DNA of 64,000 nucleotides, taken from the NCBI GenBank assembly GCA_963703285.1, contig OY969807.1, forward strand, positions 992,001-1,056,000, given 5' to 3'. The stretch comes from an uncultured Nitrososphaerota archaeon (lineage in GTDB: Archaea > Thermoproteota > Nitrososphaeria > Nitrososphaerales > Gagatemarchaeaceae). A program made the translations under genes and the position numbers. Below are positions 1 through 64,000 of this stretch, one piece after another; positions within the stretch are counted from its first letter, which is position 1, and each line of letters opens with the position of its first letter. Under the pieces are notes generated by a model. It was not told the DNA's origin and did no database searches. It saw nothing but the letters and a program-made list of their open reading frames with translations.

Positions 1-2
1 CC

Positions 3-1010
3 GTACCGCTCTTCATCATCCAAGAGGCGAGCGGGAGGATAGGGATCGCGACGGGAAGAGGTCTGGGCGATGTAATCCGCACATCCTACTCGCGGAACAT
101 CGCGGTCCTCGCAAGCGTGCCGATGGCGACGGTTGACGTTGTGAGCTACGTCGCAGAGTACACTGGCATCGCGATCGGGATGGAGATAGTAGGCGTGCCG
201 CCGATAGTCTCCATGCCCGCGGCCTACGTGGTCCACATTCTGGTCATACGTAGGAGGCAGTATTTGACGCTCCAAAAGGTCCTGTTTGCAATCTCGGTGG
301 TCCTGATCATCTCATACGCCGGCTCCCTCTTCGCGCGCGGGCTGATTTCTTCGAACGCGTTCTACTTCAGCGGGTCACCGAACTATCTGTACCTCCTGGC
401 GGCTAGCGCGGGAGCGGTCATCATGCCGTTTATGTTGTTCTTCCAGGCCTCCGCAACTGCGGAGAAGGGATTAGTGCGCCTGTGGGCGATGAGGACGGAG
501 ACCCTGATCGGGGCGCTGGCGAGTGAGATAGGCATGGTCGTGATCGTGATAGCGACGGCCGGGTTGAACTCCTCTGTGAATGTTGGCAACCCGAGGACAC
601 TCGCGTCGGCACTTTCGTCCATAGCTGGCGCCTATGCGCCCTATCTCTTCGCCGCAGGGCTCGTGGCCGCGGCGTTTTTGGCCCTGGTCGTAATCTCCCT
701 GGCCAGCTCCTGGGCGGTCGTGGAGGCTCTGAACTGGCAGCGGAACAGGTTCTTCTGGGTCTACGTCGCAGAATCACTGCCGGCGGTCGCTATTCCGATC
801 TTCTATCCGAACCCCCTCGGGCTCGTACTGAACCTGATGGTTCTCTCCATCTTCGTGCTGGTGGGCCCCGGGATTCTGATGGGGAAGCTGGCCTCGAACA
901 GGACGATAATGGGTAAGTACGTCTCTTCCGGTCGAGAGAAGAGCGCCTTCTGGCTGAGCCTGGCGGTGGTGCTGAGCTTCGGCGTAGTAGCCGTGGCCGC
1001 GTCCCTCTAG
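3..1010 (+). CDS. NRAMP-family divalent metal cation transporter (5' partial)
   Basis: Frame is open from the window edge (VPLFIIQEASGRIGIATGRGLGDVIR, NRAMP-like). Many TM helices and the GAVIMPFMLFFQAS motif. Confidence 0.85.
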   Translation, partial: VPLFIIQEASGRIGIATGRGLGDVIRTSYSRNIAVLASVPMATVDVVSYVAEYTGIAIGMEIVGVPPIVSMPAAYVVHILVIRRRQYLTLQKVLFAISVVLIISYAGSLFARGLISSNAFYFSGSPNYLYLLAASAGAVIMPFMLFFQASATAEKGLVRLWAMRTETLIGALASEIGMVVIVIATAGLNSSVNVGNPRTLASALSSIAGAYAPYLFAAGLVAAAFLALVVISLASSWAVVEALNWQRNRFFWVYVAESLPAVAIPIFYPNPLGLVLNLMVLSIFVLVGPGILMGKLASNRTIMGKYVSSGREKSAFWLSLAVVLSFGVVAVAASL

Positions 1011-1107
1011 GGAGCTGGAGGCGCGCTTCCAGACGCACTTCGTTCCAGCTCTCGAGAGTCAGCCCTCCTGGCGCGCGGAAAGCACGGGTTGAACGGTGTA
1101 GCGGAAT

Positions 1108-1536
1108 TCAGGCAGACCTGGGTGCTACACGCTGAACCAAGGCGGCGAGCAATTCAGCGGGCGCCTCGGCTTCCATTATAGCTCGTCGCCGGTTCCTCTC
1201 CTCAGACGGAGTTCGGGATTCAGCCGCCTCCCTCGCGCATCGCACCGCCTCCTCCAGCGTGGACGCCATCTTGACGCCAAACTTCGGATCCGGTTGCCAG
1301 AACTTCGCGCGGTACCTGCCCCGGGGGTCGACCCTTCTTTCCTCCAGGGTAAGAAGTCCCGCAGCCTCGAGCCCCCGGAGGGCCCCTCCCGCGGTCTTCC
1401 AGTTCGTGATTTGAAGGGCAGCCATCACCCGTTTGGTGGTGACGGGACCTGGATGGCGATGCAGAAAAAGGATGATCTCAATCCTGCGGGATCCCTCGAA
1501 GAGGTTCCCGGGGCCGCCGACAAGTTCCTCTCGCAT
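1108..1536 (-). CDS. winged-helix DNA-binding protein
   Basis: RRIEIILFL...TTKRVMAAL...ALRGLEAAGLL followed by a wing-like segment. Confidence 0.55.
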   Translation of the reverse strand: MREELVGGPGNLFEGSRRIEIILFLHRHPGPVTTKRVMAALQITNWKTAGGALRGLEAAGLLTLEERRVDPRGRYRAKFWQPDPKFGVKMASTLEEAVRCAREAAESRTPSEERNRRRAIMEAEAPAELLAALVQRVAPRSA

Positions 1537-1755
1537 CGACGGAATAAACCCCCTCCTTCATATTGGCATGACTATGAAATGCTCTGGGTCTCTCTATGTG
1601 AGATTCTTACGCGAGAAACGAGCATCAGAGATCGGGCTGCGAGCGTGCTAGCCCTCATCCCTCGGTCTGGAGTCGTTCCCCTCTGCCGTCTTCATCCACC
1701 TCTCGATTTCCTCGAATGCCTCTGCCACCCTGACCCCGCGCCCTGGTTCCATTGG

Positions 1756-2301
1756 CTAGGGGCGCTCGTTCCCGTCCTGCTCCTCCGGTCCCTCGCCCAG
1801 CCCGGCGTCGTCTATGACACCGCTCGGGAGGACGGCCGAGTAGAGCTTGAAGATGGACTCGGCGTAGGCACGCAGGATGACCTCCCGCGGCCGTTGATCT
1901 CCGTTAGTCACGTAGGACCCGAGCGGGACGGCATAGAAAACCAGGCTCTCGGCTCGCGCCTCCCCGCGGTACTCCAGGTCGAAGTGGAAGACCGGGAACA
2001 ACCCTCCGATGGCGATTATCAGCTTTGTCACGCCGTCGTGCTCGACCGTGATGTTTTGCTCGTCGAGCTCCAGAGACCCTATGGCGAATCCCGAGTAGTC
2101 TTCCAACGTCTTCGGTTTGATGCTCGTCCTGCCCCAGGCCCCCGTTAGCAACTCCGTCCTGAGCGCGAAGCCCCCCTGTGACCTCGCCTGCTGGATGAAG
2201 ATCGACCGTCGGTCCGTAATCAGGATGGCATACTCGTTCATCCCGTGGTGCGATGCGATGACCCTGTGGACCAGTCCGAGCCTTCTCTCCTGGGAACTCA
2301 C
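1756..2301 (-). CDS. hypothetical protein
   Basis: Long ORF with globular composition (EYAILITDRRSIFI). Start chosen at GTG 2301. Confidence 0.55.
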   Translation of the reverse strand: MSSQERRLGLVHRVIASHHGMNEYAILITDRRSIFIQQARSQGGFALRTELLTGAWGRTSIKPKTLEDYSGFAIGSLELDEQNITVEHDGVTKLIIAIGGLFPVFHFDLEYRGEARAESLVFYAVPLGSYVTNGDQRPREVILRAYAESIFKLYSAVLPSGVIDDAGLGEGPEEQDGNERP

Positions 2302-2445
2302 GGAATTCCTTCTCGCATCCGACGCAGGCGGTCGACTTAATACTTTCCCGGTTGGTCCAGGAGGCCAGGCACGAGGTTCGTCAGTCCAGCTAACGGTGGC
2401 GAGCGACGTAAATAAACGGGAGTAACCATGTCGGGGCGGGATAGC

Positions 2446-2658
2446 ATGGCAGGACAGCATTCGAAGGAAGAACTCGAGGGCAAGCTGAAGGAGTGGTCGG
2501 AGTACGCGCGCAAGGTGCGTGAGAAGGGGGTCGCGTTCCGCAACGAGCTGGGAAAGATCACGAAGGCGCCAGTCTACACCAAGAAGGACGCCGACAGGGT
2601 TGCGGAGATCGTGGAGGAGTTTGCCAAGGTCATGGAGGACATGCCGTCACCGATTTGA
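2446..2658 (+). CDS. small helical hypothetical protein
   Basis: Host-like codon usage, charged helical sequence, and a TAAATAA TATA-like box at ~2409. Confidence 0.6.
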   Translation: MAGQHSKEELEGKLKEWSEYARKVREKGVAFRNELGKITKAPVYTKKDADRVAEIVEEFAKVMEDMPSPI

Positions 2659-2770
2659 GACGTTCAGGAAGCGCAGTTACAGTAGAATGGGCAGAAGCTT
2701 AAAGGACAAGCATTATAGGAGACCACTCGATGAACAACCCGAGGGTCACTCCAGTGGAGGGGAGAAAGCG

Positions 2771-3145
2771 GTGATATTCCAGAAGCCACCGTCCAAGTGT
2801 GGGTGCCCATACTGTGACTCCGGGTGCCTGTGCGGCGACTGCTCCGCTTGCACAAACATCGCCGCCGACAGACTGTTCGTGAGAAACGCGAAGAGGGCCG
2901 CGGTGCTGTGCTGTCTCTTTCTTGTGGTCGGGGGGTTCATGTTCTTCGCTCCGGTCGTCTCCTTGGGATCAGAGGCGCCCCTTACGACGGGGGTGCCCTC
3001 CTTCAGGATCCAGACGAGCGAGACGTCGACCGCAGAGCTTTGCTCCATCACGTTCTGCTACCTAGGCGCCGGTGCGGTGTACGCCAATGGTACGTACTAC
3101 CCTGTGACAAACCCAGTGGCGGGCCTCGGCGGTCCCAGGAAGTAA
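2771..3145 (+). CDS. Cys-rich single-pass membrane protein
   Basis: CGCPYCDSGCLCGDCSAC followed by a hydrophobic helix. GGAGG-type RBS before GTG 2771. Confidence 0.55.
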   Translation: MIFQKPPSKCGCPYCDSGCLCGDCSACTNIAADRLFVRNAKRAAVLCCLFLVVGGFMFFAPVVSLGSEAPLTTGVPSFRIQTSETSTAELCSITFCYLGAGAVYANGTYYPVTNPVAGLGGPRK

Positions 3146-3221
3146 GAGCCCAGGACCTCGGGGATGCTGTCGGCCCCAACCGAGGGTCTGATGCCTTGAT
3201 TGGTCTGGGCCGGGCCCAAGC

Positions 3222-3651
3222 TCACTTGCCATAGATGTCCTGGTTTTGTTGGATGTGCAGGGCGGTAAATGTCGGTATCGCAGCCGTGACAAAAGCAGCG
3301 TTCAGTATGCCTTCGTAGATTGGGAGGTTGAGTGCCTGAGTCAGGTCCCAGGCGAGGTCGAACGTGGCGAGGGCCAGGATGAAGGAGTAGAGTATCAGCC
3401 GGTAGCCCTTGTTCCTGACGAACAGGGCCAGCACGAGGATGGCCACCCCGCTGGCGAGGAAGGACTCGAGGCAATAGGGCAGAGTCGCCTGGGACAGGGG
3501 GTTGAGCTCAGAATCCTCCGGCCGAGAGGACGAAGTATGTGACAAAGGTAACTGAGACCTTGAGGAAGAGAGTGGCGAGCAGCATCTCTCCGGCGAGTCT
3601 ATCGAAGCCCAAGGCGAGATGGGGATGATGCAGCTTCCATCCCGCGACCAA
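3222..3651 (-). CDS. small membrane protein (DUF5658-like GxxExNP motif), frameshifted at ~3510
   Basis: Removing one base at 3510 joins ...VTFVTYFVLSAGGF to ELNPLSQ...; several hydrophobic helices. Confidence 0.5.
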
Positions 3652-3815
3652 CCCATCGAACATCGGCGCTCACACGAGAAAGCCGGTTTTTCTTGTCCAT
3701 ATAACGTGGGCACACGATTTTCATCCCTGAGAACCAGGACCCTTACGAGTGGTTGGGAGCCTTGGCTCCTAGCCACAGAGGGAGTTCGCTCTCCCGGTCC
3801 TCTGTGTCCCCTGAT

Positions 3816-5078
3816 TTAGGGCGAGCTGATGGAACGCTCCGGAGGGGCGCTGGCGCGTCCCTCGAGCAGTATCAGGGCCAGCGGGACCATAGCTAACGCG
3901 CCGCTGTAGAAGCCGGAGGGAGCCGTGGCCGGGCTACCATTGCCGACTTCGAATATTGCGATAAGGGTTGTGTTTTGGTCAAGTGTCAACGTCCTGGTCG
4001 CGTTGGTGCTGCCGGTGTCACTCCACCGGACGAACTTCAGGTCGCTGTAAGACGACATCTGCGCCGTGTATGTGTCACCCGCTATGAGCACGAACGGCAG
4101 CAGTGTGCCACCTGTGTAGGATCCAGTGAAGGGTTCGTAGGCGCCTGGAGGCGTGACGGTGACCCAGAGCCCGGGGGACCGTTCAACGTACCCCGTGTTG
4201 CTCACCGTGTTGCCGATCACCGTGCCGTTCTGGTACTCCGCTATCACGTTGAGGGTTGCGGCCTGTGACGGCGGAACATACTGATAGAGAGCGTCGAAGG
4301 AAGCACTCGTCGATCCGGTCGAGCTGAACGTTAGGAAATCGTAGTTGTTCAGTTCCCCATCCGAGAAGTGCCTGAAGTAGTAGTTGCCCGAAGAGTACGC
4401 GACCACCTGATACTGCAGCCCGGGCTCCAGGTTCTGGAACGTGGTCGGCGTAGTGCCGTTCTATATCGTGTATCCATCGACCGCCAGGTAGACGACGAAT
4501 CCGCTGAGCGCGGTCCCATTGAGATCGTTGCTTGCGACCGAGATGCTGTAGGGCGTCGCAGGCGGAGGCTGCGGGGTGGTCGTGAAGACCGCCGTCGCGG
4601 TCGTACCGGATGAGTTCGCGGCGACAGGCAGGACCCTCGAGGAGAATCCTCCTGACCAGTGGTTAAAGTAGAGGTTCTTGAAGTCAGAGACCGTCACCGT
4701 ATAGTTGTCCCCACTCGTCGTGTTGAACGTTACCGGAGTGTATCCGGTGGCGACCTCTGTGCCGTTGAGCGCCAGCTCCGTGTAGACGCCCTTCAAGGTG
4801 GTCCCGTTTGAGTACTGCGAGGTCACCAGTACGGCCGAGCCCGACTTCGGCGAGCCTCCAGTGCTTGTGGACGTGGATGTTGTGGATGCGGTGGATCTCG
4901 TGGAGGACACGCCCTGGCTACTCGTGGTTGTGGTGTTGGTACCCGTCTTTGAGTGACTCACGCCCAAAAAGTCAGCGCTGAAGAGGATGACGCCAGCGAT
5001 AACGGCTATCATGAGGACCACCGCTACTATGATAGGTGCGGCAGAGGCTCCGGGTGACCTGTGTTTCCGTGTCAACAA
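3816..5078 (-). pseudogene. cell-surface protein with three repeated beta domains, interrupted by an in-frame TAG at 4461-4463
   Basis: ORFs 4461-5078 and 3816-4406 share a frame (GYTI*NGTTPTTFQNL). N-terminal signal/TM, Ser/Thr linker, repeats ending YFNHWSGG / YFRHFSDG / KFVRWSDT, and a C-terminal hydrophobic tail. Confidence 0.7.
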
Positions 5079-5421
5079 GTGTGCTCGTTGTTCTTTCCCC
5101 GAAAGTAAATGAGCATCCTAGCATTGCTCTGGGGCATTGTGCTAGAGAATAGAACGGGCATCCGACCCCGCCCCACGCCTCCAGCCTCGTCGAGAACGCT
5201 ACGATTTCCGAGAGCCTATCGAGAGTAATCGACTGTCAAGAACTTCGTACCGGAACGGTGCGAGGCCGGCGTGCATCAGGCTGAACGCTGGCCGCGCTCT
5301 GGGGGGCCAAGATCTCGCTCCTAACTGGCTTCTCCTGCCAGCTTCTCATCCACATGATTGCGAAGGCCCGCGACACCAATCCAATGACCCCTTCGGCGAA
5401 TAACATAGGTCATATTTAATG

Positions 5422-5456
5422 ATAACGATGTTAACCATTCGCGTTAACACCGTTAT
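5422..5456. promoter_or_regulatory. 14-bp inverted repeat, putative operator
   Basis: ATAACGATGTTAAC-N7-GTTAACACCGTTAT (13/14 match) in an AT-rich intergenic stretch. Confidence 0.5.
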
Positions 5457-5768
5457 TAACAGCAGGCCGTAACGCTAGTCAGGCGGAGGAGGAGATCTCG
5501 TGCTGTGGACGGAGTGAGACTAATCATTTATACTGACTCATCGAACGAAGGAAGAAGGCGATGAAAGCGGCGCCAGGATCCGCGCGCCCTCTGCACTTCC
5601 CTCAAACTGGCTATCTCAGTGCTTTTTCGTTGGTGGCGTAATCTGCAGGATAATCTGACCGAAGTTTAGGTGGACGGTACATTGTGGGTGCTTTTTTATT
5701 GCCGTGCTATTGTGCAATGGCGAAGGCTGTCTTTGACGGGTCGAAGAGGACGAAAGTATTGCCAAGAA

Positions 5769-6236
5769 ATGCACGAACGGATCCTGTCCATACTACCAAA
5801 ACCTGACCTTGAACGACTTTACTTTAGCGAACTCGTCTCAACCAAGCTGCTTGCGAAGCGATATGGAGTGTCCCAGTCTTGCATCTATAACCTCTTTCAG
5901 CGATATGGTCTCAAGACTAGAACGCTGCAAGAGGCTATGCTGCTGAGAAGAAAACCTTCCACAAGACATAAACGCATTCGCGAACGAGCGGTTAGGCTAC
6001 TCGGTGGCATTTGTGCGCATTGTGGATGTGATGGCATGAGAATTCTGGAGATTCACCACAAAGAGGGAGGGGGAAGGCCTGAGACAAGAACGTCATCAAA
6101 GTTCTATTACAACATTACCATGGGTCGCAGAAACACGAGCGACCTAGAGGTTTGCTGCAAACCCTGCCACGCTGCAGAGGAGGTCAAAAGGATCCACGGG
6201 CTGGATTGTTTTCAGATTGTGTGGAGAAAATCATAG
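5769..6236 (+). CDS. free-standing HNH endonuclease with N-terminal HTH
   Basis: LERLY...LAKRYGVSQSCIYNLF (HTH). CAHCG...LEIHH...LEVCCKPCH (Zn-binding HNH). More AT-rich than the flanks. Confidence 0.75.
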   Translation: MHERILSILPKPDLERLYFSELVSTKLLAKRYGVSQSCIYNLFQRYGLKTRTLQEAMLLRRKPSTRHKRIRERAVRLLGGICAHCGCDGMRILEIHHKEGGGRPETRTSSKFYYNITMGRRNTSDLEVCCKPCHAAEEVKRIHGLDCFQIVWRKS

Positions 6237-7241
6237 ATGCGCATTGCCGTAGTTGGTGCTGGCGTCGCGGGCTCGTACCTGCTGAACCGGCTGGATGGTC
6301 ACCAGGTCGAGTGCTTCGAGATGCGGCCACAGGACAAGTGGTACACCGTCTGCGCTTGGGGGACAAGCGAGCCCTATATCTCCGACCTCGTCAAAAAGGC
6401 GGGTTTCAACTTCTCGGACTACGTCCTCCACCGCGGGAAGAAGATGACCGTCGACACCGGCAAGGGGACCTTCGACATACCCCTCAACGGGCTGGTGAGC
6501 TACGACAAACACAGGCTCTGCGAAGACATGCTCAAGGGGCATACCGTCCACTGGGGGACGCAGGTCAAGCAGCTCGACGGCAGGTTCGCTGACTTCGACC
6601 TGATCATCGACGCCACCGGGATGCAGCGTGCGCTACTCCCCAAAATCAAGAACGACATCATCGTACCCTGCGTGGAATACCAGGTGAAGTCGAACAAGTT
6701 CCCCTGGGACGACTTCTACATCAAGCCCTACCGTGGGTTGACGGGATACCTGTGGTACTTCCCCCTCTGGGAGGGGGTCGCCCACCTCGGAGCTGGCGAG
6801 CTCCACGGAGGATACAAGGGAGAGCTCGAGGCGATGCTGAAGAAGTATGACTGCGAGGTGATAAGGAAGATAGGCCGACCGGTGAGGATAATGCCCCCAT
6901 CCTACTGCCAGCCCTTCAGCCAGGGTAAGGTGGTCGGGGTCGGGGAGTCCATCGGTACGGTCTTCCCTATGCTAGGCGAGGGCATCATCCCCTCGATGCA
7001 GTGCGCAGACATGCTCGTCGACCACATAGACGACATGGAAGCCTACGCCGAGGAGGTGCTGAAGAGGACGGACATCTACACGAAGGGGTTCCGTTTTGTG
7101 AAGTCGAAGATGGACGGCGAGTTCAGCATGATGAGGAACCTGCCGGGGCTCCTCTCGGTCTACATGTTCATGCACGGGAACGAGAGGAGGTTCGGTATGG
7201 AGACCAGGCTCTCGGACCTGCGGAAGCTTGCGGCGGTTTAG
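6237..7241 (+). CDS. geranylgeranyl reductase-family FAD-dependent oxidoreductase
   Basis: MRIAVVGAGVAG Rossmann motif, IIDATG, GYLWYFP, VGESIGTVFPMLGEGI. Confidence 0.85.
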   Translation: MRIAVVGAGVAGSYLLNRLDGHQVECFEMRPQDKWYTVCAWGTSEPYISDLVKKAGFNFSDYVLHRGKKMTVDTGKGTFDIPLNGLVSYDKHRLCEDMLKGHTVHWGTQVKQLDGRFADFDLIIDATGMQRALLPKIKNDIIVPCVEYQVKSNKFPWDDFYIKPYRGLTGYLWYFPLWEGVAHLGAGELHGGYKGELEAMLKKYDCEVIRKIGRPVRIMPPSYCQPFSQGKVVGVGESIGTVFPMLGEGIIPSMQCADMLVDHIDDMEAYAEEVLKRTDIYTKGFRFVKSKMDGEFSMMRNLPGLLSVYMFMHGNERRFGMETRLSDLRKLAAV

Positions 7242-7286
7242 CGACCGGGCAAAACAAGATATTGATGTCCCGACGGGCTCTGGCTT

Positions 7287-7382
7287 GGGCCCGTAGCTCA
7301 GTACGGACAGAGTGGCAGCCCCCTAAGCTGTAGGGAGATCGTTATCTCGCAGAGGCCGAGGGTTCAAATCCCTCCGGGCCCG
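7287..7382 (+). tRNA. tRNA-Arg(CCT) with 21-nt intron at position 45/46 (7334-7354)
   Basis: Acceptor GGGCCCG/CGGGCCC, T-arm GAGGG-TTCAAAT-CCCTC, anticodon CCT at 7322-7324. Bulge-helix-bulge splicing restores the AGGCC variable loop. Confidence 0.9.
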
Positions 7383-7531
7383 CTTCAAGGCACATCAGAA
7401 CAGGGCGCGGGAGTCTACGATGGGAATCCGTCCCCTACGACTGTTGACCAAATCGGAGGGAGAGCTCTCGAAGAGTTGAGATTCCCCGAGTGCGTAAGGA
7501 TATATATCTGGTATGCCATTTTGTCTACCGT

Positions 7532-8230
7532 ATGGTTTCGTCGTCGAAGGCAGGCCCAGCAGAGGACAACGCTCTGGAGGAGGAAGGACTGGACTCGATC
7601 CTTTTGGCGATTGAGAACCCGGTCAGGAGGAAGATCATTAGGAGGTTGAGCAGGCAGCCAAGCTACCAGCTTCAGATCTCTAGAGAGCTGGGCTTCAGCC
7701 AGCAATTGGTCGCCAAGCACCTTGACGCGATGGAGGGAACGGGGCTCGTCTCATCCCTCATGGAGGACAGCCCGCACGGTCCGCGGCGGCGAGAGTACCT
7801 GCTCAACAAGAGCATCTCGCTTAGCATCGACTTTGCGCCGAACCTCTTCCGGGCCAGGCTGTTCTCATTCGAGTCCCCCGAGAAAGAGATGTCGTCCGGC
7901 TCGAACGACCTCTTCAGGTCTCTGACCGACATCGCCCAGCGTCCGGAGGAGAGCGGGAACATGCGTCCGCTCGGATCTCTGATATCGGAGATCGACAAGA
8001 GGCTCGCGAACATCCAGGACGAGAGGTCTGTGCTGCTCTACGTCAGGCACCTCGCCATGACGGAGGTGGCCAGGGCCATCAGCGGGATGCCGATGACCTG
8101 GGATGAGAAGAAGGCGCTCTACCAGCTGATCAGCGAGCGAGATACGAGCGTCGAAGGAATTTCGAGGACCCTGAAGCTCAGGGAAGAATGGGTCAGGGGC
8201 GTCATCGCGAGCTTGCAGAGTAACCTCTGA
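7532..8230 (+). CDS. ArsR-like transcriptional regulator (Phr/HSR1 heat-shock regulator-like)
   Basis: ENPVRRKIIRRLSRQPSYQLQISRELGFSQQLVAKHL wHTH plus C-terminal coiled coil. TATATAT box at ~7501. Confidence 0.75.
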   Translation: MVSSSKAGPAEDNALEEEGLDSILLAIENPVRRKIIRRLSRQPSYQLQISRELGFSQQLVAKHLDAMEGTGLVSSLMEDSPHGPRRREYLLNKSISLSIDFAPNLFRARLFSFESPEKEMSSGSNDLFRSLTDIAQRPEESGNMRPLGSLISEIDKRLANIQDERSVLLYVRHLAMTEVARAISGMPMTWDEKKALYQLISERDTSVEGISRTLKLREEWVRGVIASLQSNL

Positions 8231-8283
8231 GTCCTCTAAAAAAAGAGAAGAAGGGGCTCTTCCCGTTGGAAGATTACGACTGA

Positions 8284-8475
8284 TTATGCCTGGAAGGTCG
8301 TCTGCGGAACCCCGAGTTGCGTCTGAAGAGTCCTGATCCGCTCGGAGTATTCCTTCATTCTGACCGCGTCGTTCTGAACCTTGGCAATCTTGTATGCCTT
8401 CCATGCCTTCCTCAGTGCCCCCCACGTCTGGCCGGTTGTGTAGGTACTCGTCTTTGCTCTACCTCGTGAGAGCAC
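8284..8475 (-). CDS. small basic hypothetical protein
   Basis: YTTGQTWGALRKAWKAYKIAK helical sequence, followed on the same strand by a T-rich terminator-like tract. Confidence 0.6.
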   Translation of the reverse strand: MLSRGRAKTSTYTTGQTWGALRKAWKAYKIAKVQNDAVRMKEYSERIRTLQTQLGVPQTTFQA

Positions 8476-8553
8476 TGGGGTTTCGCGATATTTTGGGGAT
8501 GGAGTCTACAGAACTTGAGCAGTCGATGCGAACCGATTCAACTTGAAGCGCGG

Positions 8554-9162
8554 CTACTGCGATTGGGCCGCTGCGGCCGGGGCCCCTTCCTTGCTAGGAG
8601 AGGGTGCAGGCTGAGCCTCGACTGGAGGGGCTGCCTGAGGTTCCGCGGGAGAGGCCGCTGGAGGCGGTGACTCCGCGGCTGGGGCTTCGACCGGTGCGGC
8701 TCCCGCGGGTATGGCGGAGACCGCTTCTGTTATCGCCTTCGAGATTTCGTCCTTCGTCTTGCCGCGAGTCTCAATCTTAAGGATCCTCGCCATCTCGATC
8801 AGCATCTGGTCCGAGGACTTGGGCGGTGCGGGAAGGGCGACCGCGTCACCGACTGGAGTGACAGCGGGTGTAGGACTTCCCTGAGGGACAACAGCCTGCC
8901 CGGGCGCAGGTTTCTCTTCAGCGGTCCCGGCCATCCCGGCCCCCAGGAGAGCATTGCTGAGAGTGTCTATGTTGAGATTGCCGCTGCTGATACCCGATTG
9001 GAGCTCCTTCGTGATACCCGACAGCTGCTTCGTCGCGCCGTCCAACTGCTTCCTCGCGCTTGCGAGCGTCTTCGCCATCTCGGGAATCTTGTCAGGTCCC
9101 CAAATCAGTATGCCGGCTCCCATCAAAAGGACTATGCCCCACTCGAGCGGGTCCAAGGCCAT
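8554..9162 (-). CDS. tatA: twin-arginine translocase TatA/TatB-family subunit
   Basis: N-terminal TM, then WGPDKIPEMAKTL amphipathic helix, then a Pro/Ala-rich tail. Confidence 0.8.
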   Translation of the reverse strand: MALDPLEWGIVLLMGAGILIWGPDKIPEMAKTLASARKQLDGATKQLSGITKELQSGISSGNLNIDTLSNALLGAGMAGTAEEKPAPGQAVVPQGSPTPAVTPVGDAVALPAPPKSSDQMLIEMARILKIETRGKTKDEISKAITEAVSAIPAGAAPVEAPAAESPPPAASPAEPQAAPPVEAQPAPSPSKEGAPAAAAQSQ

Positions 9163-9299
9163 TTCCAGCTCCCGCGAATTTTGCGCCGCGTCCGTTATTT
9201 AAGGGAAGTGGCCGGTTGTGAAGTGGCCGAAGGGCGAAGTGACCCGCGTTGGAGGAGGAGGTAATAGCCACAAATAGAGGATTAGGGGTGGAACGGAGG

Positions 9300-10391
9300 A
9301 TGCAAATGGGCTCGACGAGAATCGACCGGCTCCGTGATAAGATCTCCAGTAGGGAACTCGAGGGCGTAGTGCTCGCCCCGGGGCCCAACATAGAGTACTT
9401 CACAGGCGTGCGTTCTCAGATGCTGGAGCGGCCCTTCCTCCTCTTCGTCACGAGGGAGGGGGAACCCCACCTTGTCGCCCCGACGCTCGAATCAGGGCCA
9501 TACGCGAGGTCCACCGTCAAGATTGACCTGCACAGCTGGGACGACGCTAGCGGGCCGTCTGGGGCGTTCGCCTTGTTGCGTAGGAAGATTGGCCTGAAGG
9601 GAAAGTGGGGATGCGAGGGGCGCGTGCCGTACGGGTACCTCGTCCACATAATGAGGGAGGGCACGGAGCTCGTCTCCGCCGATCCCCTCTTGCAGTCGAT
9701 AAGAGAGGTGAAGGATGCCTCTGAACTCGACCTGCTCAGGAGGGCCGCCAAGGTCCTGGGGAAGGCGTTCACCGAGGTCCCGAACATGATGAAGGCAGGG
9801 ATGAGCGAGCTGGACCTTGCGGGCGAGTTGAGGGAGGAGATACTCGCGCTCGGAGGGGAGGCGGTCGACTTCTGCAGCGTACAGGCCGGGGTCCACGGCG
9901 CCGACCCGCACTGGGCTTCATCCAAGAGCGTCATCTCCAAGGGGCTCGGCGTCGTAATCGATGTTGGGTGCACCATCTCCGGGTACAACGCCGACATAAC
10001 GAGGACGTTCATAATGGGCAGAAACCCCGAGGTCGAGGAAGCGTACGGAATCGTGCTTCAGGCCCAGAAGAACGGAATCAGGGCGGTCGGGCCAGGTAAG
10101 ACCGTGGGGGAGATCGATGAGGCCACCCGGGACTACATAGAGAAGAAGGGCCTCGGCAAGTACTTCTTCCACCGTACGGGGCACGGCCTCGGGTTGGAAA
10201 TCCACGAGGAGCCCTACATCGTCTCTGGCGGCAAGAAGAAGCTCAGGGAGGGCATGGTCTTCACGGTGGAGCCCGGCGTCTACCTCGCGGGGAGGTACGG
10301 CGTGAGGATCGAGGACGACGTGGTCGTCACCCCAAGCGGGTGCGACGTCATCACGAAGTCGGTCCCGAAAGAGTTCGGCTGGTGGAAGTGA
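9300..10391 (+). CDS. Xaa-Pro peptidase (M24B)
   Basis: D...DITRT, HRTGHGLGLEIHEEP, TVEPGVY, GVRIEDD. Confidence 0.92.
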   Translation: MQMGSTRIDRLRDKISSRELEGVVLAPGPNIEYFTGVRSQMLERPFLLFVTREGEPHLVAPTLESGPYARSTVKIDLHSWDDASGPSGAFALLRRKIGLKGKWGCEGRVPYGYLVHIMREGTELVSADPLLQSIREVKDASELDLLRRAAKVLGKAFTEVPNMMKAGMSELDLAGELREEILALGGEAVDFCSVQAGVHGADPHWASSKSVISKGLGVVIDVGCTISGYNADITRTFIMGRNPEVEEAYGIVLQAQKNGIRAVGPGKTVGEIDEATRDYIEKKGLGKYFFHRTGHGLGLEIHEEPYIVSGGKKKLREGMVFTVEPGVYLAGRYGVRIEDDVVVTPSGCDVITKSVPKEFGWWK

Positions 10392-12082
10392 CGAGGAACC
10401 ATGACGTCGCAGAGTTGCTTGAGAGGCTCTCTCTCCTGTCGGAGGCGAGCGGCGATGACAGGTTCAAGGCAATAGCCTACAGGAGGGCCGCGACTAGCGT
10501 AAAGAACCTGGACGAGGATATCGAAGATGTCTGGAAGCGCGGGGAGCTCACCCAGATAAAGTTCGTAGGCGAGGGAATCGCTAAGAAAATCGACGAGTAC
10601 CTCAGGACGGGGAAGCTCGAGTTCCTCGGGAAGTTGGAGAAGAGGGTGCCAGAGGGTACCACCGAGCTCATGCAGGTCTCGGGCATCGGTCCACGGACGG
10701 CGTACAAGCTGTCGAAGGAGTATGGCGTGAAGAGCATCGCCCAGCTGAGGGCCGACCTGGGCGCGGGGAAGCTGAACCAGGCGCTCGGGGAGGTGATGTC
10801 CAAGAAGATCCTCGAGTCGGTGGAGAAGATGAAGACGGGGCAGACGCGAATGCTGCTCGTCGAGGCGACATACCTCTCGAGAGAGCTCGTCTCGTACTTC
10901 GAGGCGCAGGGGCTCAGGGTCGACGTGGCGGGGAGCCTGAGGAGGGGCAAGAGCACCGTGGGCGACCTAGACATACTCTGCGGCGACGCGCGCGGTACGG
11001 AGCTGCTGGTTGGCTTCCCGGGGGTGGAGCGGGTGATCGAGAGCGGCCCGACCAAGACCAGCGTCTTCCTTAGGAACGGCGTCCAGGTCGATATCCGGGT
11101 GCTGGGGAAGGAGGAGTACGGGGCCGCCCTGCTCTACTTCACCGGGTCAAAGGAACACAACATAATCCTGCGGAATCTCTCCATCGAGAAGGGGTGGAAG
11201 CTGAACGAGTACGGTCTCTTCGAGGTCAAGACGGGCAGGAGGATCGCCGGAAAGAGCGAGGCGGGTGTCTACCGGAAGCTCGGGCTGGATTTCATTCCGC
11301 CAGAGCTGAGGGAGGCCAGGGGCGAGGTCGAGGCCGCGAAGGAGGGGAGGCTCCCGACGCTCGTCGAGATGGCCGACCTGAAGGGGGACCTCCAGATGCA
11401 CAGCACGTGGAGCGACGGGGCCGACAAGCTCGGGGAGATGGCCAGGGCCGCCAAGGAGAGGGGGTACGAGTACATCGCGGTAACGGACCACTCCTTCTCA
11501 GCGGGTATAGCCAACGGCCTATCCGAGGAGCGTTTCGGGAAGCAGTGGAAGGAGATCGACGAGCTGAACGACGAACTGAGGCCGTTCAGGATCATCAAGG
11601 CCGTGGAAGCAGAGGTGAGGTCGGACGGCAGCCTGGACTTCGACCGGGCGTTCTTCGAGAACTTCGAGATGGTGGGCGCTTCCATCCACCAGGCCTACAG
11701 GCAGAGCCCCGAGAAGCTGACCGAGCGGGCGCTCAAGGCGCTCTCCCACCCCTCGGTCGACGTGCTCTTCCATCCGACCAACAGGCTGATCGGGAAGAGG
11801 GAGCCCAACCCAATCGACCTGCCCAAGGTCATAGCCGCCGCGAGGGACAACGGGAAGATGCTCGAGATAGACGGCTCCCCCATGAGGCTCGACCTCGATG
11901 AGGTCTGGGCGAGGAAGGCCATGGAAGAAGGTGTGGCGCTGATGATCGATTCTGATGCCCACAGCACGGGCGAGCTGGCCAACGTCGAGTACGGCACCAT
12001 AGTGGCGAGGAGGGGATGGCTTGAGAGGGGGGACGTCGCGAACGCTCTGCCTCTCAGCGGCCTTCTGAAGAAGTTCAGCTGA
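10388..12082 (+). CDS. polX: DNA polymerase X with PHP domain
   Basis: HhH motifs, AGSLRR, GDLDIL, YFTGSKEHN, LNEYGL; PHP motifs MHSTWSDG, TDHS, SDAHS. Confidence 0.95.
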   Translation: MTRNHDVAELLERLSLLSEASGDDRFKAIAYRRAATSVKNLDEDIEDVWKRGELTQIKFVGEGIAKKIDEYLRTGKLEFLGKLEKRVPEGTTELMQVSGIGPRTAYKLSKEYGVKSIAQLRADLGAGKLNQALGEVMSKKILESVEKMKTGQTRMLLVEATYLSRELVSYFEAQGLRVDVAGSLRRGKSTVGDLDILCGDARGTELLVGFPGVERVIESGPTKTSVFLRNGVQVDIRVLGKEEYGAALLYFTGSKEHNIILRNLSIEKGWKLNEYGLFEVKTGRRIAGKSEAGVYRKLGLDFIPPELREARGEVEAAKEGRLPTLVEMADLKGDLQMHSTWSDGADKLGEMARAAKERGYEYIAVTDHSFSAGIANGLSEERFGKQWKEIDELNDELRPFRIIKAVEAEVRSDGSLDFDRAFFENFEMVGASIHQAYRQSPEKLTERALKALSHPSVDVLFHPTNRLIGKREPNPIDLPKVIAAARDNGKMLEIDGSPMRLDLDEVWARKAMEEGVALMIDSDAHSTGELANVEYGTIVARRGWLERGDVANALPLSGLLKKFS

Positions 12083-12142
12083 CATCATTGGCATCGGGTC
12101 GCCCTCGAAACCCTTTTCATCCCTGCCGCGGCCCGAGCGAAT

Positions 12143-12271
12143 GCGGGGGTAGCCAAGCCTGGCCAACGACGTCGCGAGACGGTGGAAGCGTGGGACTTAA
12201 GCGCGGGTGTCCGGGCTCGCAGAGATATCCCATCCCCCAGGGGTTCGTGGGTTCGAATCCCACCCCCCGCA
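12143..12271 (+). tRNA. tRNA-Leu(TAA) with two introns (12169-12187 at 23/24; 12202-12226 at 37/38)
   Basis: Acceptor GCGGGGG/CCCCCGC, T-arm GTGGG-TTCGAAT-CCCAC, long variable arm, anticodon TAA at 12198-12200, two relaxed BHB motifs. Confidence 0.9.
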
Positions 12272-12381
12272 CTGCAATCAAAAAGGGTGGAGGTGAAGAG
12301 AATCAGCTGTTGGATTCTCCTCTATTCAATCGCAATAGCTAATAAGCGAGTCCGAATCTCCAGGACCTGATTCGCGGAACC

Positions 12382-13080
12382 ATGTCATCGAACGAGGATC
12401 TCTTCACGCCGATCCACAAAGCGCTCCGCTCAATGATCTACGGCCTCTCGAGTCGACTCCAGACGAACGACTTCGCTGACTTGACAACAACGAAATCCCT
12501 AGTCAACGACCTTGAGAACGACTTCGCTATTGCGCGGTCGGCTGGATGCACTCTTTGCGTACTCAATCAACACGCCCAGGATGAAGAGGCTGCGATTTTC
12601 CCCGACGCGACCAAAGCCGGGAATGAGTTGATTGCCACCTTAATCGAGCAGCACCATGACTTGGCTCGCCGTGAAGCGTCACTCGCTCGGTCCGCGAACA
12701 CTCTCTTGGCAATCGAGAACCCCGAAGGCCGAGTGGAGGCCGGGATACGGTTGAATCAATCGGCTAACGAACTCTTCGCGGCGTATATTGCTCACATGAA
12801 TCGCGAGGAGACCGACCTCGTCCCATGGATGAAGGAGCACTTTTCTGACGCACAGATGGTTGCCATGCGAGGCGCCATCATGGGTCGAACGCCACCGGAT
12901 CGGATGTTCGTGGTCCTGGGATGGATGCTTCCGTCCCTCAACGTCCGAGAGCTGTCTGGTCTCATCCGTGAGGTTAAGACGGCTGTGCCACCTCAGGCAT
13001 TCAAAGCAATAACAGACCTGTGCGAAGCGAGAGTCGACCCCACTCGCTGGGACGCAGTTAGACAGAGTGCCGGTCTGTAG
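12382..13080 (+). CDS. hemerythrin (HHE) domain protein
   Basis: IHKALR, HAQDEEAAIFP, EQHH, HMNREE motifs. Atypical codon usage. Confidence 0.85.
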   Translation: MSSNEDLFTPIHKALRSMIYGLSSRLQTNDFADLTTTKSLVNDLENDFAIARSAGCTLCVLNQHAQDEEAAIFPDATKAGNELIATLIEQHHDLARREASLARSANTLLAIENPEGRVEAGIRLNQSANELFAAYIAHMNREETDLVPWMKEHFSDAQMVAMRGAIMGRTPPDRMFVVLGWMLPSLNVRELSGLIREVKTAVPPQAFKAITDLCEARVDPTRWDAVRQSAGL

Positions 13081-13108
13081 TCCCGTGGTCACAATACGCA
13101 GTTTGGTT

Positions 13109-13125
13109 AAACCCATCCCCCGCAC
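13109..13125 (+). repeat. degenerate direct repeat of the tRNA-Leu 3' end (att-like)
   Basis: AAACCCATCCCCCGCAC vs AATCCCACCCCCCGCAC (12256-12272), 15/17 identical. Confidence 0.55.
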
Positions 13126-13266
13126 ACTCGTCACTTGAAGACGGAGTTTCGACAATCTCTGTGTCAAGCCGCGATTTCCCGTTGCTGATTTGGGAAAGTA
13201 CAACCTCTCGAGCAACACGCAGTGTATAAGGGCAGCAGCGGGTCCGAAGCGTCGAGGCAACTAGGG

Positions 13267-14183
13267 ATGAGCGAATCGAAGGAGAACTGGGTTTCGGGGA
13301 AGACCTGCATGATAACGGGAAGCAACTCCGGCATAGGGAAGGCGACAGCTCTTGCCCTCGCGAAGATGGGGGCCTCGGTGGTGATGGTCTGCAGGGACCA
13401 AGCCAGGGGCGAAGCGGCGAGGAGGGATATCCTGGCGCAGAGCGGGGCGAAAGAAGCGGATGTGACCCCCATACTCGCGGACCTGTCCACACTCGATTCG
13501 GTGCGTGCCCTTGCGGCCGAGTTCCAGAAGACCGGCGGGAAGCTACACGTACTCGTCAACAACGCGGGGTGATCCTCGGCAAAAGGATCGTCACGAAGGA
13601 TGGGCTTGAGACCACCTTCGTCGTCAACTACCTCTCCCATTTTCTCCTCACTAATCTCCTCCTGGAGACAATCAAGTCGTCGGCGCCGGCCAGGATAATC
13701 AACGTCAGTTCGGGCGCGCACGCATCAGGGCACATCGACTTCGGGGATCTCCAGGAGGAAAACAAGTACGGAGCCATGAAGGCGTACTCCCAGTCCAAGC
13801 TGGCCCAGATACTCTTCACGCACGAGTTGGCAAGGCGGCTGCAGGGGACCGGTGTCACCGTGAACAGCGTCCATCCTGGCGTCGTCGCCACGAACTGGGC
13901 CCGCCATTCGGCGGGCGCCCTCAGCATTGGGGTGAGGCTCGGGAGCCCGTTCATGGCGAGCCCGGAGAAGGGCGCCGAAACCTCGATCTACCTTGCGACC
14001 TCCTCCGATGTCGCGGGAGTCACCGGGAGGTACTTTACAAAGAAGAGGGAGACGAGGTCCTCGACCGAGTCCTATGAAGACGAAGCGGCGAAGAGGCTCT
14101 GGGAGGTCAGCGCGTCGCTCGTGGGCTCGGGGGGGCATCCAGGGAAGTTCCTCAGCCGCTCCACTGAGGCTGGGGAGGGGTAG
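13267..14183 (+). CDS. SDR oxidoreductase (retinol dehydrogenase-like), frameshifted at ~13568
   Basis: TGSNSGIG, NNAG, YSQSK, HPGVV. One G is missing from a G-run. Confidence 0.85.
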
Positions 14184-17100
14184 CCGGATTCGGCTCTGCC
14201 CTAGGGGCGCTCCTCCGGCTCACCGAGATTACCGCCACGACGAGCGCGAGGACTGTCGCGAGGCCCAGGCCGTATAGGCCGTAGGTCAGGGTGTTGACGC
14301 TGCTCTTGAGCGAGCCTATGGTGCCCTGGTCGGACGAAATCTGCGAGGTCAGGGAGCTGATGGAGTTGTTGACAGCAGCGAGCTTGCCCTCCGCGCTGAA
14401 GACCACCGTCGTCGAGGAGGACATCCCGTCCTGCTGCGTGGCCACCACGCTGAGGGTGTGCACTCCGAGGGACAGGGCGCCCGAGTCGAGAGGGAAGCTG
14501 AAGGAAGACGGGCCCCCGCTCATGGTCGCGATTGTGGCGCCGTCGAGGTACACTGTAACAGAGGCAACCTGCTGTCCTGAGACCGTAAAGCTGCCAGTGG
14601 CCCCGTTGTAGTTCTGGTTCTCCGCGGGCGTCTGGATGGAGACGACGGGGACGGACGGGGTGACCGACGAGAGGGTAGAGCCGTTCAGCGAGACGGTGGA
14701 CCCGGTGAGCTGCAGCGACTGGAGGCTTGACTGGAGAATCGTCAGCTTGCTGTTCTGCGCGATGACGGTTCCTCCCGTGACATCCATGAGCGTCACTTGG
14801 GCGTTCTTGATGTAGAGAGTCCCGTTGATCTGGGACGACGAGACGGCGAAGGTCCCACCCTCTATCGTGTTGGTGCCCTGGAATAGGTCGCCACTGAGAG
14901 AGGACGGGACTGATATCACGTCGTTCGAGAAGGCAACCTGCGAGCCTTGGGGGAGGGAGATCAGGTCCTGGCCTGAAATGTAGAGGTAGGGCTGTATGAA
15001 TATGCCCTGTTGGGTCGAGATGTTCGTCGAAGTCGGGACGCCGTCGGCCGACAGCCCGGAGACGAATACGTCGTACGGTCCTGTGATGTAGAGCGTGCCC
15101 GGGTCGATATCGACGGACCCCCCGGAGTTGTACGCGGAGGGCAGGGTGATGTTCCCGGACCAGATGCCCGTGTTGGACTGGTACCAGAGCGGGACCTGGA
15201 TTGTCTCGGTGAGCGCGTTATAGTCGTTCTGCAGGTCGCTCGGATAGACGGTGGCGGAGTACATGCCGTACTTGACGGCGGTGCCATTGGAGTAGTCAAT
15301 CTTCGCGGAGACCGCGACGGTCTCTCCCTGGAACTGAACGGATGGGGAGATCGAAATGCGGGGTACCGTATCGGTCGGGGCGACGTACACCTGACCGAAG
15401 TAAGACCCGTTGACCCATCCGCCCAGGGTGAAAGAGTTGAACGACGAGCTAAGAATCACATTGTACAACCCCGGGGGAGTATCGTAGGGGACGGTGAGGG
15501 CACCCTGGATACCCTCTGTCGTGGTGAGGTACGTGTTCGAGTAGAGCGTCTGCGTAGCGACGGCGACCCCGGACTGGCTCACCAAGGAGACGGTGACGTT
15601 CGATCCGACCTCGACGTCGTATTCGACCGAGAGTCCCGTCTCAATCGAGACGAGAGCGGGGATGTTGGCGGGAGGCAAGAGAGAAGCTAGGACGAAGATG
15701 GACTGGCCCGGCGCTACAACTCCCGGTTCGGCTAGGACCGACGTCTCGATGAACGAGCCCTGCATCCCGACGCCGTTGATTATCGGCAGGTAACAGTAGA
15801 CACCGTCGTTCCCCGTGAAGACCATGGGTCCGTAAGGATAGAAGCCGTTGAGAATCCCCTGCCAGTACGATCCGAAGCCGTCAATGACTGGGGTGGTAGC
15901 CACCTTCGTGTACGTGTTGGAGGTGAGAGAATAGGAGTACGCGCTGAAGCTAAACTGGCCCGAATCCACGGGAACCCCGGTCAGTGTCGTGATGTTCGCG
16001 GCCAGGATTATGCCAAACTGCGTGTCGTAGGCGACATCGGGCGATGGGGAGATGATGTCGGCCAGGTATCCCGCAAAGATCACCGAGAATCCTGTCCCGG
16101 AGACCACACCCGAGGTCCCCTTGACCGTGACGTAGGCGAGGCCCGACGCGTTCTGCGGGGACGCGAACTCGCCGGTCCAGGAGCGCGTGAGGCTGCTGTA
16201 GGTCAGCGGCACGGTAACGAGCGTGCCCGTCAGCGTGTCAAGTTCCGCCGTGAAGGTCCCCGTTGAGACAGCCGACGCACCGTTGGTGACCACGGCGCTG
16301 ACCGAAAGGACCGCCCCTGCAAGCACGTCGACAGGCTGTTCTCCGCTCTCGCTCACGGTCACGTTGACAGCGAGCGCGTTCGACTCTGCGGCACCGAGGC
16401 CCTTGTGAGCCATCTCGCCTATGTTAGGAGCCCCCCACCCTGTGGCCAGGTTGTAGCCGCTGCCTGCGACCCAAGGTATAGTGTAGCCGAAGGTTATCGG
16501 GTAGAAGTCCTTAGAATAGAGCGATCGGCTCTCGGCGAGGCTGTAGAGGCTCGGGTTGATCAGCCCCAGGGGCGACTTCGCAGAGGCCATGAGGAGCGTG
16601 AGCAGACCCGCGAAGAGCGGCGAGGCCTCGCTCGTCCCGCCGACCACCTCAGTGAGGTTTCCTGGGACCACGACCAGCACTCCCGGATACACGTTGGCGT
16701 TGAGAGAGATGTCCGGCACCTCCCTTCCTGAGGGGAACCCTGGGGGCGTCGTCAGCTCAGACTGGTACCACGGCTTGGGTTCGAGGGTGCTCACGCCCCC
16801 GGTTCCCCCTCCGTAGTTCACCTCATCGGGGACGAATCCGTAGTTGGACCACGCCGTCTCATAGGAGGAGGTGACCTGAGACCCTTGAAACGTCAGGTAG
16901 GTCGTCGTGCCGCCCACGGCGACGACGTAGGGCGACGTAGACGGGTAACCTACGGTGCCCTCCGGCCCTCCCGAGAAACCGCTCCCGCCCGTGTCTCCGG
17001 TGGACGAGATGAAGGTGATTCCCAGCGCGGACCCGAGCATGTAATACTGGTCGGTGAGAGCGATGTTGAGCTCGAAGCTGCTCGAACCTAGGGAAGAGAG

Positions 17101-18156
17101 CTCTCCCTCCGGGAAGCCGAAGCTCTGGGAGAGGTCCTGGACCTTATCCTGGGCGACGATCGCGGCAATGGCCGCGGAAAGCGGGAGGGCGCCGTTCGCG
17201 AAGTACGCGTCTATCGTTGCGCCCGGCGCCATGGAATGCACCGACTCGATATCGAGGCTAATCTCCCCCGTCCAGCCCTCCACAGTGCCGAGGCTCGGAT
17301 TGTAGTTGTCTATCGGGATGACGTTCAGCGGCGAGCTGGGGAGCCCGTTCACCTCGTCGAAGTACTGCAGCTGCTGAGCGATGTACGGGTCACCGTAAAA
17401 GTCGAGTACCCCTGCCGTGAAGCCCTTCCCGTTGTCTCCCTTGGCGTAGAGGGAAGTGGCGTTGTAAACGGACTGAAGGTCCGTGAGAGGATATGCCTCC
17501 AAGGGGGCAGTCTGGTTCGACTGCGCGAGGTGCGAGCGAAGGGCGGAGAGACCGGCCTGGGTAACGAGGTCGGGGGGATGGCTGAGGAGTAGCGCCGTCA
17601 CGTTGGAGGAGTAGACGTATGCCCCGGGAATCGGCGAGACGCCGCTCGCCCCGTAGTAGGAGCTGGTGCCGTTCGAGTACATCTCCATCTGCAACCCAAA
17701 GGCTCTCGTGACCTGCGAGGCTGTTCCCTGGGCTATGATTATCGAGTCGAGGCTGCTGCTCGTTATCGTAAGCCCGCTCTGCTGCAGGAAAGCGACCGCG
17801 GTCTGGTATTGCGAGACCGGGAGGTAGGCCTGGGCCTGGGCCTGCGAGATGAAGTCGTGGTAGAGGGGGGAACCCGGCGTGGAAATCTGCTGTGTGAGGT
17901 ACTCCAGCGATTGCTCGTTCTCGAGCGGTATCCCGATGGTAACGGTCACGGGTGTCGACGGGGGGACCGCGCCCGACGGCTCGAAGCCCGAGAGGACGGT
18001 TGGAACGACCGACGACGACGCCGGAAGGGCCGGGGTCGCAGCCGAAGCCACACGCACCGGCGAAGCCACGAGCATCGAGAACGCGAGAAGGAAGACGACC
18101 GGCAAAACGACGACTAGGGACTTGCGGGAGTTGGGGCCAGCAACAGCCAACGCCAT
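14152..18156 (-). CDS. membrane-anchored S53 (sedolisin) protease with long C-terminal extension
   Basis: Signal peptide, pro-domain, EISLD, STGDTG, GGTSEASP, GYNLATGWGAPN, and a C-terminal TM. Confidence 0.9.
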   Translation of the reverse strand: MALAVAGPNSRKSLVVVLPVVFLLAFSMLVASPVRVASAATPALPASSSVVPTVLSGFEPSGAVPPSTPVTVTIGIPLENEQSLEYLTQQISTPGSPLYHDFISQAQAQAYLPVSQYQTAVAFLQQSGLTITSSSLDSIIIAQGTASQVTRAFGLQMEMYSNGTSSYYGASGVSPIPGAYVYSSNVTALLLSHPPDLVTQAGLSALRSHLAQSNQTAPLEAYPLTDLQSVYNATSLYAKGDNGKGFTAGVLDFYGDPYIAQQLQYFDEVNGLPSSPLNVIPIDNYNPSLGTVEGWTGEISLDIESVHSMAPGATIDAYFANGALPLSAAIAAIVAQDKVQDLSQSFGFPEGELSSLGSSSFELNIALTDQYYMLGSALGITFISSTGDTGGSGFSGGPEGTVGYPSTSPYVVAVGGTTTYLTFQGSQVTSSYETAWSNYGFVPDEVNYGGGTGGVSTLEPKPWYQSELTTPPGFPSGREVPDISLNANVYPGVLVVVPGNLTEVVGGTSEASPLFAGLLTLLMASAKSPLGLINPSLYSLAESRSLYSKDFYPITFGYTIPWVAGSGYNLATGWGAPNIGEMAHKGLGAAESNALAVNVTVSESGEQPVDVLAGAVLSVSAVVTNGASAVSTGTFTAELDTLTGTLVTVPLTYSSLTRSWTGEFASPQNASGLAYVTVKGTSGVVSGTGFSVIFAGYLADIISPSPDVAYDTQFGIILAANITTLTGVPVDSGQFSFSAYSYSLTSNTYTKVATTPVIDGFGSYWQGILNGFYPYGPMVFTGNDGVYCYLPIINGVGMQGSFIETSVLAEPGVVAPGQSIFVLASLLPPANIPALVSIETGLSVEYDVEVGSNVTVSLVSQSGVAVATQTLYSNTYLTTTEGIQGALTVPYDTPPGLYNVILSSSFNSFTLGGWVNGSYFGQVYVAPTDTVPRISISPSVQFQGETVAVSAKIDYSNGTAVKYGMYSATVYPSDLQNDYNALTETIQVPLWYQSNTGIWSGNITLPSAYNSGGSVDIDPGTLYITGPYDVFVSGLSADGVPTSTNISTQQGIFIQPYLYISGQDLISLPQGSQVAFSNDVISVPSSLSGDLFQGTNTIEGGTFAVSSSQINGTLYIKNAQVTLMDVTGGTVIAQNSKLTILQSSLQSLQLTGSTVSLNGSTLSSVTPSVPVVSIQTPAENQNYNGATGSFTVSGQQVASVTVYLDGATIATMSGGPSSFSFPLDSGALSLGVHTLSVVATQQDGMSSSTTVVFSAEGKLAAVNNSISSLTSQISSDQGTIGSLKSSVNTLTYGLYGLGLATVLALVVAVISVSRRSAPRAEPNPATPPQPQWSG

Positions 18157-18244
18157 CCGGGCGGGCTCCAAGTTATTTAAGTTTCGACCCAAATCGTAGG
18201 TCTGGACTGGGGAATCCGGACGGCGTCGATCGCCGCAGCACCGG

Positions 18245-19435
18245 TCACCCGACGGTCGAGAGACCGTACTTGCTCCTCAGCAAACGTCCGGAGCGGAATC
18301 TTGAGAGTCGGAACGCTGAGACGTCGTAGTCTCTGAACTCTCCATCAATCACGAGCGAGGCGGAAATCCTCCCGAACTCGGGGCAGAGCTTGAATCCGTG
18401 CCCCGAGAGGCCGATCACGCAGTGCAAGCCAGGGTACCCATATTCGTTTAGCTCGTCGATTATCGGCTGCTGGTCAGGGGTGTTGTCGTACAGCCCGCTG
18501 TATCCGCGCTCGTATCGCCCCTCCGACGCCATGATCGGGTAGGCCTTGGAGGCCCAGCCTGAGTACTTCTCAATCTCCTCAAACCCGATCCCCTCGTCGT
18601 AGGCGTCGGGATTCTCGGGCGGGCTCCTGGCGTCGAGCTCCGCTTCCATGCTCCCGACGAACAGGAGGTTCTGCCCCTCGGCCTTGTAGTAGGCCGACCG
18701 CTGAAAATCGAAGACCGCGGGGCGTATGCCCCGGAACCCTTCAGGACGCAGGTATATTGCTACGGGGTGCCTGACCGGCTTTATCGGCAAGGAGATTCCC
18801 AGCTTGGCGAATATGGGAACCGACCAGACACCGGTCGAGAGGAGGACCTTCCTCGCCTCCACTCTGCCCCTGTTGGTCAACAGCGAGTAGCCTCCATCCG
18901 ACTTCGAGATGCTGACCAGGGAGGTCTCTGTTAGGATCCTCGCACCAAGCCCCAATGCTGCAGAGGCGAAGGCGTTAGCAGTCGTGGACGGCTCCGCGTA
19001 ACCCATCTGCGGCTCGTAGACCAAGGAGCTGAATTCGCTAGCATCAAGCTGGGGCTCGATCCTTCTGGCTTCGCCTTTGTCGACGAAGTCTGACGCGATT
19101 CCCATGTCGTGAAACATCCGGAGGCTCTCGCGCACCAGCCCCTCCGAGCCCTCGTCCACGCCTATCAGCAATCCGGTCTCCCTGTAACCGGCGCTGAAGC
19201 CGGGCACGAGCTTCTCGAAGTCTCGGAAGAACCTGTAGCTCAGCAGCGCCATACGTGCGACGACCGGCACGGTGTAGTGGGTCCTAACCAGAGCCGTGGA
19301 TCTGCTGGTCTGCCCCGAGGCTATGCCAGACCCGCGCTCGATTAGCAGCGGGGAGGACGCGCCCTCACGTGCGAGGTGGTACAGGATGCTCGAGCCGGTG
19401 GAGCCACCGCCTACCACCACGACTTCTGCTCGCAT
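18245..19435 (-). CDS. FAD-dependent oxidoreductase (DadA/sarcosine oxidase beta family)
   Basis: VVVGGGSTG, GLYDNTPDQQPII, SGHGFKL. Confidence 0.9.
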   Translation of the reverse strand: MRAEVVVVGGGSTGSSILYHLAREGASSPLLIERGSGIASGQTSRSTALVRTHYTVPVVARMALLSYRFFRDFEKLVPGFSAGYRETGLLIGVDEGSEGLVRESLRMFHDMGIASDFVDKGEARRIEPQLDASEFSSLVYEPQMGYAEPSTTANAFASAALGLGARILTETSLVSISKSDGGYSLLTNRGRVEARKVLLSTGVWSVPIFAKLGISLPIKPVRHPVAIYLRPEGFRGIRPAVFDFQRSAYYKAEGQNLLFVGSMEAELDARSPPENPDAYDEGIGFEEIEKYSGWASKAYPIMASEGRYERGYSGLYDNTPDQQPIIDELNEYGYPGLHCVIGLSGHGFKLCPEFGRISASLVIDGEFRDYDVSAFRLSRFRSGRLLRSKYGLSTVG

Positions 19436-19447
19436 GGCGGGCTTGGC

Positions 19448-20251
19448 CTAGGCAGGTATCGGTGCGCCCTTGGCCTGGTCGAACATCTCGGAGGCCTCCT
19501 TGACCGTCGCACCTTCATGGACGATGGCCCTGATGGCCCTTATCATCGCGACGGGATGGTCGTTCTGCCAGATGTTCCTGCCCATGTCTACGCCAATGGC
19601 TCCGTACTGGAGGGCGTCGTGGGCGAGCTGGAAGGCGTCAACCTCCGTCTCCAGTTTCGGACCTCCGGCGACGACCAGTGGCACCGGACAGCCCTCGACT
19701 ACCTTCGCGAAGCCTTCACAATAGTAGGTCTTGACGACGTGCGCTCCTATCTCCGCCGAGACCCTGCACGCGAGGGCCAGGTACCTTGCGTCCCGCTTCT
19801 CGAGCTCCTTGCCGACCGCGGTGATCGCCATGACTGGCATGCCTCTCTCCTCACCCTCGTCCACGAGCTTGGCAAGGTTGAGCAGCGTCTGCCTCTCGTG
19901 GGCTGTCCCCACGAACACCGATATCGAGACCGCGGAGGCGTTCAGTCGGAGCGCGTCCTTCATGCTCACGGTGATTCCCTCGTCGCTGAGGTCCTGCTGG
20001 AGCACGCTCGTCCCGCCCGAGACCCGCAGGAGTATAGGAACATCCCAGTTGGGGTCCACCGATGTCCTCAGGATGCCCCTGGTGACGGAGAGGGCGTCGG
20101 CGTACCGCACCAACGGCTCGAAGGTCCGTCTGGGAACCTCCAGTCTGCGCGTCGGGCCCATGAAGTAGCCGTGGTCGCAGGCCAGCATAACGGACCGTCC
20201 ATCGGCGGGCTTGATCATGCGTCCTAGCCTGTTCTTCAGGCCCCAATCCAT
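19448..20251 (-). CDS. lsrF: LsrF-like thiolase / class I aldolase
   Basis: MDWGLKNRL, DHGYFMGP, VKTYY, AGGPK, GVDMGRNIWQ. Confidence 0.85.
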   Translation of the reverse strand: MDWGLKNRLGRMIKPADGRSVMLACDHGYFMGPTRRLEVPRRTFEPLVRYADALSVTRGILRTSVDPNWDVPILLRVSGGTSVLQQDLSDEGITVSMKDALRLNASAVSISVFVGTAHERQTLLNLAKLVDEGEERGMPVMAITAVGKELEKRDARYLALACRVSAEIGAHVVKTYYCEGFAKVVEGCPVPLVVAGGPKLETEVDAFQLAHDALQYGAIGVDMGRNIWQNDHPVAMIRAIRAIVHEGATVKEASEMFDQAKGAPIPA

Positions 20252-20408
20252 CTTTACACTTGCACCTTCGAAGCAAAATCGAACCTAGGCGATATATGTC
20301 CTTCGTTTTCCCGCCTCACGGGACCGCGAGGGCAGGTCCGGCGGGGCGCTTTCGCTTCGCCTTGGACCGACAACAATAAACGAAAGGAGAGACGTGGAAG
20401 GCGCAAGC

Positions 20409-21398
20409 ATGGCTGCTGCTGCGAAACGGCGCAAGTCTGCTGCGACCGCTAGGGAGGAGAGCGTCAACGCGCGAATCACGGAGGCTGAATTCGACACTCT
20501 GTTCCACGATGTGTCGAACTGGGGCCGGTGGGGCGAGGGCGACGAGAGGGGGACACTCAACTACCTGACACCCGGCCTCATCAAGAGCGCCGCAATGCTC
20601 GTACGGTCCGGGCGGACGGTCTCTATGTCCAGGCCCATCGACACGGTCTCGGCGGCGGACAACCCAAAGCCGGCCATCCACCACATGACGCAGGGCTTCG
20701 ACGCCCTCTCCGATTCGGGAGAGCCGAAGTTCGTCTCGGATTTCTTGGGGTGCGAGTGTCACGGGTATGCGCATTCCCACATGGACGCCCTCTGTCACGT
20801 GGCCTACAAGGGAAGGCTCTACAACAACAGGGCTCTCTCGATCGTAACGACCAAGGGGGCCAAGGAGATGGACATCACGCAGTATGCCGACGGGGTGGTC
20901 GGGCGCGGCGTGCTTCTGGACATGCCCAAGCTCAGAGGATATCGATGGCTCGAGCCCGGGGACGCCGTAACCTCAGAGGACCTGGAGTCGGCCGAGAGGG
21001 CCGAGGGGGTGAGACTGGGCGAAGGAGACCTCATGGTGTTCAGGACGGGGCTACCCCTTCGGCGCAAGGAGCTCGGACGGTGGGACACGGACCACGGGGG
21101 ACAAGGCAGGGCGGGGCTCCACCCGACCGCGATGCGACTCCTCCACGACAGAAAGATAGCGGCGTTTCTCTCTGATGGTGACGGGGAGACGGTCCCGGGT
21201 TCGGTCGAAGGCGTGGCGCACCCTGTCCACGCGCTGCAAATCTGCGCCATGGGCCTCGCCTGCGTCGACGGCCTGCAACTCGAGGAGGTCGCGCGGGTCT
21301 GCGAGGAGCGAAAGAGCTGGGAGTTCACGGTCTCCCTCGCCCCCCTGAGGCTTCCTCGTGGGACCGGATCTCTGGTCAATCCGATAGCAATCTTCTGA
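20409..21398 (+). CDS. cyclase-family metal-dependent hydrolase
   Basis: NWGRWG.DERGTLN, SHMDALCH, GTGSLVNPIAIF. Confidence 0.9.
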   Translation: MAAAAKRRKSAATAREESVNARITEAEFDTLFHDVSNWGRWGEGDERGTLNYLTPGLIKSAAMLVRSGRTVSMSRPIDTVSAADNPKPAIHHMTQGFDALSDSGEPKFVSDFLGCECHGYAHSHMDALCHVAYKGRLYNNRALSIVTTKGAKEMDITQYADGVVGRGVLLDMPKLRGYRWLEPGDAVTSEDLESAERAEGVRLGEGDLMVFRTGLPLRRKELGRWDTDHGGQGRAGLHPTAMRLLHDRKIAAFLSDGDGETVPGSVEGVAHPVHALQICAMGLACVDGLQLEEVARVCEERKSWEFTVSLAPLRLPRGTGSLVNPIAIF

Positions 21399-21489
21399 AC
21401 GAGAAGGGCCGCTCTCGGGGCCGGAGCGGGGGCAGCCCCGCTGCGGAAGACTAAAGAACGAATCCGGGTGGGTCAGGCACAGATCGAGG

Positions 21490-22395
21490 GTGAGCGCGTC
21501 CAAGGTCTCCGACCATGTCTACATGATCGACACCGTCGCGCTTGGCTTCCCGGGGACGGTGGCAGCCTACCTTCTGAAGGGGTCCAAGCTCGCGCTCGTG
21601 GACTGCGGCTACGCGACCTCCGCCGAGACCGTGCTGGAGGCGCTCAGGGCCATCGGAGTCGCCCCCTCAGAGGTGGACTACCTCATCCCCACGCACGTCC
21701 ACCTGGACCACGCCGGCGCTGCCGGGTTCCTCATCAGGCACATGCCCAGGGCGACCGTCATCGCCCAGGAGCGCGGGGTTCCACATCTAGTCGACCCTAC
21801 GCGATTGATTAAGAGCGCGACGAGTGTCTTCGGCGAGGCAACCATCGACACCTATGGAAGGCCGATCGGCATCGACGAGCGGAGGATCGTCTCTGTGGGG
21901 GAGGAGCTGCACATCGACCTGGGCGGTCTCTCGTTCACGGCGCTCCACTCGCCAGGGCACGCGCCGCATCAGATGTCAATCTTCGTCGAGGGCGAGAGGG
22001 TCCTCGTCTCGGCGGATGCCGTCGGGATAGTCTATCCGAACGTGCCGATCCTCATCCCGACGACCCCCCCGCCTAGCCTAGACCCCTTGGAGCTAGCCCG
22101 CACTACGGAGAAGCTCGGCCAGCTCGATGCGCAGACCCTGCTCGCGCCGCACTTCGGGGTGCGGAAGGACGTCCGGGAGGTCCTCGAAGCAACGAGAAAG
22201 AAGACCGGGGAGTGGGTCGCGACGGTGAGGTCGCTGAGGGCTTCGGGCCGCACGCTCGACGAGGTGGCAGCGGCGCTGAGAAGCGAGGTTGCCGAGGCAT
22301 CGGGGGTGAGGGAGGAAAGCCTCCCGGCCTACGCGGACGTCTCCATAAGGGCGAGTGCCATGGGAATCCTGCACTACCTCGAGAAGAACCCCTAG
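21490..22395 (+). CDS. MBL-fold metallo-hydrolase
   Basis: THVHLDHAG, PGHAPH, and the terminal HFG motif. Confidence 0.9.
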   Translation: MSASKVSDHVYMIDTVALGFPGTVAAYLLKGSKLALVDCGYATSAETVLEALRAIGVAPSEVDYLIPTHVHLDHAGAAGFLIRHMPRATVIAQERGVPHLVDPTRLIKSATSVFGEATIDTYGRPIGIDERRIVSVGEELHIDLGGLSFTALHSPGHAPHQMSIFVEGERVLVSADAVGIVYPNVPILIPTTPPPSLDPLELARTTEKLGQLDAQTLLAPHFGVRKDVREVLEATRKKTGEWVATVRSLRASGRTLDEVAAALRSEVAEASGVREESLPAYADVSIRASAMGILHYLEKNP

Positions 22396-22544
22396 GATGT
22401 ACCTCCTCCTGCCTCGGTTCCGGCAGAAGCCGGTGAACTGGCACGACCGCCTCTGCATGCGACTTGGTCGGCGATTGCGGCTGCTCTCTTTCGCTCGGAT
22501 GGCCCCTAGAGAACTTTAAGAGACTTTTCAGGAGTGCAGGGGTC

Positions 22545-23066
22545 ATGGTCACTGACAGGAAGTTCGCCGCCTTCAGCAACAAGGCAGTCCCCCCGAGGAT
22601 GAAGAAGATGCCCGAGGGCGGAATGTGCATCTCCGCGTTCGTGATTGTCTCCAAGCGAAGCGACCCAGAGAGCGTCCTCATGGGGAAGATAGACAAGAAC
22701 GGGAACTGGGACCACATAGGCGCGCTGGACTCGAAGAGGGTGGAGCGACTCAGCGGCGGTTGGATGCTTCCCTCTTCGCACCTGATGCTCTACGAGACAC
22801 CCGAGGGGGCGGCGAGGAGAATCCTCAGGGAACAGCTGGGCATAAGGGACATGAGGCTCGACGGCCCGCTTACGTTCGTCGACACCTCAGGGACCGAGAA
22901 TCACTGGGACATTGGGTTCATCTACGCCGGCACCCGAGACTCTCCGCCGAAGAGCCCAGCCTGGCGCGAACTCCGCTTCGTCAACCCCAACGAGCTTGGA
23001 GCGGACGATGTGGTCCGTTCGCAGATCGACGTCCTGGCGTACGCAGGCAAGCGGAAGACACAGTAA
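22545..23066 (+). CDS. NUDIX hydrolase
   Basis: WMLPSSHLMLYETPEGAARRILREQLG, a Nudix-like box. Confidence 0.7.
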   Translation: MVTDRKFAAFSNKAVPPRMKKMPEGGMCISAFVIVSKRSDPESVLMGKIDKNGNWDHIGALDSKRVERLSGGWMLPSSHLMLYETPEGAARRILREQLGIRDMRLDGPLTFVDTSGTENHWDIGFIYAGTRDSPPKSPAWRELRFVNPNELGADDVVRSQIDVLAYAGKRKTQ

Positions 23067-23135
23067 GACTCCCGGTAAGAGCCTAGTCCAGAAGGTGCGG
23101 GGATCCCACGTTATCAGTGGGATCCGACGGGTGGC

Positions 23136-24810
23136 CTACTCGAAGTCGCCGCCGCCCATGCCGCCCATCCCTCCCGCTCCGGGAGGTGGGCCGGACGGAC
23201 CCTTGGACTTGCCGGACGCTATGACGTCGTCAATCCTCAGGATCATGCAGGCAGCCTCTGTGGCAGACCTGATTATCTGCTCCTTGACTGCGAGAGGCTC
23301 GACCACCGATTCCCTGTGCATGTCCATTACCTTGCCTTGCTTGGCCTCTATGCCGAACCACTTCCCACCCTCCTGCGCGTGCTTCGCCCTTATCTCGACC
23401 ATGGTGTCGATGGGGTCTAGGCCCGCGTTGGTCAGCAAGCGCGACGGGGATCGTCTCCAGCGCCTCCGCGAACTTCTGTGCGGCTAGCTGTTCCCTGCCG
23501 GAGAGTGTGTCGGTCCACTTCAGAATCCTCGCAGCCATCTCGGCCTCGGGGGCGCCTCCTCCGGCCACTATCGCTGGCTTCTCGATGACGTCCTTGGTCA
23601 CCATGAGTGCGTCGTGCAGAGAGCGCTCCGCCTCATCCACGATTCTCTGCGTTCCACCCCTCACCACGATGGTGACCGCCTTGGGGTTCTTCGTCCCTTC
23701 GATGAAGACCCACTTGTCCTGTTCTATCTTCCGCTCCTCTACCAGATCGGCGTGACCGAGGTCCTTCTCCGAGAGATCCTCGAAGTTGTTTGCGATGCGA
23801 GCTCCTGTCGCCTTTGCTAGGTTAGTCATGTCGCTCTCCTTCACGCGCCTGACGGCGAGAATCCCGGCCTTGGCGAGGTAGTGCTGGGCGACGTCGTCCA
23901 GCCCCTTCTGGCAGATGAGCACGTTCGCCCCGATGGAGACGACCTTGTCGACCATCTCCTTTAGCATGTGCGTCTCCTCGTCTAGGAACTTCTTCATCAT
24001 CGACGGGTCGTTGATGTTCAGCTTTGCGTCGAACTCGGTCTTCTCTATCTCGAAGGCGGCGTTGACTATGGCGATCTTGGCGCCCTCGATGCGCTTCGGC
24101 ATGCCCGAGTGCGCGACCTCCTTGTCCAGGACGAAGCCCATGATCAGCTTGGTGTCCTTGAGGGAGCCTCCGGGCTTCTTCTCGACCTTCACGTTGCTGA
24201 TGTCGACCTTGTACCCGGTGCCCGACTTCTCGGAGACCTGTGTCGCCGCTGCGACGACGAGCTCAGCGAGGTCCTGGGCCTCCCGTGAGACCAGCTTGGT
24301 CTGCATGCTGGTCCGCGCGATCTTGACCAGCCATTCCTTGTTGGTAGGGGAGACCTTCTCCGCGAAGTCCCCCAAAAATTCGACCGCCTTACGGGCGGCC
24401 TTGTTGTAGCCTTCGACGATGACCGTGGGATGAACGCCCTTGTCGATGAGCTCCTCCGCCTTCTCCAGGAGCGCTCCCGCGAGTATCACCGCGGAGGTAG
24501 TGCCGTCGCCGACCTCGTTGTCGGTCGCCTTGGAGACCTCTACGAGCATCTTGGCGGCTGGGTGCTGGACGTCGATCTCCTTGAGCATCGTCGCGCCGTC
24601 GTTGGTGATGGTGACGTCGCCGAGCGAGTCGACTAGCATCTTGTCCATACCGCGGGGTCCTACCGAGGTCTTTACGATCTCGGCGATCAGCTTAGCAGCC
24701 TGAATGTTGTTCCTCTGAGCTTCCTTGCCCTTCGACTGGTTGCTCCCCTCCTTCAGTATGAGAATGGGAGTGCCGCCAGATGTCATGGCAGGAATGGCCG
24801 TTGTTGACAT
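23136..24810 (-). CDS. ths: thermosome (group II chaperonin) subunit, frameshifted at ~23432
   Basis: [24 protein letters not shown], and the LRIDD...GGMGGM tail. One extra base before NAGLDP. Confidence 0.95.
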
Positions 24811-24834
24811 ATTTTCCTATAACACCACGCCAAC

Positions 24835-24860
24835 TATACAACTTCGAGTTGTATATAAAA
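24835..24860 (-). promoter_or_regulatory. thermosome promoter: TATA box overlapped by a perfect 9-bp inverted repeat
   Basis: TATACAACT-TCG-AGTTGTATA (24835-24855) overlaps TTTTATATA on the minus strand. Confidence 0.7.
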
Positions 24861-24947
24861 AATTCGGATTCCGGGACGCTCGGGCTGCCGGGACGAGCGC
24901 AGGGACGAGCGGGAAACTAATAATCATCGACCCCGGGCCACCCTACC

Positions 24948-26249
24948 TTGAGCTTCGGGTCTGCCCAGTCTTACGTCGCGCTCGCGATATTCGTCGCGAC
25001 GTACGCCGGTCTCGTCCTGAGGAACGTTCGAAGAACCGCAGTCCCAATCTGGCTGATCTTCCTCGCCGGCGCCGCGGCGATGGTCCTCTCCGGCTCGATC
25101 ACCGTCGGTGGGGCGTACGCGGCGGTGAACCTGCAGGTGATCGTCTTCCTCTTCAGCATGTTCGTTCTCGTGACGGCCCTCGACATGTCGGGGGCGCTGG
25201 AGGGCTTTGCCGCGAGGTTCCTGAGGAGAGCGAGACGACCGGAGGACGTCCTCTACCTGAGCTTCTTTGCGTTCGCATTCCTCTCAATGGCACTGATGAA
25301 CGACACCCTAGCCCTGATGGGGACGCCGATCATGATAACCCTAGCCAAGAGGATGAGGATGCCTGTCGCGCCGCTCCTGCTCTGCCTGGCATTCGCCGTC
25401 ACGATTGGCAGCGCCGCAACGCCGATGGGAAATCCGCAGAACCTTCTCATCGCGGTCTCGAGCGGCCTTGACGCGCCGGTTCTGCAGTTCGCGTACTACC
25501 TCCTGGTGCCTGTGCTCCTCGATATGGTCGCGACGGCTCTCATCCTGAGGTACATGTTCCGGCGCGAACTCGCCTCGGCCTCGCTCCCGGTGTCGGATGC
25601 TCCCGATGAGCTCCGGGTCGGAAGCGGAGACAAATCCCTCGCGAGGAAGGCCATCGCCGTGGTCGTCCTGACGTTGTCGGGGATCCTTCTCGTCAACACC
25701 GTCTCGGCCTTCGGCATCAGCGAGCCCTTCGGGATAAGCGAGGTATCGTTCTTCGGCGCAGTGCTGCTGCTTGGGATAAGCGGGCTCCCGCGAGAAATCC
25801 TGGAACGGCTAGACTGGGGGATTCTTGTAATGTTCGCCGGGCTCTTCATCCTCATGCAGGCCGTCTCGGATAACGGCATCATCTCCTCGATAGCCGGATA
25901 TCTTCCCTCCATCAGCCCTGGCCATCCCGCAGCCGCGGTCTCGTCGATACTCGCTTCATCGGTCGTCCTGAGCCAGGTTCTCAGCAACGTCCCCATGGTC
26001 GCTTTGTACATACCCATAATGAAATCGCTCGGTTTCGGTGGGGGAGCGGCCTTCGCCTGGTCGGCCCTCGCCGGCGGCAGCACTCTCGCGGGCAACCTCA
26101 CGCTCCTCGGGGCTGCGAGCAATCTGATAATCGCACAGGTCGCCGAGAAGCGCGGCCACCGGTTCGGCTTCCTGGAGTTCATGAGGGTAGGCGTCATAAT
26201 CACGATCGTCGATGTCGGAATCCTCTACGCCTACCTGCTCGTCGTCTGA
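24948..26249 (+). CDS. ArsB/NhaD (SLC13/CitMHS-like) anion permease
   Basis: GSAATPMGNPQN, SQVLSNVP, AGNLTLLGAASNLI; many TM helices. Confidence 0.88.
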   Translation: MSFGSAQSYVALAIFVATYAGLVLRNVRRTAVPIWLIFLAGAAAMVLSGSITVGGAYAAVNLQVIVFLFSMFVLVTALDMSGALEGFAARFLRRARRPEDVLYLSFFAFAFLSMALMNDTLALMGTPIMITLAKRMRMPVAPLLLCLAFAVTIGSAATPMGNPQNLLIAVSSGLDAPVLQFAYYLLVPVLLDMVATALILRYMFRRELASASLPVSDAPDELRVGSGDKSLARKAIAVVVLTLSGILLVNTVSAFGISEPFGISEVSFFGAVLLLGISGLPREILERLDWGILVMFAGLFILMQAVSDNGIISSIAGYLPSISPGHPAAAVSSILASSVVLSQVLSNVPMVALYIPIMKSLGFGGGAAFAWSALAGGSTLAGNLTLLGAASNLIIAQVAEKRGHRFGFLEFMRVGVIITIVDVGILYAYLLVV

Positions 26250-26265
26250 AACTCGCCCCGAGGGC

Positions 26266-26547
26266 TCACTTTTCGCGCTTCTCAATCTCACCCGCCAGCT
26301 TGAGGTCCAGCGGGGTGATGCCACCTTCGTCGTGGGTCTGAATCTCAAGCCGGACCGTCGTCCACCTGATGTGGATATCGGGATGGTGGTCCATCTTCTC
26401 GGCTATGGCGGCGACCTCGTTCACGAACCGGATGCCATCCATGAACTCCTCGAATTGGAACTCCTTCACTATGAAGTTGCCCCTCCTCTTCCATCCCGGC
26501 AGGTTGCGAATCTTCCTGTCGACCTCCGCGGCTTTCAGCTTGGTCAT
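26266..26547 (-). CDS. pterin-4-alpha-carbinolamine dehydratase
   Basis: AEKMDHHPDI and THDEGGIT motifs. Confidence 0.92.
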   Translation of the reverse strand: MTKLKAAEVDRKIRNLPGWKRRGNFIVKEFQFEEFMDGIRFVNEVAAIAEKMDHHPDIHIRWTTVRLEIQTHDEGGITPLDLKLAGEIEKREK

Positions 26548-26603
26548 CACCCGCACTTCTGGGCGCCGGAGATTAAAGGGATGCGCCGTGGTCGGCTCTC
26601 GTT

Positions 26604-26996
26604 TTGAGCGGAAGGACAATCGCTCTTGACTCGGCACGATTAACGGGCCCCGGTGAGCCTGTTCCCGTGAAAGATAGAGCGAGGCTAGCGAAGGCCATGG
26701 TCGGCTCCGTCTCCAGAAGGTCGGACGACCTCGTCGGCGCGTCGGCCGCTCTGGGTGACCCTGGGACGAGGGAGGCACTGAGGTCGGTAGTCGCGCCGCC
26801 AAACATCACGAAGACGCTCAGGAACGCGGGTGTTGTCCTGCTCATAGCGCCAGACCCCATCACAGGAATCGGGGGGGCCGCGCTCCTGGGAGCGTCCTAT
26901 GCCACGAAGCGTGGGGAGCCCGCAAACCTGCAGTCCTTGGCGAGAGAGGCGGCGAAGACCGCCCAGATTGTCCGCGACCTGCAGTCTCTTCTCTGA
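26604..26996 (+). CDS. hypothetical protein
   Basis: ORF fills the gap; AGVVLLIAPDPITGIGGAALLG hydrophobic hairpin. Confidence 0.55.
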   Translation: MSGRTIALDSARLTGPGEPVPVKDRARLAKAMVGSVSRRSDDLVGASAALGDPGTREALRSVVAPPNITKTLRNAGVVLLIAPDPITGIGGAALLGASYATKRGEPANLQSLAREAAKTAQIVRDLQSLL

Positions 26997-27046
26997 CCTC
27001 CAGACAATTCTTAAGAAGACCGCGGTAGATTCCCCTGCAGTCGTCC

Positions 27047-27349
27047 ATGGACGTGAAACCGAGCAAGGGGTTGAAGGTGAAGGTCAGCGCGACGCGGGAA
27101 GCAGTCTTCGGGGAAGACGGGGTGGAGGTTAAGAAGGTCTCGACGCACGCGGGTGGGAAGGCCTCAGGGGCGATGACGGGGCGGACGCTGGTCGGGTACG
27201 CCGAGGTCGAGATGGCGCAACCCGACGGTAGCAAGCACTGGTATCCGGTCGACCAGCTCTTGACCGAGAACGGCGACAGGGTGGTCGAGGAGGAGATACC
27301 CATCCAGGTCGAGGAAGACGGCTCCGATGGCGCGGAAGAGGAAGAATGA
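27047..27349 (+). CDS. hypothetical protein (SH3-like beta, acidic tail)
   Basis: Host-like codon usage; TTAAG TATA-like box ~35 nt upstream. Confidence 0.6.
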   Translation: MDVKPSKGLKVKVSATREAVFGEDGVEVKKVSTHAGGKASGAMTGRTLVGYAEVEMAQPDGSKHWYPVDQLLTENGDRVVEEEIPIQVEEDGSDGAEEEE

Positions 27350-27409
27350 ATCCGTGATGACGAGAGAGGGCCCATAACCTAAAATCTGGTCTCGGCGCTG
27401 CAAAGGCGC

Positions 27410-28378
27410 TTGAGTAGTTTGGACGGGAGAAGCCTCCCCCGTGTGGAGGAGATCGAAGCCGCGGCGGGGAGGATCCAGGGGGTCGCATCTCGCACCCCTC
27501 TCGTGGACTCGCCGGGCCTCTCGAAGAGGTTCGGACGGAAGGTGTACCTCAAGCTGGAGTGCTTCCAGCCGATTCGTGTGTTCAAGATCAGGGGTGCCTA
27601 CAACAAGCTCTCGCAGGTGGATGCGAAGGAGGTCATAGCCGTGTCGTCCGGGAACCACGGAATAGCGGTGGCTTATTCGGCCCGCGCCCTAGGCAAGAAG
27701 TGCACGGTCATCCTTCCCGAGAACCCCGTCAAGGAGAAGGCCGACGCCATCGCCGAGTACGGCGCAGAGGTAGTGAGGTTCGGGAAGTACCACAACGAAA
27801 GGGAGGAGAAGGCCAGGGAGATGGTGAAGGCGACGGGAGCGGCCCTCATCCACCCGTTCAATGACTTCGACGTCATCGCAGGGCAGGGGACGTGCGGGCT
27901 GGAGATCGCTGAGCAGCGGGCGGACATCGACTCGGTCATCGTGCCCGTCGGAGGCGGCGGGCTGATATCGGGAGTCTCAATCGCGATGAAGGCCAAGAAC
28001 CCGAAGGCGCGGATATTCGGGGTCGAGCCGGCGAGCGCGGCGAAGCTCACCGCCTCCATGAAGGCGGGCAGACTCGTGAGCGTCGACGACCCCCACTCGA
28101 TAGCCGACGGCCTGATTCCTCCGTCCGTCGGGGACCTGACCTACAGGGCGTGCAAGGAGAACGTAAGCGGCGTCTTCACCGTGAGCGAGGACGGTATAAT
28201 GGAAGCGATGAGACTGATGATGAGGGAAGCCAGGATCTTCCCCGAGCCTTCAGGTGCGGCCCCCCTCGCCGCGCTCCTCGAGGCCCCCGACGCGGATAAG
28301 CTCGGAGAGACGGTCGTTCTGATAGTCTCCGGGGGGAACGTCTCGCAGAGGCTCCTCGGTCAGATTCTCGCCTCCTGA
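27410..28378 (+). CDS. threonine/serine dehydratase (PLP fold II)
   Basis: FKIRGA, SSGNHG, PVGGGGLISG, SGGN. No regulatory domain. Confidence 0.92.
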   Translation: MSSLDGRSLPRVEEIEAAAGRIQGVASRTPLVDSPGLSKRFGRKVYLKLECFQPIRVFKIRGAYNKLSQVDAKEVIAVSSGNHGIAVAYSARALGKKCTVILPENPVKEKADAIAEYGAEVVRFGKYHNEREEKAREMVKATGAALIHPFNDFDVIAGQGTCGLEIAEQRADIDSVIVPVGGGGLISGVSIAMKAKNPKARIFGVEPASAAKLTASMKAGRLVSVDDPHSIADGLIPPSVGDLTYRACKENVSGVFTVSEDGIMEAMRLMMREARIFPEPSGAAPLAALLEAPDADKLGETVVLIVSGGNVSQRLLGQILAS

Positions 28379-28471
28379 CCGAGTCAGACGGACGCGTCTG
28401 GCCCCCCTCACGCGCTGGAGGCTCTTCGGGGTATCGTTGTTTATAAGACGACCCAATGTCTCGGGCCGACG

Positions 28472-30239
28472 ATGTCGAGCGAGATAGCCAACAAGCTCTC
28501 GGAGCAGACCAGAGGACTCGTTTCGAGGTTCGAAGTGAAGGTCGCGGGTTTCGGCGGCAGGGACGACCTGCTCGGGCTACTGAAGTCGCTCGACCGCGAC
28601 GCCGCCAGCGCTTTCGCCCGAGGTTACTTCGGCGAGGGCGAACACCTCGCCATAGGCATCGACGGCTCGCGGGATTTCGACGAGAGGCTCCAGATGATGC
28701 TATTCTACGCCAATGCTACGGGATACTCGTGCCCCTTCCACGTCGACCGGGGGGTGACCTTCGACCTGGCAAAGGCAAGGAGGGAGGGCCGGCTCTCGGC
28801 GTCGGCAGCCATCCCTCTCTGGGCGGAGGATTTCTCCGATGTGATGCCAGACCTGCCCGAAGTCGAGCTGGAACTCGAGTACACGATGCAGAGGATCCCG
28901 AACGCCTTCATGACGCTGGCTGAGCTCTACCTAGGGTTGAAGGCTACCGAGAAGGCAAGGATCGTCTTCATGGACAGGCCCCTCTCGGGGACCTACTCGA
29001 CTCTCGCCAGGGACGCGAGGCTGCTCATCAAGACGGGGAGGACCAACCTCTCTAGGCTCCAGGGACAGGAGGGTCGGAACACGATGATGGACCTCAACCT
29101 TGCGCTGAGCATCGGGCCCCCTTCCGTGGCGATTCCTGACCGAGGGAGATATGCACCGTACAGGGCTCTGCGCGCCCTGATGAGCGGGGAGCTCACCCGG
29201 AGCGAACTCGCGCGGGAGTTCTCCCTCGATGACAGGCAGTTGGCGACGACGCTAAGGGGTCTCAAGAGGATCAACGAGAGGTACTCCGGAGACCTCCTCG
29301 AGGACGAAGGGGAGAGGATCAGAGATCGGAGACGGGGCGAAGGGCTACTGGGAGAATTCCGTCGGGCTCGCGGAGACGTACGCCAAGAGGGTGTACGAAG
29401 GAGGAGAGCCGCCTCTCAACGCGGGAGGTGACGAATGGCTCACAATCCTCGACGTGAACACCATCGCCCTCGTCCTGCTCATGCGGCTCTGCGAGCTCTC
29501 AATCAGGAGGAAGGTCCTCCTCGTGGGCATCGCGAAGGACACTACGGCCACCGACATAAACAGGGCGGTTCTCCCCTTCGCGGCGTCCAAGGGGCTGGTC
29601 GCCCTTAGGGCCGACCCCCCGGGTCTCAACAACGACCGCGCCTTCCTGAGCGTCCTGAGCTCGATGAACCGGAACTTCCAGATACCCTGGAGGACGGCCG
29701 GATACGACTCGGCGTTCTCCACCATCTTCGCTCCCAAGGGGGGCGGGAGGTTCAGGGCAGCCAGGAGGGTGGTGTCCCGCGAGGAGCTGTTCGTCCGCGG
29801 GTACTTCCAGTCGGGCAGCCTGGGCAACAGGGGGAAGATCAGGTCCCAGGTCTTCCTCTTCGACCGGGTGTTCGACCCGTCCTCGGACGGAGGCTCGCTT
29901 AACAGCCTGGAGGTCGAAGAGTCGCACAAGCTGTCCGTGATAACTCCCTACTTCGAGGGAGGGGAGCTCTGCCAGGTGTCGAACATGGTTCTCCACATCC
30001 TCTCACTCACCGACAACCCAGAGGTCTACGAGGCCTTCGGACACAACCAGCTCCTCTACCTGGCCGACAAGGCGGTGAAGTCCGAGATCCGGCTGATGCG
30101 CAGCTCCCTGAGGGGGGTAGCCGACCTAAGGCTCGGCGCAATCGCGAAGCGCGAGCAGGTCTACGGGATCATGACGCCTTATAGAGACCAGCGGTCGGAG
30201 GCGGAGGCGTCGCGCATGAGAGAGGCATCCAGAAGTTGA
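28472..30239 (+). CDS. nurA: NurA-family nuclease (long form), frameshifted at ~29321
   Basis: IGIDGS, VFMDRPL, LVGIAKD, LYLADKAVK; overlaps the herA start. One extra base splits the ORF. Confidence 0.75.
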
Positions 30240-33200
30240 GCAAGATGACCGAGGGGATCTTCGATGACATGGACGGGAAGTTCGACGCGAGGCTCAGGAG
30301 GATATTCCAGAGCACGAAGACCGCGAAGAACGGGGACCAGGAGATAGTGGTTACAAACAGCGTCGCCGCGGTGGAGGCGCGCTTCGACTTCCGGACCCTC
30401 GAGCGGCTCTACTCCCCGAACTTCATCGCCATAGAGAGGCAGGGAGGCGGCGAGGGGAGGTACCTGATATTCGAGGTCGTCGGGGTGAACCCCATCCACT
30501 TCCAGATGCTGGGCATGGATGTCTCGATGCCGACCGTCCTGCGCCGCGAGTATCTCGACACGATAAGCGAGAGCTGGGGGAAGTCCCAGGAGACCTGGAT
30601 CGACATGGGGGCGATACCCACGTGGTACTCGATGACGGTCGAGGACGGAAGGCCCACGTTCGAGAGGTCGCGGATGCTGCCCCTGGCCGGGGCCAAGGCC
30701 TTCTTGCTCTCGAGGAGCACGGTGGAGGAGTTCCTCTGCGTCCCGAAGGGCGAGGTGGTGGGGACGATGCTCGGGTTCGAGCTTCCCCTCACGATAAGCC
30801 TCGAGAACCTCATCAGATTCCACGCGGGTTTTTTCGGATTCAGCGTTGATGGTGCCGAACCGATAATCTACAGACGGGCCGGTGAAATCAAGGTCGCCAA
30901 GATAGGAGACCTTGTCGACGGCTTCTATCAGGATTCCCAAGAGGGCCTGGTCTGCGCGTCGGGTATCGAGGTCGTCTGTTTCGACAAGGAAACGCTCACG
31001 GTGAAGTGGGCCCCTCTCCAGTACGTCTTCAGGCATCATTACGACGGAGAGCTCCTGAAGCTCAAGCTGCGGACGGGGCGGGAGGTGACTGTTACCCCTG
31101 CTCACTCGGTCTTCGTCGCGAGAGAGGGGCGCGTGACCAGCATTCCCTCATCTGAAATCGTCGTCGGAGATCATGTGGTAGGGTCCCGGGAGATTCCGGT
31201 GCAGTCGGAACGAACCGTGAAACTAGACTTCCTAGAGTTGTTCTCTAAGGAAGTGGGGATAAGGCTGAACTCCATTCCCAAGGACCTTCTTCCGAGGGGA
31301 TTCATGCCGGCCTCGGGGAAGACAACGGAGTGGAAATGGAGAAGGAGGGGAATGATTCCCATCTCATGTGCTGGTCGACTTCCTGAAGCTGCCCTCTCAC
31401 GGGCGCGTATCTCGTACAAAGGTTTCGATGCGGGGCTACCGCTGTCTTTGGAGATTGATGATTCGCTGGCTGGCCTGCTGGGGTACTATGTGGCCGAGGG
31501 GCACGTAACGATTGACCGAAGACGAGGCTATCGCGTTCAATTCACGCTGGGCGAGAAGGATTCCGATATTGTCGGCGAGATAAGTGAAACGGCGGCGAGA
31601 CTCGGAATGAGAGCCAGGGTATCCGCTCACGGTAAGCACGGTGTTCGAGTGACGATCTCCAACAGGTTACTAACCAAGATCGTGTCCGAACTTTGCGGCC
31701 GCGGAGCCAGGAACAAGCGGGTACCTCGACCAATCCTAAACTCTCCGGTTGCTGTTCGCCGGGCTTTCATTCGGGCATGGATCAAGGGGGACTACGGAGT
31801 TACAAGCTCCCGCCTCTTGATAAACGACATCATGTACCTCCTCCTGATGGAGGGCTGCGCCGCGACTTCCACCTTATGGAAAACCGATTCTCCAGTCTAC
31901 ATCGAGGGCAGAAGGATAAAGGCCGGAATTCACTATCAGCTGAAGTTCCCTACGGCCGAAGAAATCATCCACGGAACGTGGAGAACACAACGAGCTCGCG
32001 CGGAGCCTATCTATCCGGCGACAAAGCTCCCCGATAGTCTTCGGCAGCTTTACAGCCATCCTTCCCATCTCTCAGAGCAAGAGTTGCGAGTCAACCAGAG
32101 AATGATAGATGGGTTGAATTCCACTATCACGAAGCTTCTTTCCTACGATGGCGCAGAAGTCAAGACCAAGGACGCGGCGAGACGCGATGGCTACTACAGA
32201 ACAAACATGGGCAAGTACTTCGTGGCAAACGGCGGCAGGACTCACGCGACTACGCTCCTCACGAGCCTGCAGAGCCAGCTCGCCGAGGCAACGAAGCTTG
32301 CGCAGTCGAACCTCGGGTTCTTTGAGGTTCTGGAAATAGAGAGAGTGAAGTCTTCTGGTCCATTCGTCTACGACGTGTCCGTCCCCGACACGGAGAACTT
32401 CATGGCTGGATTCGGCGGCGTTTTCTGTCACAACACCGGTGCCGGTAAGAGCAATCTTACGAGTGTCCTCCTGAGGAAGGTCATGAACTCGGGATTGGAC
32501 GTCACGACGATAGTCTTCGACGTCTCGGGAGAGTACGCCACGCACCTCATAGATCTACTCGAGAAGGACGGCAGGATACTCTCCACGGAGCAACTGGACG
32601 ACGCTCAGCAGCTGTACAACTCCCAGGTGATTCCGGAGAGCCTCGAGGGAACGGTCAGTGACCAGGCCATCAGGAGCATATTCTCGGGGCTGCTCTCGAA
32701 GAGGCTGGTGGAGAGGCTATCCATAGGGAGCGGGACGTCGGCGCTCGACCTAGCAGCCGTGGAAGACCTCCTCGAGAGCACCGCCGCAGATGCCAAGTCG
32801 GGCGCAGTCGCCGCAAAGATTGGCCTCGAGAGGCTGACCAACAGGCTCTTCAGGGAACTCAACCTCCAGAGGAACTCGAAGCTCTCCGAACTCGACGGGA
32901 GCGCGAAGGCCGAACTGCTGGCACTCATCGACGACATCAAGGGGAAGGTGAACGATAGGACCTCGCTCTGGTCAGAGCTGAACGCCATCGCGGAGTATAT
33001 CGAGTCGCCGCCGACGCAGGAGGCTGGCGAGAGGGGGGCGGAGCCGCTCACGCCTGAGAGGTTCGCCTCGGAGGTCGTCAGGGAGGGGGGGCCCAGGCTC
33101 AACGTCCTATACCTCCCCGACCCGAAGGACGCAAGGCTCGTGGCCAACCGCCTGATAACACGACTCCTCACCCTGAGGAAGAAGCAGGGGAGCAGGAAGA

Positions 33201-33604
33201 AGATCCTCATAGTGCTCGACGAGGCCCAGGAGTACATACCGGGGGAGCCGAGGGAGAGGGACATGACCATCCCCTCGAACCTGGCCGTGGAGGCGCTGCT
33301 GAGGCAGGGCAGGAAGTACAGGATTCACTGCTGGCTCGCCACGCAGAGGGTGGCACGACTGAACGTCTCCGCGCTCCAACAGCTCCACAGCTACTTCGTA
33401 AGCACGCTCCCGAGGTTCTACGACAGGATGGTGATCTCCGAGTCCTTCGCCCTCCCCCTGGAGGTGCTCGAGAGGACGGCCCAGCTCGACACGGGCGAGT
33501 GGGTCTTCGTATCGTATAAGGCGACGAAGCGCAAGAACGTCCCTGTCTTCCTCAGGACCGAAGACAACGAGAAGGCGATAGCCGCCTACCTGAAGGGCAG
33601 GTAG
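30236..33604 (+). CDS. herA: HerA-like ATPase/translocase containing an intein
   Basis: Walker A GF[intein]TGAGKS, FDVSGEY, Walker B LIVLDEAQ, RQGRKY, ATQR. Confidence 0.88.
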   Translation: MSKMTEGIFDDMDGKFDARLRRIFQSTKTAKNGDQEIVVTNSVAAVEARFDFRTLERLYSPNFIAIERQGGGEGRYLIFEVVGVNPIHFQMLGMDVSMPTVLRREYLDTISESWGKSQETWIDMGAIPTWYSMTVEDGRPTFERSRMLPLAGAKAFLLSRSTVEEFLCVPKGEVVGTMLGFELPLTISLENLIRFHAGFFGFSVDGAEPIIYRRAGEIKVAKIGDLVDGFYQDSQEGLVCASGIEVVCFDKETLTVKWAPLQYVFRHHYDGELLKLKLRTGREVTVTPAHSVFVAREGRVTSIPSSEIVVGDHVVGSREIPVQSERTVKLDFLELFSKEVGIRLNSIPKDLLPRGFMPASGKTTEWKWRRRGMIPISCAGRLPEAALSRARISYKGFDAGLPLSLEIDDSLAGLLGYYVAEGHVTIDRRRGYRVQFTLGEKDSDIVGEISETAARLGMRARVSAHGKHGVRVTISNRLLTKIVSELCGRGARNKRVPRPILNSPVAVRRAFIRAWIKGDYGVTSSRLLINDIMYLLLMEGCAATSTLWKTDSPVYIEGRRIKAGIHYQLKFPTAEEIIHGTWRTQRARAEPIYPATKLPDSLRQLYSHPSHLSEQELRVNQRMIDGLNSTITKLLSYDGAEVKTKDAARRDGYYRTNMGKYFVANGGRTHATTLLTSLQSQLAEATKLAQSNLGFFEVLEIERVKSSGPFVYDVSVPDTENFMAGFGGVFCHNTGAGKSNLTSVLLRKVMNSGLDVTTIVFDVSGEYATHLIDLLEKDGRILSTEQLDDAQQLYNSQVIPESLEGTVSDQAIRSIFSGLLSKRLVERLSIGSGTSALDLAAVEDLLESTAADAKSGAVAAKIGLERLTNRLFRELNLQRNSKLSELDGSAKAELLALIDDIKGKVNDRTSLWSELNAIAEYIESPPTQEAGERGAEPLTPERFASEVVREGGPRLNVLYLPDPKDARLVANRLITRLLTLRKKQGSRKKILIVLDEAQEYIPGEPRERDMTIPSNLAVEALLRQGRKYRIHCWLATQRVARLNVSALQQLHSYFVSTLPRFYDRMVISESFALPLEVLERTAQLDTGEWVFVSYKATKRKNVPVFLRTEDNEKAIAAYLKGR
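30842..32434 (+). mobile_element. 531-aa intein with LAGLIDADG homing endonuclease in herA
   Basis: Block A SVDGAEPI, block B VTPAHS, endonuclease motifs LLGYYVAEG and FIRAWIKGD, block F VYDVSV, block G FCHN/T. Confidence 0.95.
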
Positions 33605-33723
33605 AACGGCGAGACATTCCGAGCCGCGGGCATCCGAACGGCCTAACGGTTCGTCATGAGGCGTATTAGCATCCCGCCGAAGAACACCTTAATACTTGAC
33701 GACGGGCCGGGCGGGACTTACCT

Positions 33724-35097
33724 ATGACGAGAGTTGGGATAGAGGCGCTCTATATTTATTCGCCCGGATGCTACGTCGATAACGCGGAGCTTGCGGTGGC
33801 GAGGGGCAAGGAACCAAAGCACTTCACCGAGGGCGTGGGGATCAAGGCCTTCGCCGTCGCGCCACCGAACGAAGACCAAGCCAGCATGGCTGCGACCGCG
33901 GCCCACAGGCTGATGGAAGCCCACGACATCCTGCCGTCGGACGTATTCAGGATCGACACTCCGACCGAGAGCGGAATGGACTCGTCAAGGGCTCTGGTTT
34001 CGGACGTGGTGGGGATGCTCGAGCAAGTCTACGGCAAGGGGAGCTTCTCGCACGTCCTCGGCTACGAACAGAAGTTCGCCTGCGTCAGCGGCATGGAGAG
34101 GTACCTTGACAGCAGCGCCTGGTTCGGGGCCGGATGGAACCCGAGGAAGTACGCCCTCATCCTGGCGACGGACATTGCGAAGTACAACCTGAACAGCGGC
34201 GAGGAGCCCACCCAGGGCGCGGCCTCGGCTGCACTGCTGATAGGGAACGACCCCAGAGTGCTCGAGATAGTCCCCGGCGAGCTCGGGTCAGCGCTGAGGC
34301 ACGAGATGAGGGACTTCAAGAAGCCGGGGGCGCGGACCATCGCGATGGTGGACGGCGCGGTCTCGTACGCCTCGTACCTGACCGAGATGAAGGAGGCTTG
34401 GCTCAACTTCCAAGCGTCCGTCGAGAAGGCGGGGATGATGAGGCCGAAACCGGACCAATCCACCCTCGACTACATCGACAGGGCGGTCTACCACAACCCG
34501 CACAAGAAGATGGTGATATCCGCCTACGCGTCCCTGCTAATCCACGAATGGAGGAGCCTCTCCAGGTGGAAGAAGATAGAGGAGGCGATCGGCCCCGAAC
34601 CCTCGAGGGAGGGGATGGACGACCTGGCGTTCTACATGAGCGACGCCTACAAGGACTACAGGAGAAAGTTCATGAAGGCGCCCGAGTTTGTGAACTACTT
34701 CGAGGAGCACATCGGCAGCTCTCTCGTAGCGCCCGACCTCGTGGGCAACTCCTACTCCGTCTCGGTCTTCCTGGGGCTCGACAGCCTGTTTGAGAACGAC
34801 AAGGAGGACCTCACCGGCAAGTCGGTCGTCCTTTGCGGCTATGGGAGCGGGAGCCACGCGGTGATACTGGGCAACAGGATACCGCAGGGGTACAAGGAGG
34901 TCACGAGGGACCTGGACCTCATGAGCAGGCTCAACTCCAGGAGGAAGCTCACGATAGAGGAGTACGAGAGAATCCACCGCGGGGAAATCCAGCCAGAGGA
35001 GTGGTCCCAGGGTCCCGGGAAGAGGTTCATCCTGACGAGCATCGGCAAGAAGGAGACCCCGTCCGAGGGAGACAGGGGTTACGTCCTCGCTGGTTAG
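33724..35097 (+). CDS. hydroxymethylglutaryl-CoA synthase (long haloarchaeal/bacterial-like type)
   Basis: VGIEAL, TES, KFAC, ATDIAKY, EPTQGA, YHNP, VGNSYS, YGSG. Confidence 0.85.
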   Translation: MTRVGIEALYIYSPGCYVDNAELAVARGKEPKHFTEGVGIKAFAVAPPNEDQASMAATAAHRLMEAHDILPSDVFRIDTPTESGMDSSRALVSDVVGMLEQVYGKGSFSHVLGYEQKFACVSGMERYLDSSAWFGAGWNPRKYALILATDIAKYNLNSGEEPTQGAASAALLIGNDPRVLEIVPGELGSALRHEMRDFKKPGARTIAMVDGAVSYASYLTEMKEAWLNFQASVEKAGMMRPKPDQSTLDYIDRAVYHNPHKKMVISAYASLLIHEWRSLSRWKKIEEAIGPEPSREGMDDLAFYMSDAYKDYRRKFMKAPEFVNYFEEHIGSSLVAPDLVGNSYSVSVFLGLDSLFENDKEDLTGKSVVLCGYGSGSHAVILGNRIPQGYKEVTRDLDLMSRLNSRRKLTIEEYERIHRGEIQPEEWSQGPGKRFILTSIGKKETPSEGDRGYVLAG

Positions 35098-35132
35098 AGC
35101 TGCGGCTCAGAGAAGCTCGATCAGGAGATTCT

Positions 35133-35774
35133 CTAGACCGTGCCGGACGGGGGAGGCGGGATGACCTGGGCGGTCGGAACCTCCCTCGATGTGTCGTCAG
35201 GCATGGAGAAGAACGCTATTGCCATCAGTATGACCGCGATTAAGAGGACAAGGATCCCGACGATGACGATCGTGAGCGCAGCCCCGATCAGGTAGACGAA
35301 GCCCGCCGTCTCGAACATCCTGACATTGAGCGTAGAAGCTAGCTTCGTGAAGACCCGCCGCAGGAAGACGGCTGAGAGGACGGAGAAGGCGCACAACAGG
35401 GCGAGGCCGATGAACACCCCCACCAACAGCCCCCCGAGGCCGGCGATGTGGCCCGAGGAGAGGGCCGTGCTGTTCAGGTTGGTGTAGCCCGTCAGAGAGA
35501 AAATCTTCAGCCCGTTTTCGTTTGCGAAGTGGATGGCGCTGAGGACGGCGACGCCGGCGAAGGTCACGAAGCCGACGACCGCGAAGACCATGGCGAGTAT
35601 GGTGTTGTTCATCATGGTCTTCTCCCCGTAGACGTCGGCTATGTTGCTGACGGCGATGAGGACGAGTATCCACCCCACAACGGCGAGGAAGGTGCCGATC
35701 GGAGCGAAGGGGAAGAGCAGTATCATCAGGGAGCCGATTCCCCCGAAGGTCCGGGCCGTCGACAGAGAACCCAT
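35133..35774 (-). CDS. DUF996-like membrane protein
   Basis: ARTFGGIGSL...VGWILVLIA...IGAALTIVIVG...IAFFSMP pattern. Confidence 0.75.
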   Translation of the reverse strand: MGSLSTARTFGGIGSLMILLFPFAPIGTFLAVVGWILVLIAVSNIADVYGEKTMMNNTILAMVFAVVGFVTFAGVAVLSAIHFANENGLKIFSLTGYTNLNSTALSSGHIAGLGGLLVGVFIGLALLCAFSVLSAVFLRRVFTKLASTLNVRMFETAGFVYLIGAALTIVIVGILVLLIAVILMAIAFFSMPDDTSREVPTAQVIPPPPSGTV

Positions 35775-35817
35775 CCCGTTCGGGGGCGACTATGATTCTC
35801 TAATAAATCCGACGCAA

Positions 35818-36423
35818 CTACTGTCGCCTCTGGGTCTTCCCCTCGCTGATCACGTAGAGGTGATCGGCCATCCTGACGTCGGACTCGTCCTGGGTCGAGA
35901 AGACCACGTCGATATTGGCCTCGGCCGCCAGCTTCCGGTACGTCGAGATGAATCCCTCCTTCTCGTGGAGATTGGAGAAGGCCTCGTCAACCAGGATCGC
36001 TCGGGGAGACGCCAGGAGGGCTGTTGCCAGGGACACCCGCTCCCTCATGCCTAGGCTCAGCGTCCTGACGCTCCCCCCGTAGTCGATGCCAAGTTCCGCC
36101 TTGACCGCGGCGACGCGCTCCTCGGCGAGCGGCAGCTTCCTGATCTTCGCCCCCCATCGCAGGTGCGAGTCCACCTTCATGTGGGGCATCGACGACCCCG
36201 AAGTCACCATGACGATGCCCCTCCGCTCTGCCGGCAGCCTGGTGACGTCAGCTCCGCCGACCCTGACGAAGCCGTCGTCTATCTGGAGCTGGCCCGCCAT
36301 GGCCTTCATGAAGCAGGACTTCCCGGAGCCGTTCCTCCCTGCGAGACAGATGAAGCCCCCGTCGTTGAGCTCCGCTGAGAGGGCGAAGGACCCGAGCTTT
36401 GTCCGGACGTTCGCCTCTATCAC
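35818..36423 (-). CDS. molybdate/tungstate ABC transporter ATP-binding subunit
   Basis: GRNGSGKS, LSLGMRERV, LVDEAFS; operon context. Confidence 0.85.
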   Translation of the reverse strand: MIEANVRTKLGSFALSAELNDGGFICLAGRNGSGKSCFMKAMAGQLQIDDGFVRVGGADVTRLPAERRGIVMVTSGSSMPHMKVDSHLRWGAKIRKLPLAEERVAAVKAELGIDYGGSVRTLSLGMRERVSLATALLASPRAILVDEAFSNLHEKEGFISTYRKLAAEANIDVVFSTQDESDVRMADHLYVISEGKTQRRQ

Positions 36424-37205
36424 TGCCGGTGCCCCCTCTTCCTAAGGAAGTGACCGGCGAGCGCTATCGGAAGCGCGACGAGAATCATCGCCGCCGACGC
36501 TGTCACGGCGGCGTCGAGACCGCCCGGAATCGCCCCGTTGAAGAATGAATAGATGGTAACGGACGCTGGGCTGACACCGTAGAACGGGTACTGCAGAACG
36601 TAGTACGCGATTATCGAGATGGAGCCGAACTCGCTCAGCGCCCTGCTCATAGAAATCAGGGAGGCACTGGAGAGACCGTCGAACGAGTCGGGGATGACGA
36701 CCGAGAAGAGCGTCCTGAGCTTTCCAGCACCCAGTCCTGCGGCGAAGTTCTCCGCAGAGGGGTCCCTTGACTCGAAGTAGGGCTGGAGCGCCTTCACGTA
36801 GATAGGCGCGGACATGATGACGAGCGCGGTCACGAGGCCCAGGATGGTGTCGAAGAAGTCGATGTGCAGACTGAGGAGGAACTTCCCGGTTGGGGTGATG
36901 GGGCTATCCAGTATGAGGAGCGCGACCCCTATGATTGGGTGAGGGACGCTCACCGGGATGTCCACCAGCGACTCTGCGATTCGATCCTTCCCCCTCGCAA
37001 GATAGTAGGCGAGGGGCGTGAAGAGGGCGAAATCCACCGCCACCGCTATCGCGGATGAGAATAATGAAAGGGCAATCGACCGGAGCACCGGCGCGCTGTA
37101 ACCGGCCGGCGATCGCAGGGGTCCGAGACCGTAGTAGAGGAGGACCAGGATTGGGATTAGGAGGAGTACCAGTACACCGATAGAAATGAGCCGGAGCCAG
37201 TTCAT
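36420..37205 (-). CDS. molybdate/tungstate ABC transporter permease
   Basis: DIPVSVPHPIIG and RALSEFGS motifs (WtpB/ModB-like). Confidence 0.85.
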   Translation of the reverse strand: MNWLRLISIGVLVLLLIPILVLLYYGLGPLRSPAGYSAPVLRSIALSLFSSAIAVAVDFALFTPLAYYLARGKDRIAESLVDIPVSVPHPIIGVALLILDSPITPTGKFLLSLHIDFFDTILGLVTALVIMSAPIYVKALQPYFESRDPSAENFAAGLGAGKLRTLFSVVIPDSFDGLSSASLISMSRALSEFGSISIIAYYVLQYPFYGVSPASVTIYSFFNGAIPGGLDAAVTASAAMILVALPIALAGHFLRKRGHRQ

Positions 37206-37238
37206 TTTGGGGCGCCGGCTCCTATTGCTAGATCCCGG

Positions 37239-38393
37239 CTATATGGGCCCCGATGCGACGATGAGGCCCTGCGTCTCGAGTTGCTGTATCGGTGCGGGTA
37301 GCGTGGTTGCGCTGCTGTACAGCAGACCCTGCGACGAGACCGTCAACCCGAAGGACGCCAGGCTCGCCATGTTCTTGACGACGTATTGGATGAACTCGTA
37401 CGCCTCCACGGTGTTCACGCTGTTCAGCGGCACGGTGATGACAATCTCGATTGGTGCCCCGACCGTCGTCCCGGCTGAGTCAGTGTATGAGAACTTGGAG
37501 TAGAAGCTGCCCAGGCTCGGGTTCCCTAAGTTGACGTGCGTGTTCAGGGAGAGATAGCCTACACCTGCCCCGATGGCTGCTGACCTGTAGTCGAAGAGGA
37601 ACTGGATCTGCCCGGACTGGAGTGGTGCAACCAAGTCCGCCGCGCTGGCCGCGGTCACGTTGTCCCCCGACTTGAGGAGTGGAGCGGCGTACGCTTGCTG
37701 GTTGCCCCCAGCGTAGAGGTAGCCCGCGGCCTCAAGGACCAGCCAGCCCCTCAGACCTCCTGGGTCCTGTGCTGGCGAGGAGATTCCAATCTTGACGCTC
37801 CCAGAGGTGAGGGCTGTGAAGAAGGTATTCCACGCGGAGGTCGAGTTGGAACTCGCCGCTGTTTGTCCGTCCGATATTATCGTCTTGGCCGCTGAATTGG
37901 TGAGCGTCGCGTTCGAGTAGGCCAGGATCATCTGGTCCGAGCCGATCCCTATGGCCCAGTTGGCGGAGTCGGTGCTCAGGTGCGCCGGCGCCGCGGCGGC
38001 GAGCGCTGCGGACAGGAAGACATCGTCCGGGGCGCCTGCTGCAATGGCGCTTGCATCGGCGTTAGAGCCTCCCGACACGGGGGGAGCGACCGGGATGCCT
38101 GTGGACGCCGAGAAGCCCTTCAAGAGCGCCGTCATCTCAGTAGCGTAGGAGTCGGCCGAGTACGAGATCAGCGGTGCCAGAGCAAAGGACGTCGAGGTGG
38201 CGGTTGTCGTCACGGTGGTAGTGGCCGTTGTTGTCGCCGTCGTCGTGGCGGTGGTCGTGGGTGGGACGACCGTCGTGGTGTGCCCGCTCACCGTAACCAC
38301 TTCATACGCAGACAGAATCAGCACAACTGCAACTATCACGGCGGAGATACCGGCCGCCGAGGAGATACCCGTCTTTTGGGATCTGAGATTCAT
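37239..38393 (-). CDS. molybdate/tungstate ABC substrate-binding protein (WtpA/ModA-like)
   Basis: GGS...DVFLSA, DPGG, FDYRSAA. Class III-like signal (KTGIS) and a Thr-rich linker. Confidence 0.82.
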   Translation of the reverse strand: MNLRSQKTGISSAAGISAVIVAVVLILSAYEVVTVSGHTTTVVPPTTTATTTATTTATTTVTTTATSTSFALAPLISYSADSYATEMTALLKGFSASTGIPVAPPVSGGSNADASAIAAGAPDDVFLSAALAAAAPAHLSTDSANWAIGIGSDQMILAYSNATLTNSAAKTIISDGQTAASSNSTSAWNTFFTALTSGSVKIGISSPAQDPGGLRGWLVLEAAGYLYAGGNQQAYAAPLLKSGDNVTAASAADLVAPLQSGQIQFLFDYRSAAIGAGVGYLSLNTHVNLGNPSLGSFYSKFSYTDSAGTTVGAPIEIVITVPLNSVNTVEAYEFIQYVVKNMASLASFGLTVSSQGLLYSSATTLPAPIQQLETQGLIVASGPI

Positions 38394-38395
38394 TT

Positions 38396-38421
38396 GCGTT
38401 ATGCAGGGCCATGCATAACGC
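38396..38421. promoter_or_regulatory. ModE-box-like operator
   Basis: Perfect palindrome GCGTTATGCA-N6-TGCATAACGC between the TATA-like box and the start codon of the transporter operon. Confidence 0.8.
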
Positions 38422-38545
38422 TATTTATCTATTCCGGGCCCCCATTTTGCTGCCCGCGTGAGGCCCACCTTCGGTCGAAGGTGCCACCGAAAACGGTCTC
38501 GTCCGAGCGTGCGGACTCGGGACCCGGAGATTGTAGGGTCCTTCT

Positions 38546-38755
38546 TTAGTCCTTCGCAATCATGACCTCTGTGGACTTGATGACCACAGAGACCTTGTCG
38601 CCCCTCTTCAGCTTCAGATCTTCAACGGCTTCCTTCGTGATTAGCGAAGTGATGGTGAAGGGCTCTGAGATATCCACCTTGACCATTGCCGCGACCGCAC
38701 CCTTGTCGACCGCGCTTACCTTCCCGATTACCTTGTTTCGTGCACTCAACTTCAT
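38546..38755 (-). CDS. molybdate-binding TOBE (Mop/molbindin) protein
   Basis: SARN...ITSLIT..AVEDL.L..GD.V..VIKSTEV. Confidence 0.92.
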   Translation of the reverse strand: MKLSARNKVIGKVSAVDKGAVAAMVKVDISEPFTITSLITKEAVEDLKLKRGDKVSVVIKSTEVMIAKD

Positions 38756-38949
38756 TCTTTTCGCGTCCTCCCTTGGTCCTGCGCACCGTTAAATCTGTTA
38801 ACTTTGCGCGAGCTTCGGCATGCCGAGGCGTATTCGCCCCCCTTGCGAGACCGACCCCCCGTCCAAGTTTGCTCGGCCTTCGCCGTCCCAGCTTTGCATT
38901 AGATTCCGGGCTCAAGGCTTAAAGTGAAGCGCGGGTAGGCCGACTCGGA

Positions 38950-39540
38950 ATGGCACCGAAACACAAGGTGAACCTGCAGCCAGCGTTTCGCCTTTCGCTT
39001 TCGGACGACAGGAACATAATCCTCGACCAGACGGACGCCCTGCTCCTCCGAAGAATCTCAGAGACTTCGTCGCTTACGGAGGCTGCTAAGCTCACAGAGA
39101 TATCCTACAGGAACGCGTGGGACCGCATCAAGGCCGTCGAGTCGAACCTAGGTGTGAAGATAGTCGAGACAAAGGTAGGCGGCGCAGCGGGCGGGGGGGC
39201 CACCCTCACGCCAGAGGGCGCTTCACTGCTCCGCGACTTTCGGAAGTTAAGGAAGTACCTCTTCGACGTACTGGACGAGCGGGAATTCATGGTCCACGCA
39301 AGCTACAAGCTGACCGCTAGGAACAGGTTCCGGGTTGAGATAAAGGAGGTCAAGAAGGGCGAGGTGACGGCCTCGGTCAAGATGAAGGTCGTCGGTCCAG
39401 CCTCCTTGACCTCGATAATCTCGAAGGAGGCGGTGGAAGACCTCGACCTCAAGGAGGGCGATGAGGCAGTGGCAATAATCAAGTCGACCGAGGTCATGCT
39501 CGCCAAGGAGACCAAGGCGGGAGAGGGGTTTTGGCTATGA
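38950..39540 (+). CDS. modE: ModE-family regulator (wHTH + TOBE)
   Basis: SLTEAAK...SYRNAW...GGAAGGGATLT followed by a TARN TOBE domain. Confidence 0.88.
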   Translation: MAPKHKVNLQPAFRLSLSDDRNIILDQTDALLLRRISETSSLTEAAKLTEISYRNAWDRIKAVESNLGVKIVETKVGGAAGGGATLTPEGASLLRDFRKLRKYLFDVLDEREFMVHASYKLTARNRFRVEIKEVKKGEVTASVKMKVVGPASLTSIISKEAVEDLDLKEGDEAVAIIKSTEVMLAKETKAGEGFWL

Positions 39541-39565
39541 TACAGGTCTAGGAAGGAAACGGGAG

Positions 39566-39898
39566 TTAGCTCAGAGCAGCGTCTATCTTCTGCTTGTACA
39601 TAGTGGCCGGTCCTGCTCCGACGGTCCTCGAGGCCACTTCCCCGTTCTTGAAGACCATTATCGTCGGTATGCTCATGATCCCGAACTTCTCAGCGAGGTC
39701 GGGACTCTCGTCGGTGTTGATTTTCACGAACTTCGCCCTTCCCGAGTACTCCTTCGACAACGCCTCTATGATGGGTGAGACCATCCTGCAGGGACCGCAC
39801 CAGTCGGCATAGAAATCGACGATGGCGGGAACTTCTGAATGAAGCACCTCCGTCTCGAAATCCTTGCTCTTCAGGTGCAGCATAGGGTTGCCATCCAA
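39566..39898 (-). CDS. trxA: thioredoxin
   Basis: DFYADWCGPC and SIPT. Confidence 0.95.
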   Translation of the reverse strand: MDGNPMLHLKSKDFETEVLHSEVPAIVDFYADWCGPCRMVSPIIEALSKEYSGRAKFVKINTDESPDLAEKFGIMSIPTIMVFKNGEVASRTVGAGPATMYKQKIDAALS

Positions 39899-39961
39899 AT
39901 GGGTTCAGCTGAAATCGGCTGTTATCAGCGTATTTACGCCTTTTCCGATTTTGGAGGTTAG

Positions 39962-40309
39962 CTACACGGAGAACCTTGGGGAGGCTTCCTTGTCGTGCCT
40001 CTTGAGCTCGGCGAGGACGGTTTCCTTGTCCGCGTCCGATGTCACGGGTCTGTACAGGAGCCCCTTGACCTCACCTCTAACCCTGAACGTGTCGATGTAC
40101 CACCCGCATACGAGCCAGTCGTGAGGACTCTTCCTGTTACGAAGAATCGTTATCGCGTCGTGGGGAGTCGGGTGATATACTTGGAGAGGGATGGTATCGT
40201 ACTGGATCTTGACCTCGGTGGAAACAAGCTGGGCTCCGGGCGGAATCGATTCCAGGCCTCCTTTTGCAAAACCCTTCTTCTCGGGACGGACACCATATGC
40301 GCGGCTCAT
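39962..40309 (-). CDS. hypothetical protein
   Basis: Co-oriented ORF filling the gap; globular composition. Confidence 0.6.
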   Translation of the reverse strand: MSRAYGVRPEKKGFAKGGLESIPPGAQLVSTEVKIQYDTIPLQVYHPTPHDAITILRNRKSPHDWLVCGWYIDTFRVRGEVKGLLYRPVTSDADKETVLAELKRHDKEASPRFSV

Positions 40310-40350
40310 TTGCGATTCGCCGCCTCGAAGCCGGAAGATTGTAAACCTTC

Positions 40351-40653
40351 CTAGCCTTTGAAACCGAGCTTCGCGCAGATCTGTTCAAAGATGTCAAAGT
40401 GGGCCTCGAACCACGGGTTGAGCGAATAGACCATCCCGTACCTTTCCCCCGAGGTGACGAGGAGCGAGCTGCTGAGCAGTATCCTGACGTGGTGCTGTAT
40501 CGCCTTGTACTGAAGGCCGAGGTCGCCCGCAAGCTGATTCATGTTGCTCGGCCTCTCGCGGAGCCTGCGGATGATGCGGGCCCGGTTTTCGCCTCCTCGG
40601 CTGCCTCCAAGCAGGAAGAGGAGCAGCCTGCGGAACTCCGGGTCGTCTGACAT
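40351..40653 (-). CDS. ArsR-like winged-helix regulator
   Basis: GSRGGENRARII...NMNQLA..LGLQYKAIQHHV. Confidence 0.85.
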   Translation of the reverse strand: MSDDPEFRRLLLFLLGGSRGGENRARIIRRLRERPSNMNQLAGDLGLQYKAIQHHVRILLSSSLLVTSGERYGMVYSLNPWFEAHFDIFEQICAKLGFKG

Positions 40654-40746
40654 CGACCAGAATTCCACTAGACGGTATTTATCGATTCGGAACCCGAAGA
40701 TTAAGAAAAAGAGTTAAACGAGCCACGGTCGCGGCCGGAAGAAGAC

Positions 40747-41028
40747 ATGGATGTCCTGATCCTCGTTGCGACCTTGTTCTCCACGTTCAACGTCATCCTG
40801 CTCATCGGGCTCATCTACTTGTACGCCAGGATTGTGATGAAGACCCGTGCGGGCTACTCCATCGGGCTACTAATCTTCGCCGTCCTCCTCCTCTTCCACA
40901 ATGTCGTCACCCTCTTCGGCTACGCCGTGATGGGCGGGTTTTACAGCGACCAGTTGTACCCCGTGCTCGTCGCAATAACGGTCTGCGAGTTCGGCGCGCT
41001 CCTCGCACTCCTGAAGGTCACGGTCTAG
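40747..41028 (+). CDS. small three-TM membrane protein
   Basis: Three hydrophobic helices; divergent from the wHTH gene. Confidence 0.7.
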   Translation: MDVLILVATLFSTFNVILLIGLIYLYARIVMKTRAGYSIGLLIFAVLLLFHNVVTLFGYAVMGGFYSDQLYPVLVAITVCEFGALLALLKVTV

Positions 41029-41199
41029 GTTACGCCAGCTCTTCGGCTCACGGCCTCAACGAATTGAACTCTATCCAACTTCCTTGGGAATCACTCTCGG
41101 CCTGCTGCGTCCGGAGTCCCTATCACCGCTTCCCCTTGCTTCAGGTGCCTTATTCGAAGCGACTCCAGAGCGGGGTTTAGATACAAGAGGAGAAGCCCA

Positions 41200-41391
41200 G
41201 TGGGCATGAGGGGCAGGAGAGCGGCCGGATTCGGGCTAATCCTAATCGGGCTGCTAGGAGTCTCATTCTTCAAGGAGGTCATCTCGAGCCTGCTCCTCAC
41301 TGGGATCTGGGTTGGCATGCTGCTGCTCGTGCTGGTCTTCGTAGTGGGAGGATCGATACTTGTGGCGATAAGGGGCGAACCCGAGCACTAG
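41200..41391 (+). CDS. small two-TM membrane protein
   Basis: Two hydrophobic helices. Confidence 0.5.
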   Translation: MGMRGRRAAGFGLILIGLLGVSFFKEVISSLLLTGIWVGMLLLVLVFVVGGSILVAIRGEPEH

Positions 41392-41494
41392 CCCAGGCCT
41401 CTCGCGAGCGCCTCAATCTCGCCGATGGGTTTCCAGAGCAGAGTCAATTCGGGTCGAGGGAGCAGAAAGGTTATTCCGGACCTAGCCCGCTATT

Positions 41495-41869
41495 ATGGTT
41501 GATAACCCGTTGCGCAACGGAGGTTCAAAGAAGAAACCCGCAACCGTGGACGAGTTGCCGGAAGTTGTCGGAAACCCCCGCAGGGAGGCCCTAGAGAAGA
41601 TGCGGGCGATCGTGAAGAGGGCGCTTCCCGGTGTTGTGGAGTCGATTAAGTGGGGTCAGCCGGTCTACGAGTACCGCGGGAGCAACGTAATCTGCTTTAT
41701 GATATACGATGACCATGTGAACTTCGGCCTCTTCATGGGCGCGAAGCTGAAACCAAAGAGACTCGAGGGAACCGGGAAGGGTCTGCGGCACGTCAAGGTG
41801 ACACGACCGGACGACGTGGACGAAAGAGAATTCACTCGGCTAGCAAAGGGAGCGGCGAAGCTCGTCTAG
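41495..41869 (+). CDS. DUF1801 (YdhG-like) protein
   Basis: ESIKWGQPVY...HVNFG...LEGTGKGLRHVK. Confidence 0.85.
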   Translation: MVDNPLRNGGSKKKPATVDELPEVVGNPRREALEKMRAIVKRALPGVVESIKWGQPVYEYRGSNVICFMIYDDHVNFGLFMGAKLKPKRLEGTGKGLRHVKVTRPDDVDEREFTRLAKGAAKLV

Positions 41870-41927
41870 CGGCGGAGGACGGGGCGCCGAAGAATCGTTA
41901 TATCGGCTCGGTCGCCGCGTCAAAACG

Positions 41928-42362
41928 TTGTCACATTCGAAGGGTGCGCGTAGCGGAACCCAGGTCAAGCGTACGATGCTCCGAATCTATCACGCTTTCG
42001 AGAACCTAGACGCCAAGGCTCTGGACGAGAACTTCTCCCACACGGATGACCTACTTGCATTCGGCACGGACTGGGACGAGAAGTTCGAGGGATGGAAGCA
42101 CTACAAGGACGTCCACGCGGTTCAGTTCGCAGCGCTGAAGAGGTTCACGTTTACGAGCAGAGAACTCGAGGCGCACGTCCTCGGAGACGTCGCGTGGGCC
42201 GCTGACCGACCCCGCTGGCAGATAGAGACGAAGGATGGGGTGAAGGTGGAAAGCGAGGTGAGGATCACCGCCGTCCTCCGGTGGAACGAGCGGGCGAAAA
42301 GATGGCTCGTCGTGCAGTGGCACGTCTCCTCTGGTCTCAAGGAAAGACTTCATGAATACTGA
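41928..42362 (+). CDS. NTF2/SnoaL-like protein
   Basis: FGTDWDE, GDVAW, RITAVL...WLVVQWHVS. Confidence 0.8.
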   Translation: MSHSKGARSGTQVKRTMLRIYHAFENLDAKALDENFSHTDDLLAFGTDWDEKFEGWKHYKDVHAVQFAALKRFTFTSRELEAHVLGDVAWAADRPRWQIETKDGVKVESEVRITAVLRWNERAKRWLVVQWHVSSGLKERLHEY

Positions 42363-42386
42363 GTTGGTAAGGGTGAGCGACGAACC

Positions 42387-43256
42387 ATGACGAACTCCGA
42401 CGATCCGGTGAGGAGCGTGAAGGTCGACCACGTCTCGATCGGGTGGTCCGACCTCTCGGCGATACAGAAGGAATTCTCGGCCGTGGGCATGGCGACCGAA
42501 TACGGCGGCCCACACTCGGGCGGACAGACTCACATGTCGCTTCTTGGGTTCAGGGACGGCTCGTACATCGAGCTGATCTCGACCGTGAAGCCCGGTACAG
42601 AGGCGACGATGTGGAAGAAACAGATCGAGGAGGACGGGGGTCCCTGCGCCTGGTGCGCAGGTTCGGATGACATCGCAGCTGATGTTGCCAGAGCGAAGAG
42701 CTTGGGCATCCCCGCAAGCGGACCAGGGAAGTACACCAGGAAGAGGCCTGATGGTGTTCTGGCAAAGTGGGAGCTTGGCTTCCTCGGGGGTGGGGAGGCG
42801 GGGTCTACGCTGCCGTTCATAATCAAGGACGAGACACCGAGGTCGTTCAGGGTAAGGCCGTCAAAGAGCGTCTCCTTGGGCCTATCGCCCTTGGTCGGTA
42901 TCGGCGCCGTCGTCCTGGCGGTCGAAGACCTCGATGCCTCCGCGAGCCTCTTTCGGAAGTACTACTCGTGGCGCGACCCCGCCAGAAGCTCGGACTTCGT
43001 GACCGGGGCTGAGCTGGCTTGGTTCAAGGGGACCCCGGTGGTCCTCGCGGCGCCGAGAGGTGACGGATGGCTGAGCCAAAGACTCTCCAAGTTCGGACCC
43101 TCGCCTGCCGCCTTCCTCATACAGTCCGACAATCTTGAGAGGGCGAACCTCAGACATCCTCTTGGCCCAAAGAGGCCTTGGTTCGACGGCAACGAGGTCG
43201 GCTGGGTCCGGCCCCTCGAGGTCAGGGGAATCATGCTCGGCGTCCTCGGGCGTTAG
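42387..43256 (+). CDS. VOC/glyoxalase-like protein
   Basis: VDHV, GGPHSGGQTH, DGSYIELI, RKRPDG, LPFII. Confidence 0.85.
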   Translation: MTNSDDPVRSVKVDHVSIGWSDLSAIQKEFSAVGMATEYGGPHSGGQTHMSLLGFRDGSYIELISTVKPGTEATMWKKQIEEDGGPCAWCAGSDDIAADVARAKSLGIPASGPGKYTRKRPDGVLAKWELGFLGGGEAGSTLPFIIKDETPRSFRVRPSKSVSLGLSPLVGIGAVVLAVEDLDASASLFRKYYSWRDPARSSDFVTGAELAWFKGTPVVLAAPRGDGWLSQRLSKFGPSPAAFLIQSDNLERANLRHPLGPKRPWFDGNEVGWVRPLEVRGIMLGVLGR

Positions 43257-43306
43257 AACGGTTGGCCTCTGTTTTCGACTATCACGCCTGGAGGTCCGTG
43301 GAAACC

Positions 43307-44269
43307 ATGGGTCGCGTCAGAATAGGGGTCCTCGTCCCGACCCGCGGGGAGCTGATACGGTCCCCCGAGCATCCGGACTTCGGAAACATACTGCGGATGG
43401 CAGAGAGAATCGAGCAAGACGGGTACGATTCTGTCTGGGTCGGCGACAGCGTAACCGCGAAGCCGCGATTCGAGGCGCTTACGTCCCTCGGGGCCATAGC
43501 TGCGAGGACCAAGAGGGCGAGGCTCGGGACGGCGGTGCTCCTCTCGGGTTTGAGGAACCCGGTCGTTCTCGGGCACCAGGTGGCTACCCTAGACGTGATC
43601 TCAAGGGGCAGGATCGTGCTTGGTGTGGGCGTCGGAGGGAGCGAATCCAAGAATCTCATTACCGAGTTCCCGGCTTCGGGCGTCGAGTACAGCAGGAGGG
43701 TAGACGCGTTCGAGGTTGGCCTTCAGACGATGAAGAGGACCTGGTCAGAGGACAGGGTCACGATGAAGACGCCTTTCTTCGAGCTGGACGAGATATCGGT
43801 GGAGCCGAAGCCTGTGCAGAAGCCGCATCCTCCGGTCTGGATAGCCGGGGCACACTTCGGCCAGGCAGGAGAGAGACAGCTGTCCAGAATCGCGCGGTTT
43901 GGCGATGGCTTCATCTCGACGCTGATAAAACCCGAGGAGTACGCTGACACATTCAACCGAATCAAGGACATGGCGAGGGCTATGGGAAGGAGGCCCTCGG
44001 AACTGAGCACCTGTCTCTACATGTCGGTGAATCTGAACCGGAACAGAAGGGTCGCGACGAGGGAAGGAAACAGATTCCTCGCGGCCTACTATGGATACGA
44101 GTTCTGGGGCGACAGGTGGGGGCCGTTCGGCCCGGCGCAGGAGGTGATCGACAGCATCCAGAGCTTCGCCGACGCGGGTGTCGAGACATTCGTGGTGAGG
44201 TTTGCCGCGACCGACCAGGACGGACAGCTCGAGTCGTTCACACGAACCGTGCTTCCGAGCTTCAGGTGA
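43307..44269 (+). CDS. LLM-class (luciferase-like, possibly F420-dependent) oxidoreductase
   Basis: GYDSVWVGDS, ATLDVISRGR, PKPVQKPHPPVWIAG. Confidence 0.9.
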   Translation: MGRVRIGVLVPTRGELIRSPEHPDFGNILRMAERIEQDGYDSVWVGDSVTAKPRFEALTSLGAIAARTKRARLGTAVLLSGLRNPVVLGHQVATLDVISRGRIVLGVGVGGSESKNLITEFPASGVEYSRRVDAFEVGLQTMKRTWSEDRVTMKTPFFELDEISVEPKPVQKPHPPVWIAGAHFGQAGERQLSRIARFGDGFISTLIKPEEYADTFNRIKDMARAMGRRPSELSTCLYMSVNLNRNRRVATREGNRFLAAYYGYEFWGDRWGPFGPAQEVIDSIQSFADAGVETFVVRFAATDQDGQLESFTRTVLPSFR

Positions 44270-44315
44270 CGGACGACGGGAACCGATTTATAACCGAGGA
44301 GGCACATTTCCGTTC

Positions 44316-45056
44316 ATGACGGTCCAGAGCAAGCGAAAGCCCGGGGACTTCACGCGCGACTACCAGCTCGAGAAGGCGCGCAGAGACTATGCTACCGGTC
44401 TGGCGAGCATCCGGATAGACCCGAGGAAGTCGGCGCTCGTGGTCGTCGACATGATAGACGAGTTCACAAAACCCGGCGAAGCTCCGTTCTGGGTGCCAGA
44501 CGCAACGAGGATCCTGCCGCTCGTCAGGGACCTCATAGACGCGTCGAGAAGGGCCGGAACGCCCGTAATCTACACCTACTACACCTTCAATCAGACGAAC
44601 ACCGACATGAACCCCTGGTTCAGGGAGGGTTGGGCGCCCATCGACAAGGTAGACGACTACGACGGGCCTCCCCTCTTCACGCGGGAGACGGTGGACGCGG
44701 CGATAAAGCCGGACTACGGCAAGGACATCCTGATAGCAAAGCCGAGCTACGGGGCCTTCACGAACACGCCCCTCGACTACATCCTCAGGAACCTCGGTGT
44801 CGACACGGTAATCGTCTGCGGGACGATGACCAACTACTGCTGCGGGACGACCGCCCGTGAGGCCCACGCTAGGGGGTACAAGGTGGTCTTCGGCTCCGAT
44901 TGCAACGCCACCGACGACCCTTCCATCCAAGAGGCCGAGCTCAAGACACTGAGGCGGGGATTCGCCTTGGTCATCTCCGCCAAGGAGATAATCGACGCTC
45001 TCAGCGGGACTGGACAGTTCTCGGCTGCGAGAACCGCGGAAGCCCGGGTCAGATAG
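44316..45056 (+). CDS. isochorismatase-family cysteine hydrolase
   Basis: ALVVVDM, KPSYGAF, GTMTNYCC. Confidence 0.9.
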   Translation: MTVQSKRKPGDFTRDYQLEKARRDYATGLASIRIDPRKSALVVVDMIDEFTKPGEAPFWVPDATRILPLVRDLIDASRRAGTPVIYTYYTFNQTNTDMNPWFREGWAPIDKVDDYDGPPLFTRETVDAAIKPDYGKDILIAKPSYGAFTNTPLDYILRNLGVDTVIVCGTMTNYCCGTTAREAHARGYKVVFGSDCNATDDPSIQEAELKTLRRGFALVISAKEIIDALSGTGQFSAARTAEARVR

Positions 45057-45195
45057 TTCAGGGACCATACGGCCTGTGGGGATGGCAGGACACCGATGGG
45101 TGCCCTGACCGGTCCGAACCGCGCGGGCGGGCCACTCCTCACGCTTCAGCTCATCTTTGAGAAACGATATATCAGTCAAGTATGAGGCGGGGCAG

Positions 45196-46182
45196 ATGCG
45201 AAAGACCACCTTCGGAATCGTCCTTCCGACTAGGGGCGTCCTGTTCTCTGGCGCCGACCCTAGGAAAGACGTTATCGAACTCAGCAAGCTCACCGAGGAG
45301 TACGGATACGACGGCGTGTGGGCCGGCGACAGCATACTGGCGAAGCCCCGACTGGACTCCATCGCGGTCCTCTCGGCTGTCGCGGGGGCGACCGAGAAGG
45401 TGAAGCTCGGGACTTCCTGCTTCGCTAGCTTCCCCATCAGGCACCCGATACTCATGGCCTACCAGTGGGCCACGCTGGATCAGCTCTCTGGAGGGAGGAC
45501 GATACTGGTGGTCTGCCAGGGAACGCCGACCACCCACGGGAAGATATACAGGAACGAGTACGACGCCTTCGGAATCCCGCCGTCCGAGAAGGTCGAGAGA
45601 TCGAACGAGGGCATTGAAATCCTGAGGAAGCTGTGGAAGGGTGACAACGTCTCCTACGACGGGAAAATCTACAAGTTCAAGGACGTGACGATGCTCCCCA
45701 AGCCCGCCCAGAAGGACTGCCCCATCTGGATAGCGTCCAACCCCAGGTCGACGGGGGAGCTCGAGGGCGCGCCAGGGAACATAGAGGGGAACTTCGAGAG
45801 GGTAGGAAAGTACGCGGACGGGTGGATGACCACGATGGTGACGCCGAAGGAGTACGACGAGGACCTGACCAAGGTCCTCAGCTACGCCAAGAAGTATGGC
45901 AAGAGCAAATCGAAGTTCAAGGCGTCGCTGTATTACAATGTGAACATGGGCGAGAAGGAGAAGGCTGGAGCGGAAGCGGTCGACTTCCTGACCAAGTACT
46001 ACAGAGAGGACGCATCTCACGTGCTAGACAAGTGGGTCGCGTTCGGGAACAGGGCCGACGTCATGAAGAAGCTCGAGGCCTTCGTGGACGCGGGGGTCGG
46101 AGACTTCAACATCAGGTTCGTGGCCTGGGACCAGATAAAGCAGCTCAAGAGGTTCAGCAAGGAGATCCTTCCCTCCTTCTAG
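45196..46182 (+). CDS. LLM-class oxidoreductase
   Basis: GYDGVWAGDS, ATLDQLSGGR, PKPAQ...PIWIA. Confidence 0.9.
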   Translation: MRKTTFGIVLPTRGVLFSGADPRKDVIELSKLTEEYGYDGVWAGDSILAKPRLDSIAVLSAVAGATEKVKLGTSCFASFPIRHPILMAYQWATLDQLSGGRTILVVCQGTPTTHGKIYRNEYDAFGIPPSEKVERSNEGIEILRKLWKGDNVSYDGKIYKFKDVTMLPKPAQKDCPIWIASNPRSTGELEGAPGNIEGNFERVGKYADGWMTTMVTPKEYDEDLTKVLSYAKKYGKSKSKFKASLYYNVNMGEKEKAGAEAVDFLTKYYREDASHVLDKWVAFGNRADVMKKLEAFVDAGVGDFNIRFVAWDQIKQLKRFSKEILPSF

Positions 46183-46186
46183 CGGG

Positions 46187-47435
46187 CTACCAGTGTACCT
46201 TCTCGAGGGCCGTGAGGGACTCGACCCCGTCGGAGGTGACGACGAGGCAGTCCTCGATGACCGCCGTACCGAAGTCGAGTATGTGCGCCATGGGCTCGAA
46301 GGCAAACGACATGTTCCTCCGGAGCCTGGTGTCGGGTTGCCCCATCGACGGTATCTCGAAGAAGGAGGTCGCTATCGCATGGTGGACCATCAGACCGAGG
46401 TAGATCCTGCCCGCGGTACCGCTCCCTCAGGCCCGAGGCGCGGGCGAGCTCCTCGGACCTCTTTAGCAGCTTTGAGACTCGGACGCCGGGCCGCATCATC
46501 CCGGTAAGAGTCTCGTAGGCGTTCTCGATGACGTCAAGGACCCGCCGCTGCTCTCGGTTCGCCCCTCCTATCACCACGGTCCGCGACATGTCGCTCTGGT
46601 ACCCGTACTTGACGGCGCCCATGTCGAGGTAGACCATGTCCCCCTTCTCCATCCTCCTCGGGGTCGGGTAGCTGTGCTTGATCCCCGACCTCGGACCCGA
46701 GTTGGCTATCGAGAAGCCGGAGTGCGCACCCTCCTTCGTCATGGTGTAGTTCGCGACGGCGGCGACCTCGCTCTCGGACCTACCGGGCGAGATGGCCTCT
46801 ATGGAGGCCTCCATCGCCCGCGCGGTGATCGAGCCCACATCCCGAAGCATCCCCACCTCCCTCTGGCTCCTTATGCTCTTGACGAGGGTGTATTCGGGCG
46901 AGAAGTCCACCCAGGCCACCTTCGCGCTGGAAGAGAGGGACACCCATATCGGCATCGGGAGGTTCTCCCCTCCGACGAGCCCCACCGTCCTAGCTCCGGC
47001 CCTGGCGAGGGACTCGGCAATCACCCGGGCGAACTCGCGGGGGTCGTGCCTTACCGGCCGGTAGTCCTCGATCCACGTCATCCACGCGTAGGAGTTGATT
47101 GGCTCACCGTGTAGCACCGCGTCGGTGACGATCTCAGGCGCCCCGTCCATCGGGAGGATCAGGGCCGCCCTTCCGAATGGGATGTAGTTCGAGAGGTAGA
47201 CCAGGTCCCCGGGGTCGCCCTGATCACCGAAGACCAGGAGGGCATCAACCGCTCTCTTCCCCATCGAGCTCCTGACCCTCCGAATCCTTTCTTCGTACTC
47301 GCTGACTGGGAACGGGAGGTCGAGGTACCTCTTCCTGGTCTGCCAGTCGTACGGGACCTGGGACGGGTACCCTGAGCTTGGAGGCGGAGAGCGAGCTCCC
47401 CCTGCCAACGTCCGCCTCCACGCGTGCGGGACCAA
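46187..47435 (-). CDS. M24-family peptidase/amidohydrolase, frameshifted at ~46417
   Basis: Creatinase-like N-domain and YLDMG...SDMSRT, then HH...FEP...IED in the shifted frame. Start uncertain. Confidence 0.8.
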
Positions 47436-47442
47436 CCGGCCA

Positions 47443-49116
47443 CTAGCCCCCGCGCGGGACGACCGGGAGCGTGAGGCACGAAGGGTGCCGGGCGTCGTGG
47501 AAGACCTTCTGCTCCGCGACCGCGAGCTCCGAGTCCTGGCCGAACGCGTTGCCCGTGTTCGGGTTCCTGTCGTACTTGGGGAACGAGCTGCTCGAGACGT
47601 GGAGCCTGATGCGGTGGTCCCTCAGGAAGACGTTGCTCGTCACCCAGAGGTCTATCGAGAACTCGTAGACTTCGCCGGGCTTGAGCAGTGCCGGCCTGTC
47701 GAGCTTCCTCCTGTAGCGGCCCCGGACTATCCCCTCCGTCAGGTGCATTGAGTAACCGTTCGGATGGACGTCGACGAGCTGCGCCCAGAAATCCGTGTCC
47801 CTGGCCGACGTTGACGCGAAGAGGGTGACGGCGACGGGACCGGTGACCTCGAGGTCCCGCGCGAGGGGCGGGGTGGAGTACACGAGGACATCGTCCCTCC
47901 TCTCGATGGGCCTCTGGTCGAAGGGCCCCTCGGCGCCCCCATCGTCGATGTTCGGGACGGGGTTGGCTGGGTCGTAGGAGAAGGTGTCAGGCGGCGAGCG
48001 CGATGAAGGTGCCCTCCTCTCTAGGATGCCGTTGCCGAGCGAGGTGTTGGCGCCGCCGCGGCTGCGGAGGTAATAGCGGGTGGGGGTCATCCCACCGGGG
48101 GGCCACTCCCGCCTCGTCACCCAGGCGTTCCGGCCCATTGCGAATGTCTCTACAGGAGGTCCCCTCTCGACCCCGTTCCTGACGCCCTTGAGCCAGCGGT
48201 CGAACCACCTGAGCTTCGCACCCAGGAGGTCCACCAGCGCCGTCTCGCCGAAGTCGACCTCGCCGAGGGCCCGCGAGACGTTGACGTGGTGCTGCCACGG
48301 GCCGATTATCAGCCTCTGGTTCCTCCGAACCCTGGCCGGCCTGGACGAGGTCATCCCGACGAAGTTCTTGTGGGTCCCCACTATGTCGTCATCGTACCAC
48401 CCTGAGATGTGCAGCACCGGGACGCCGACGCGCCTCAACTTGTCCTCGTAGAACGCCTTGGTCCAGTAATCATCGGCGGATGGGTGCTCGACCCACTCCT
48501 TCCAGATTCGGGACCTCCTCCCGAACCCCTCATCCATCGTCGCGAGGGGCAGGTGGGAGAGCAATCTCCGGTCGTAGAGCGACATGACGGTGTTCCTCTT
48601 GCCCTCGATCAGGGCCATCCACTCGGCCATCCAGAGCACCAGTGCCCCGTTCTGGTAAGGGACGTTGAGGACCGGGTCGGGGAGCGAGACGGTGCAGACC
48701 ATCGCCCTCAGGCCGGGGGGCCTTAGGACGGCCGCGGTCCACTGGTTCCACGCCGCGTAGGAGGCTCCTATGGTGCCGAGCGATCCGTTCGACCACTTCT
48801 GCTTGGCGCACCATGCCAGCGTGTCGAACCCGTCGCGCCCGTCGTCGTCCTGGAACGGCCTGAATGTTCCCTCCGAGTCGTTCTTCCCCCGGCAGTCCTG
48901 TATCACGTATGCGTACCCGTGCTTGGCGAAGAAGAGAGCCTCAGCGTTCTGGGAGGCTTGGTAGCCCTCCACCGTGCGGTACGGGGTCCGGGTGAGTATC
49001 ACCGGGAAGCGCCCTTGGACGTCTGGCCTGAAGACGTCGGAGGAGAGACGCGTCCCGTCCCTCATCCTCTGCTGAACGCCAAGCTCCAGCTTGACTTGAT
49101 GGTCAGCGCCGGACAT
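47443..49116 (-). CDS. CocE/NonD family serine hydrolase
   Basis: MRDGTRL, RTPY, QDCRG, GASY, GWYD, GPWQH. Confidence 0.92.
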   Translation of the reverse strand: MSGADHQVKLELGVQQRMRDGTRLSSDVFRPDVQGRFPVILTRTPYRTVEGYQASQNAEALFFAKHGYAYVIQDCRGKNDSEGTFRPFQDDDGRDGFDTLAWCAKQKWSNGSLGTIGASYAAWNQWTAAVLRPPGLRAMVCTVSLPDPVLNVPYQNGALVLWMAEWMALIEGKRNTVMSLYDRRLLSHLPLATMDEGFGRRSRIWKEWVEHPSADDYWTKAFYEDKLRRVGVPVLHISGWYDDDIVGTHKNFVGMTSSRPARVRRNQRLIIGPWQHHVNVSRALGEVDFGETALVDLLGAKLRWFDRWLKGVRNGVERGPPVETFAMGRNAWVTRREWPPGGMTPTRYYLRSRGGANTSLGNGILERRAPSSRSPPDTFSYDPANPVPNIDDGGAEGPFDQRPIERRDDVLVYSTPPLARDLEVTGPVAVTLFASTSARDTDFWAQLVDVHPNGYSMHLTEGIVRGRYRRKLDRPALLKPGEVYEFSIDLWVTSNVFLRDHRIRLHVSSSSFPKYDRNPNTGNAFGQDSELAVAEQKVFHDARHPSCLTLPVVPRGG

Positions 49117-49136
49117 TGGGTGTCAGCCCGACCCTA

Positions 49137-50783
49137 TCACTCTGGCGGGATCTCTTTCGCTATGAGGCCGAGGTTCACGCCCTGCTGGCGCCTGGCGAGC
49201 CAGGCGACGATGTAGATCACAGCGCCGAGGACGAAGGTCGGGATGATGCCCTCCTCGAGTATGCTTCCGAACGTCGGTCCTCCGATGGCGGGCGCGAGCA
49301 GCGCGTAGACCACGTAGATAGAAATCACCAGGGAGAGGGCGCCGAGTATGGTTATGAACGGCAAACCTCCGTACTTCTTCTTGGCCGTCTCGTCAGACGC
49401 CGACGCAAAGAGGTCCTTCCTCCGGTACGGGTAGACTATCGCGGCTATCGCCACGAAGATGAAGCAGATGAAAGTGCCCGCGGTCGAGTACGAGAAGAGG
49501 ACGCTCAGGTAGCTCGTCTTGAAGATGGAGATGTAGAGGTAGATGAGCGAGCCAATGATCATCAGGATCACGGCGTTCAATGGCGTCTTGGTCCTCTCGT
49601 TGACGTTGGAGAAGACGTTCGGCAGGACGCGGTCGAAGGACCACGCGAAGATGTTCCTGCTGAGGACGAAGAGCTCCGAGACGAACATGGCGATGATGGT
49701 GCCTGCGAACGCCAGGTTGAAGAGCACAACAAGGAAGGTGTTGTGGGTCCAGAACATCGAGAGGCCCGAGGAGAGCGGGATCGTGATGTACGGGTTCGCT
49801 CCACCTGTATACCAGAGCGAAGCTATCGCGTTCACGAAGGCTGGGCCCTCGTTGTAGTATGCAGCGGCGAATATGATGGTCACGACGATCATGAAGATGA
49901 TGCTTCCGCCGACCTGGGCTAGGATCTGGCTTCTCCTGTTCTGCTTGACCTCACCCGCGAAGTAGGCGGGGTAGTAGAAGCCCAGGTAACCGAGGAGGCC
50001 GAGCGCGCCGGCGGCCAGCGTGGTCGAAGTGAAGACGGGCGGGATGCCCGGGTAGGAGGGAAGCAGGGCGTTCGACTCCCCTGCGTTTATCACAGCCTGG
50101 TAGGCCGAGGTGCCGTTCACGGAGGGATACAACGAGTTGAAGTTGGAGATGAACGTCGACTTGCCCGCGGAGAGGACCGTCACGATGAATATGACTCCGA
50201 TTATCACTGCCAGTATTGTCCAGTACTTCACGACAGCCCCCGAGAGCCTCGTGCTCCCCACGACGATGGCGCCCGTGACCAAGACCGAGATCGCGGCGAT
50301 CCAGAAGGTGGGGCCGGGCTGCTGCAGCGTGCTCGCGAGGCTGGTGTACGAGGCGTTGTTCGTCAGAATTCCGAGGTCGTAAAACATCGGGGAGAACGAC
50401 CACTGGGATATCCATGGGCTGACCGAGCCGATGGTTGCGAGCGCCAGGAGGGTGAGCGAGAAGTTGATCACGAAACCGGTCCCCGAGTTGATGACCCTGC
50501 TCGTCCAGACGTAGTCGCCGCCCGTCCTAGGCATCGCGATTGAGAAGAGCGCGTACATCCCGGCGACCGGAAGGATGAGGAGAAGACCGATCAAGGGGCC
50601 GACGATCGGATTCGCGTCGGGGTAGAATGCAGGCGTGAAGACTGTCGCATTGAAGACGTAGAGCAGCCCCATTCCGGAGAGCGCCATGCCGAGAGCCTCG
50701 AACCCGGAAATCTGTTTTGTCAGTCCTGTCGCTTCCCTCACGAACGACACAGGCGACTTAGCCAACGGGAAGAGGCCCCTCAT
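49137..50783 (-). CDS. APC-family amino acid permease
   Basis: FVREATGL, MPRTGGDYVW, FAWSFDRVLP, KTPLNA; about 12 TM. Confidence 0.9.
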   Translation of the reverse strand: MRGLFPLAKSPVSFVREATGLTKQISGFEALGMALSGMGLLYVFNATVFTPAFYPDANPIVGPLIGLLLILPVAGMYALFSIAMPRTGGDYVWTSRVINSGTGFVINFSLTLLALATIGSVSPWISQWSFSPMFYDLGILTNNASYTSLASTLQQPGPTFWIAAISVLVTGAIVVGSTRLSGAVVKYWTILAVIIGVIFIVTVLSAGKSTFISNFNSLYPSVNGTSAYQAVINAGESNALLPSYPGIPPVFTSTTLAAGALGLLGYLGFYYPAYFAGEVKQNRRSQILAQVGGSIIFMIVVTIIFAAAYYNEGPAFVNAIASLWYTGGANPYITIPLSSGLSMFWTHNTFLVVLFNLAFAGTIIAMFVSELFVLSRNIFAWSFDRVLPNVFSNVNERTKTPLNAVILMIIGSLIYLYISIFKTSYLSVLFSYSTAGTFICFIFVAIAAIVYPYRRKDLFASASDETAKKKYGGLPFITILGALSLVISIYVVYALLAPAIGGPTFGSILEEGIIPTFVLGAVIYIVAWLARRQQGVNLGLIAKEIPPE

Positions 50784-50925
50784 CGTGATATTTTAATTGT
50801 GCGAATATGACGACATCCTTGGAATTTTAGTACAGGAGCGGTCCCACCGCCTGCAGGGCCTGGGAGATTAGGGACTAGCATAAGGCTATCACAGAGATAA
50901 ATAGCGATTTGACGCGAAATCGTCC

Positions 50926-52398
50926 ATGGAAGTCCCCTCCAAGATGTACATCGACGGAAGCTGGGTCGATTCCGAGAGTGCCGAGACCATGATGGTGCTG
51001 AATCCGGCCAATCAGGAGGTTCTCGCGAACGTCCCGAAGGGGGGACGGGATGACGCACTGAGCGCCATCGACGCGGCCGCAGGGGCGATGAAGACGGCCG
51101 AGTCGATGACCGCCTTCGAGAGGTCGAAGATCCTTCTGAGGGTCGCCAACCTACTGGAGCAGAACGCGGAGGAGATGGCTACCCTCATCTCGAAGAACGT
51201 CGGCAAACCAATCGCCGACTCCGAGGCGGAGACCTCGAGGGGAATACTCACGCTGACGTTCGCCTCCGAGGAGGCGAAGAGGATCTACGGACAGACGATA
51301 CCGCTCGACTCCCACCCGTTCCCGCCTGGGAACCAGAACAGGCTGGGCTTCACCATTCGCGAACCGATCGGCGTCGTTGGTGCCATCTCGCCGTTTAACT
51401 TCCCGCTCAACCTGCTGCTGCACAAGGTGGCACCCGCGATAGCTGCAGGGAACACCGTGGTGGTCAAGCCGCCGAGCGACGGCCCTCTCCCGGGGCTGAT
51501 GGTGGCTAAGCTCTTCGAGGATGCGGGTCTCCCTCCGGGCGTACTCAACGTCGTCCTCGGACCGGGTGGCGAGGTGGGGGACGAGATAGTCACAAGCCGG
51601 AAGGTGGGCGCCATCAGCTTCACCGGCGAGACGGAGACGGGAAGGGAGATTGCGGAGAAGGCTGCCCGCACCAACAAGAAGGTCATCCTCGAACTCGGGG
51701 GGCACAATCCGCTGATCGTCCTAGACGACGCCAAGGTGGTGAACGCCGTCAGCTCGGCTCTTGCAGGAACGTTCGGCTACGCAGGTCAGGTCTGCACTGC
51801 GACGAGGAGGATAATCCTGAGCGAGAGGGTCAAGGAGAGGTTCATGGCCCAGTTCGAGCAGGCGGTAGGGACGCTGAGGGTCGGAGACCCACTGGACCGG
51901 ACCACGAACGTCGGGCCCGTGATAAACGTCCGGAGCCTCGAGAAGATTGACGGTCTCGTCAGGGAGGCGGCCGAGAAGGGCGCGAAGGTCAGGATGGGAG
52001 GCTCGCGAATCAACTACGGGGAGCTCGCGCGGGGCAACTACTACTCGCCCACGATACTAGAGGGAGTCATCGGGAGTATGGGAATCGCCCAGAAGGAGGT
52101 CTTCGGGCCGGTGTCGGCGATCATGGAAGCCTCGAGCGACGACGCGGCCGTCGAGCTGGCAAACGACACAATCTACGGGCTGCAGGCTTCCATCTACACC
52201 TCAGACCTTGCCAGGGGAATCAGGCTCGCCAAGAGGGTGAAGGCGGGCGCGGTCCTAATCAACGACAGGACCAACCTGCGATGGGACAACGCCCCGTTCG
52301 GCGGCGTAAAGATGAGCGGCATGGGCCGGGAGGGCGTCAACCTCGCGATAGGTGAGCTGACCGAGCTGAAGTTCGTAGTCGCAAACATCGCGGAGTAG
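50926..52398 (+). CDS. aldehyde dehydrogenase
   Basis: PFNFP, FTGE, LELGG, GQVC, EVFGP, PFGGVKMSG. Confidence 0.95.
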   Translation: MEVPSKMYIDGSWVDSESAETMMVLNPANQEVLANVPKGGRDDALSAIDAAAGAMKTAESMTAFERSKILLRVANLLEQNAEEMATLISKNVGKPIADSEAETSRGILTLTFASEEAKRIYGQTIPLDSHPFPPGNQNRLGFTIREPIGVVGAISPFNFPLNLLLHKVAPAIAAGNTVVVKPPSDGPLPGLMVAKLFEDAGLPPGVLNVVLGPGGEVGDEIVTSRKVGAISFTGETETGREIAEKAARTNKKVILELGGHNPLIVLDDAKVVNAVSSALAGTFGYAGQVCTATRRIILSERVKERFMAQFEQAVGTLRVGDPLDRTTNVGPVINVRSLEKIDGLVREAAEKGAKVRMGGSRINYGELARGNYYSPTILEGVIGSMGIAQKEVFGPVSAIMEASSDDAAVELANDTIYGLQASIYTSDLARGIRLAKRVKAGAVLINDRTNLRWDNAPFGGVKMSGMGREGVNLAIGELTELKFVVANIAE

Positions 52399-52694
52399 CG
52401 CTCGCGAACCTTTTCCGAAGTCGGTTCGGATGAGCTCGAGCTGATTCTGGGAGCCCACCCTCCTGACTCTGACGTAGCCGGGCTGCTGCCCCAGACGCCT
52501 GGTCTGCCTCCATGCCGTCGTCCTTGGGACGCCGAACGGAACATGGAACAGTCGTTCCAGAGGGGTCGAGCGAGCTACTTCGCCAGTTGTTGAATCATCC
52601 ATTGTTCAGGGACCCTCCTGGGTCCCGAGGCCCGCATCAGGGGGATGGAAGAGCGCAATGAGACCACAGACTGTCTCCCTTTAATAGTCCTTGG

Positions 52695-52976
52695 ATGATT
52701 CGAGACAAGAAAATGACAAACGAGAAACAGGACGAGGAGACCAGGATTAATTTCTACAACAACAAAACGGTGGCGAAGTTCGTCAAGGCGGAGGGTGTTC
52801 CGAAGACCAAACTCGCGTTCAAGAGAATGGTGGCTTCAGGAAGTTCCGAGAATCTAGACAGCAAGAAGGGCACAGCCCTGATTGCGTGCCTTGGAAACGT
52901 CATGTTCACCAAACATCCTCAGCAGATAAACGTGATGGACAAGGTATCTGGGAAGAACATCGCGACCTTCGCCTAA
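52695..52976 (+). CDS. small basic hypothetical protein
   Basis: TTTAATA box upstream; plausible protein; A-rich sequence. Confidence 0.55.
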   Translation: MIRDKKMTNEKQDEETRINFYNNKTVAKFVKAEGVPKTKLAFKRMVASGSSENLDSKKGTALIACLGNVMFTKHPQQINVMDKVSGKNIATFA

Positions 52977-53185
52977 TAGAAGGTCTGGCCTAGCGCCATC
53001 CCACGCGATTGACTTCACCTGGGATCCTGACAGTCTAGAATCTCTAGTGGGCAGATTGCCAGAGACCTATGATGTTTCCCTCGCTGTCCTTTGCTTTGAG
53101 GGCTTTCCATAGATTAAGGACTCTTGACTCCAAATGCGCTTTTCTTGAGCGCGAGAGAGATATGCCGCGAGCCCGAGGATGGCTC

Positions 53186-53584
53186 GTGGAGTCGGATCTT
53201 CATCATTCGATGAAGAGAATCGTTCGGGCGGAGCTTGAGCTGGAAAGGTATGTCGTACTCGAGGAGCCCCTGACCCCTCCCACACGAAGAGTGTCGTGGA
53301 GGGCCTACAGGCCGGACCTTGTTGGCCTCCGCTCTGACATCTAACGAGAGGAGCTGGTCGTCGTCGAGTGCGAGACGCATCCCTGCACGAGCAGGTTCGT
53401 CTCCAAGAACTACTCCACCCTCTGGTTCGAGCCGTCCATGTTTCGTGACGGGTCAATACGACGAATCCTGGCGGTCCCCAGAGGAACTCTGAACAGGGTG
53501 GATCTGAACCTCCGTCGCCTTTGGGAGATCTGGTTGATCGGCTCGACGCGGACGGTCCAGAGAATCCCGGCCTTGGCATCGTAG
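53186..53584 (+). pseudogene. PD-(D/E)XK-like protein with in-frame TAA at 53342-53344
   Basis: ESDLHHSMK...YRPDLVGLRSDI*REELVVVECET; the frame stays open to TAG 53582-53584. Confidence 0.55.
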
Positions 53585-54000
53585 CTTCCGTAGATGTCGC
53601 ACCATTTTCCTCTTGTTTTAGTTAAACCATATGGATGAAGCATAAGAACTATGGCTGTCATGCTAGACAACGCAGTCAGGATCCGGGGATGCAAAGCCTC
53701 CCGGATGAGGGGAGAGAGGATGAGGGCCGAAGAGGGCGATCGTTCTGGCTCTTGAGGTTCCTAGCGACCTGCTGGCTACCGGCCCCGTTAGGTCGCCCGA
53801 AGCTGGCCCGACTCCCCCAGACATTCCTGTACGGTCCGTCGGCCATCGACGGAAACCTGGCAAACCTCACCCCCGGGACTGTGCGGAATCGAGGATTACG
53901 GGACAGTTTCCCTGTCTGAAGGTGGACGGCCCAGTACGAGAAGGCTTGACGGCGCGTTGCAGAATGGAATTATAGTGAAGATTCACACCCTCGTGACGTA

Positions 54001-54543
54001 GTGATTCCCAGACACTTCTTCTTGACCAACGGTGTCGGAAGGCACAAGGAGCGGCTCCAATCGTTCGAGTTAGCGCTCAGGGATGCAGGAATCCAGCACT
54101 GCAATCTCGTCGGCGTCTCGAGCATAATCCCAGCCGGGTGCAAGCTGATTCCGAGGGAGAAGGGCAGGAAGATGCTCACGCCGGGCGAGATCACATTCGT
54201 CGTCCTGGCGCGGAACGAGACGAACGAGCCCCACCGCCTGATTGTCTCCTCGGTCGGTCTGGCCATTCCCTCGAAGAAAGGCCAGTATGGTTACATCTCC
54301 GAGCACCACACCTTCGGGCAGACTGAGGAGTCCGCGGGAGACTACGTCGAGGACCTCGCTGCGACAATGCTCGCGACAACGATGGGCATCGAGTTCAACC
54401 CCGAGACGGCCTGGCACGAGAGGGAGCAGCTGTTCAAGTCGAGCGGGATGATTATCAAGACCACCCACATAACGCAGTCCGCCGCTGGCGACAAGAACGG
54501 TCTCTGGACCTCGACGGTCGCGGCCGCGGTCTTCGTACCCTGA
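54001..54543 (+). CDS. pdaD: pyruvoyl-dependent arginine decarboxylase
   Basis: [22 protein letters not shown] (Ser-Ser cleavage site) and YGYISEH. Confidence 0.92.
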
Positions 54544-54575
54544 TCTAGCAAAAAATAGTGTGGGACCGAGTAGGC

Positions 54576-55238
54576 CTAACCCTGAACCGTGCCGGTCAGG
54601 AGGACCAGATACTCGGTGGATCCCGATTGTATGTCCAGCGACAACGTTGCTGTGTTGCCGACGAAGCTGCCCCTGGCCGTTCCCTGCAGGATGAACGCGC
54701 CGGAGGTTGTTGTTGTTCCTTGTCCGGAGATGGATGACGCGGATGGGCTCATCTGGCCCGAGCCGGATGAGATGGTCGATGTCGTGCTGCCGACCACGAC
54801 GCCCCCTGATATGGAGAGGGTGTAGGCCTCGGTGAGGTTGCCGGTCACCGTGAACGTCAGCGAACCGGAAGCCGTTCCGTTCTCGCTGCGATTCCCGACG
54901 ACGAAGTACTGGCCGCTCGTGCTGGTGAAGGTGATCTTCGTCCCTACGGAGACGTCAGCTCTGGTCTGGAAGTTCCCGAAGCCTGGGCCTCCCTGTCCCA
55001 TGCCGCCTCCCTGAGAAGGAGGAAAGCCCATGCCGCCGGGTCCTTGGCCCACACAGTTGCCGATGCCCGAGATGCCCGAGCTAGAGCTCGAGGACGCTGT
55101 GGTCGATGTCGAGGACGTGGAGGTCGATGTCTGCGCTGTCGCTGCCAGGATGGATGGAGATGCGAGAAGGATTGCGATGATGCCTATGGCCGATGCTGTG
55201 ACAATCGCTGTTTTCGCGAACTTGGTTGTCATGTTCAA
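54576..55238 (-). CDS. secreted Ser/Gly/Thr-rich hypothetical protein
   Basis: Signal peptide, low-complexity linker, beta-rich C-terminal domain. Confidence 0.65.
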   Translation of the reverse strand: MNMTTKFAKTAIVTASAIGIIAILLASPSILAATAQTSTSTSSTSTTASSSSSSGISGIGNCVGQGPGGMGFPPSQGGGMGQGGPGFGNFQTRADVSVGTKITFTSTSGQYFVVGNRSENGTASGSLTFTVTGNLTEAYTLSISGGVVVGSTTSTISSGSGQMSPSASSISGQGTTTTSGAFILQGTARGSFVGNTATLSLDIQSGSTEYLVLLTGTVQG

Positions 55239-55464
55239 GGTCGATGTGAAGGCTGCAGGTATTTACATGAATTCCTGAATCGTTCCATAATTGGTAGCTA
55301 ATCGATGCAAGAAGACCCCAGGATGAGCACGGAGGCATGCCCCTGCCGCGACCCCCGCGCATCGAGGAACGCTCTACGAGAAGCGCTGTGGGGAGTCGCG
55401 AGGGAGTCATACCAAAGAGATATTGCCCCCGGGTCGCCAGAGTGGCCGAGAGAAAATCGGCAAG

Positions 55465-57345
55465 ATGAAACCTCGCAAGAATGCCAAACCAAAAACCTCA
55501 GCTAAAGCTCCATCAACGGCAAGGGGCTTGGTTGCGACAACGAAGATGGGTCTCGGGGGAATCCGCGACAGTCCCGACCCGAGGGACCATTCGTATGTGC
55601 CTCCCGCCGACGTCCTGAGGAACCTTCCCCCGAAGTTAGACCTCAGGAAGCAGTTCCCTCCGGTCTACAACCAGGGTCAGATCAACAGCTGCCACGATTC
55701 GGAGACCGAAGTCCTGACAGACACTGGCTTCAAACTCTTCTCGGAGCTGAGTGGTTCGGAGTTACTCGCCACTGTCAATCCGAGTAACTCTGAGCTATCG
55801 TTCGAAAGGCCATCTAGATTGCTGAAGTTACGATACAAAGGGCCCATGGTCTGCGCTGAAAACTGGAGCCTGAATTTCAAGGTCACGCCGGAACACAAGA
55901 TGTTGGTTAGGAAGTGGGACGAGGCGAGGCGCAGACTCTCGAGTGAGTATACGCTCGTCGAAGCCGAGAGTCTCGGCTGGTACTGCGGGTTGATGAACCG
56001 CGTAATCTGGCGAGGCGACGCGGGGTCGTCCGAAAATTTCACCTTGCCAGGAGTGCTCCACAAGCACAAACCCCAGAGGGAGCCACTGACGGTGTCCATG
56101 GGCTCCTGGCTAAGGTTCCTTGGAATCTACCTCGCCGAAGGGACGATTTTGGAAGAAGAAGGTCAATACAAGATTCAGTTGGCGGCGAGCAAGATGAGGG
56201 AGAAGGAGTTCATACGGCAGGTCCTTTCAGACATCGGGCAGCACTACCTTGAGCTCGAGGATCGGTTCACATTCTCGAACCGTCGACTGTACGAGACTAT
56301 GGAAGGGCTCGGCCTGAGAGGGGTGCACGCCCCCAAGAAGTTCGTCCCGGATTTCGTATTCCACCAGAGTGCGCAGAACATCAAGGAGTTACTCCGTGGC
56401 CATTGGATGGGAGATGGGGGTGGAGACGATAACCGGCGAGCGCATTACACGTCTTCGACAAGACTCGCAGATGACCTCCAGCGCCTAGTATTCCTCTCTG
56501 GAAATGCAACGTCATGGACCTCAAGAGCTCAACAAGTGTCGGTGATGACCGACGGCAGGGTGATAGAGCCCGGGTATGACATGCAACGAGTTTCAGTGAG
56601 GGAGCAGAAGAACCTCTCAATCGTCAGAAAAGAGCAGATATTCACTGATGACTACGACGGCTATGTCTACTGCGCTGAGGTCCCCCGATTCCACACCCTC
56701 GTGACGCGTCGGCGCGGAAAGATACTCATTTCAGGAAACTGTACGGCAAACGCCATCGCGGCTGCGATGGAGTTCGACGCCATTAGCCAGGGCGTTAAGG
56801 AGGTCTTCACCCCCTCACGCCTTTTCGTCTACTACAACGAACGGGTCATGACGAACACTCAGGGCCAGGACTCCGGGGGACAAATCAGAGACGGGATAAA
56901 GAGCATAGCGAAGCAGGGAGACTGCCCCGAGGTCCACTGGCCCTACCTGGCCAAGATGGTGACCCAGGAACCTGCCAAGGGGTGCTACACCCGCGCCAAG
57001 AGTTTCACTGCGCTCGAGTACCAGAGGATGGGGCACAACCTCGACCACATGAAGGCCTGCCTCGCGTCGGGGTATCCGTTCGTCTTCGGCTTCGTCGTCT
57101 ACTCCAGCTTCGAAGGCAGCGCCGTCAAGCAGAGCGGGCACCTCGGCTTGCCGAAGAAGGGGGAGAAGATGGTCGGTCTCCACGCCGTTGTCGCGTGCGG
57201 GTACGACGACGCCAAGCGCTGGTTCATCGTAAGGAATTCGTGGGGAAGGCAATGGGGTCTGGAAGGCTACTTCACGATGCCCTACGAGTACCTTCTGGAT
57301 CCGAAGTTATCGCACGACTTCTGGACCATCCGCGTCGTCAGGTGA
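55465..57345 (+). CDS. papain-like C1A cysteine protease (xylellain-like) containing an intein
   Basis: PDPRDH, LPPKLDLR, NQGQINS[intein]CTANA, SRLFVYYNER, GLHAVVACGY, IVRNSWG, GYFTMPY. Confidence 0.92.
   Translation: MKPRKNAKPKTSAKAPSTARGLVATTKMGLGGIRDSPDPRDHSYVPPADVLRNLPPKLDLRKQFPPVYNQGQINSCHDSETEVLTDTGFKLFSELSGSELLATVNPSNSELSFERPSRLLKLRYKGPMVCAENWSLNFKVTPEHKMLVRKWDEARRRLSSEYTLVEAESLGWYCGLMNRVIWRGDAGSSENFTLPGVLHKHKPQREPLTVSMGSWLRFLGIYLAEGTILEEEGQYKIQLAASKMREKEFIRQVLSDIGQHYLELEDRFTFSNRRLYETMEGLGLRGVHAPKKFVPDFVFHQSAQNIKELLRGHWMGDGGGDDNRRAHYTSSTRLADDLQRLVFLSGNATSWTSRAQQVSVMTDGRVIEPGYDMQRVSVREQKNLSIVRKEQIFTDDYDGYVYCAEVPRFHTLVTRRRGKILISGNCTANAIAAAMEFDAISQGVKEVFTPSRLFVYYNERVMTNTQGQDSGGQIRDGIKSIAKQGDCPEVHWPYLAKMVTQEPAKGCYTRAKSFTALEYQRMGHNLDHMKACLASGYPFVFGFVVYSSFEGSAVKQSGHLGLPKKGEKMVGLHAVVACGYDDAKRWFIVRNSWGRQWGLEGYFTMPYEYLLDPKLSHDFWTIRVVR
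55690..56739 (+). mobile_element. 350-aa intein with LAGLIDADG homing endonuclease in the C1 protease
   Basis: Block A CHDSETEVLT, block B VTPEHK, endonuclease motifs FLGIYLAEG and LLRGHWMGDG, block F VYCAEV, block G ISGN/C. Confidence 0.93.
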
Positions 57346-57741
57346 ACGGCGCACACGAGGAACTAGTTCGGGGGAAACCCACCCTCTTGAGGAGAGAGGC
57401 GAATAGTGGGTCAGACCGAAGGCTGTCGAACCATCGCTCGACCTTGAGAGAGGACAGATACGGCGAGTGTTCCTCGAAACCCCTCTCGAGCCAGCTGAGC
57501 GCCCTTTCGCTCTCCCCGATGCAGGCGCACATCCCGGCTATCGCCACCGGAGGTACGTGACCCGCCCTCGCGGCTTCCTCCGTCTGAGCAAGGAGCCTCC
57601 GAGCGTGCTTAGGGCAGGGCCTTCGTTGCTCTGGGTCATCGCCGTGTAGCCCACGATGTCACTGAACATGACCGCGGCGAGCCTCCTCCTCGAACCGGAG
57701 TTCGGCGAAGAACCCGTGAGGTCCCGGTCGTCGACGGTCAT
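57338..57741 (-). pseudogene. internally deleted adenylate/guanylate cyclase-TPR gene
   Basis: N-terminal RRLAAVMFSDIVGYT is joined out of frame at ~57601 to C-terminal ALSWLERGFEE...FDSLRSDPLFASLLKRVG. Confidence 0.7.
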
Positions 57742-57939
57742 GTAGCAGAACGCAGGAACCTGCGCCGTGATTCAAGCCTGATGAAGAGTCCAGCGATTCT
57801 CCGCGTGCGTCCCCGGGGTGCTCTCGGTAGTCCCCCTTGGGTCGTCGCTGCCTCCGACGGATGCGCTGTTAGAACACGGGAAGCGGACCTCGCGAGCCTT
57901 TTAGACCTCACCGACCCAATCTTTGACGGCGTAACCAAG

Positions 57940-58398
57940 ATGTCGACCAACGAAAATCCTTACGGGGCGTTCAACTTCACGGTCTCGATCAGCGGAGTCC
58001 CCGCCGCAGATTTTGCAGAGTGCGTCCTCCCGGCCGTCTCCATAGATGCCATAGAGTACAGGCAGGGCTCGGACTCCGAAGAGAGCGTCCACAAGCTACC
58101 CGGCCTTGTTAGGTATGGTCACCTTGTCCTTAAGAGGGGCATCGCGAGTTCGGCAGGCTCTCTTGCCCTCTGGGACTGGTTCTCAGGATTCGTCCAGGGC
58201 AATGGGACGCTGGCAACGATGACGGTCACCCTTCTCGATCGTGCGAGGGTACCGGTCTTCCAGTGGGCATTCACGAACGCGTGGCCCGTGAAGTACGAGA
58301 CGCCGGTTCTGAACGGGAAGACAAGCACGCTTGCCATTGAGACCCTGGAGGTCTCGGTGGAGGGAATGAAGTTCACGGCCCTCGGCCAGGGCCCCTAG
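57940..58398 (+). CDS. T4 gp19-like / eCIS-type contractile tail tube protein
   Basis: NPYGAFNF, IEYRQG...HKLPG, LVLKRG, LWDW, WAFTNAWPVKY, AIETLE. Confidence 0.9.
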   Translation: MSTNENPYGAFNFTVSISGVPAADFAECVLPAVSIDAIEYRQGSDSEESVHKLPGLVRYGHLVLKRGIASSAGSLALWDWFSGFVQGNGTLATMTVTLLDRARVPVFQWAFTNAWPVKYETPVLNGKTSTLAIETLEVSVEGMKFTALGQGP

Positions 58399-58475
58399 CG
58401 AAGGGAACCGACACGGACCCTGGAGCCTCAGCCGGTCCCGTCCCGGGTCAGGGAAGGCCGAGGGTCATCCTGGAC

Positions 58476-58811
58476 GTGCTGCTGGAGAGAGGGTCGTTCC
58501 TGTTCGTCCTGAAGAACATCGGGGACGAGCCGGCGCTCAAAGTAGCCACGAAGATCGGGGGAAAGATCCTCGGGCCGGACGGGAAGATCGTAATCAACGA
58601 TCTGAACATATTCAGGGGGATAGGGTTCTTCGCGCCGGGGAGGGAGTTCAGGGTCCTGGTCGGCCCATCGGCGACCTACTTCGCCACCAACCAGCCGATG
58701 ACCTTCACCGCGGTGATTTCCTACTCGGACGAGAGCCTAGCGACGTACAGCGAGACCATCACGCACGACATGGCGATATACAAGGACCTCCCGCAGATGC
58801 TCGACCCCTGA
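58476..58811 (+). CDS. hypothetical beta-sandwich protein co-transcribed with the tail tube gene
   Basis: LKNIGDEPA...FFAPG...ISYSD. The frame is open further upstream, so the true start is uncertain. Confidence 0.65.
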   Translation: MLLERGSFLFVLKNIGDEPALKVATKIGGKILGPDGKIVINDLNIFRGIGFFAPGREFRVLVGPSATYFATNQPMTFTAVISYSDESLATYSETITHDMAIYKDLPQMLDP

Positions 58812-58854
58812 GGCCCGGACAAGACCAGAGCGCGCCCGGCTAGAGACCCGCCCT

Positions 58855-59427
58855 TCAGCGGGGAGGCAGGCCGCCTTCCAGTCGGACCGTGGGATGGGCG
58901 AGGTTTCTGCGAATCAGCGCCTGAACGTCAAGCGCATCTTTGATCATCTTCAGCTCAAAGCGCCGACCGTCGTTGGCTTCGACGATGATAAGTGACCTTC
59001 CCACAATCCTCATTCCGAGCGTCCGGATCAGCCTCGCGTCGGAGAAGGCCATGGGGGAGAGGAAGGTACCCGTGAGGTTTGCTATGCCCCTGTTCAAGTA
59101 CAGACCATCCCCGCGGAGCTCGTACGAGTTCTCCAGCCTGACTATGAGGAGCCGAAGAACCTTGATGACATAGGCCACGCTTATGACCACCGCAGTGACT
59201 ATCTCGAACAGGAAGGGGATTCTGACTGAACCCAGACTCGCGGTGCCCCTGAGGAACGATGCGCCCGAGACGTCGTAGCCCAACCAGAGCTCGATCCCTA
59301 TGAACAGCGCGACGGCAACGGCGGCCAAGATGCCGTAGAGCGCCACGTAGGGACCTATACTGGGCCTGCCCCGCCAGACAACGCCCTCGTCTTTGCTAGA
59401 TGGTTGTGAGTTGGATGTCGTGGTCAC
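58855..59427 (-). CDS. membrane protein with bacterial PH-like domain
   Basis: VVWRGRPS, two TMs, then YEL...LYLNRGI. Confidence 0.65.
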   Translation of the reverse strand: MTTTSNSQPSSKDEGVVWRGRPSIGPYVALYGILAAVAVALFIGIELWLGYDVSGASFLRGTASLGSVRIPFLFEIVTAVVISVAYVIKVLRLLIVRLENSYELRGDGLYLNRGIANLTGTFLSPMAFSDARLIRTLGMRIVGRSLIIVEANDGRRFELKMIKDALDVQALIRRNLAHPTVRLEGGLPPR

Positions 59428-59568
59428 TGATGCACTCTGCCGCACCTTATAAACTCTGAAGGAATCTTCTGTCGCGTCGGACGCACGCACGGAAGAAAGG
59501 TACCCTCGTGGAGAAGGCCCCTTGTGTCAGATCCCATCTGATGGGACTGACGACGGCATGTGACGGTC

Positions 59569-60147
59569 TTACTCCTTCGCCGACGGACCCCTGACGCCCT
59601 CCTGAGAGCCATGGTCTGACTCGCCAGAGGCGCCTGACTCCCTCCTTCGGAGAAAGGACAGGAACTCCGAGTAGCTCTTCGATTTGATCCTGCTTGAAAC
59701 TATGGCCGTAGATAGGTCCGCGGTCAGGGGTTCGAGCTTCCGCAGGACCTCCTCCCGGAGAGTCTGAATGTCCCTGTCCAGGACGACGAGGAAGTACTCG
59801 TCGGAACCCAGGGTCGAGTACGCCTCGATTACGCGGGGCTCCCTCCTGATGTAGTCGTAGAGTTTCGCCACGTCTTCGTCGCCTAGGGCCGTCATCGTCC
59901 CGACGAAGGCAAGCGCGTTGACTCCGATGGCAGCCCAGTCTATCTCGGCGGTGATCCTGACGGCTCCAACCTCCTTAAGGTGATCCAGATGCTTAGCAAC
60001 CGTCCTCTGGTCGACGCCAAGCCGCCCCGCTAGCTGACGGTAGGTGAGGCTGCCGTCCTCGGCCAGCAACTCCATCAGCTGCAGGTCCAGCACTCCCGGG
60101 TTTGATGGCGCAACAGCTCGTCTCTCCTTTCTGTCATCTGATAGCAT
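59569..60147 (-). CDS. Lrp/AsnC-family transcriptional regulator
   Basis: LDLQLMELLAEDGSLTYRQLAGRLGV and the EAYSTLGSDEY RAM-like domain. Confidence 0.88.
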   Translation of the reverse strand: MLSDDRKERRAVAPSNPGVLDLQLMELLAEDGSLTYRQLAGRLGVDQRTVAKHLDHLKEVGAVRITAEIDWAAIGVNALAFVGTMTALGDEDVAKLYDYIRREPRVIEAYSTLGSDEYFLVVLDRDIQTLREEVLRKLEPLTADLSTAIVSSRIKSKSYSEFLSFLRRRESGASGESDHGSQEGVRGPSAKE

Positions 60148-60203
60148 TATCCTACGACCGTCATGCCACTAGGATACAAGAACAATTAAGTCTTCGCTCG
60201 TGA

Positions 60204-60851
60204 ATGGCAGCGAAACCGGTGCCAAACGCGGTGGAAACCTCGGGACTCGCGGGCGGGTTCCTCACGGTCGTGGGCACGATATTTATCGCAGAGCTCACCG
60301 ACAAGGACGCTCTTCTCCTCCTATCACTCGCCACGAAGATGAGACCGATTCTCGTCTTCGCGGCGGGCTCGATTGCGTTCACGATTACCTCGGCAATCAT
60401 CGTCGTCCTAGGGTCGGCGCTCGTGGAGTACGTTCCAATCCTGTGGATCAAACTGGCCGGCGGGACGATAATGCTTGCCTATGCTGCGCTCGAGTATGTC
60501 GAAGGTCTGCGCATCGAGAAGGGCGTCCAGAGGAGCGAGACGAGCATTCGTGGTCGCCTCGGAAGGAAGGAGGCGCTCGCGTTCCTGGGAATACTGGGCT
60601 CGCTGATAACCCTGGACCTGGCCGGCGATGCCACCGAGCTGCTCACCGTCGTGTTTGTCGCGCAGTTCGACGACGCCCTGCTGGTCTTCGCAGGTGCCGT
60701 TGTCGCGCTCGTCGCGGCCAGCGCCCTGGAGACGGCCCTCGGCAGCCGGCTCGGTAAGGTCCTCTCGGCGCGAGGGGTGAGGAACCTGTCCGTGGTTGTG
60801 TTCCTCGTGATTGGTTCGATAGTGATAGTCACCAGCGGGATTCTGCCGTGA
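60204..60851 (+). CDS. TMEM165/GDT1 (UPF0016) cation exporter
   Basis: IFIAELTDKD and LDLAGDATEL repeats; six TMs. Confidence 0.8.
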   Translation: MAAKPVPNAVETSGLAGGFLTVVGTIFIAELTDKDALLLLSLATKMRPILVFAAGSIAFTITSAIIVVLGSALVEYVPILWIKLAGGTIMLAYAALEYVEGLRIEKGVQRSETSIRGRLGRKEALAFLGILGSLITLDLAGDATELLTVVFVAQFDDALLVFAGAVVALVAASALETALGSRLGKVLSARGVRNLSVVVFLVIGSIVIVTSGILP

Positions 60852-60896
60852 CCATACCCGAGCGGGACGGTCGTTTGGTGGTCCGCCAGCGGGTCG

Positions 60897-61568
60897 TTAG
60901 AAGCCTATGGGCTCACGAATGAGCACTAGCGTGGAGCGACCCGCAGGCCAGTCGCTGTTCATGATGAGGATCTTCGCCAGTCTGCTGGGCATCCCGTACG
61001 CCGCCCGCGCCCGGATGTCCTCCTTGGGATAGGCATAGAGCTGAATCCTGTTAAGCGCGGTCTCCAGGTCAGGAACGATCTTCTGTGAGCCCACCACGAA
61101 TATCACCTTCTCGGCCCCCGCCGAGTATGTCGCCAGCTGGCTACCGCTTGCCGAGGCTGCGATGAGCCGCCCGTCCTCGGTGACTGCGTGCACGCTCCCG
61201 ACTACCACGTCTGGAGTGGCGATGAGCCGTCTCCTCTCGGTCGTCTGCGTTTTGGGGTCCAGCTTGGCCAGTTCCTGACGGACAGACGTGTAGTTTCCGG
61301 ATTTGTTGATGTCGTCGTCGATGCCGGAGAGCCTCAAGGTCTCGCTCGGGGCCGTGTACACGCGCACGCCCTTCTGGAGGATGCTGTTGACGTACTCCCT
61401 CGCCTCCGCCGCGGTGTCGACGACGCGCACCGTCACGTTGTTCTTCGCGAGCGCCTCCGCGGTCCTCTGGATCCGTTCCTCCGACGCAGCTTTGGAGAAA
61501 CTGTGGTCTATCGGGATTCCGAACTCGGTCCTTCCGTATCTTTCGGTCGAACTCTGGCTAAGTGACAT
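60897..61568 (-). CDS. LUD-domain (LutC/YkgG-like) protein
   Basis: GSVHAVTEDG...SASGSQL...VVGSQKIV. Confidence 0.85.
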   Translation of the reverse strand: MSLSQSSTERYGRTEFGIPIDHSFSKAASEERIQRTAEALAKNNVTVRVVDTAAEAREYVNSILQKGVRVYTAPSETLRLSGIDDDINKSGNYTSVRQELAKLDPKTQTTERRRLIATPDVVVGSVHAVTEDGRLIAASASGSQLATYSAGAEKVIFVVGSQKIVPDLETALNRIQLYAYPKEDIRARAAYGMPSRLAKILIMNSDWPAGRSTLVLIREPIGF

Positions 61569-61636
61569 TTCTATCGGTCGCCCAATATTGGGAGTGCAAT
61601 ATAAGTATATCGGGTGTCCAACAATATGGAGTCTGA

Positions 61637-62092
61637 CTAGGGCTGAGGCATGGCGCGCCAAGCCCGGGCGGCTTCGTACCAGAATATCGCGCCGGCGATG
61701 GCAACCAGCAAGGTGAGCCATCCCGCAATGGGAACGCCCGAGTACTCCGTGAGGTAGACCCAGGCCATGTAGCCTACGAGGATGGTGTAGAAGACAGCGT
61801 AGAAGACGAACCGGGGTATCAGAGAAGTGCCGACTCTGAGGAAGTCCCTGAGAACGTCGACCTTGACCTCCTTCATCACCTCATACTCCCCGTTCTCCTC
61901 CCTGACCAGCCCGAGCTCGTTCAGTTTGTTGAGGTGGTACTGCGCCAGCGATGGGTTTGAGAGCCCGAGAGCGCGCTGCACCTCCCTCACGCCGACCCGG
62001 TCCCTCTTCAGGGCGTAGACATACACCCTCAGGGTGTTCCCCTTCAGTTCAGCGTCGACCTTTCCCTTCTCTGACAAGACGCGGGTCACCAT
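61637..62092 (-). CDS. membrane-anchored HTH transcriptional regulator
   Basis: LKGNTLRVY...GVREVQRALGLSNPSLAQYHLNKL plus two C-terminal TMs. Confidence 0.82.
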   Translation of the reverse strand: MVTRVLSEKGKVDAELKGNTLRVYVYALKRDRVGVREVQRALGLSNPSLAQYHLNKLNELGLVREENGEYEVMKEVKVDVLRDFLRVGTSLIPRFVFYAVFYTILVGYMAWVYLTEYSGVPIAGWLTLLVAIAGAIFWYEAARAWRAMPQP

Positions 62093-62140
62093 GGGACCGC
62101 CTCCTGGCTCTTTTAAATCAAAAATGGAGGGCAGAGACGG

Positions 62141-63364
62141 CTACGAGGCCGTCACCACTTCGCTGGCGGACGTCTGCGTCCCGATCACGGTCACGAGGTA
62201 CTGATGGCCCTTGATGATTCCGCCAATCGGTGTCTCGATTGCCATTCCTAGGAAGCCGATGATGATGATACCATGGTGCGTCAAGGTGGCAGTGGCGCCG
62301 GGCGGCAGCTCCAATCCTCGTTGTCCGAACAGGGACGCAGATATCGTGCTGGCGCTCGTCATCATGGTCGCATGCGCGAATACCTGAATCTGGACCAGCG
62401 TGCCGTTGCTGAGTACGACGAAGATGGCCGACTGCCCGAGTGCCGTCGGCAGCACTCCTCCGTGACCCGCGGCCGTCGCGTTGGCGACCGGCGTGATTGT
62501 GACGAGGTTAAGCAGGGTCGAGTTTCCTCCCGTGTTGAGGACCGTGAGGTTGAGGTAGGTCGAGTTCAGAGCCGCCGACCCTATAGAGATCTTGGCCGTG
62601 GACCTCTGCTCGATCGATTGCCACCAGCTGGAGCCGTTCAGGTTCATCTTGAACCCTTGCTGCTGTTGCTGCGTGGTGATGGCGCTGGAGGGTACGGGAT
62701 AAGCCGTCGCGACGGACGTTATGATGAACTCGGGGGTCGCCTGACTTCCCACGTTGATGACCGTCGGCGAGATATCGACCAGCGTCGCGCTCGGCGTCGA
62801 AGCGCTCACCTCGATGCCACCTACTATGGGTATCGACAGCTCGCTGGTCTGGACGAACGCTGTGTAGTTCGTACCGTAGTAAGTCACCTCTGCGCTCGTT
62901 ATGTTGAACCGGATTTCGTTGTAGATGCCGAAATTGACCCTGACAGATGAGATCGTCTGGCTGACGTTGACGGTACCCATCAGCTCGATCGAGCCCGATG
63001 CCTTCACGACTGTCCACCCGCTGTTGTTGCCGGCTCCCGATACGTGGACCTCGAGGTCGGCGTAGTTCACGTAGACCTTGGTGACGCCGGTGGGGACGCA
63101 GGGAGGGTCGGTGAGGAGGACGGAGAGCGTCCCCTGACCCTGGGGACCGGTCGACTGTTGGGACGTCGACTGCGTGGAAGCTTGTGAAGTCTGCTGGGAC
63201 GATTGCGCCGTCGCAGACGAGGTAGACGTCAACTGAAATGAAGAGCTGGAAGGAATCGTTGTCGTCGTCAGCAGTGTTCCGGAGAGCACCGCCGCTGAGA
63301 TCAGGGCTAATGCGGCGACCGCAGCGACTGTGGCTGCGAGGACCGTTGACCTCTTTGTGTTCAT
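62141..63364 (-). CDS. DUF4382-like surface protein
   Basis: N-terminal TM, S/T/Q linker, LSVLLTDPP motif. Confidence 0.7.
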   Translation of the reverse strand: MNTKRSTVLAATVAAVAALALISAAVLSGTLLTTTTIPSSSSFQLTSTSSATAQSSQQTSQASTQSTSQQSTGPQGQGTLSVLLTDPPCVPTGVTKVYVNYADLEVHVSGAGNNSGWTVVKASGSIELMGTVNVSQTISSVRVNFGIYNEIRFNITSAEVTYYGTNYTAFVQTSELSIPIVGGIEVSASTPSATLVDISPTVINVGSQATPEFIITSVATAYPVPSSAITTQQQQQGFKMNLNGSSWWQSIEQRSTAKISIGSAALNSTYLNLTVLNTGGNSTLLNLVTITPVANATAAGHGGVLPTALGQSAIFVVLSNGTLVQIQVFAHATMMTSASTISASLFGQRGLELPPGATATLTHHGIIIIGFLGMAIETPIGGIIKGHQYLVTVIGTQTSASEVVTAS

Positions 63365-63528
63365 GGCCTTGGGTTGCATGGTGAATGACTTGAACCAGCA
63401 TTTTTGAACGCGCCTCGGAGCGCGCATCTGGCTTCCAAGTCGTCGTTCATCCCAGTTGAACGTCACTGCAGCCGTCTGAACCTCGTGAACGCTTTAGAAC
63501 CGCTGAATCCGGACTGAGACAGTACAAA

Positions 63529-64000
63529 TTGGACCTGTTCCTCCTGCGATTGCTCCTCTCATTCGCCATCGGAGGGACGTGGGTGACGATAACCACGGAG
63601 GTTACGGTGAGGCACGGGTCCAGAGTCGGGGGCGTCCTGGCCGGGTTCCCGTCAATAGTCGCATTCTCCCTGGCCTTCATCGCTTGGACTCAATCGACCG
63701 GGGCCGCGGTGGACGCGACGACAGCGCTCCCCCTGGCGCTAGGCTTTACCGCCGCGTATCCCCTTGTCTACAGCGCCCTCGCCAAGGACAGAAGGTTCTC
63801 TGTCGCGCTCCTCTCCTCCCTTGCGTTCTGGGCCGTATCCGCTTTCACCACGACACTTATCATCATCGAAACCGGCGTTGGGTTCACCGTCTCGCTCGCC
63901 GGATTCCTCACGGTCTGGGCTCTTGCGTACATCTCCCTCTCCCGGAGGATCAAGGTGCGGGTCTCGGTTCGAGGCATAAGAATCAGGCCCTTCGACTGGT
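63529..64000 (+). CDS. membrane protein (DUF3147-like), 3' partial
   Basis: Open frame from TTG 63529 to the window end: LLLSFAIGG...GSRVGGVLAGFPS. Not in the ORF track because it has no stop. Confidence 0.6.
   Translation, partial: MDLFLLRLLLSFAIGGTWVTITTEVTVRHGSRVGGVLAGFPSIVAFSLAFIAWTQSTGAAVDATTALPLALGFTAAYPLVYSALAKDRRFSVALLSSLAFWAVSAFTTTLIIIETGVGFTVSLAGFLTVWALAYISLSRRIKVRVSVRGIRIRPFDW

Follow-up and report, generated by a model that had tools for sequence, protein, structure and literature searches.

A probable homing intein in the active-site motif of a thaumarchaeal xylellain-type cysteine peptidase

Inteins are found overwhelmingly in replication, repair, and nucleotide-metabolism proteins, according to Novikova et al. 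(2016). The window analyzed here, a 64,000-nucleotide stretch of DNA from an uncultured Nitrososphaerota archaeon, contains a gene in which an intein lies within the active-site motif of a papain-like peptidase. The source organism is a soil archaeon. The locus raises the question of why an intein occupies this position, and a preliminary description of the sequence had left two answers side by side, a built-in activation switch or a parasite of an unusual conserved site. Comparative evidence favors the parasite; the built-in switch is disfavored by the optional presence of the intein in the genus and by a pair of genes with identical exteins, only one of which carries it. The insert is very probably a selfish, mobile class 1 homing intein that parasitizes the conserved active-site motif of a xylellain-type C1A peptidase. 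No intein of a C1 (papain-family) peptidase was described in the literature searched in full text, which included work on phage inteins and lay outside subscription journals and InBase. The locus thus adds a host family unlisted in that literature, and in this case the +1 splice nucleophile doubles as the catalytic nucleophile of the protease.

The interrupted peptidase gene and its intein

The gene is an uninterrupted frame at 55423/55465..57345 on the forward strand, with 1881 bases intact from the ATG at 55465 (Table 1). Translation could start at TTG 55423, ATG 55465, TTG 55528, or ATG 55546, and these candidates give spliced products of 249-290 aa. The protein database lists a 605-aa form, which corresponds to the start at TTG 55528. 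With the start at ATG 55465 the predicted spliced product has 276 aa, in agreement with the approximately 276 aa first estimated. The intein begins with CHDSETEVLT, ends with KILISGN, and is inserted between Ser75 and the catalytic Cys. The originally proposed division into NQGQINS, a 350-aa intein, and CTANA is borne out by the frame and by intein-free alleles that join at Ser|Cys, and the downstream catalytic His (GLHAV) and Asn (RNSWG), described as intact, were both found.

Table 1. Positions in the window of the extein, intein, and active-site features of the peptidase gene.
Feature	Position	Strand	Details
N-extein, predicted C1A peptidase	55465..55689	+	75 aa from ATG 55465; C-terminus NQGQINS
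Oxyanion Gln70 codon, in N-extein	55672-55674	+	Q70 invariant in 69 homologues
Class 1 intein with nested putative LAGLIDADG homing endonuclease	55690..56739	+	350 aa, Cys1 (C76) to Asn350 (N425)
Intein block B, T-P-E-H (T141, H144)	55885..55896	+	Invariant 69/69; T in 150/152 and H in 151/152 domains
LAGLIDADG motif 1, LRFLGIYLAEGT (...LGIYLAEGT), acidic E225	56110..56145	+	G220, A224, G226 invariant; E225 at least 90%
LAGLIDADG motif 2, LLRGHWMGDGG, acidic D317	56389..56421	+	G312, G316, D317 invariant; D in 147/152 domains
Intein block F, YDGYVYCAEVPRFHTLVTRR, Cys403 at F:4 and His410	56653..56712	+	C403, H410 invariant
Intein block G, KILISGN, Gly424 and Asn425	56719..56739	+	S423, G424, N425 invariant
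C-extein, predicted C1A peptidase	56740..57345	+	201 aa (56740-57342) plus stop; first residues CTANAIAA
Cys426 (+1, predicted catalytic)	56740-56742	+	Invariant in 69 homologues
Catalytic His573 (GLHAV), predicted	57181-57183	+	Invariant in 69 homologues
Catalytic Asn591 (RNSWG), predicted	57235-57237	+	Invariant in 69 homologues

Pfam PF00112 (Peptidase_C1) matches with 41.8 bits against a cut-off of 20.7, and it covers only residues 470-606 because the intein divides the domain. This affects annotation: Pfam recognizes the peptidase by its C-terminal half alone, and the majority of such proteins are labelled “hypothetical.” The intein-free orthologue P0124 matches xylellain 3OIS over its entire length (E 5.5e-68), and its ...NQGQVNSC... 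aligns with the QGxCGSC of procerain and cathepsins, which makes the +1 Cys the predicted equivalent of papain Cys25 and Gln70 the predicted oxyanion Gln. A Foldseek search with an AlphaFold2 (AF2) model gave xylellain (3ois) as a match with E 3.9e-22, a target TM of 0.70, and 45% identity, followed by cathepsins and papain. The active-site order Q70, C426, H573, N591 is kept. From these matches, the host is a xylellain-type papain-family (C1A) cysteine peptidase with predicted activity.

Conservation of the intein was assessed in an alignment of 69 homologues (identity down to 43%), and lineage-wide residue counts were taken from 152 family domains. The features first listed for the intein, namely an initial Cys, TxxH, two LAGLIDADG-like motifs, a Cys at F:4, and a Gly-Asn end, are all present and invariant or nearly so in the 69 homologues. 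Cys1 (C76) is invariant (69/69) and is Cys in 150 of the 152 domains. The acidic position of the first LAGLIDADG motif is E or D in 148/152 domains, and the second motif aligns with the corresponding motif of PI-PkoII. Both acidic residues are conserved, which is a sign of mobility. At the C-terminal end, N425 and the following +1 residue C426 are invariant in the homologues, and across the lineage the penultimate residue is Gly in 149/152 domains and the terminal residue Asn in 146/152. In PI-PkoII the residue opposite Cys403 is the F:4 Asp, whereas F:4 is Cys in 138/152 domains of the present lineage. Gly424 and Cys403 thus stand where class 1 inteins usually, though not obligatorily, have a penultimate His and a block F Asp. 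Efficient splicing cannot be assumed here, because the penultimate His and the F:4 Asp are both missing.

Class 3 inteins are defined in PMC7664689 by Trp (B:12), Cys (F:4), and Thr (G:5), with the block F Cys acting as the first nucleophile. A conserved F:4 Cys is common to that class and to the present intein. Assignment to class 3 was rejected, since Cys1 is present, B:12 is Met146 (invariant) instead of Trp, and G:5 is Ser423 instead of Thr, so that the Trp-Cys-Thr motif is lacking and the intein is class 1 by sequence. This assignment to class 1 is confirmed at that level.

A total of 588 long homologues were found at E<=1e-3, far exceeding chance resemblance, and NCBIfam matches fall on the intein portions of the PolII, DnaB, and RpoA'' models. 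The AF2 model has a pLDDT of 87.7, and its intein part matches TliVMA (7qsu, E 2.7e-17) as well as PI-PkoII (2cw7), PI-SceI, and PI-PfuI, in keeping with a HINT fold. A precomputed match to PF14890 is present in some homologues.

Distribution and divergence of the intein

Presence and absence at the orthologous locus can distinguish a fixed component of an enzyme from an optional element. Among 41 genomes searched, 12 of the window's genus (its own genome included) carry the gene. An intein directly before the nucleophilic Cys of the C1A peptidase (site a), the position of the intein described here, occurs in three of them (G000, G001, and G003). Two genomes have a different, unrelated intein eight residues past the catalytic Asn (site c), namely G021 and, in a second copy of the gene, G003. 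The remaining eight (G002, G004, G006, G009, G010, G014, G015, and G022) have only intein-free genes. The flanking genes gp19-like, orf111, AsnC, GDT1, LUD, TrmB, DUF4382, and PvlArgDC are common to one intein-bearing and two intein-free loci. The searches recovered both intein-free alleles and same-site insertions. In the intein-free alleles the extein matches abut exactly at Ser|Cys, with residues 1-76 adjoining the C-extein. A metagenomic pair, P0006 (603 aa, with the intein) and P0182 (253 aa, without it), has identical exteins. Since close relatives carry the gene without the intein, the intein is better regarded as an optional selfish element than as a built-in switch.

An extein-only tree of 239 rows, built with FastTree only, requires at least 10 changes of the intein label (gains or losses). 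Long hits were taken by whole-protein score and short hits (<=343 aa) by C-extein score, and because the two sets were chosen by different criteria the sample is biased and this count is a minimum. On this tree the starred 20-row clade of the window holds 16 intein-free rows and four with inteins. The nine inteins of the window's starred 91-row extein clade form one group on the intein tree with 100% support. Contigs from soil DNA (four runs of one study, possibly the window's own source) span both intein junctions without differences. None of them joins the exteins across the intein, and their depth of 2-10 is too shallow to show intein-less alleles. No RNA run is listed among the sequencing runs that hold the stretch.

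Divergence among three same-genus alleles points to strong purifying selection, with an intein dN/dS of 0.06-0.09 over its full length; intein and C-extein together span 0.06-0.23. The intein proteins are 79% identical versus 62-73% for the host protein. Synonymous sites are saturated between the three intein alleles (dS 0.9 to >2), so the synonymous-divergence test says nothing on recent transfer. The intein may have been inherited vertically in this genome for a long time. Intein-bearing alleles show no variation at the host's catalytic residues, which indicates that these genes are still selected as peptidases and thereby implies working splicing.

The same intein occurs well outside the genus. 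Among the 150 best cluster representatives (50% identity) of the intein lineage, 49 have a C1 peptidase as host. An intein at the same site of a C1 peptidase was found in 16 of 80 viral loci; in the search of viral contigs, a single-protein query gave no relative and a query with alignment A1 gave these loci. Nine of 80 genome loci have such an intein too, under titles that mention Thaumarchaeota, Chloroflexia, Abditibacterium, Omnitrophota, and Actinomycetota. Phage contigs carry the same lineage in hosts that include terminase and RNA polymerase, and ATP-grasp and helicase genes of the archaeon's relatives carry it as well. A further unrelated intein of C1A peptidases lies two residues past the catalytic His (site b). 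Some copies have decayed: at one locus in Nocardia miyunensis (L111), Ser replaces both the terminal Asn and the F:4 Cys and the C-extein is truncated, and a fragmentary copy in a relative (G009:C2) has in-frame TGA stops.

Explanations for an intein at this site

The favored explanation is that a cytoplasmic xylellain-type C1A peptidase was invaded by a mobile class 1 intein. Splicing would begin with an N-S acyl shift at Cys1, followed by trans-thioesterification onto the +1 Cys, cyclization of the terminal Asn, and an S-N shift, and it would yield ...NQGQINS-CTANA... and a peptidase of about 276 aa like that of the intein-free alleles. Homing would start with endonuclease cleavage of intein-free alleles at the conserved active-site codons, after which repair would insert a copy of the intein. 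The presence of the intein here is best attributed to a selfish cycle of invasion and loss in the thaumarchaeal lineage, and not to selection for regulation. We infer both splicing and endonuclease activity. As the preliminary description recognized, one residue (C426) is predicted to be both the +1 splice nucleophile and the papain-type catalytic Cys, with the oxyanion Gln on the other extein. Given this shared Cys and the separate Gln, the unspliced precursor is very likely inactive, as with any active-site intein.

Alternatively, the intein might have been exapted as a conditional-splicing switch and retained because it cages the protease, which would make the precursor a splicing-gated zymogen. 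Under oxidizing or metal-rich conditions the precursor would be trapped by disulfides or metal, and under reducing conditions splicing would release active protease; Cys1, the F:4 Cys403, and the +1 Cys426 would meet at the splice center. The shared nucleophile, the location of Gln70 on the other extein, and the invariance of Cys403 fit such a switch. Greater conservation of the intein than of the exteins, under strong purifying selection, also fits a useful function, and splicing of other natural inteins is reported to depend on redox state, salt, temperature, or substrate (PMC7765530; PMC6195587). We nevertheless consider a switch unlikely. The intein is optional at the same locus in close relatives, and even between identical exteins. 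The F:4 Cys and Gly-Asn end also occur in unrelated hosts, including those with Ser or Thr at +1 (67/152 lineage domains), so they are traits of the whole lineage and not adaptations to this protease. Endonuclease residues are retained; mobility accounts for them, and a pure switch has no need of them. Two other, unrelated inteins at other active-site motifs of the same peptidase family suggest the usual parasitism of conserved sites. The structure paper on xylellain reportedly describes an N-terminal region that already covers the active site, which counts against a switch as well.

A broader proposal would combine an undescribed, large host family, carrying independent inteins at sites a, b, and c, with redox-dependent splicing at site a, so that the zymogen is freed only in a reduced cytoplasm. 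This combination is quite improbable. Nothing in the present evidence points to conditional (for example, redox-sensitive) splicing of the site-a intein, and a new regulatory mechanism is not revealed by the locus on present evidence.

Loss of function is another reading, in which the intein, lacking the penultimate His and the F:4 Asp, no longer splices and the peptidase gene is decaying. Decayed examples do exist, as in Nocardia miyunensis and in the fragmentary copy of a relative. A dead end is nonetheless very improbable for this gene, given its intact 1881-base frame, the presence of all splice residues and the four host catalytic residues (invariant across the 69 homologues), and the low dN/dS in both intein and C-extein. 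A Gly-Asn end is normal for this large lineage, whose persistence would be impossible without splicing, and splicing has been reported for inteins that have no penultimate His (PMC7664689).

An ordinary inserted domain or gene fusion, which could be suspected from the scores of PF14890 (Intein_splicing, 19.4 bits) and PF14528 (LAGLIDADG_3, 16.2 bits) below their curated cut-offs of 35.8 and 22.5, was rejected as hardly conceivable in view of canonical splice residues at both ends of the insert, a modeled fold that matches solved inteins, orthologues that lack precisely the insert and have a restored active-site motif, and homology to inteins in PolB, RNA polymerase, terminase, and helicase P-loops.

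Comparison with known inteins and peptidases

Conditional splicing has been described for mycobacterial DnaB and SufB inteins and for a salt-dependent Halobacterium intein, where stress delays maturation of the host protein (PMC6195587; PMC7765530). Conditionality in those cases rests on biochemical assays.

Inteins of the VMA1, PI-PkoII, and PI-PfuI type likewise consist of a HINT domain in which a two-motif LAGLIDADG endonuclease is nested, and they share Cys1, TxxH, the terminal Asn, and the +1 Cys. Among solved structures, theirs (7qsu and 7qss, TliVMA; 7qst, PhoVMA; 2cw7, PI-PkoII; 1vde, PI-SceI; 1dq3, PI-PfuI) resemble the intein part of the predicted model most closely, and the sequence match to PI-PkoII covers blocks E and F. 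However, identity in the structural alignments is only 10-13%, the present intein has Gly instead of the penultimate His and Cys instead of the F:4 Asp, and its host is a peptidase whereas theirs are ATPases or polymerases.

Among intein hosts, Novikova et al. (2016) name the proteases ClpP (Chlamydomonas eugametos chloroplast) and LonB (Euryarchaeota), with the LonB insertion filed under its P-loop NTPase and not under a proteolytic nucleophile. ClpP and LonB are serine or AAA+ proteases, unrelated to papain-type enzymes. The ClpP intein reportedly also has a penultimate Gly and is said to require a Gly-to-His change for splicing in E. coli.

The exteins belong to the same group as xylellain (Xylella fastidiosa, PDB 3OIS) and the “short bacterial, xylellain-type” C1A peptidases, which, unlike the gene described here, have been described without an intein. 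Uptake of xylellain-type peptidases by tailed phages and giant viruses is reported in a 2023 survey (PMC10380794), in the main text of which the word “intein” occurs 0 times. As a natural system, the interrupted peptidases are well suited to studies of the homing cycle in genes other than those of DNA metabolism, and they provide a template, ready for use, for cysteine proteases caged by inteins.

Other members of the “C[HFY]DxxTE[VI]LT ... GN” lineage show 25-35% identity over the whole intein, with the same blocks, the F:4 Cys, and the Gly-Asn end. Their putative hosts, named by reading flanking motifs (for example, P-loop, Walker B DEA, and GNKG), include a thaumarchaeal ATP-grasp (PurD-like) protein, a Hel308-like helicase, haloarchaeal PolB, a cyanobacterial sugar-nucleotide epimerase or dehydratase, phage terminase, and phage RNA polymerase. 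Host genes and insertion sites of these members differ from the C1 peptidase case. Nor is that case a one-off, as it extends to archaea, several bacterial phyla, and phages, with two further insertion sites in the same enzyme.

Host peptidase and insertion point

The peptidase gene of the window is a single open frame on the + strand, running from 55423 (TTG) or 55465 (ATG) to 57345, and the ATG gives a 626-aa product (P0001). The start at 55465 is favoured because conservation among relatives begins at about residue 1-8. The gene is present as one copy in the 2.25-Mb genome and lies among ordinary chromosomal neighbours (pyruvoyl arginine decarboxylase, aldehyde dehydrogenase, amino-acid permease, and S15 and M24 peptidases). 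The precursor junctions read ...PPVYNQGQINS / CHDSETEVLT...(350 aa)...RRGKILISGN / CTANAIAAAMEF...

Features of the peptidase locus, its neighbourhood and the genes with the site-c intein (window coordinates unless a locus is named)
Feature	Position	Strand	Remarks
Peptidase gene, possible starts	TTG 55423, ATG 55465, TTG 55528, ATG 55546	+	Database protein starts at 55528 (605 aa)
Pyruvoyl-dependent arginine decarboxylase	54001-54543	+	97.8% protein identity to relative genome G009
220-aa Ser/Thr/Gly-rich protein	54576-55238	-	N-terminal hydrophobic segment
Peptide/amino-acid catabolism gene run	46179-52398		Upstream of the peptidase gene
Lone T4 gp19-type tail-tube gene	57781-58398	+	PF06841, E 1.6e-32; PHROG tail tube
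Peptidase genes with the site-c intein	L019 (G021:C9) 1954-3861; L020 (G003:C84)		Intein ~375 aa, Cys1 to His-Asn, +1 Ser

Peptidase_C1 (Pfam) matches P0001 only in its C-terminal part (residues 470-606, 41.8 bits, cut-off 20.7). In Foldseek searches, the exteins of an AlphaFold2 model matched xylellain (3OIS; 45% identity, E 3.9e-22), then papain and cathepsins. An intein-free orthologue, P0124, is 79% identical to the window C-extein, and its full length can be aligned with xylellain (E 5.5e-68). Its segment ...NQGQVNSCTSNA... aligns onto ...DQGRIGSCTANA... of xylellain and QGQCGSCW of procerain B; therefore, the Cys after the insert is the equivalent of papain Cys25, and the oxyanion Gln is Gln70 of the N-extein. 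His573 and Asn591 are the remaining active-site residues. All four host residues (Q70, C426, H573, N591) are invariant in an alignment of 69 insert-bearing homologues with 43-75% identity to the window protein. The insert is a real, sharply bounded intein at the catalytic Cys of a xylellain-type C1A peptidase. The preliminary description had the C1A motif split directly before this Cys, as the alignment with xylellain and procerain B agrees, and its account of insert and host was right in every detail that could be checked.

Pfam intein and LAGLIDADG profiles stay below their cut-offs on P0001. The middle of the insert matches NCBIfam models of intein-bearing PolII, DnaB, RpoA'' and GyrA (best E 5e-9), and PI-PkoII is the only solved chain with a sequence match at E < 0.001. 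The AlphaFold2 model of the whole precursor, made from the 69 homologues, is confident (mean pLDDT 87.7), and Foldseek separates it cleanly into an extein part and an insert part, the latter resembling the LAGLIDADG inteins TliVMA, PI-PkoII, PhoVMA, PI-SceI and PI-PfuI. Residues invariant in the 69 homologues include Cys1 (C76), T141 and H144 of block B, G220/A224/G226 and G312/G316/D317 of the LAGLIDADG motifs, C403 (F:4), H410 and S423-G424-N425; E225 is at least 90% conserved. A class 3 intein, as defined in PMC7664689, is ruled out by Cys1, Met146 at B:12 and Ser423 at G:5.

Intein-bearing and intein-free alleles in the genus

The peptidase gene was searched for in 41 genomes, the window's own included. 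Eight same-genus genomes have an intein-free gene in which the N-extein and C-extein matches abut directly, and two (G001 and G003) have the same insert in the same place, with 76% and 71% identity to the window. The insert-bearing locus L022 and the insert-free loci L023 and L024 have a common neighbourhood, consisting of a gp19-like gene, orf111, an AsnC-type regulator, GDT1, LUD, TrmB and DUF4382; in the window and in L024, PvlArgDC is found upstream as well. Among metagenomic proteins, the insert-bearing P0006 (603 aa) does not differ from the insert-free P0182 (253 aa) in either extein, and the predicted spliced product of P0006 is exactly P0182. Both the intein-free alleles and the same-site insertions that the preliminary description had proposed to look for thus exist, in the genus genomes and in the P0006/P0182 pair, and by strict comparative criteria the insert is an intein. 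A second, fragmentary peptidase copy with three in-frame TGA codons (G009:C2:609808-610548) accompanies an intact intein-free copy in G009.

The gene of G021 and the second gene copy of G003 have no intein directly before the catalytic Cys (site a). Each carries a distinct intein, some 170 residues farther downstream and eight residues beyond the catalytic Asn (site c), with junctions ...NSWGKQWGK / C...VHN / SGYF. In P0077 and P0100, an intein homologous to it lies two residues after the catalytic His (site b). Inteins after GGHAV (site b) are homologous to those after NSWGxxWGx (site c; 30-34% identity, E 1e-35 to 1e-51), and neither set matches the site-a intein significantly. One intein lineage, unrelated to that of site a, occupies two sites of one gene.

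The tail-tube gene lies 440 bases downstream of the peptidase gene, and the genome has no other of its kind. In three relatives it is again adjacent or close to the peptidase gene. The neighbours scanned include no sheath or baseplate genes, and no function is apparent. The genes neighbouring the arginine decarboxylase have 50-78% identity to G009, and the decarboxylase itself reflects either unusually high conservation or recent exchange. The Ser/Thr/Gly-rich protein matches no Pfam or PHROG family and is partly conserved in G009. The catabolism run includes an M24 peptidase, an S15 X-Pro dipeptidyl peptidase, an amino-acid permease and an aldehyde dehydrogenase.

Distribution beyond the genus

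A word-indexed search found 588 long homologues (344-1096 aa, E<=1e-3) among 8000 scored candidates; intein-free relatives are far commoner (at least 7995 at E<=1e-3 among 8000 candidates scored). Almost all of the best 120 of the 588 cover >90% of the query, and 118 of 119 examined have >250 residues in the intein columns of the joint alignment. A simple motif matched the N-junction in 102 and the C-junction in 87 of the 120 rows. In a minority form, the insert lies one residue earlier (...G / C...GN / SC..., +1 Ser). Six rows (P0031, P0040, P0075, P0101, P0111, P0117) have this form at both junctions, P0069 has it at the C-junction only, and P0046 and P0065 have it at the N-junction only.

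A full HMMER pass with the intein alone against 1.84 billion cluster representatives gave 7256 matches at E<=1e-3 (3916 at <=1e-10, 265 at <=1e-30). Among the best 150, 49 also match a C1 profile built from 120 intein-free peptidases, and the C-extein piece restarts at profile position 50-53 in 24 of the 31 where both exteins match. The match runs through both exteins in 16 of 80 loci kept from viral contigs and in 9/80 loci from species-representative genomes. The titles of these nine are archaeal (Thaumarchaeota archaeon, Candidatus Gagatemarchaeum stordalenia, Nitrososphaerales archaeon) and bacterial (Chloroflexia bacterium, Abditibacterium sp., two Omnitrophota, Pseudonocardiaceae bacterium, Arthrobacter terricola). 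Judged from what its nearest relatives are called, the window comes from a thaumarchaeon (Nitrososphaerota).

Probable homing and splicing, and a proposed regulatory role

Several kinds of evidence, independent of one another, favour a selfish homing element. One is that the unrelated inteins of sites b and c occupy other active-site motifs of the host family, as homing endonucleases are expected to target a gene's most conserved codons. The intein is sporadic at one locus within the window's genus. On an extein-only FastTree phylogeny (239 rows, 237 extein columns), counted after P0117 with its truncated C-extein was dropped, the intein label must change 10 times or more (mean 80 and minimum 71 when labels are shuffled); this figure is a lower bound on a biased sample because the intein-bearing and intein-free sets were picked by different criteria, the short set being intein-free by length. 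The window's well-supported 20-row extein clade holds 16 intein-free and 4 intein-bearing members. In an intein-only tree of 118 rows, the nine inteins of its 91-row starred extein clade all group together (local support 100%), and therefore a single intein lineage spread or was lost repeatedly inside this host clade.

Across 152 domains of the wider lineage, the LAGLIDADG acidic residues are kept in 148 and 147, and they are also conserved in the C1 set. The whole intein is under strong purifying selection among the three same-genus alleles (dN/dS 0.06-0.09), and the endonuclease looks functional from its sequence. F:4 is Cys in 138 of the 152 domains, the penultimate residue is Gly in 149, and position +1 has Cys in 75 domains, Ser in 48 and Thr in 19; the seemingly special F:4 Cys and penultimate Gly are traits of the whole lineage. 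Decay is seen in Nocardia miyunensis (L111 2842-4158), where Ser replaces the terminal Asn and occupies F:4, and the frame stops ~20 residues into the C-extein; the fragmentary G009 copy is a further sign of decay.

The same lineage (25-35% identity) occurs in other hosts, named here from flanking motifs alone: an ATP-grasp (PurD-like) protein and a helicase P-loop in the window's relatives, haloarchaeal PolB, a Trichodesmium sugar-nucleotide enzyme, and phage terminase and RNA-polymerase genes. The putative ATP-grasp protein has one or two such inteins (L014, a 1135-aa frame on G014:C7; L013, L015, L016, L017), with junctions GEMG / CYDDKTEVLT...WCGN / TS and EWT / CFDEETEVLT...FSGN / CRFG. 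The putative helicase P-loop intein is in L018.

We infer standard class 1 splicing. Cys76 would undergo an N-S shift, assisted by the block B Thr and His; Cys426 would attack the thioester; and Asn425 cyclisation with a final S-N shift would yield ...INS-CTANA... Cys403 and His410 presumably replace the usual F:4 Asp and penultimate His, and PMC7664689 describes a missing penultimate His as compatible with splicing.

The other side of the balance is that the intein protein is better conserved than its host peptidase, which counts against a purely selfish reading: the intein is 79% identical to the same-genus alleles, the C-extein 73% and 62%, and the N-extein 66% and 50%. Synonymous sites are saturated in comparisons of the window with both same-genus intein alleles, and there is therefore no sign of recent arrival in the window genome. 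Cys1, Cys403 and Cys426 meet at the splice centre, and splicing could be redox-sensitive. Regulatory exaptation of the intein is improbable; it is kept in consideration because some other natural inteins are documented to splice conditionally (PMC7765530, PMC6195587). The preliminary description had proposed a splicing-gated zymogen. Inactivity of the unspliced precursor is a safe inference, which applies equally to any intein that splits an active site; the regulatory switch finds no comparative support.

No description of an intein in a papain-family peptidase was found in the open full-text literature searched, in line with the preliminary description, which was aware of no characterised example. 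The word 'intein' occurs 0 times in the main text of a 2023 papain-family survey (PMC10380794), which describes uptake of xylellain-type enzymes by tailed phages. LonB is the sole entry under 'peptidase' in the archaeal supplement of Novikova et al. The same-site alleles form a widespread set that appears to be unpublished, and this peptidase/intein family would be a good experimental system. Two points are unusual: the family of the host, and the fact that splice nucleophile and catalytic nucleophile are exactly the same residue. Compared with known inteins, the case adds a new host family for mobile LAGLIDADG inteins but no novel mechanism.
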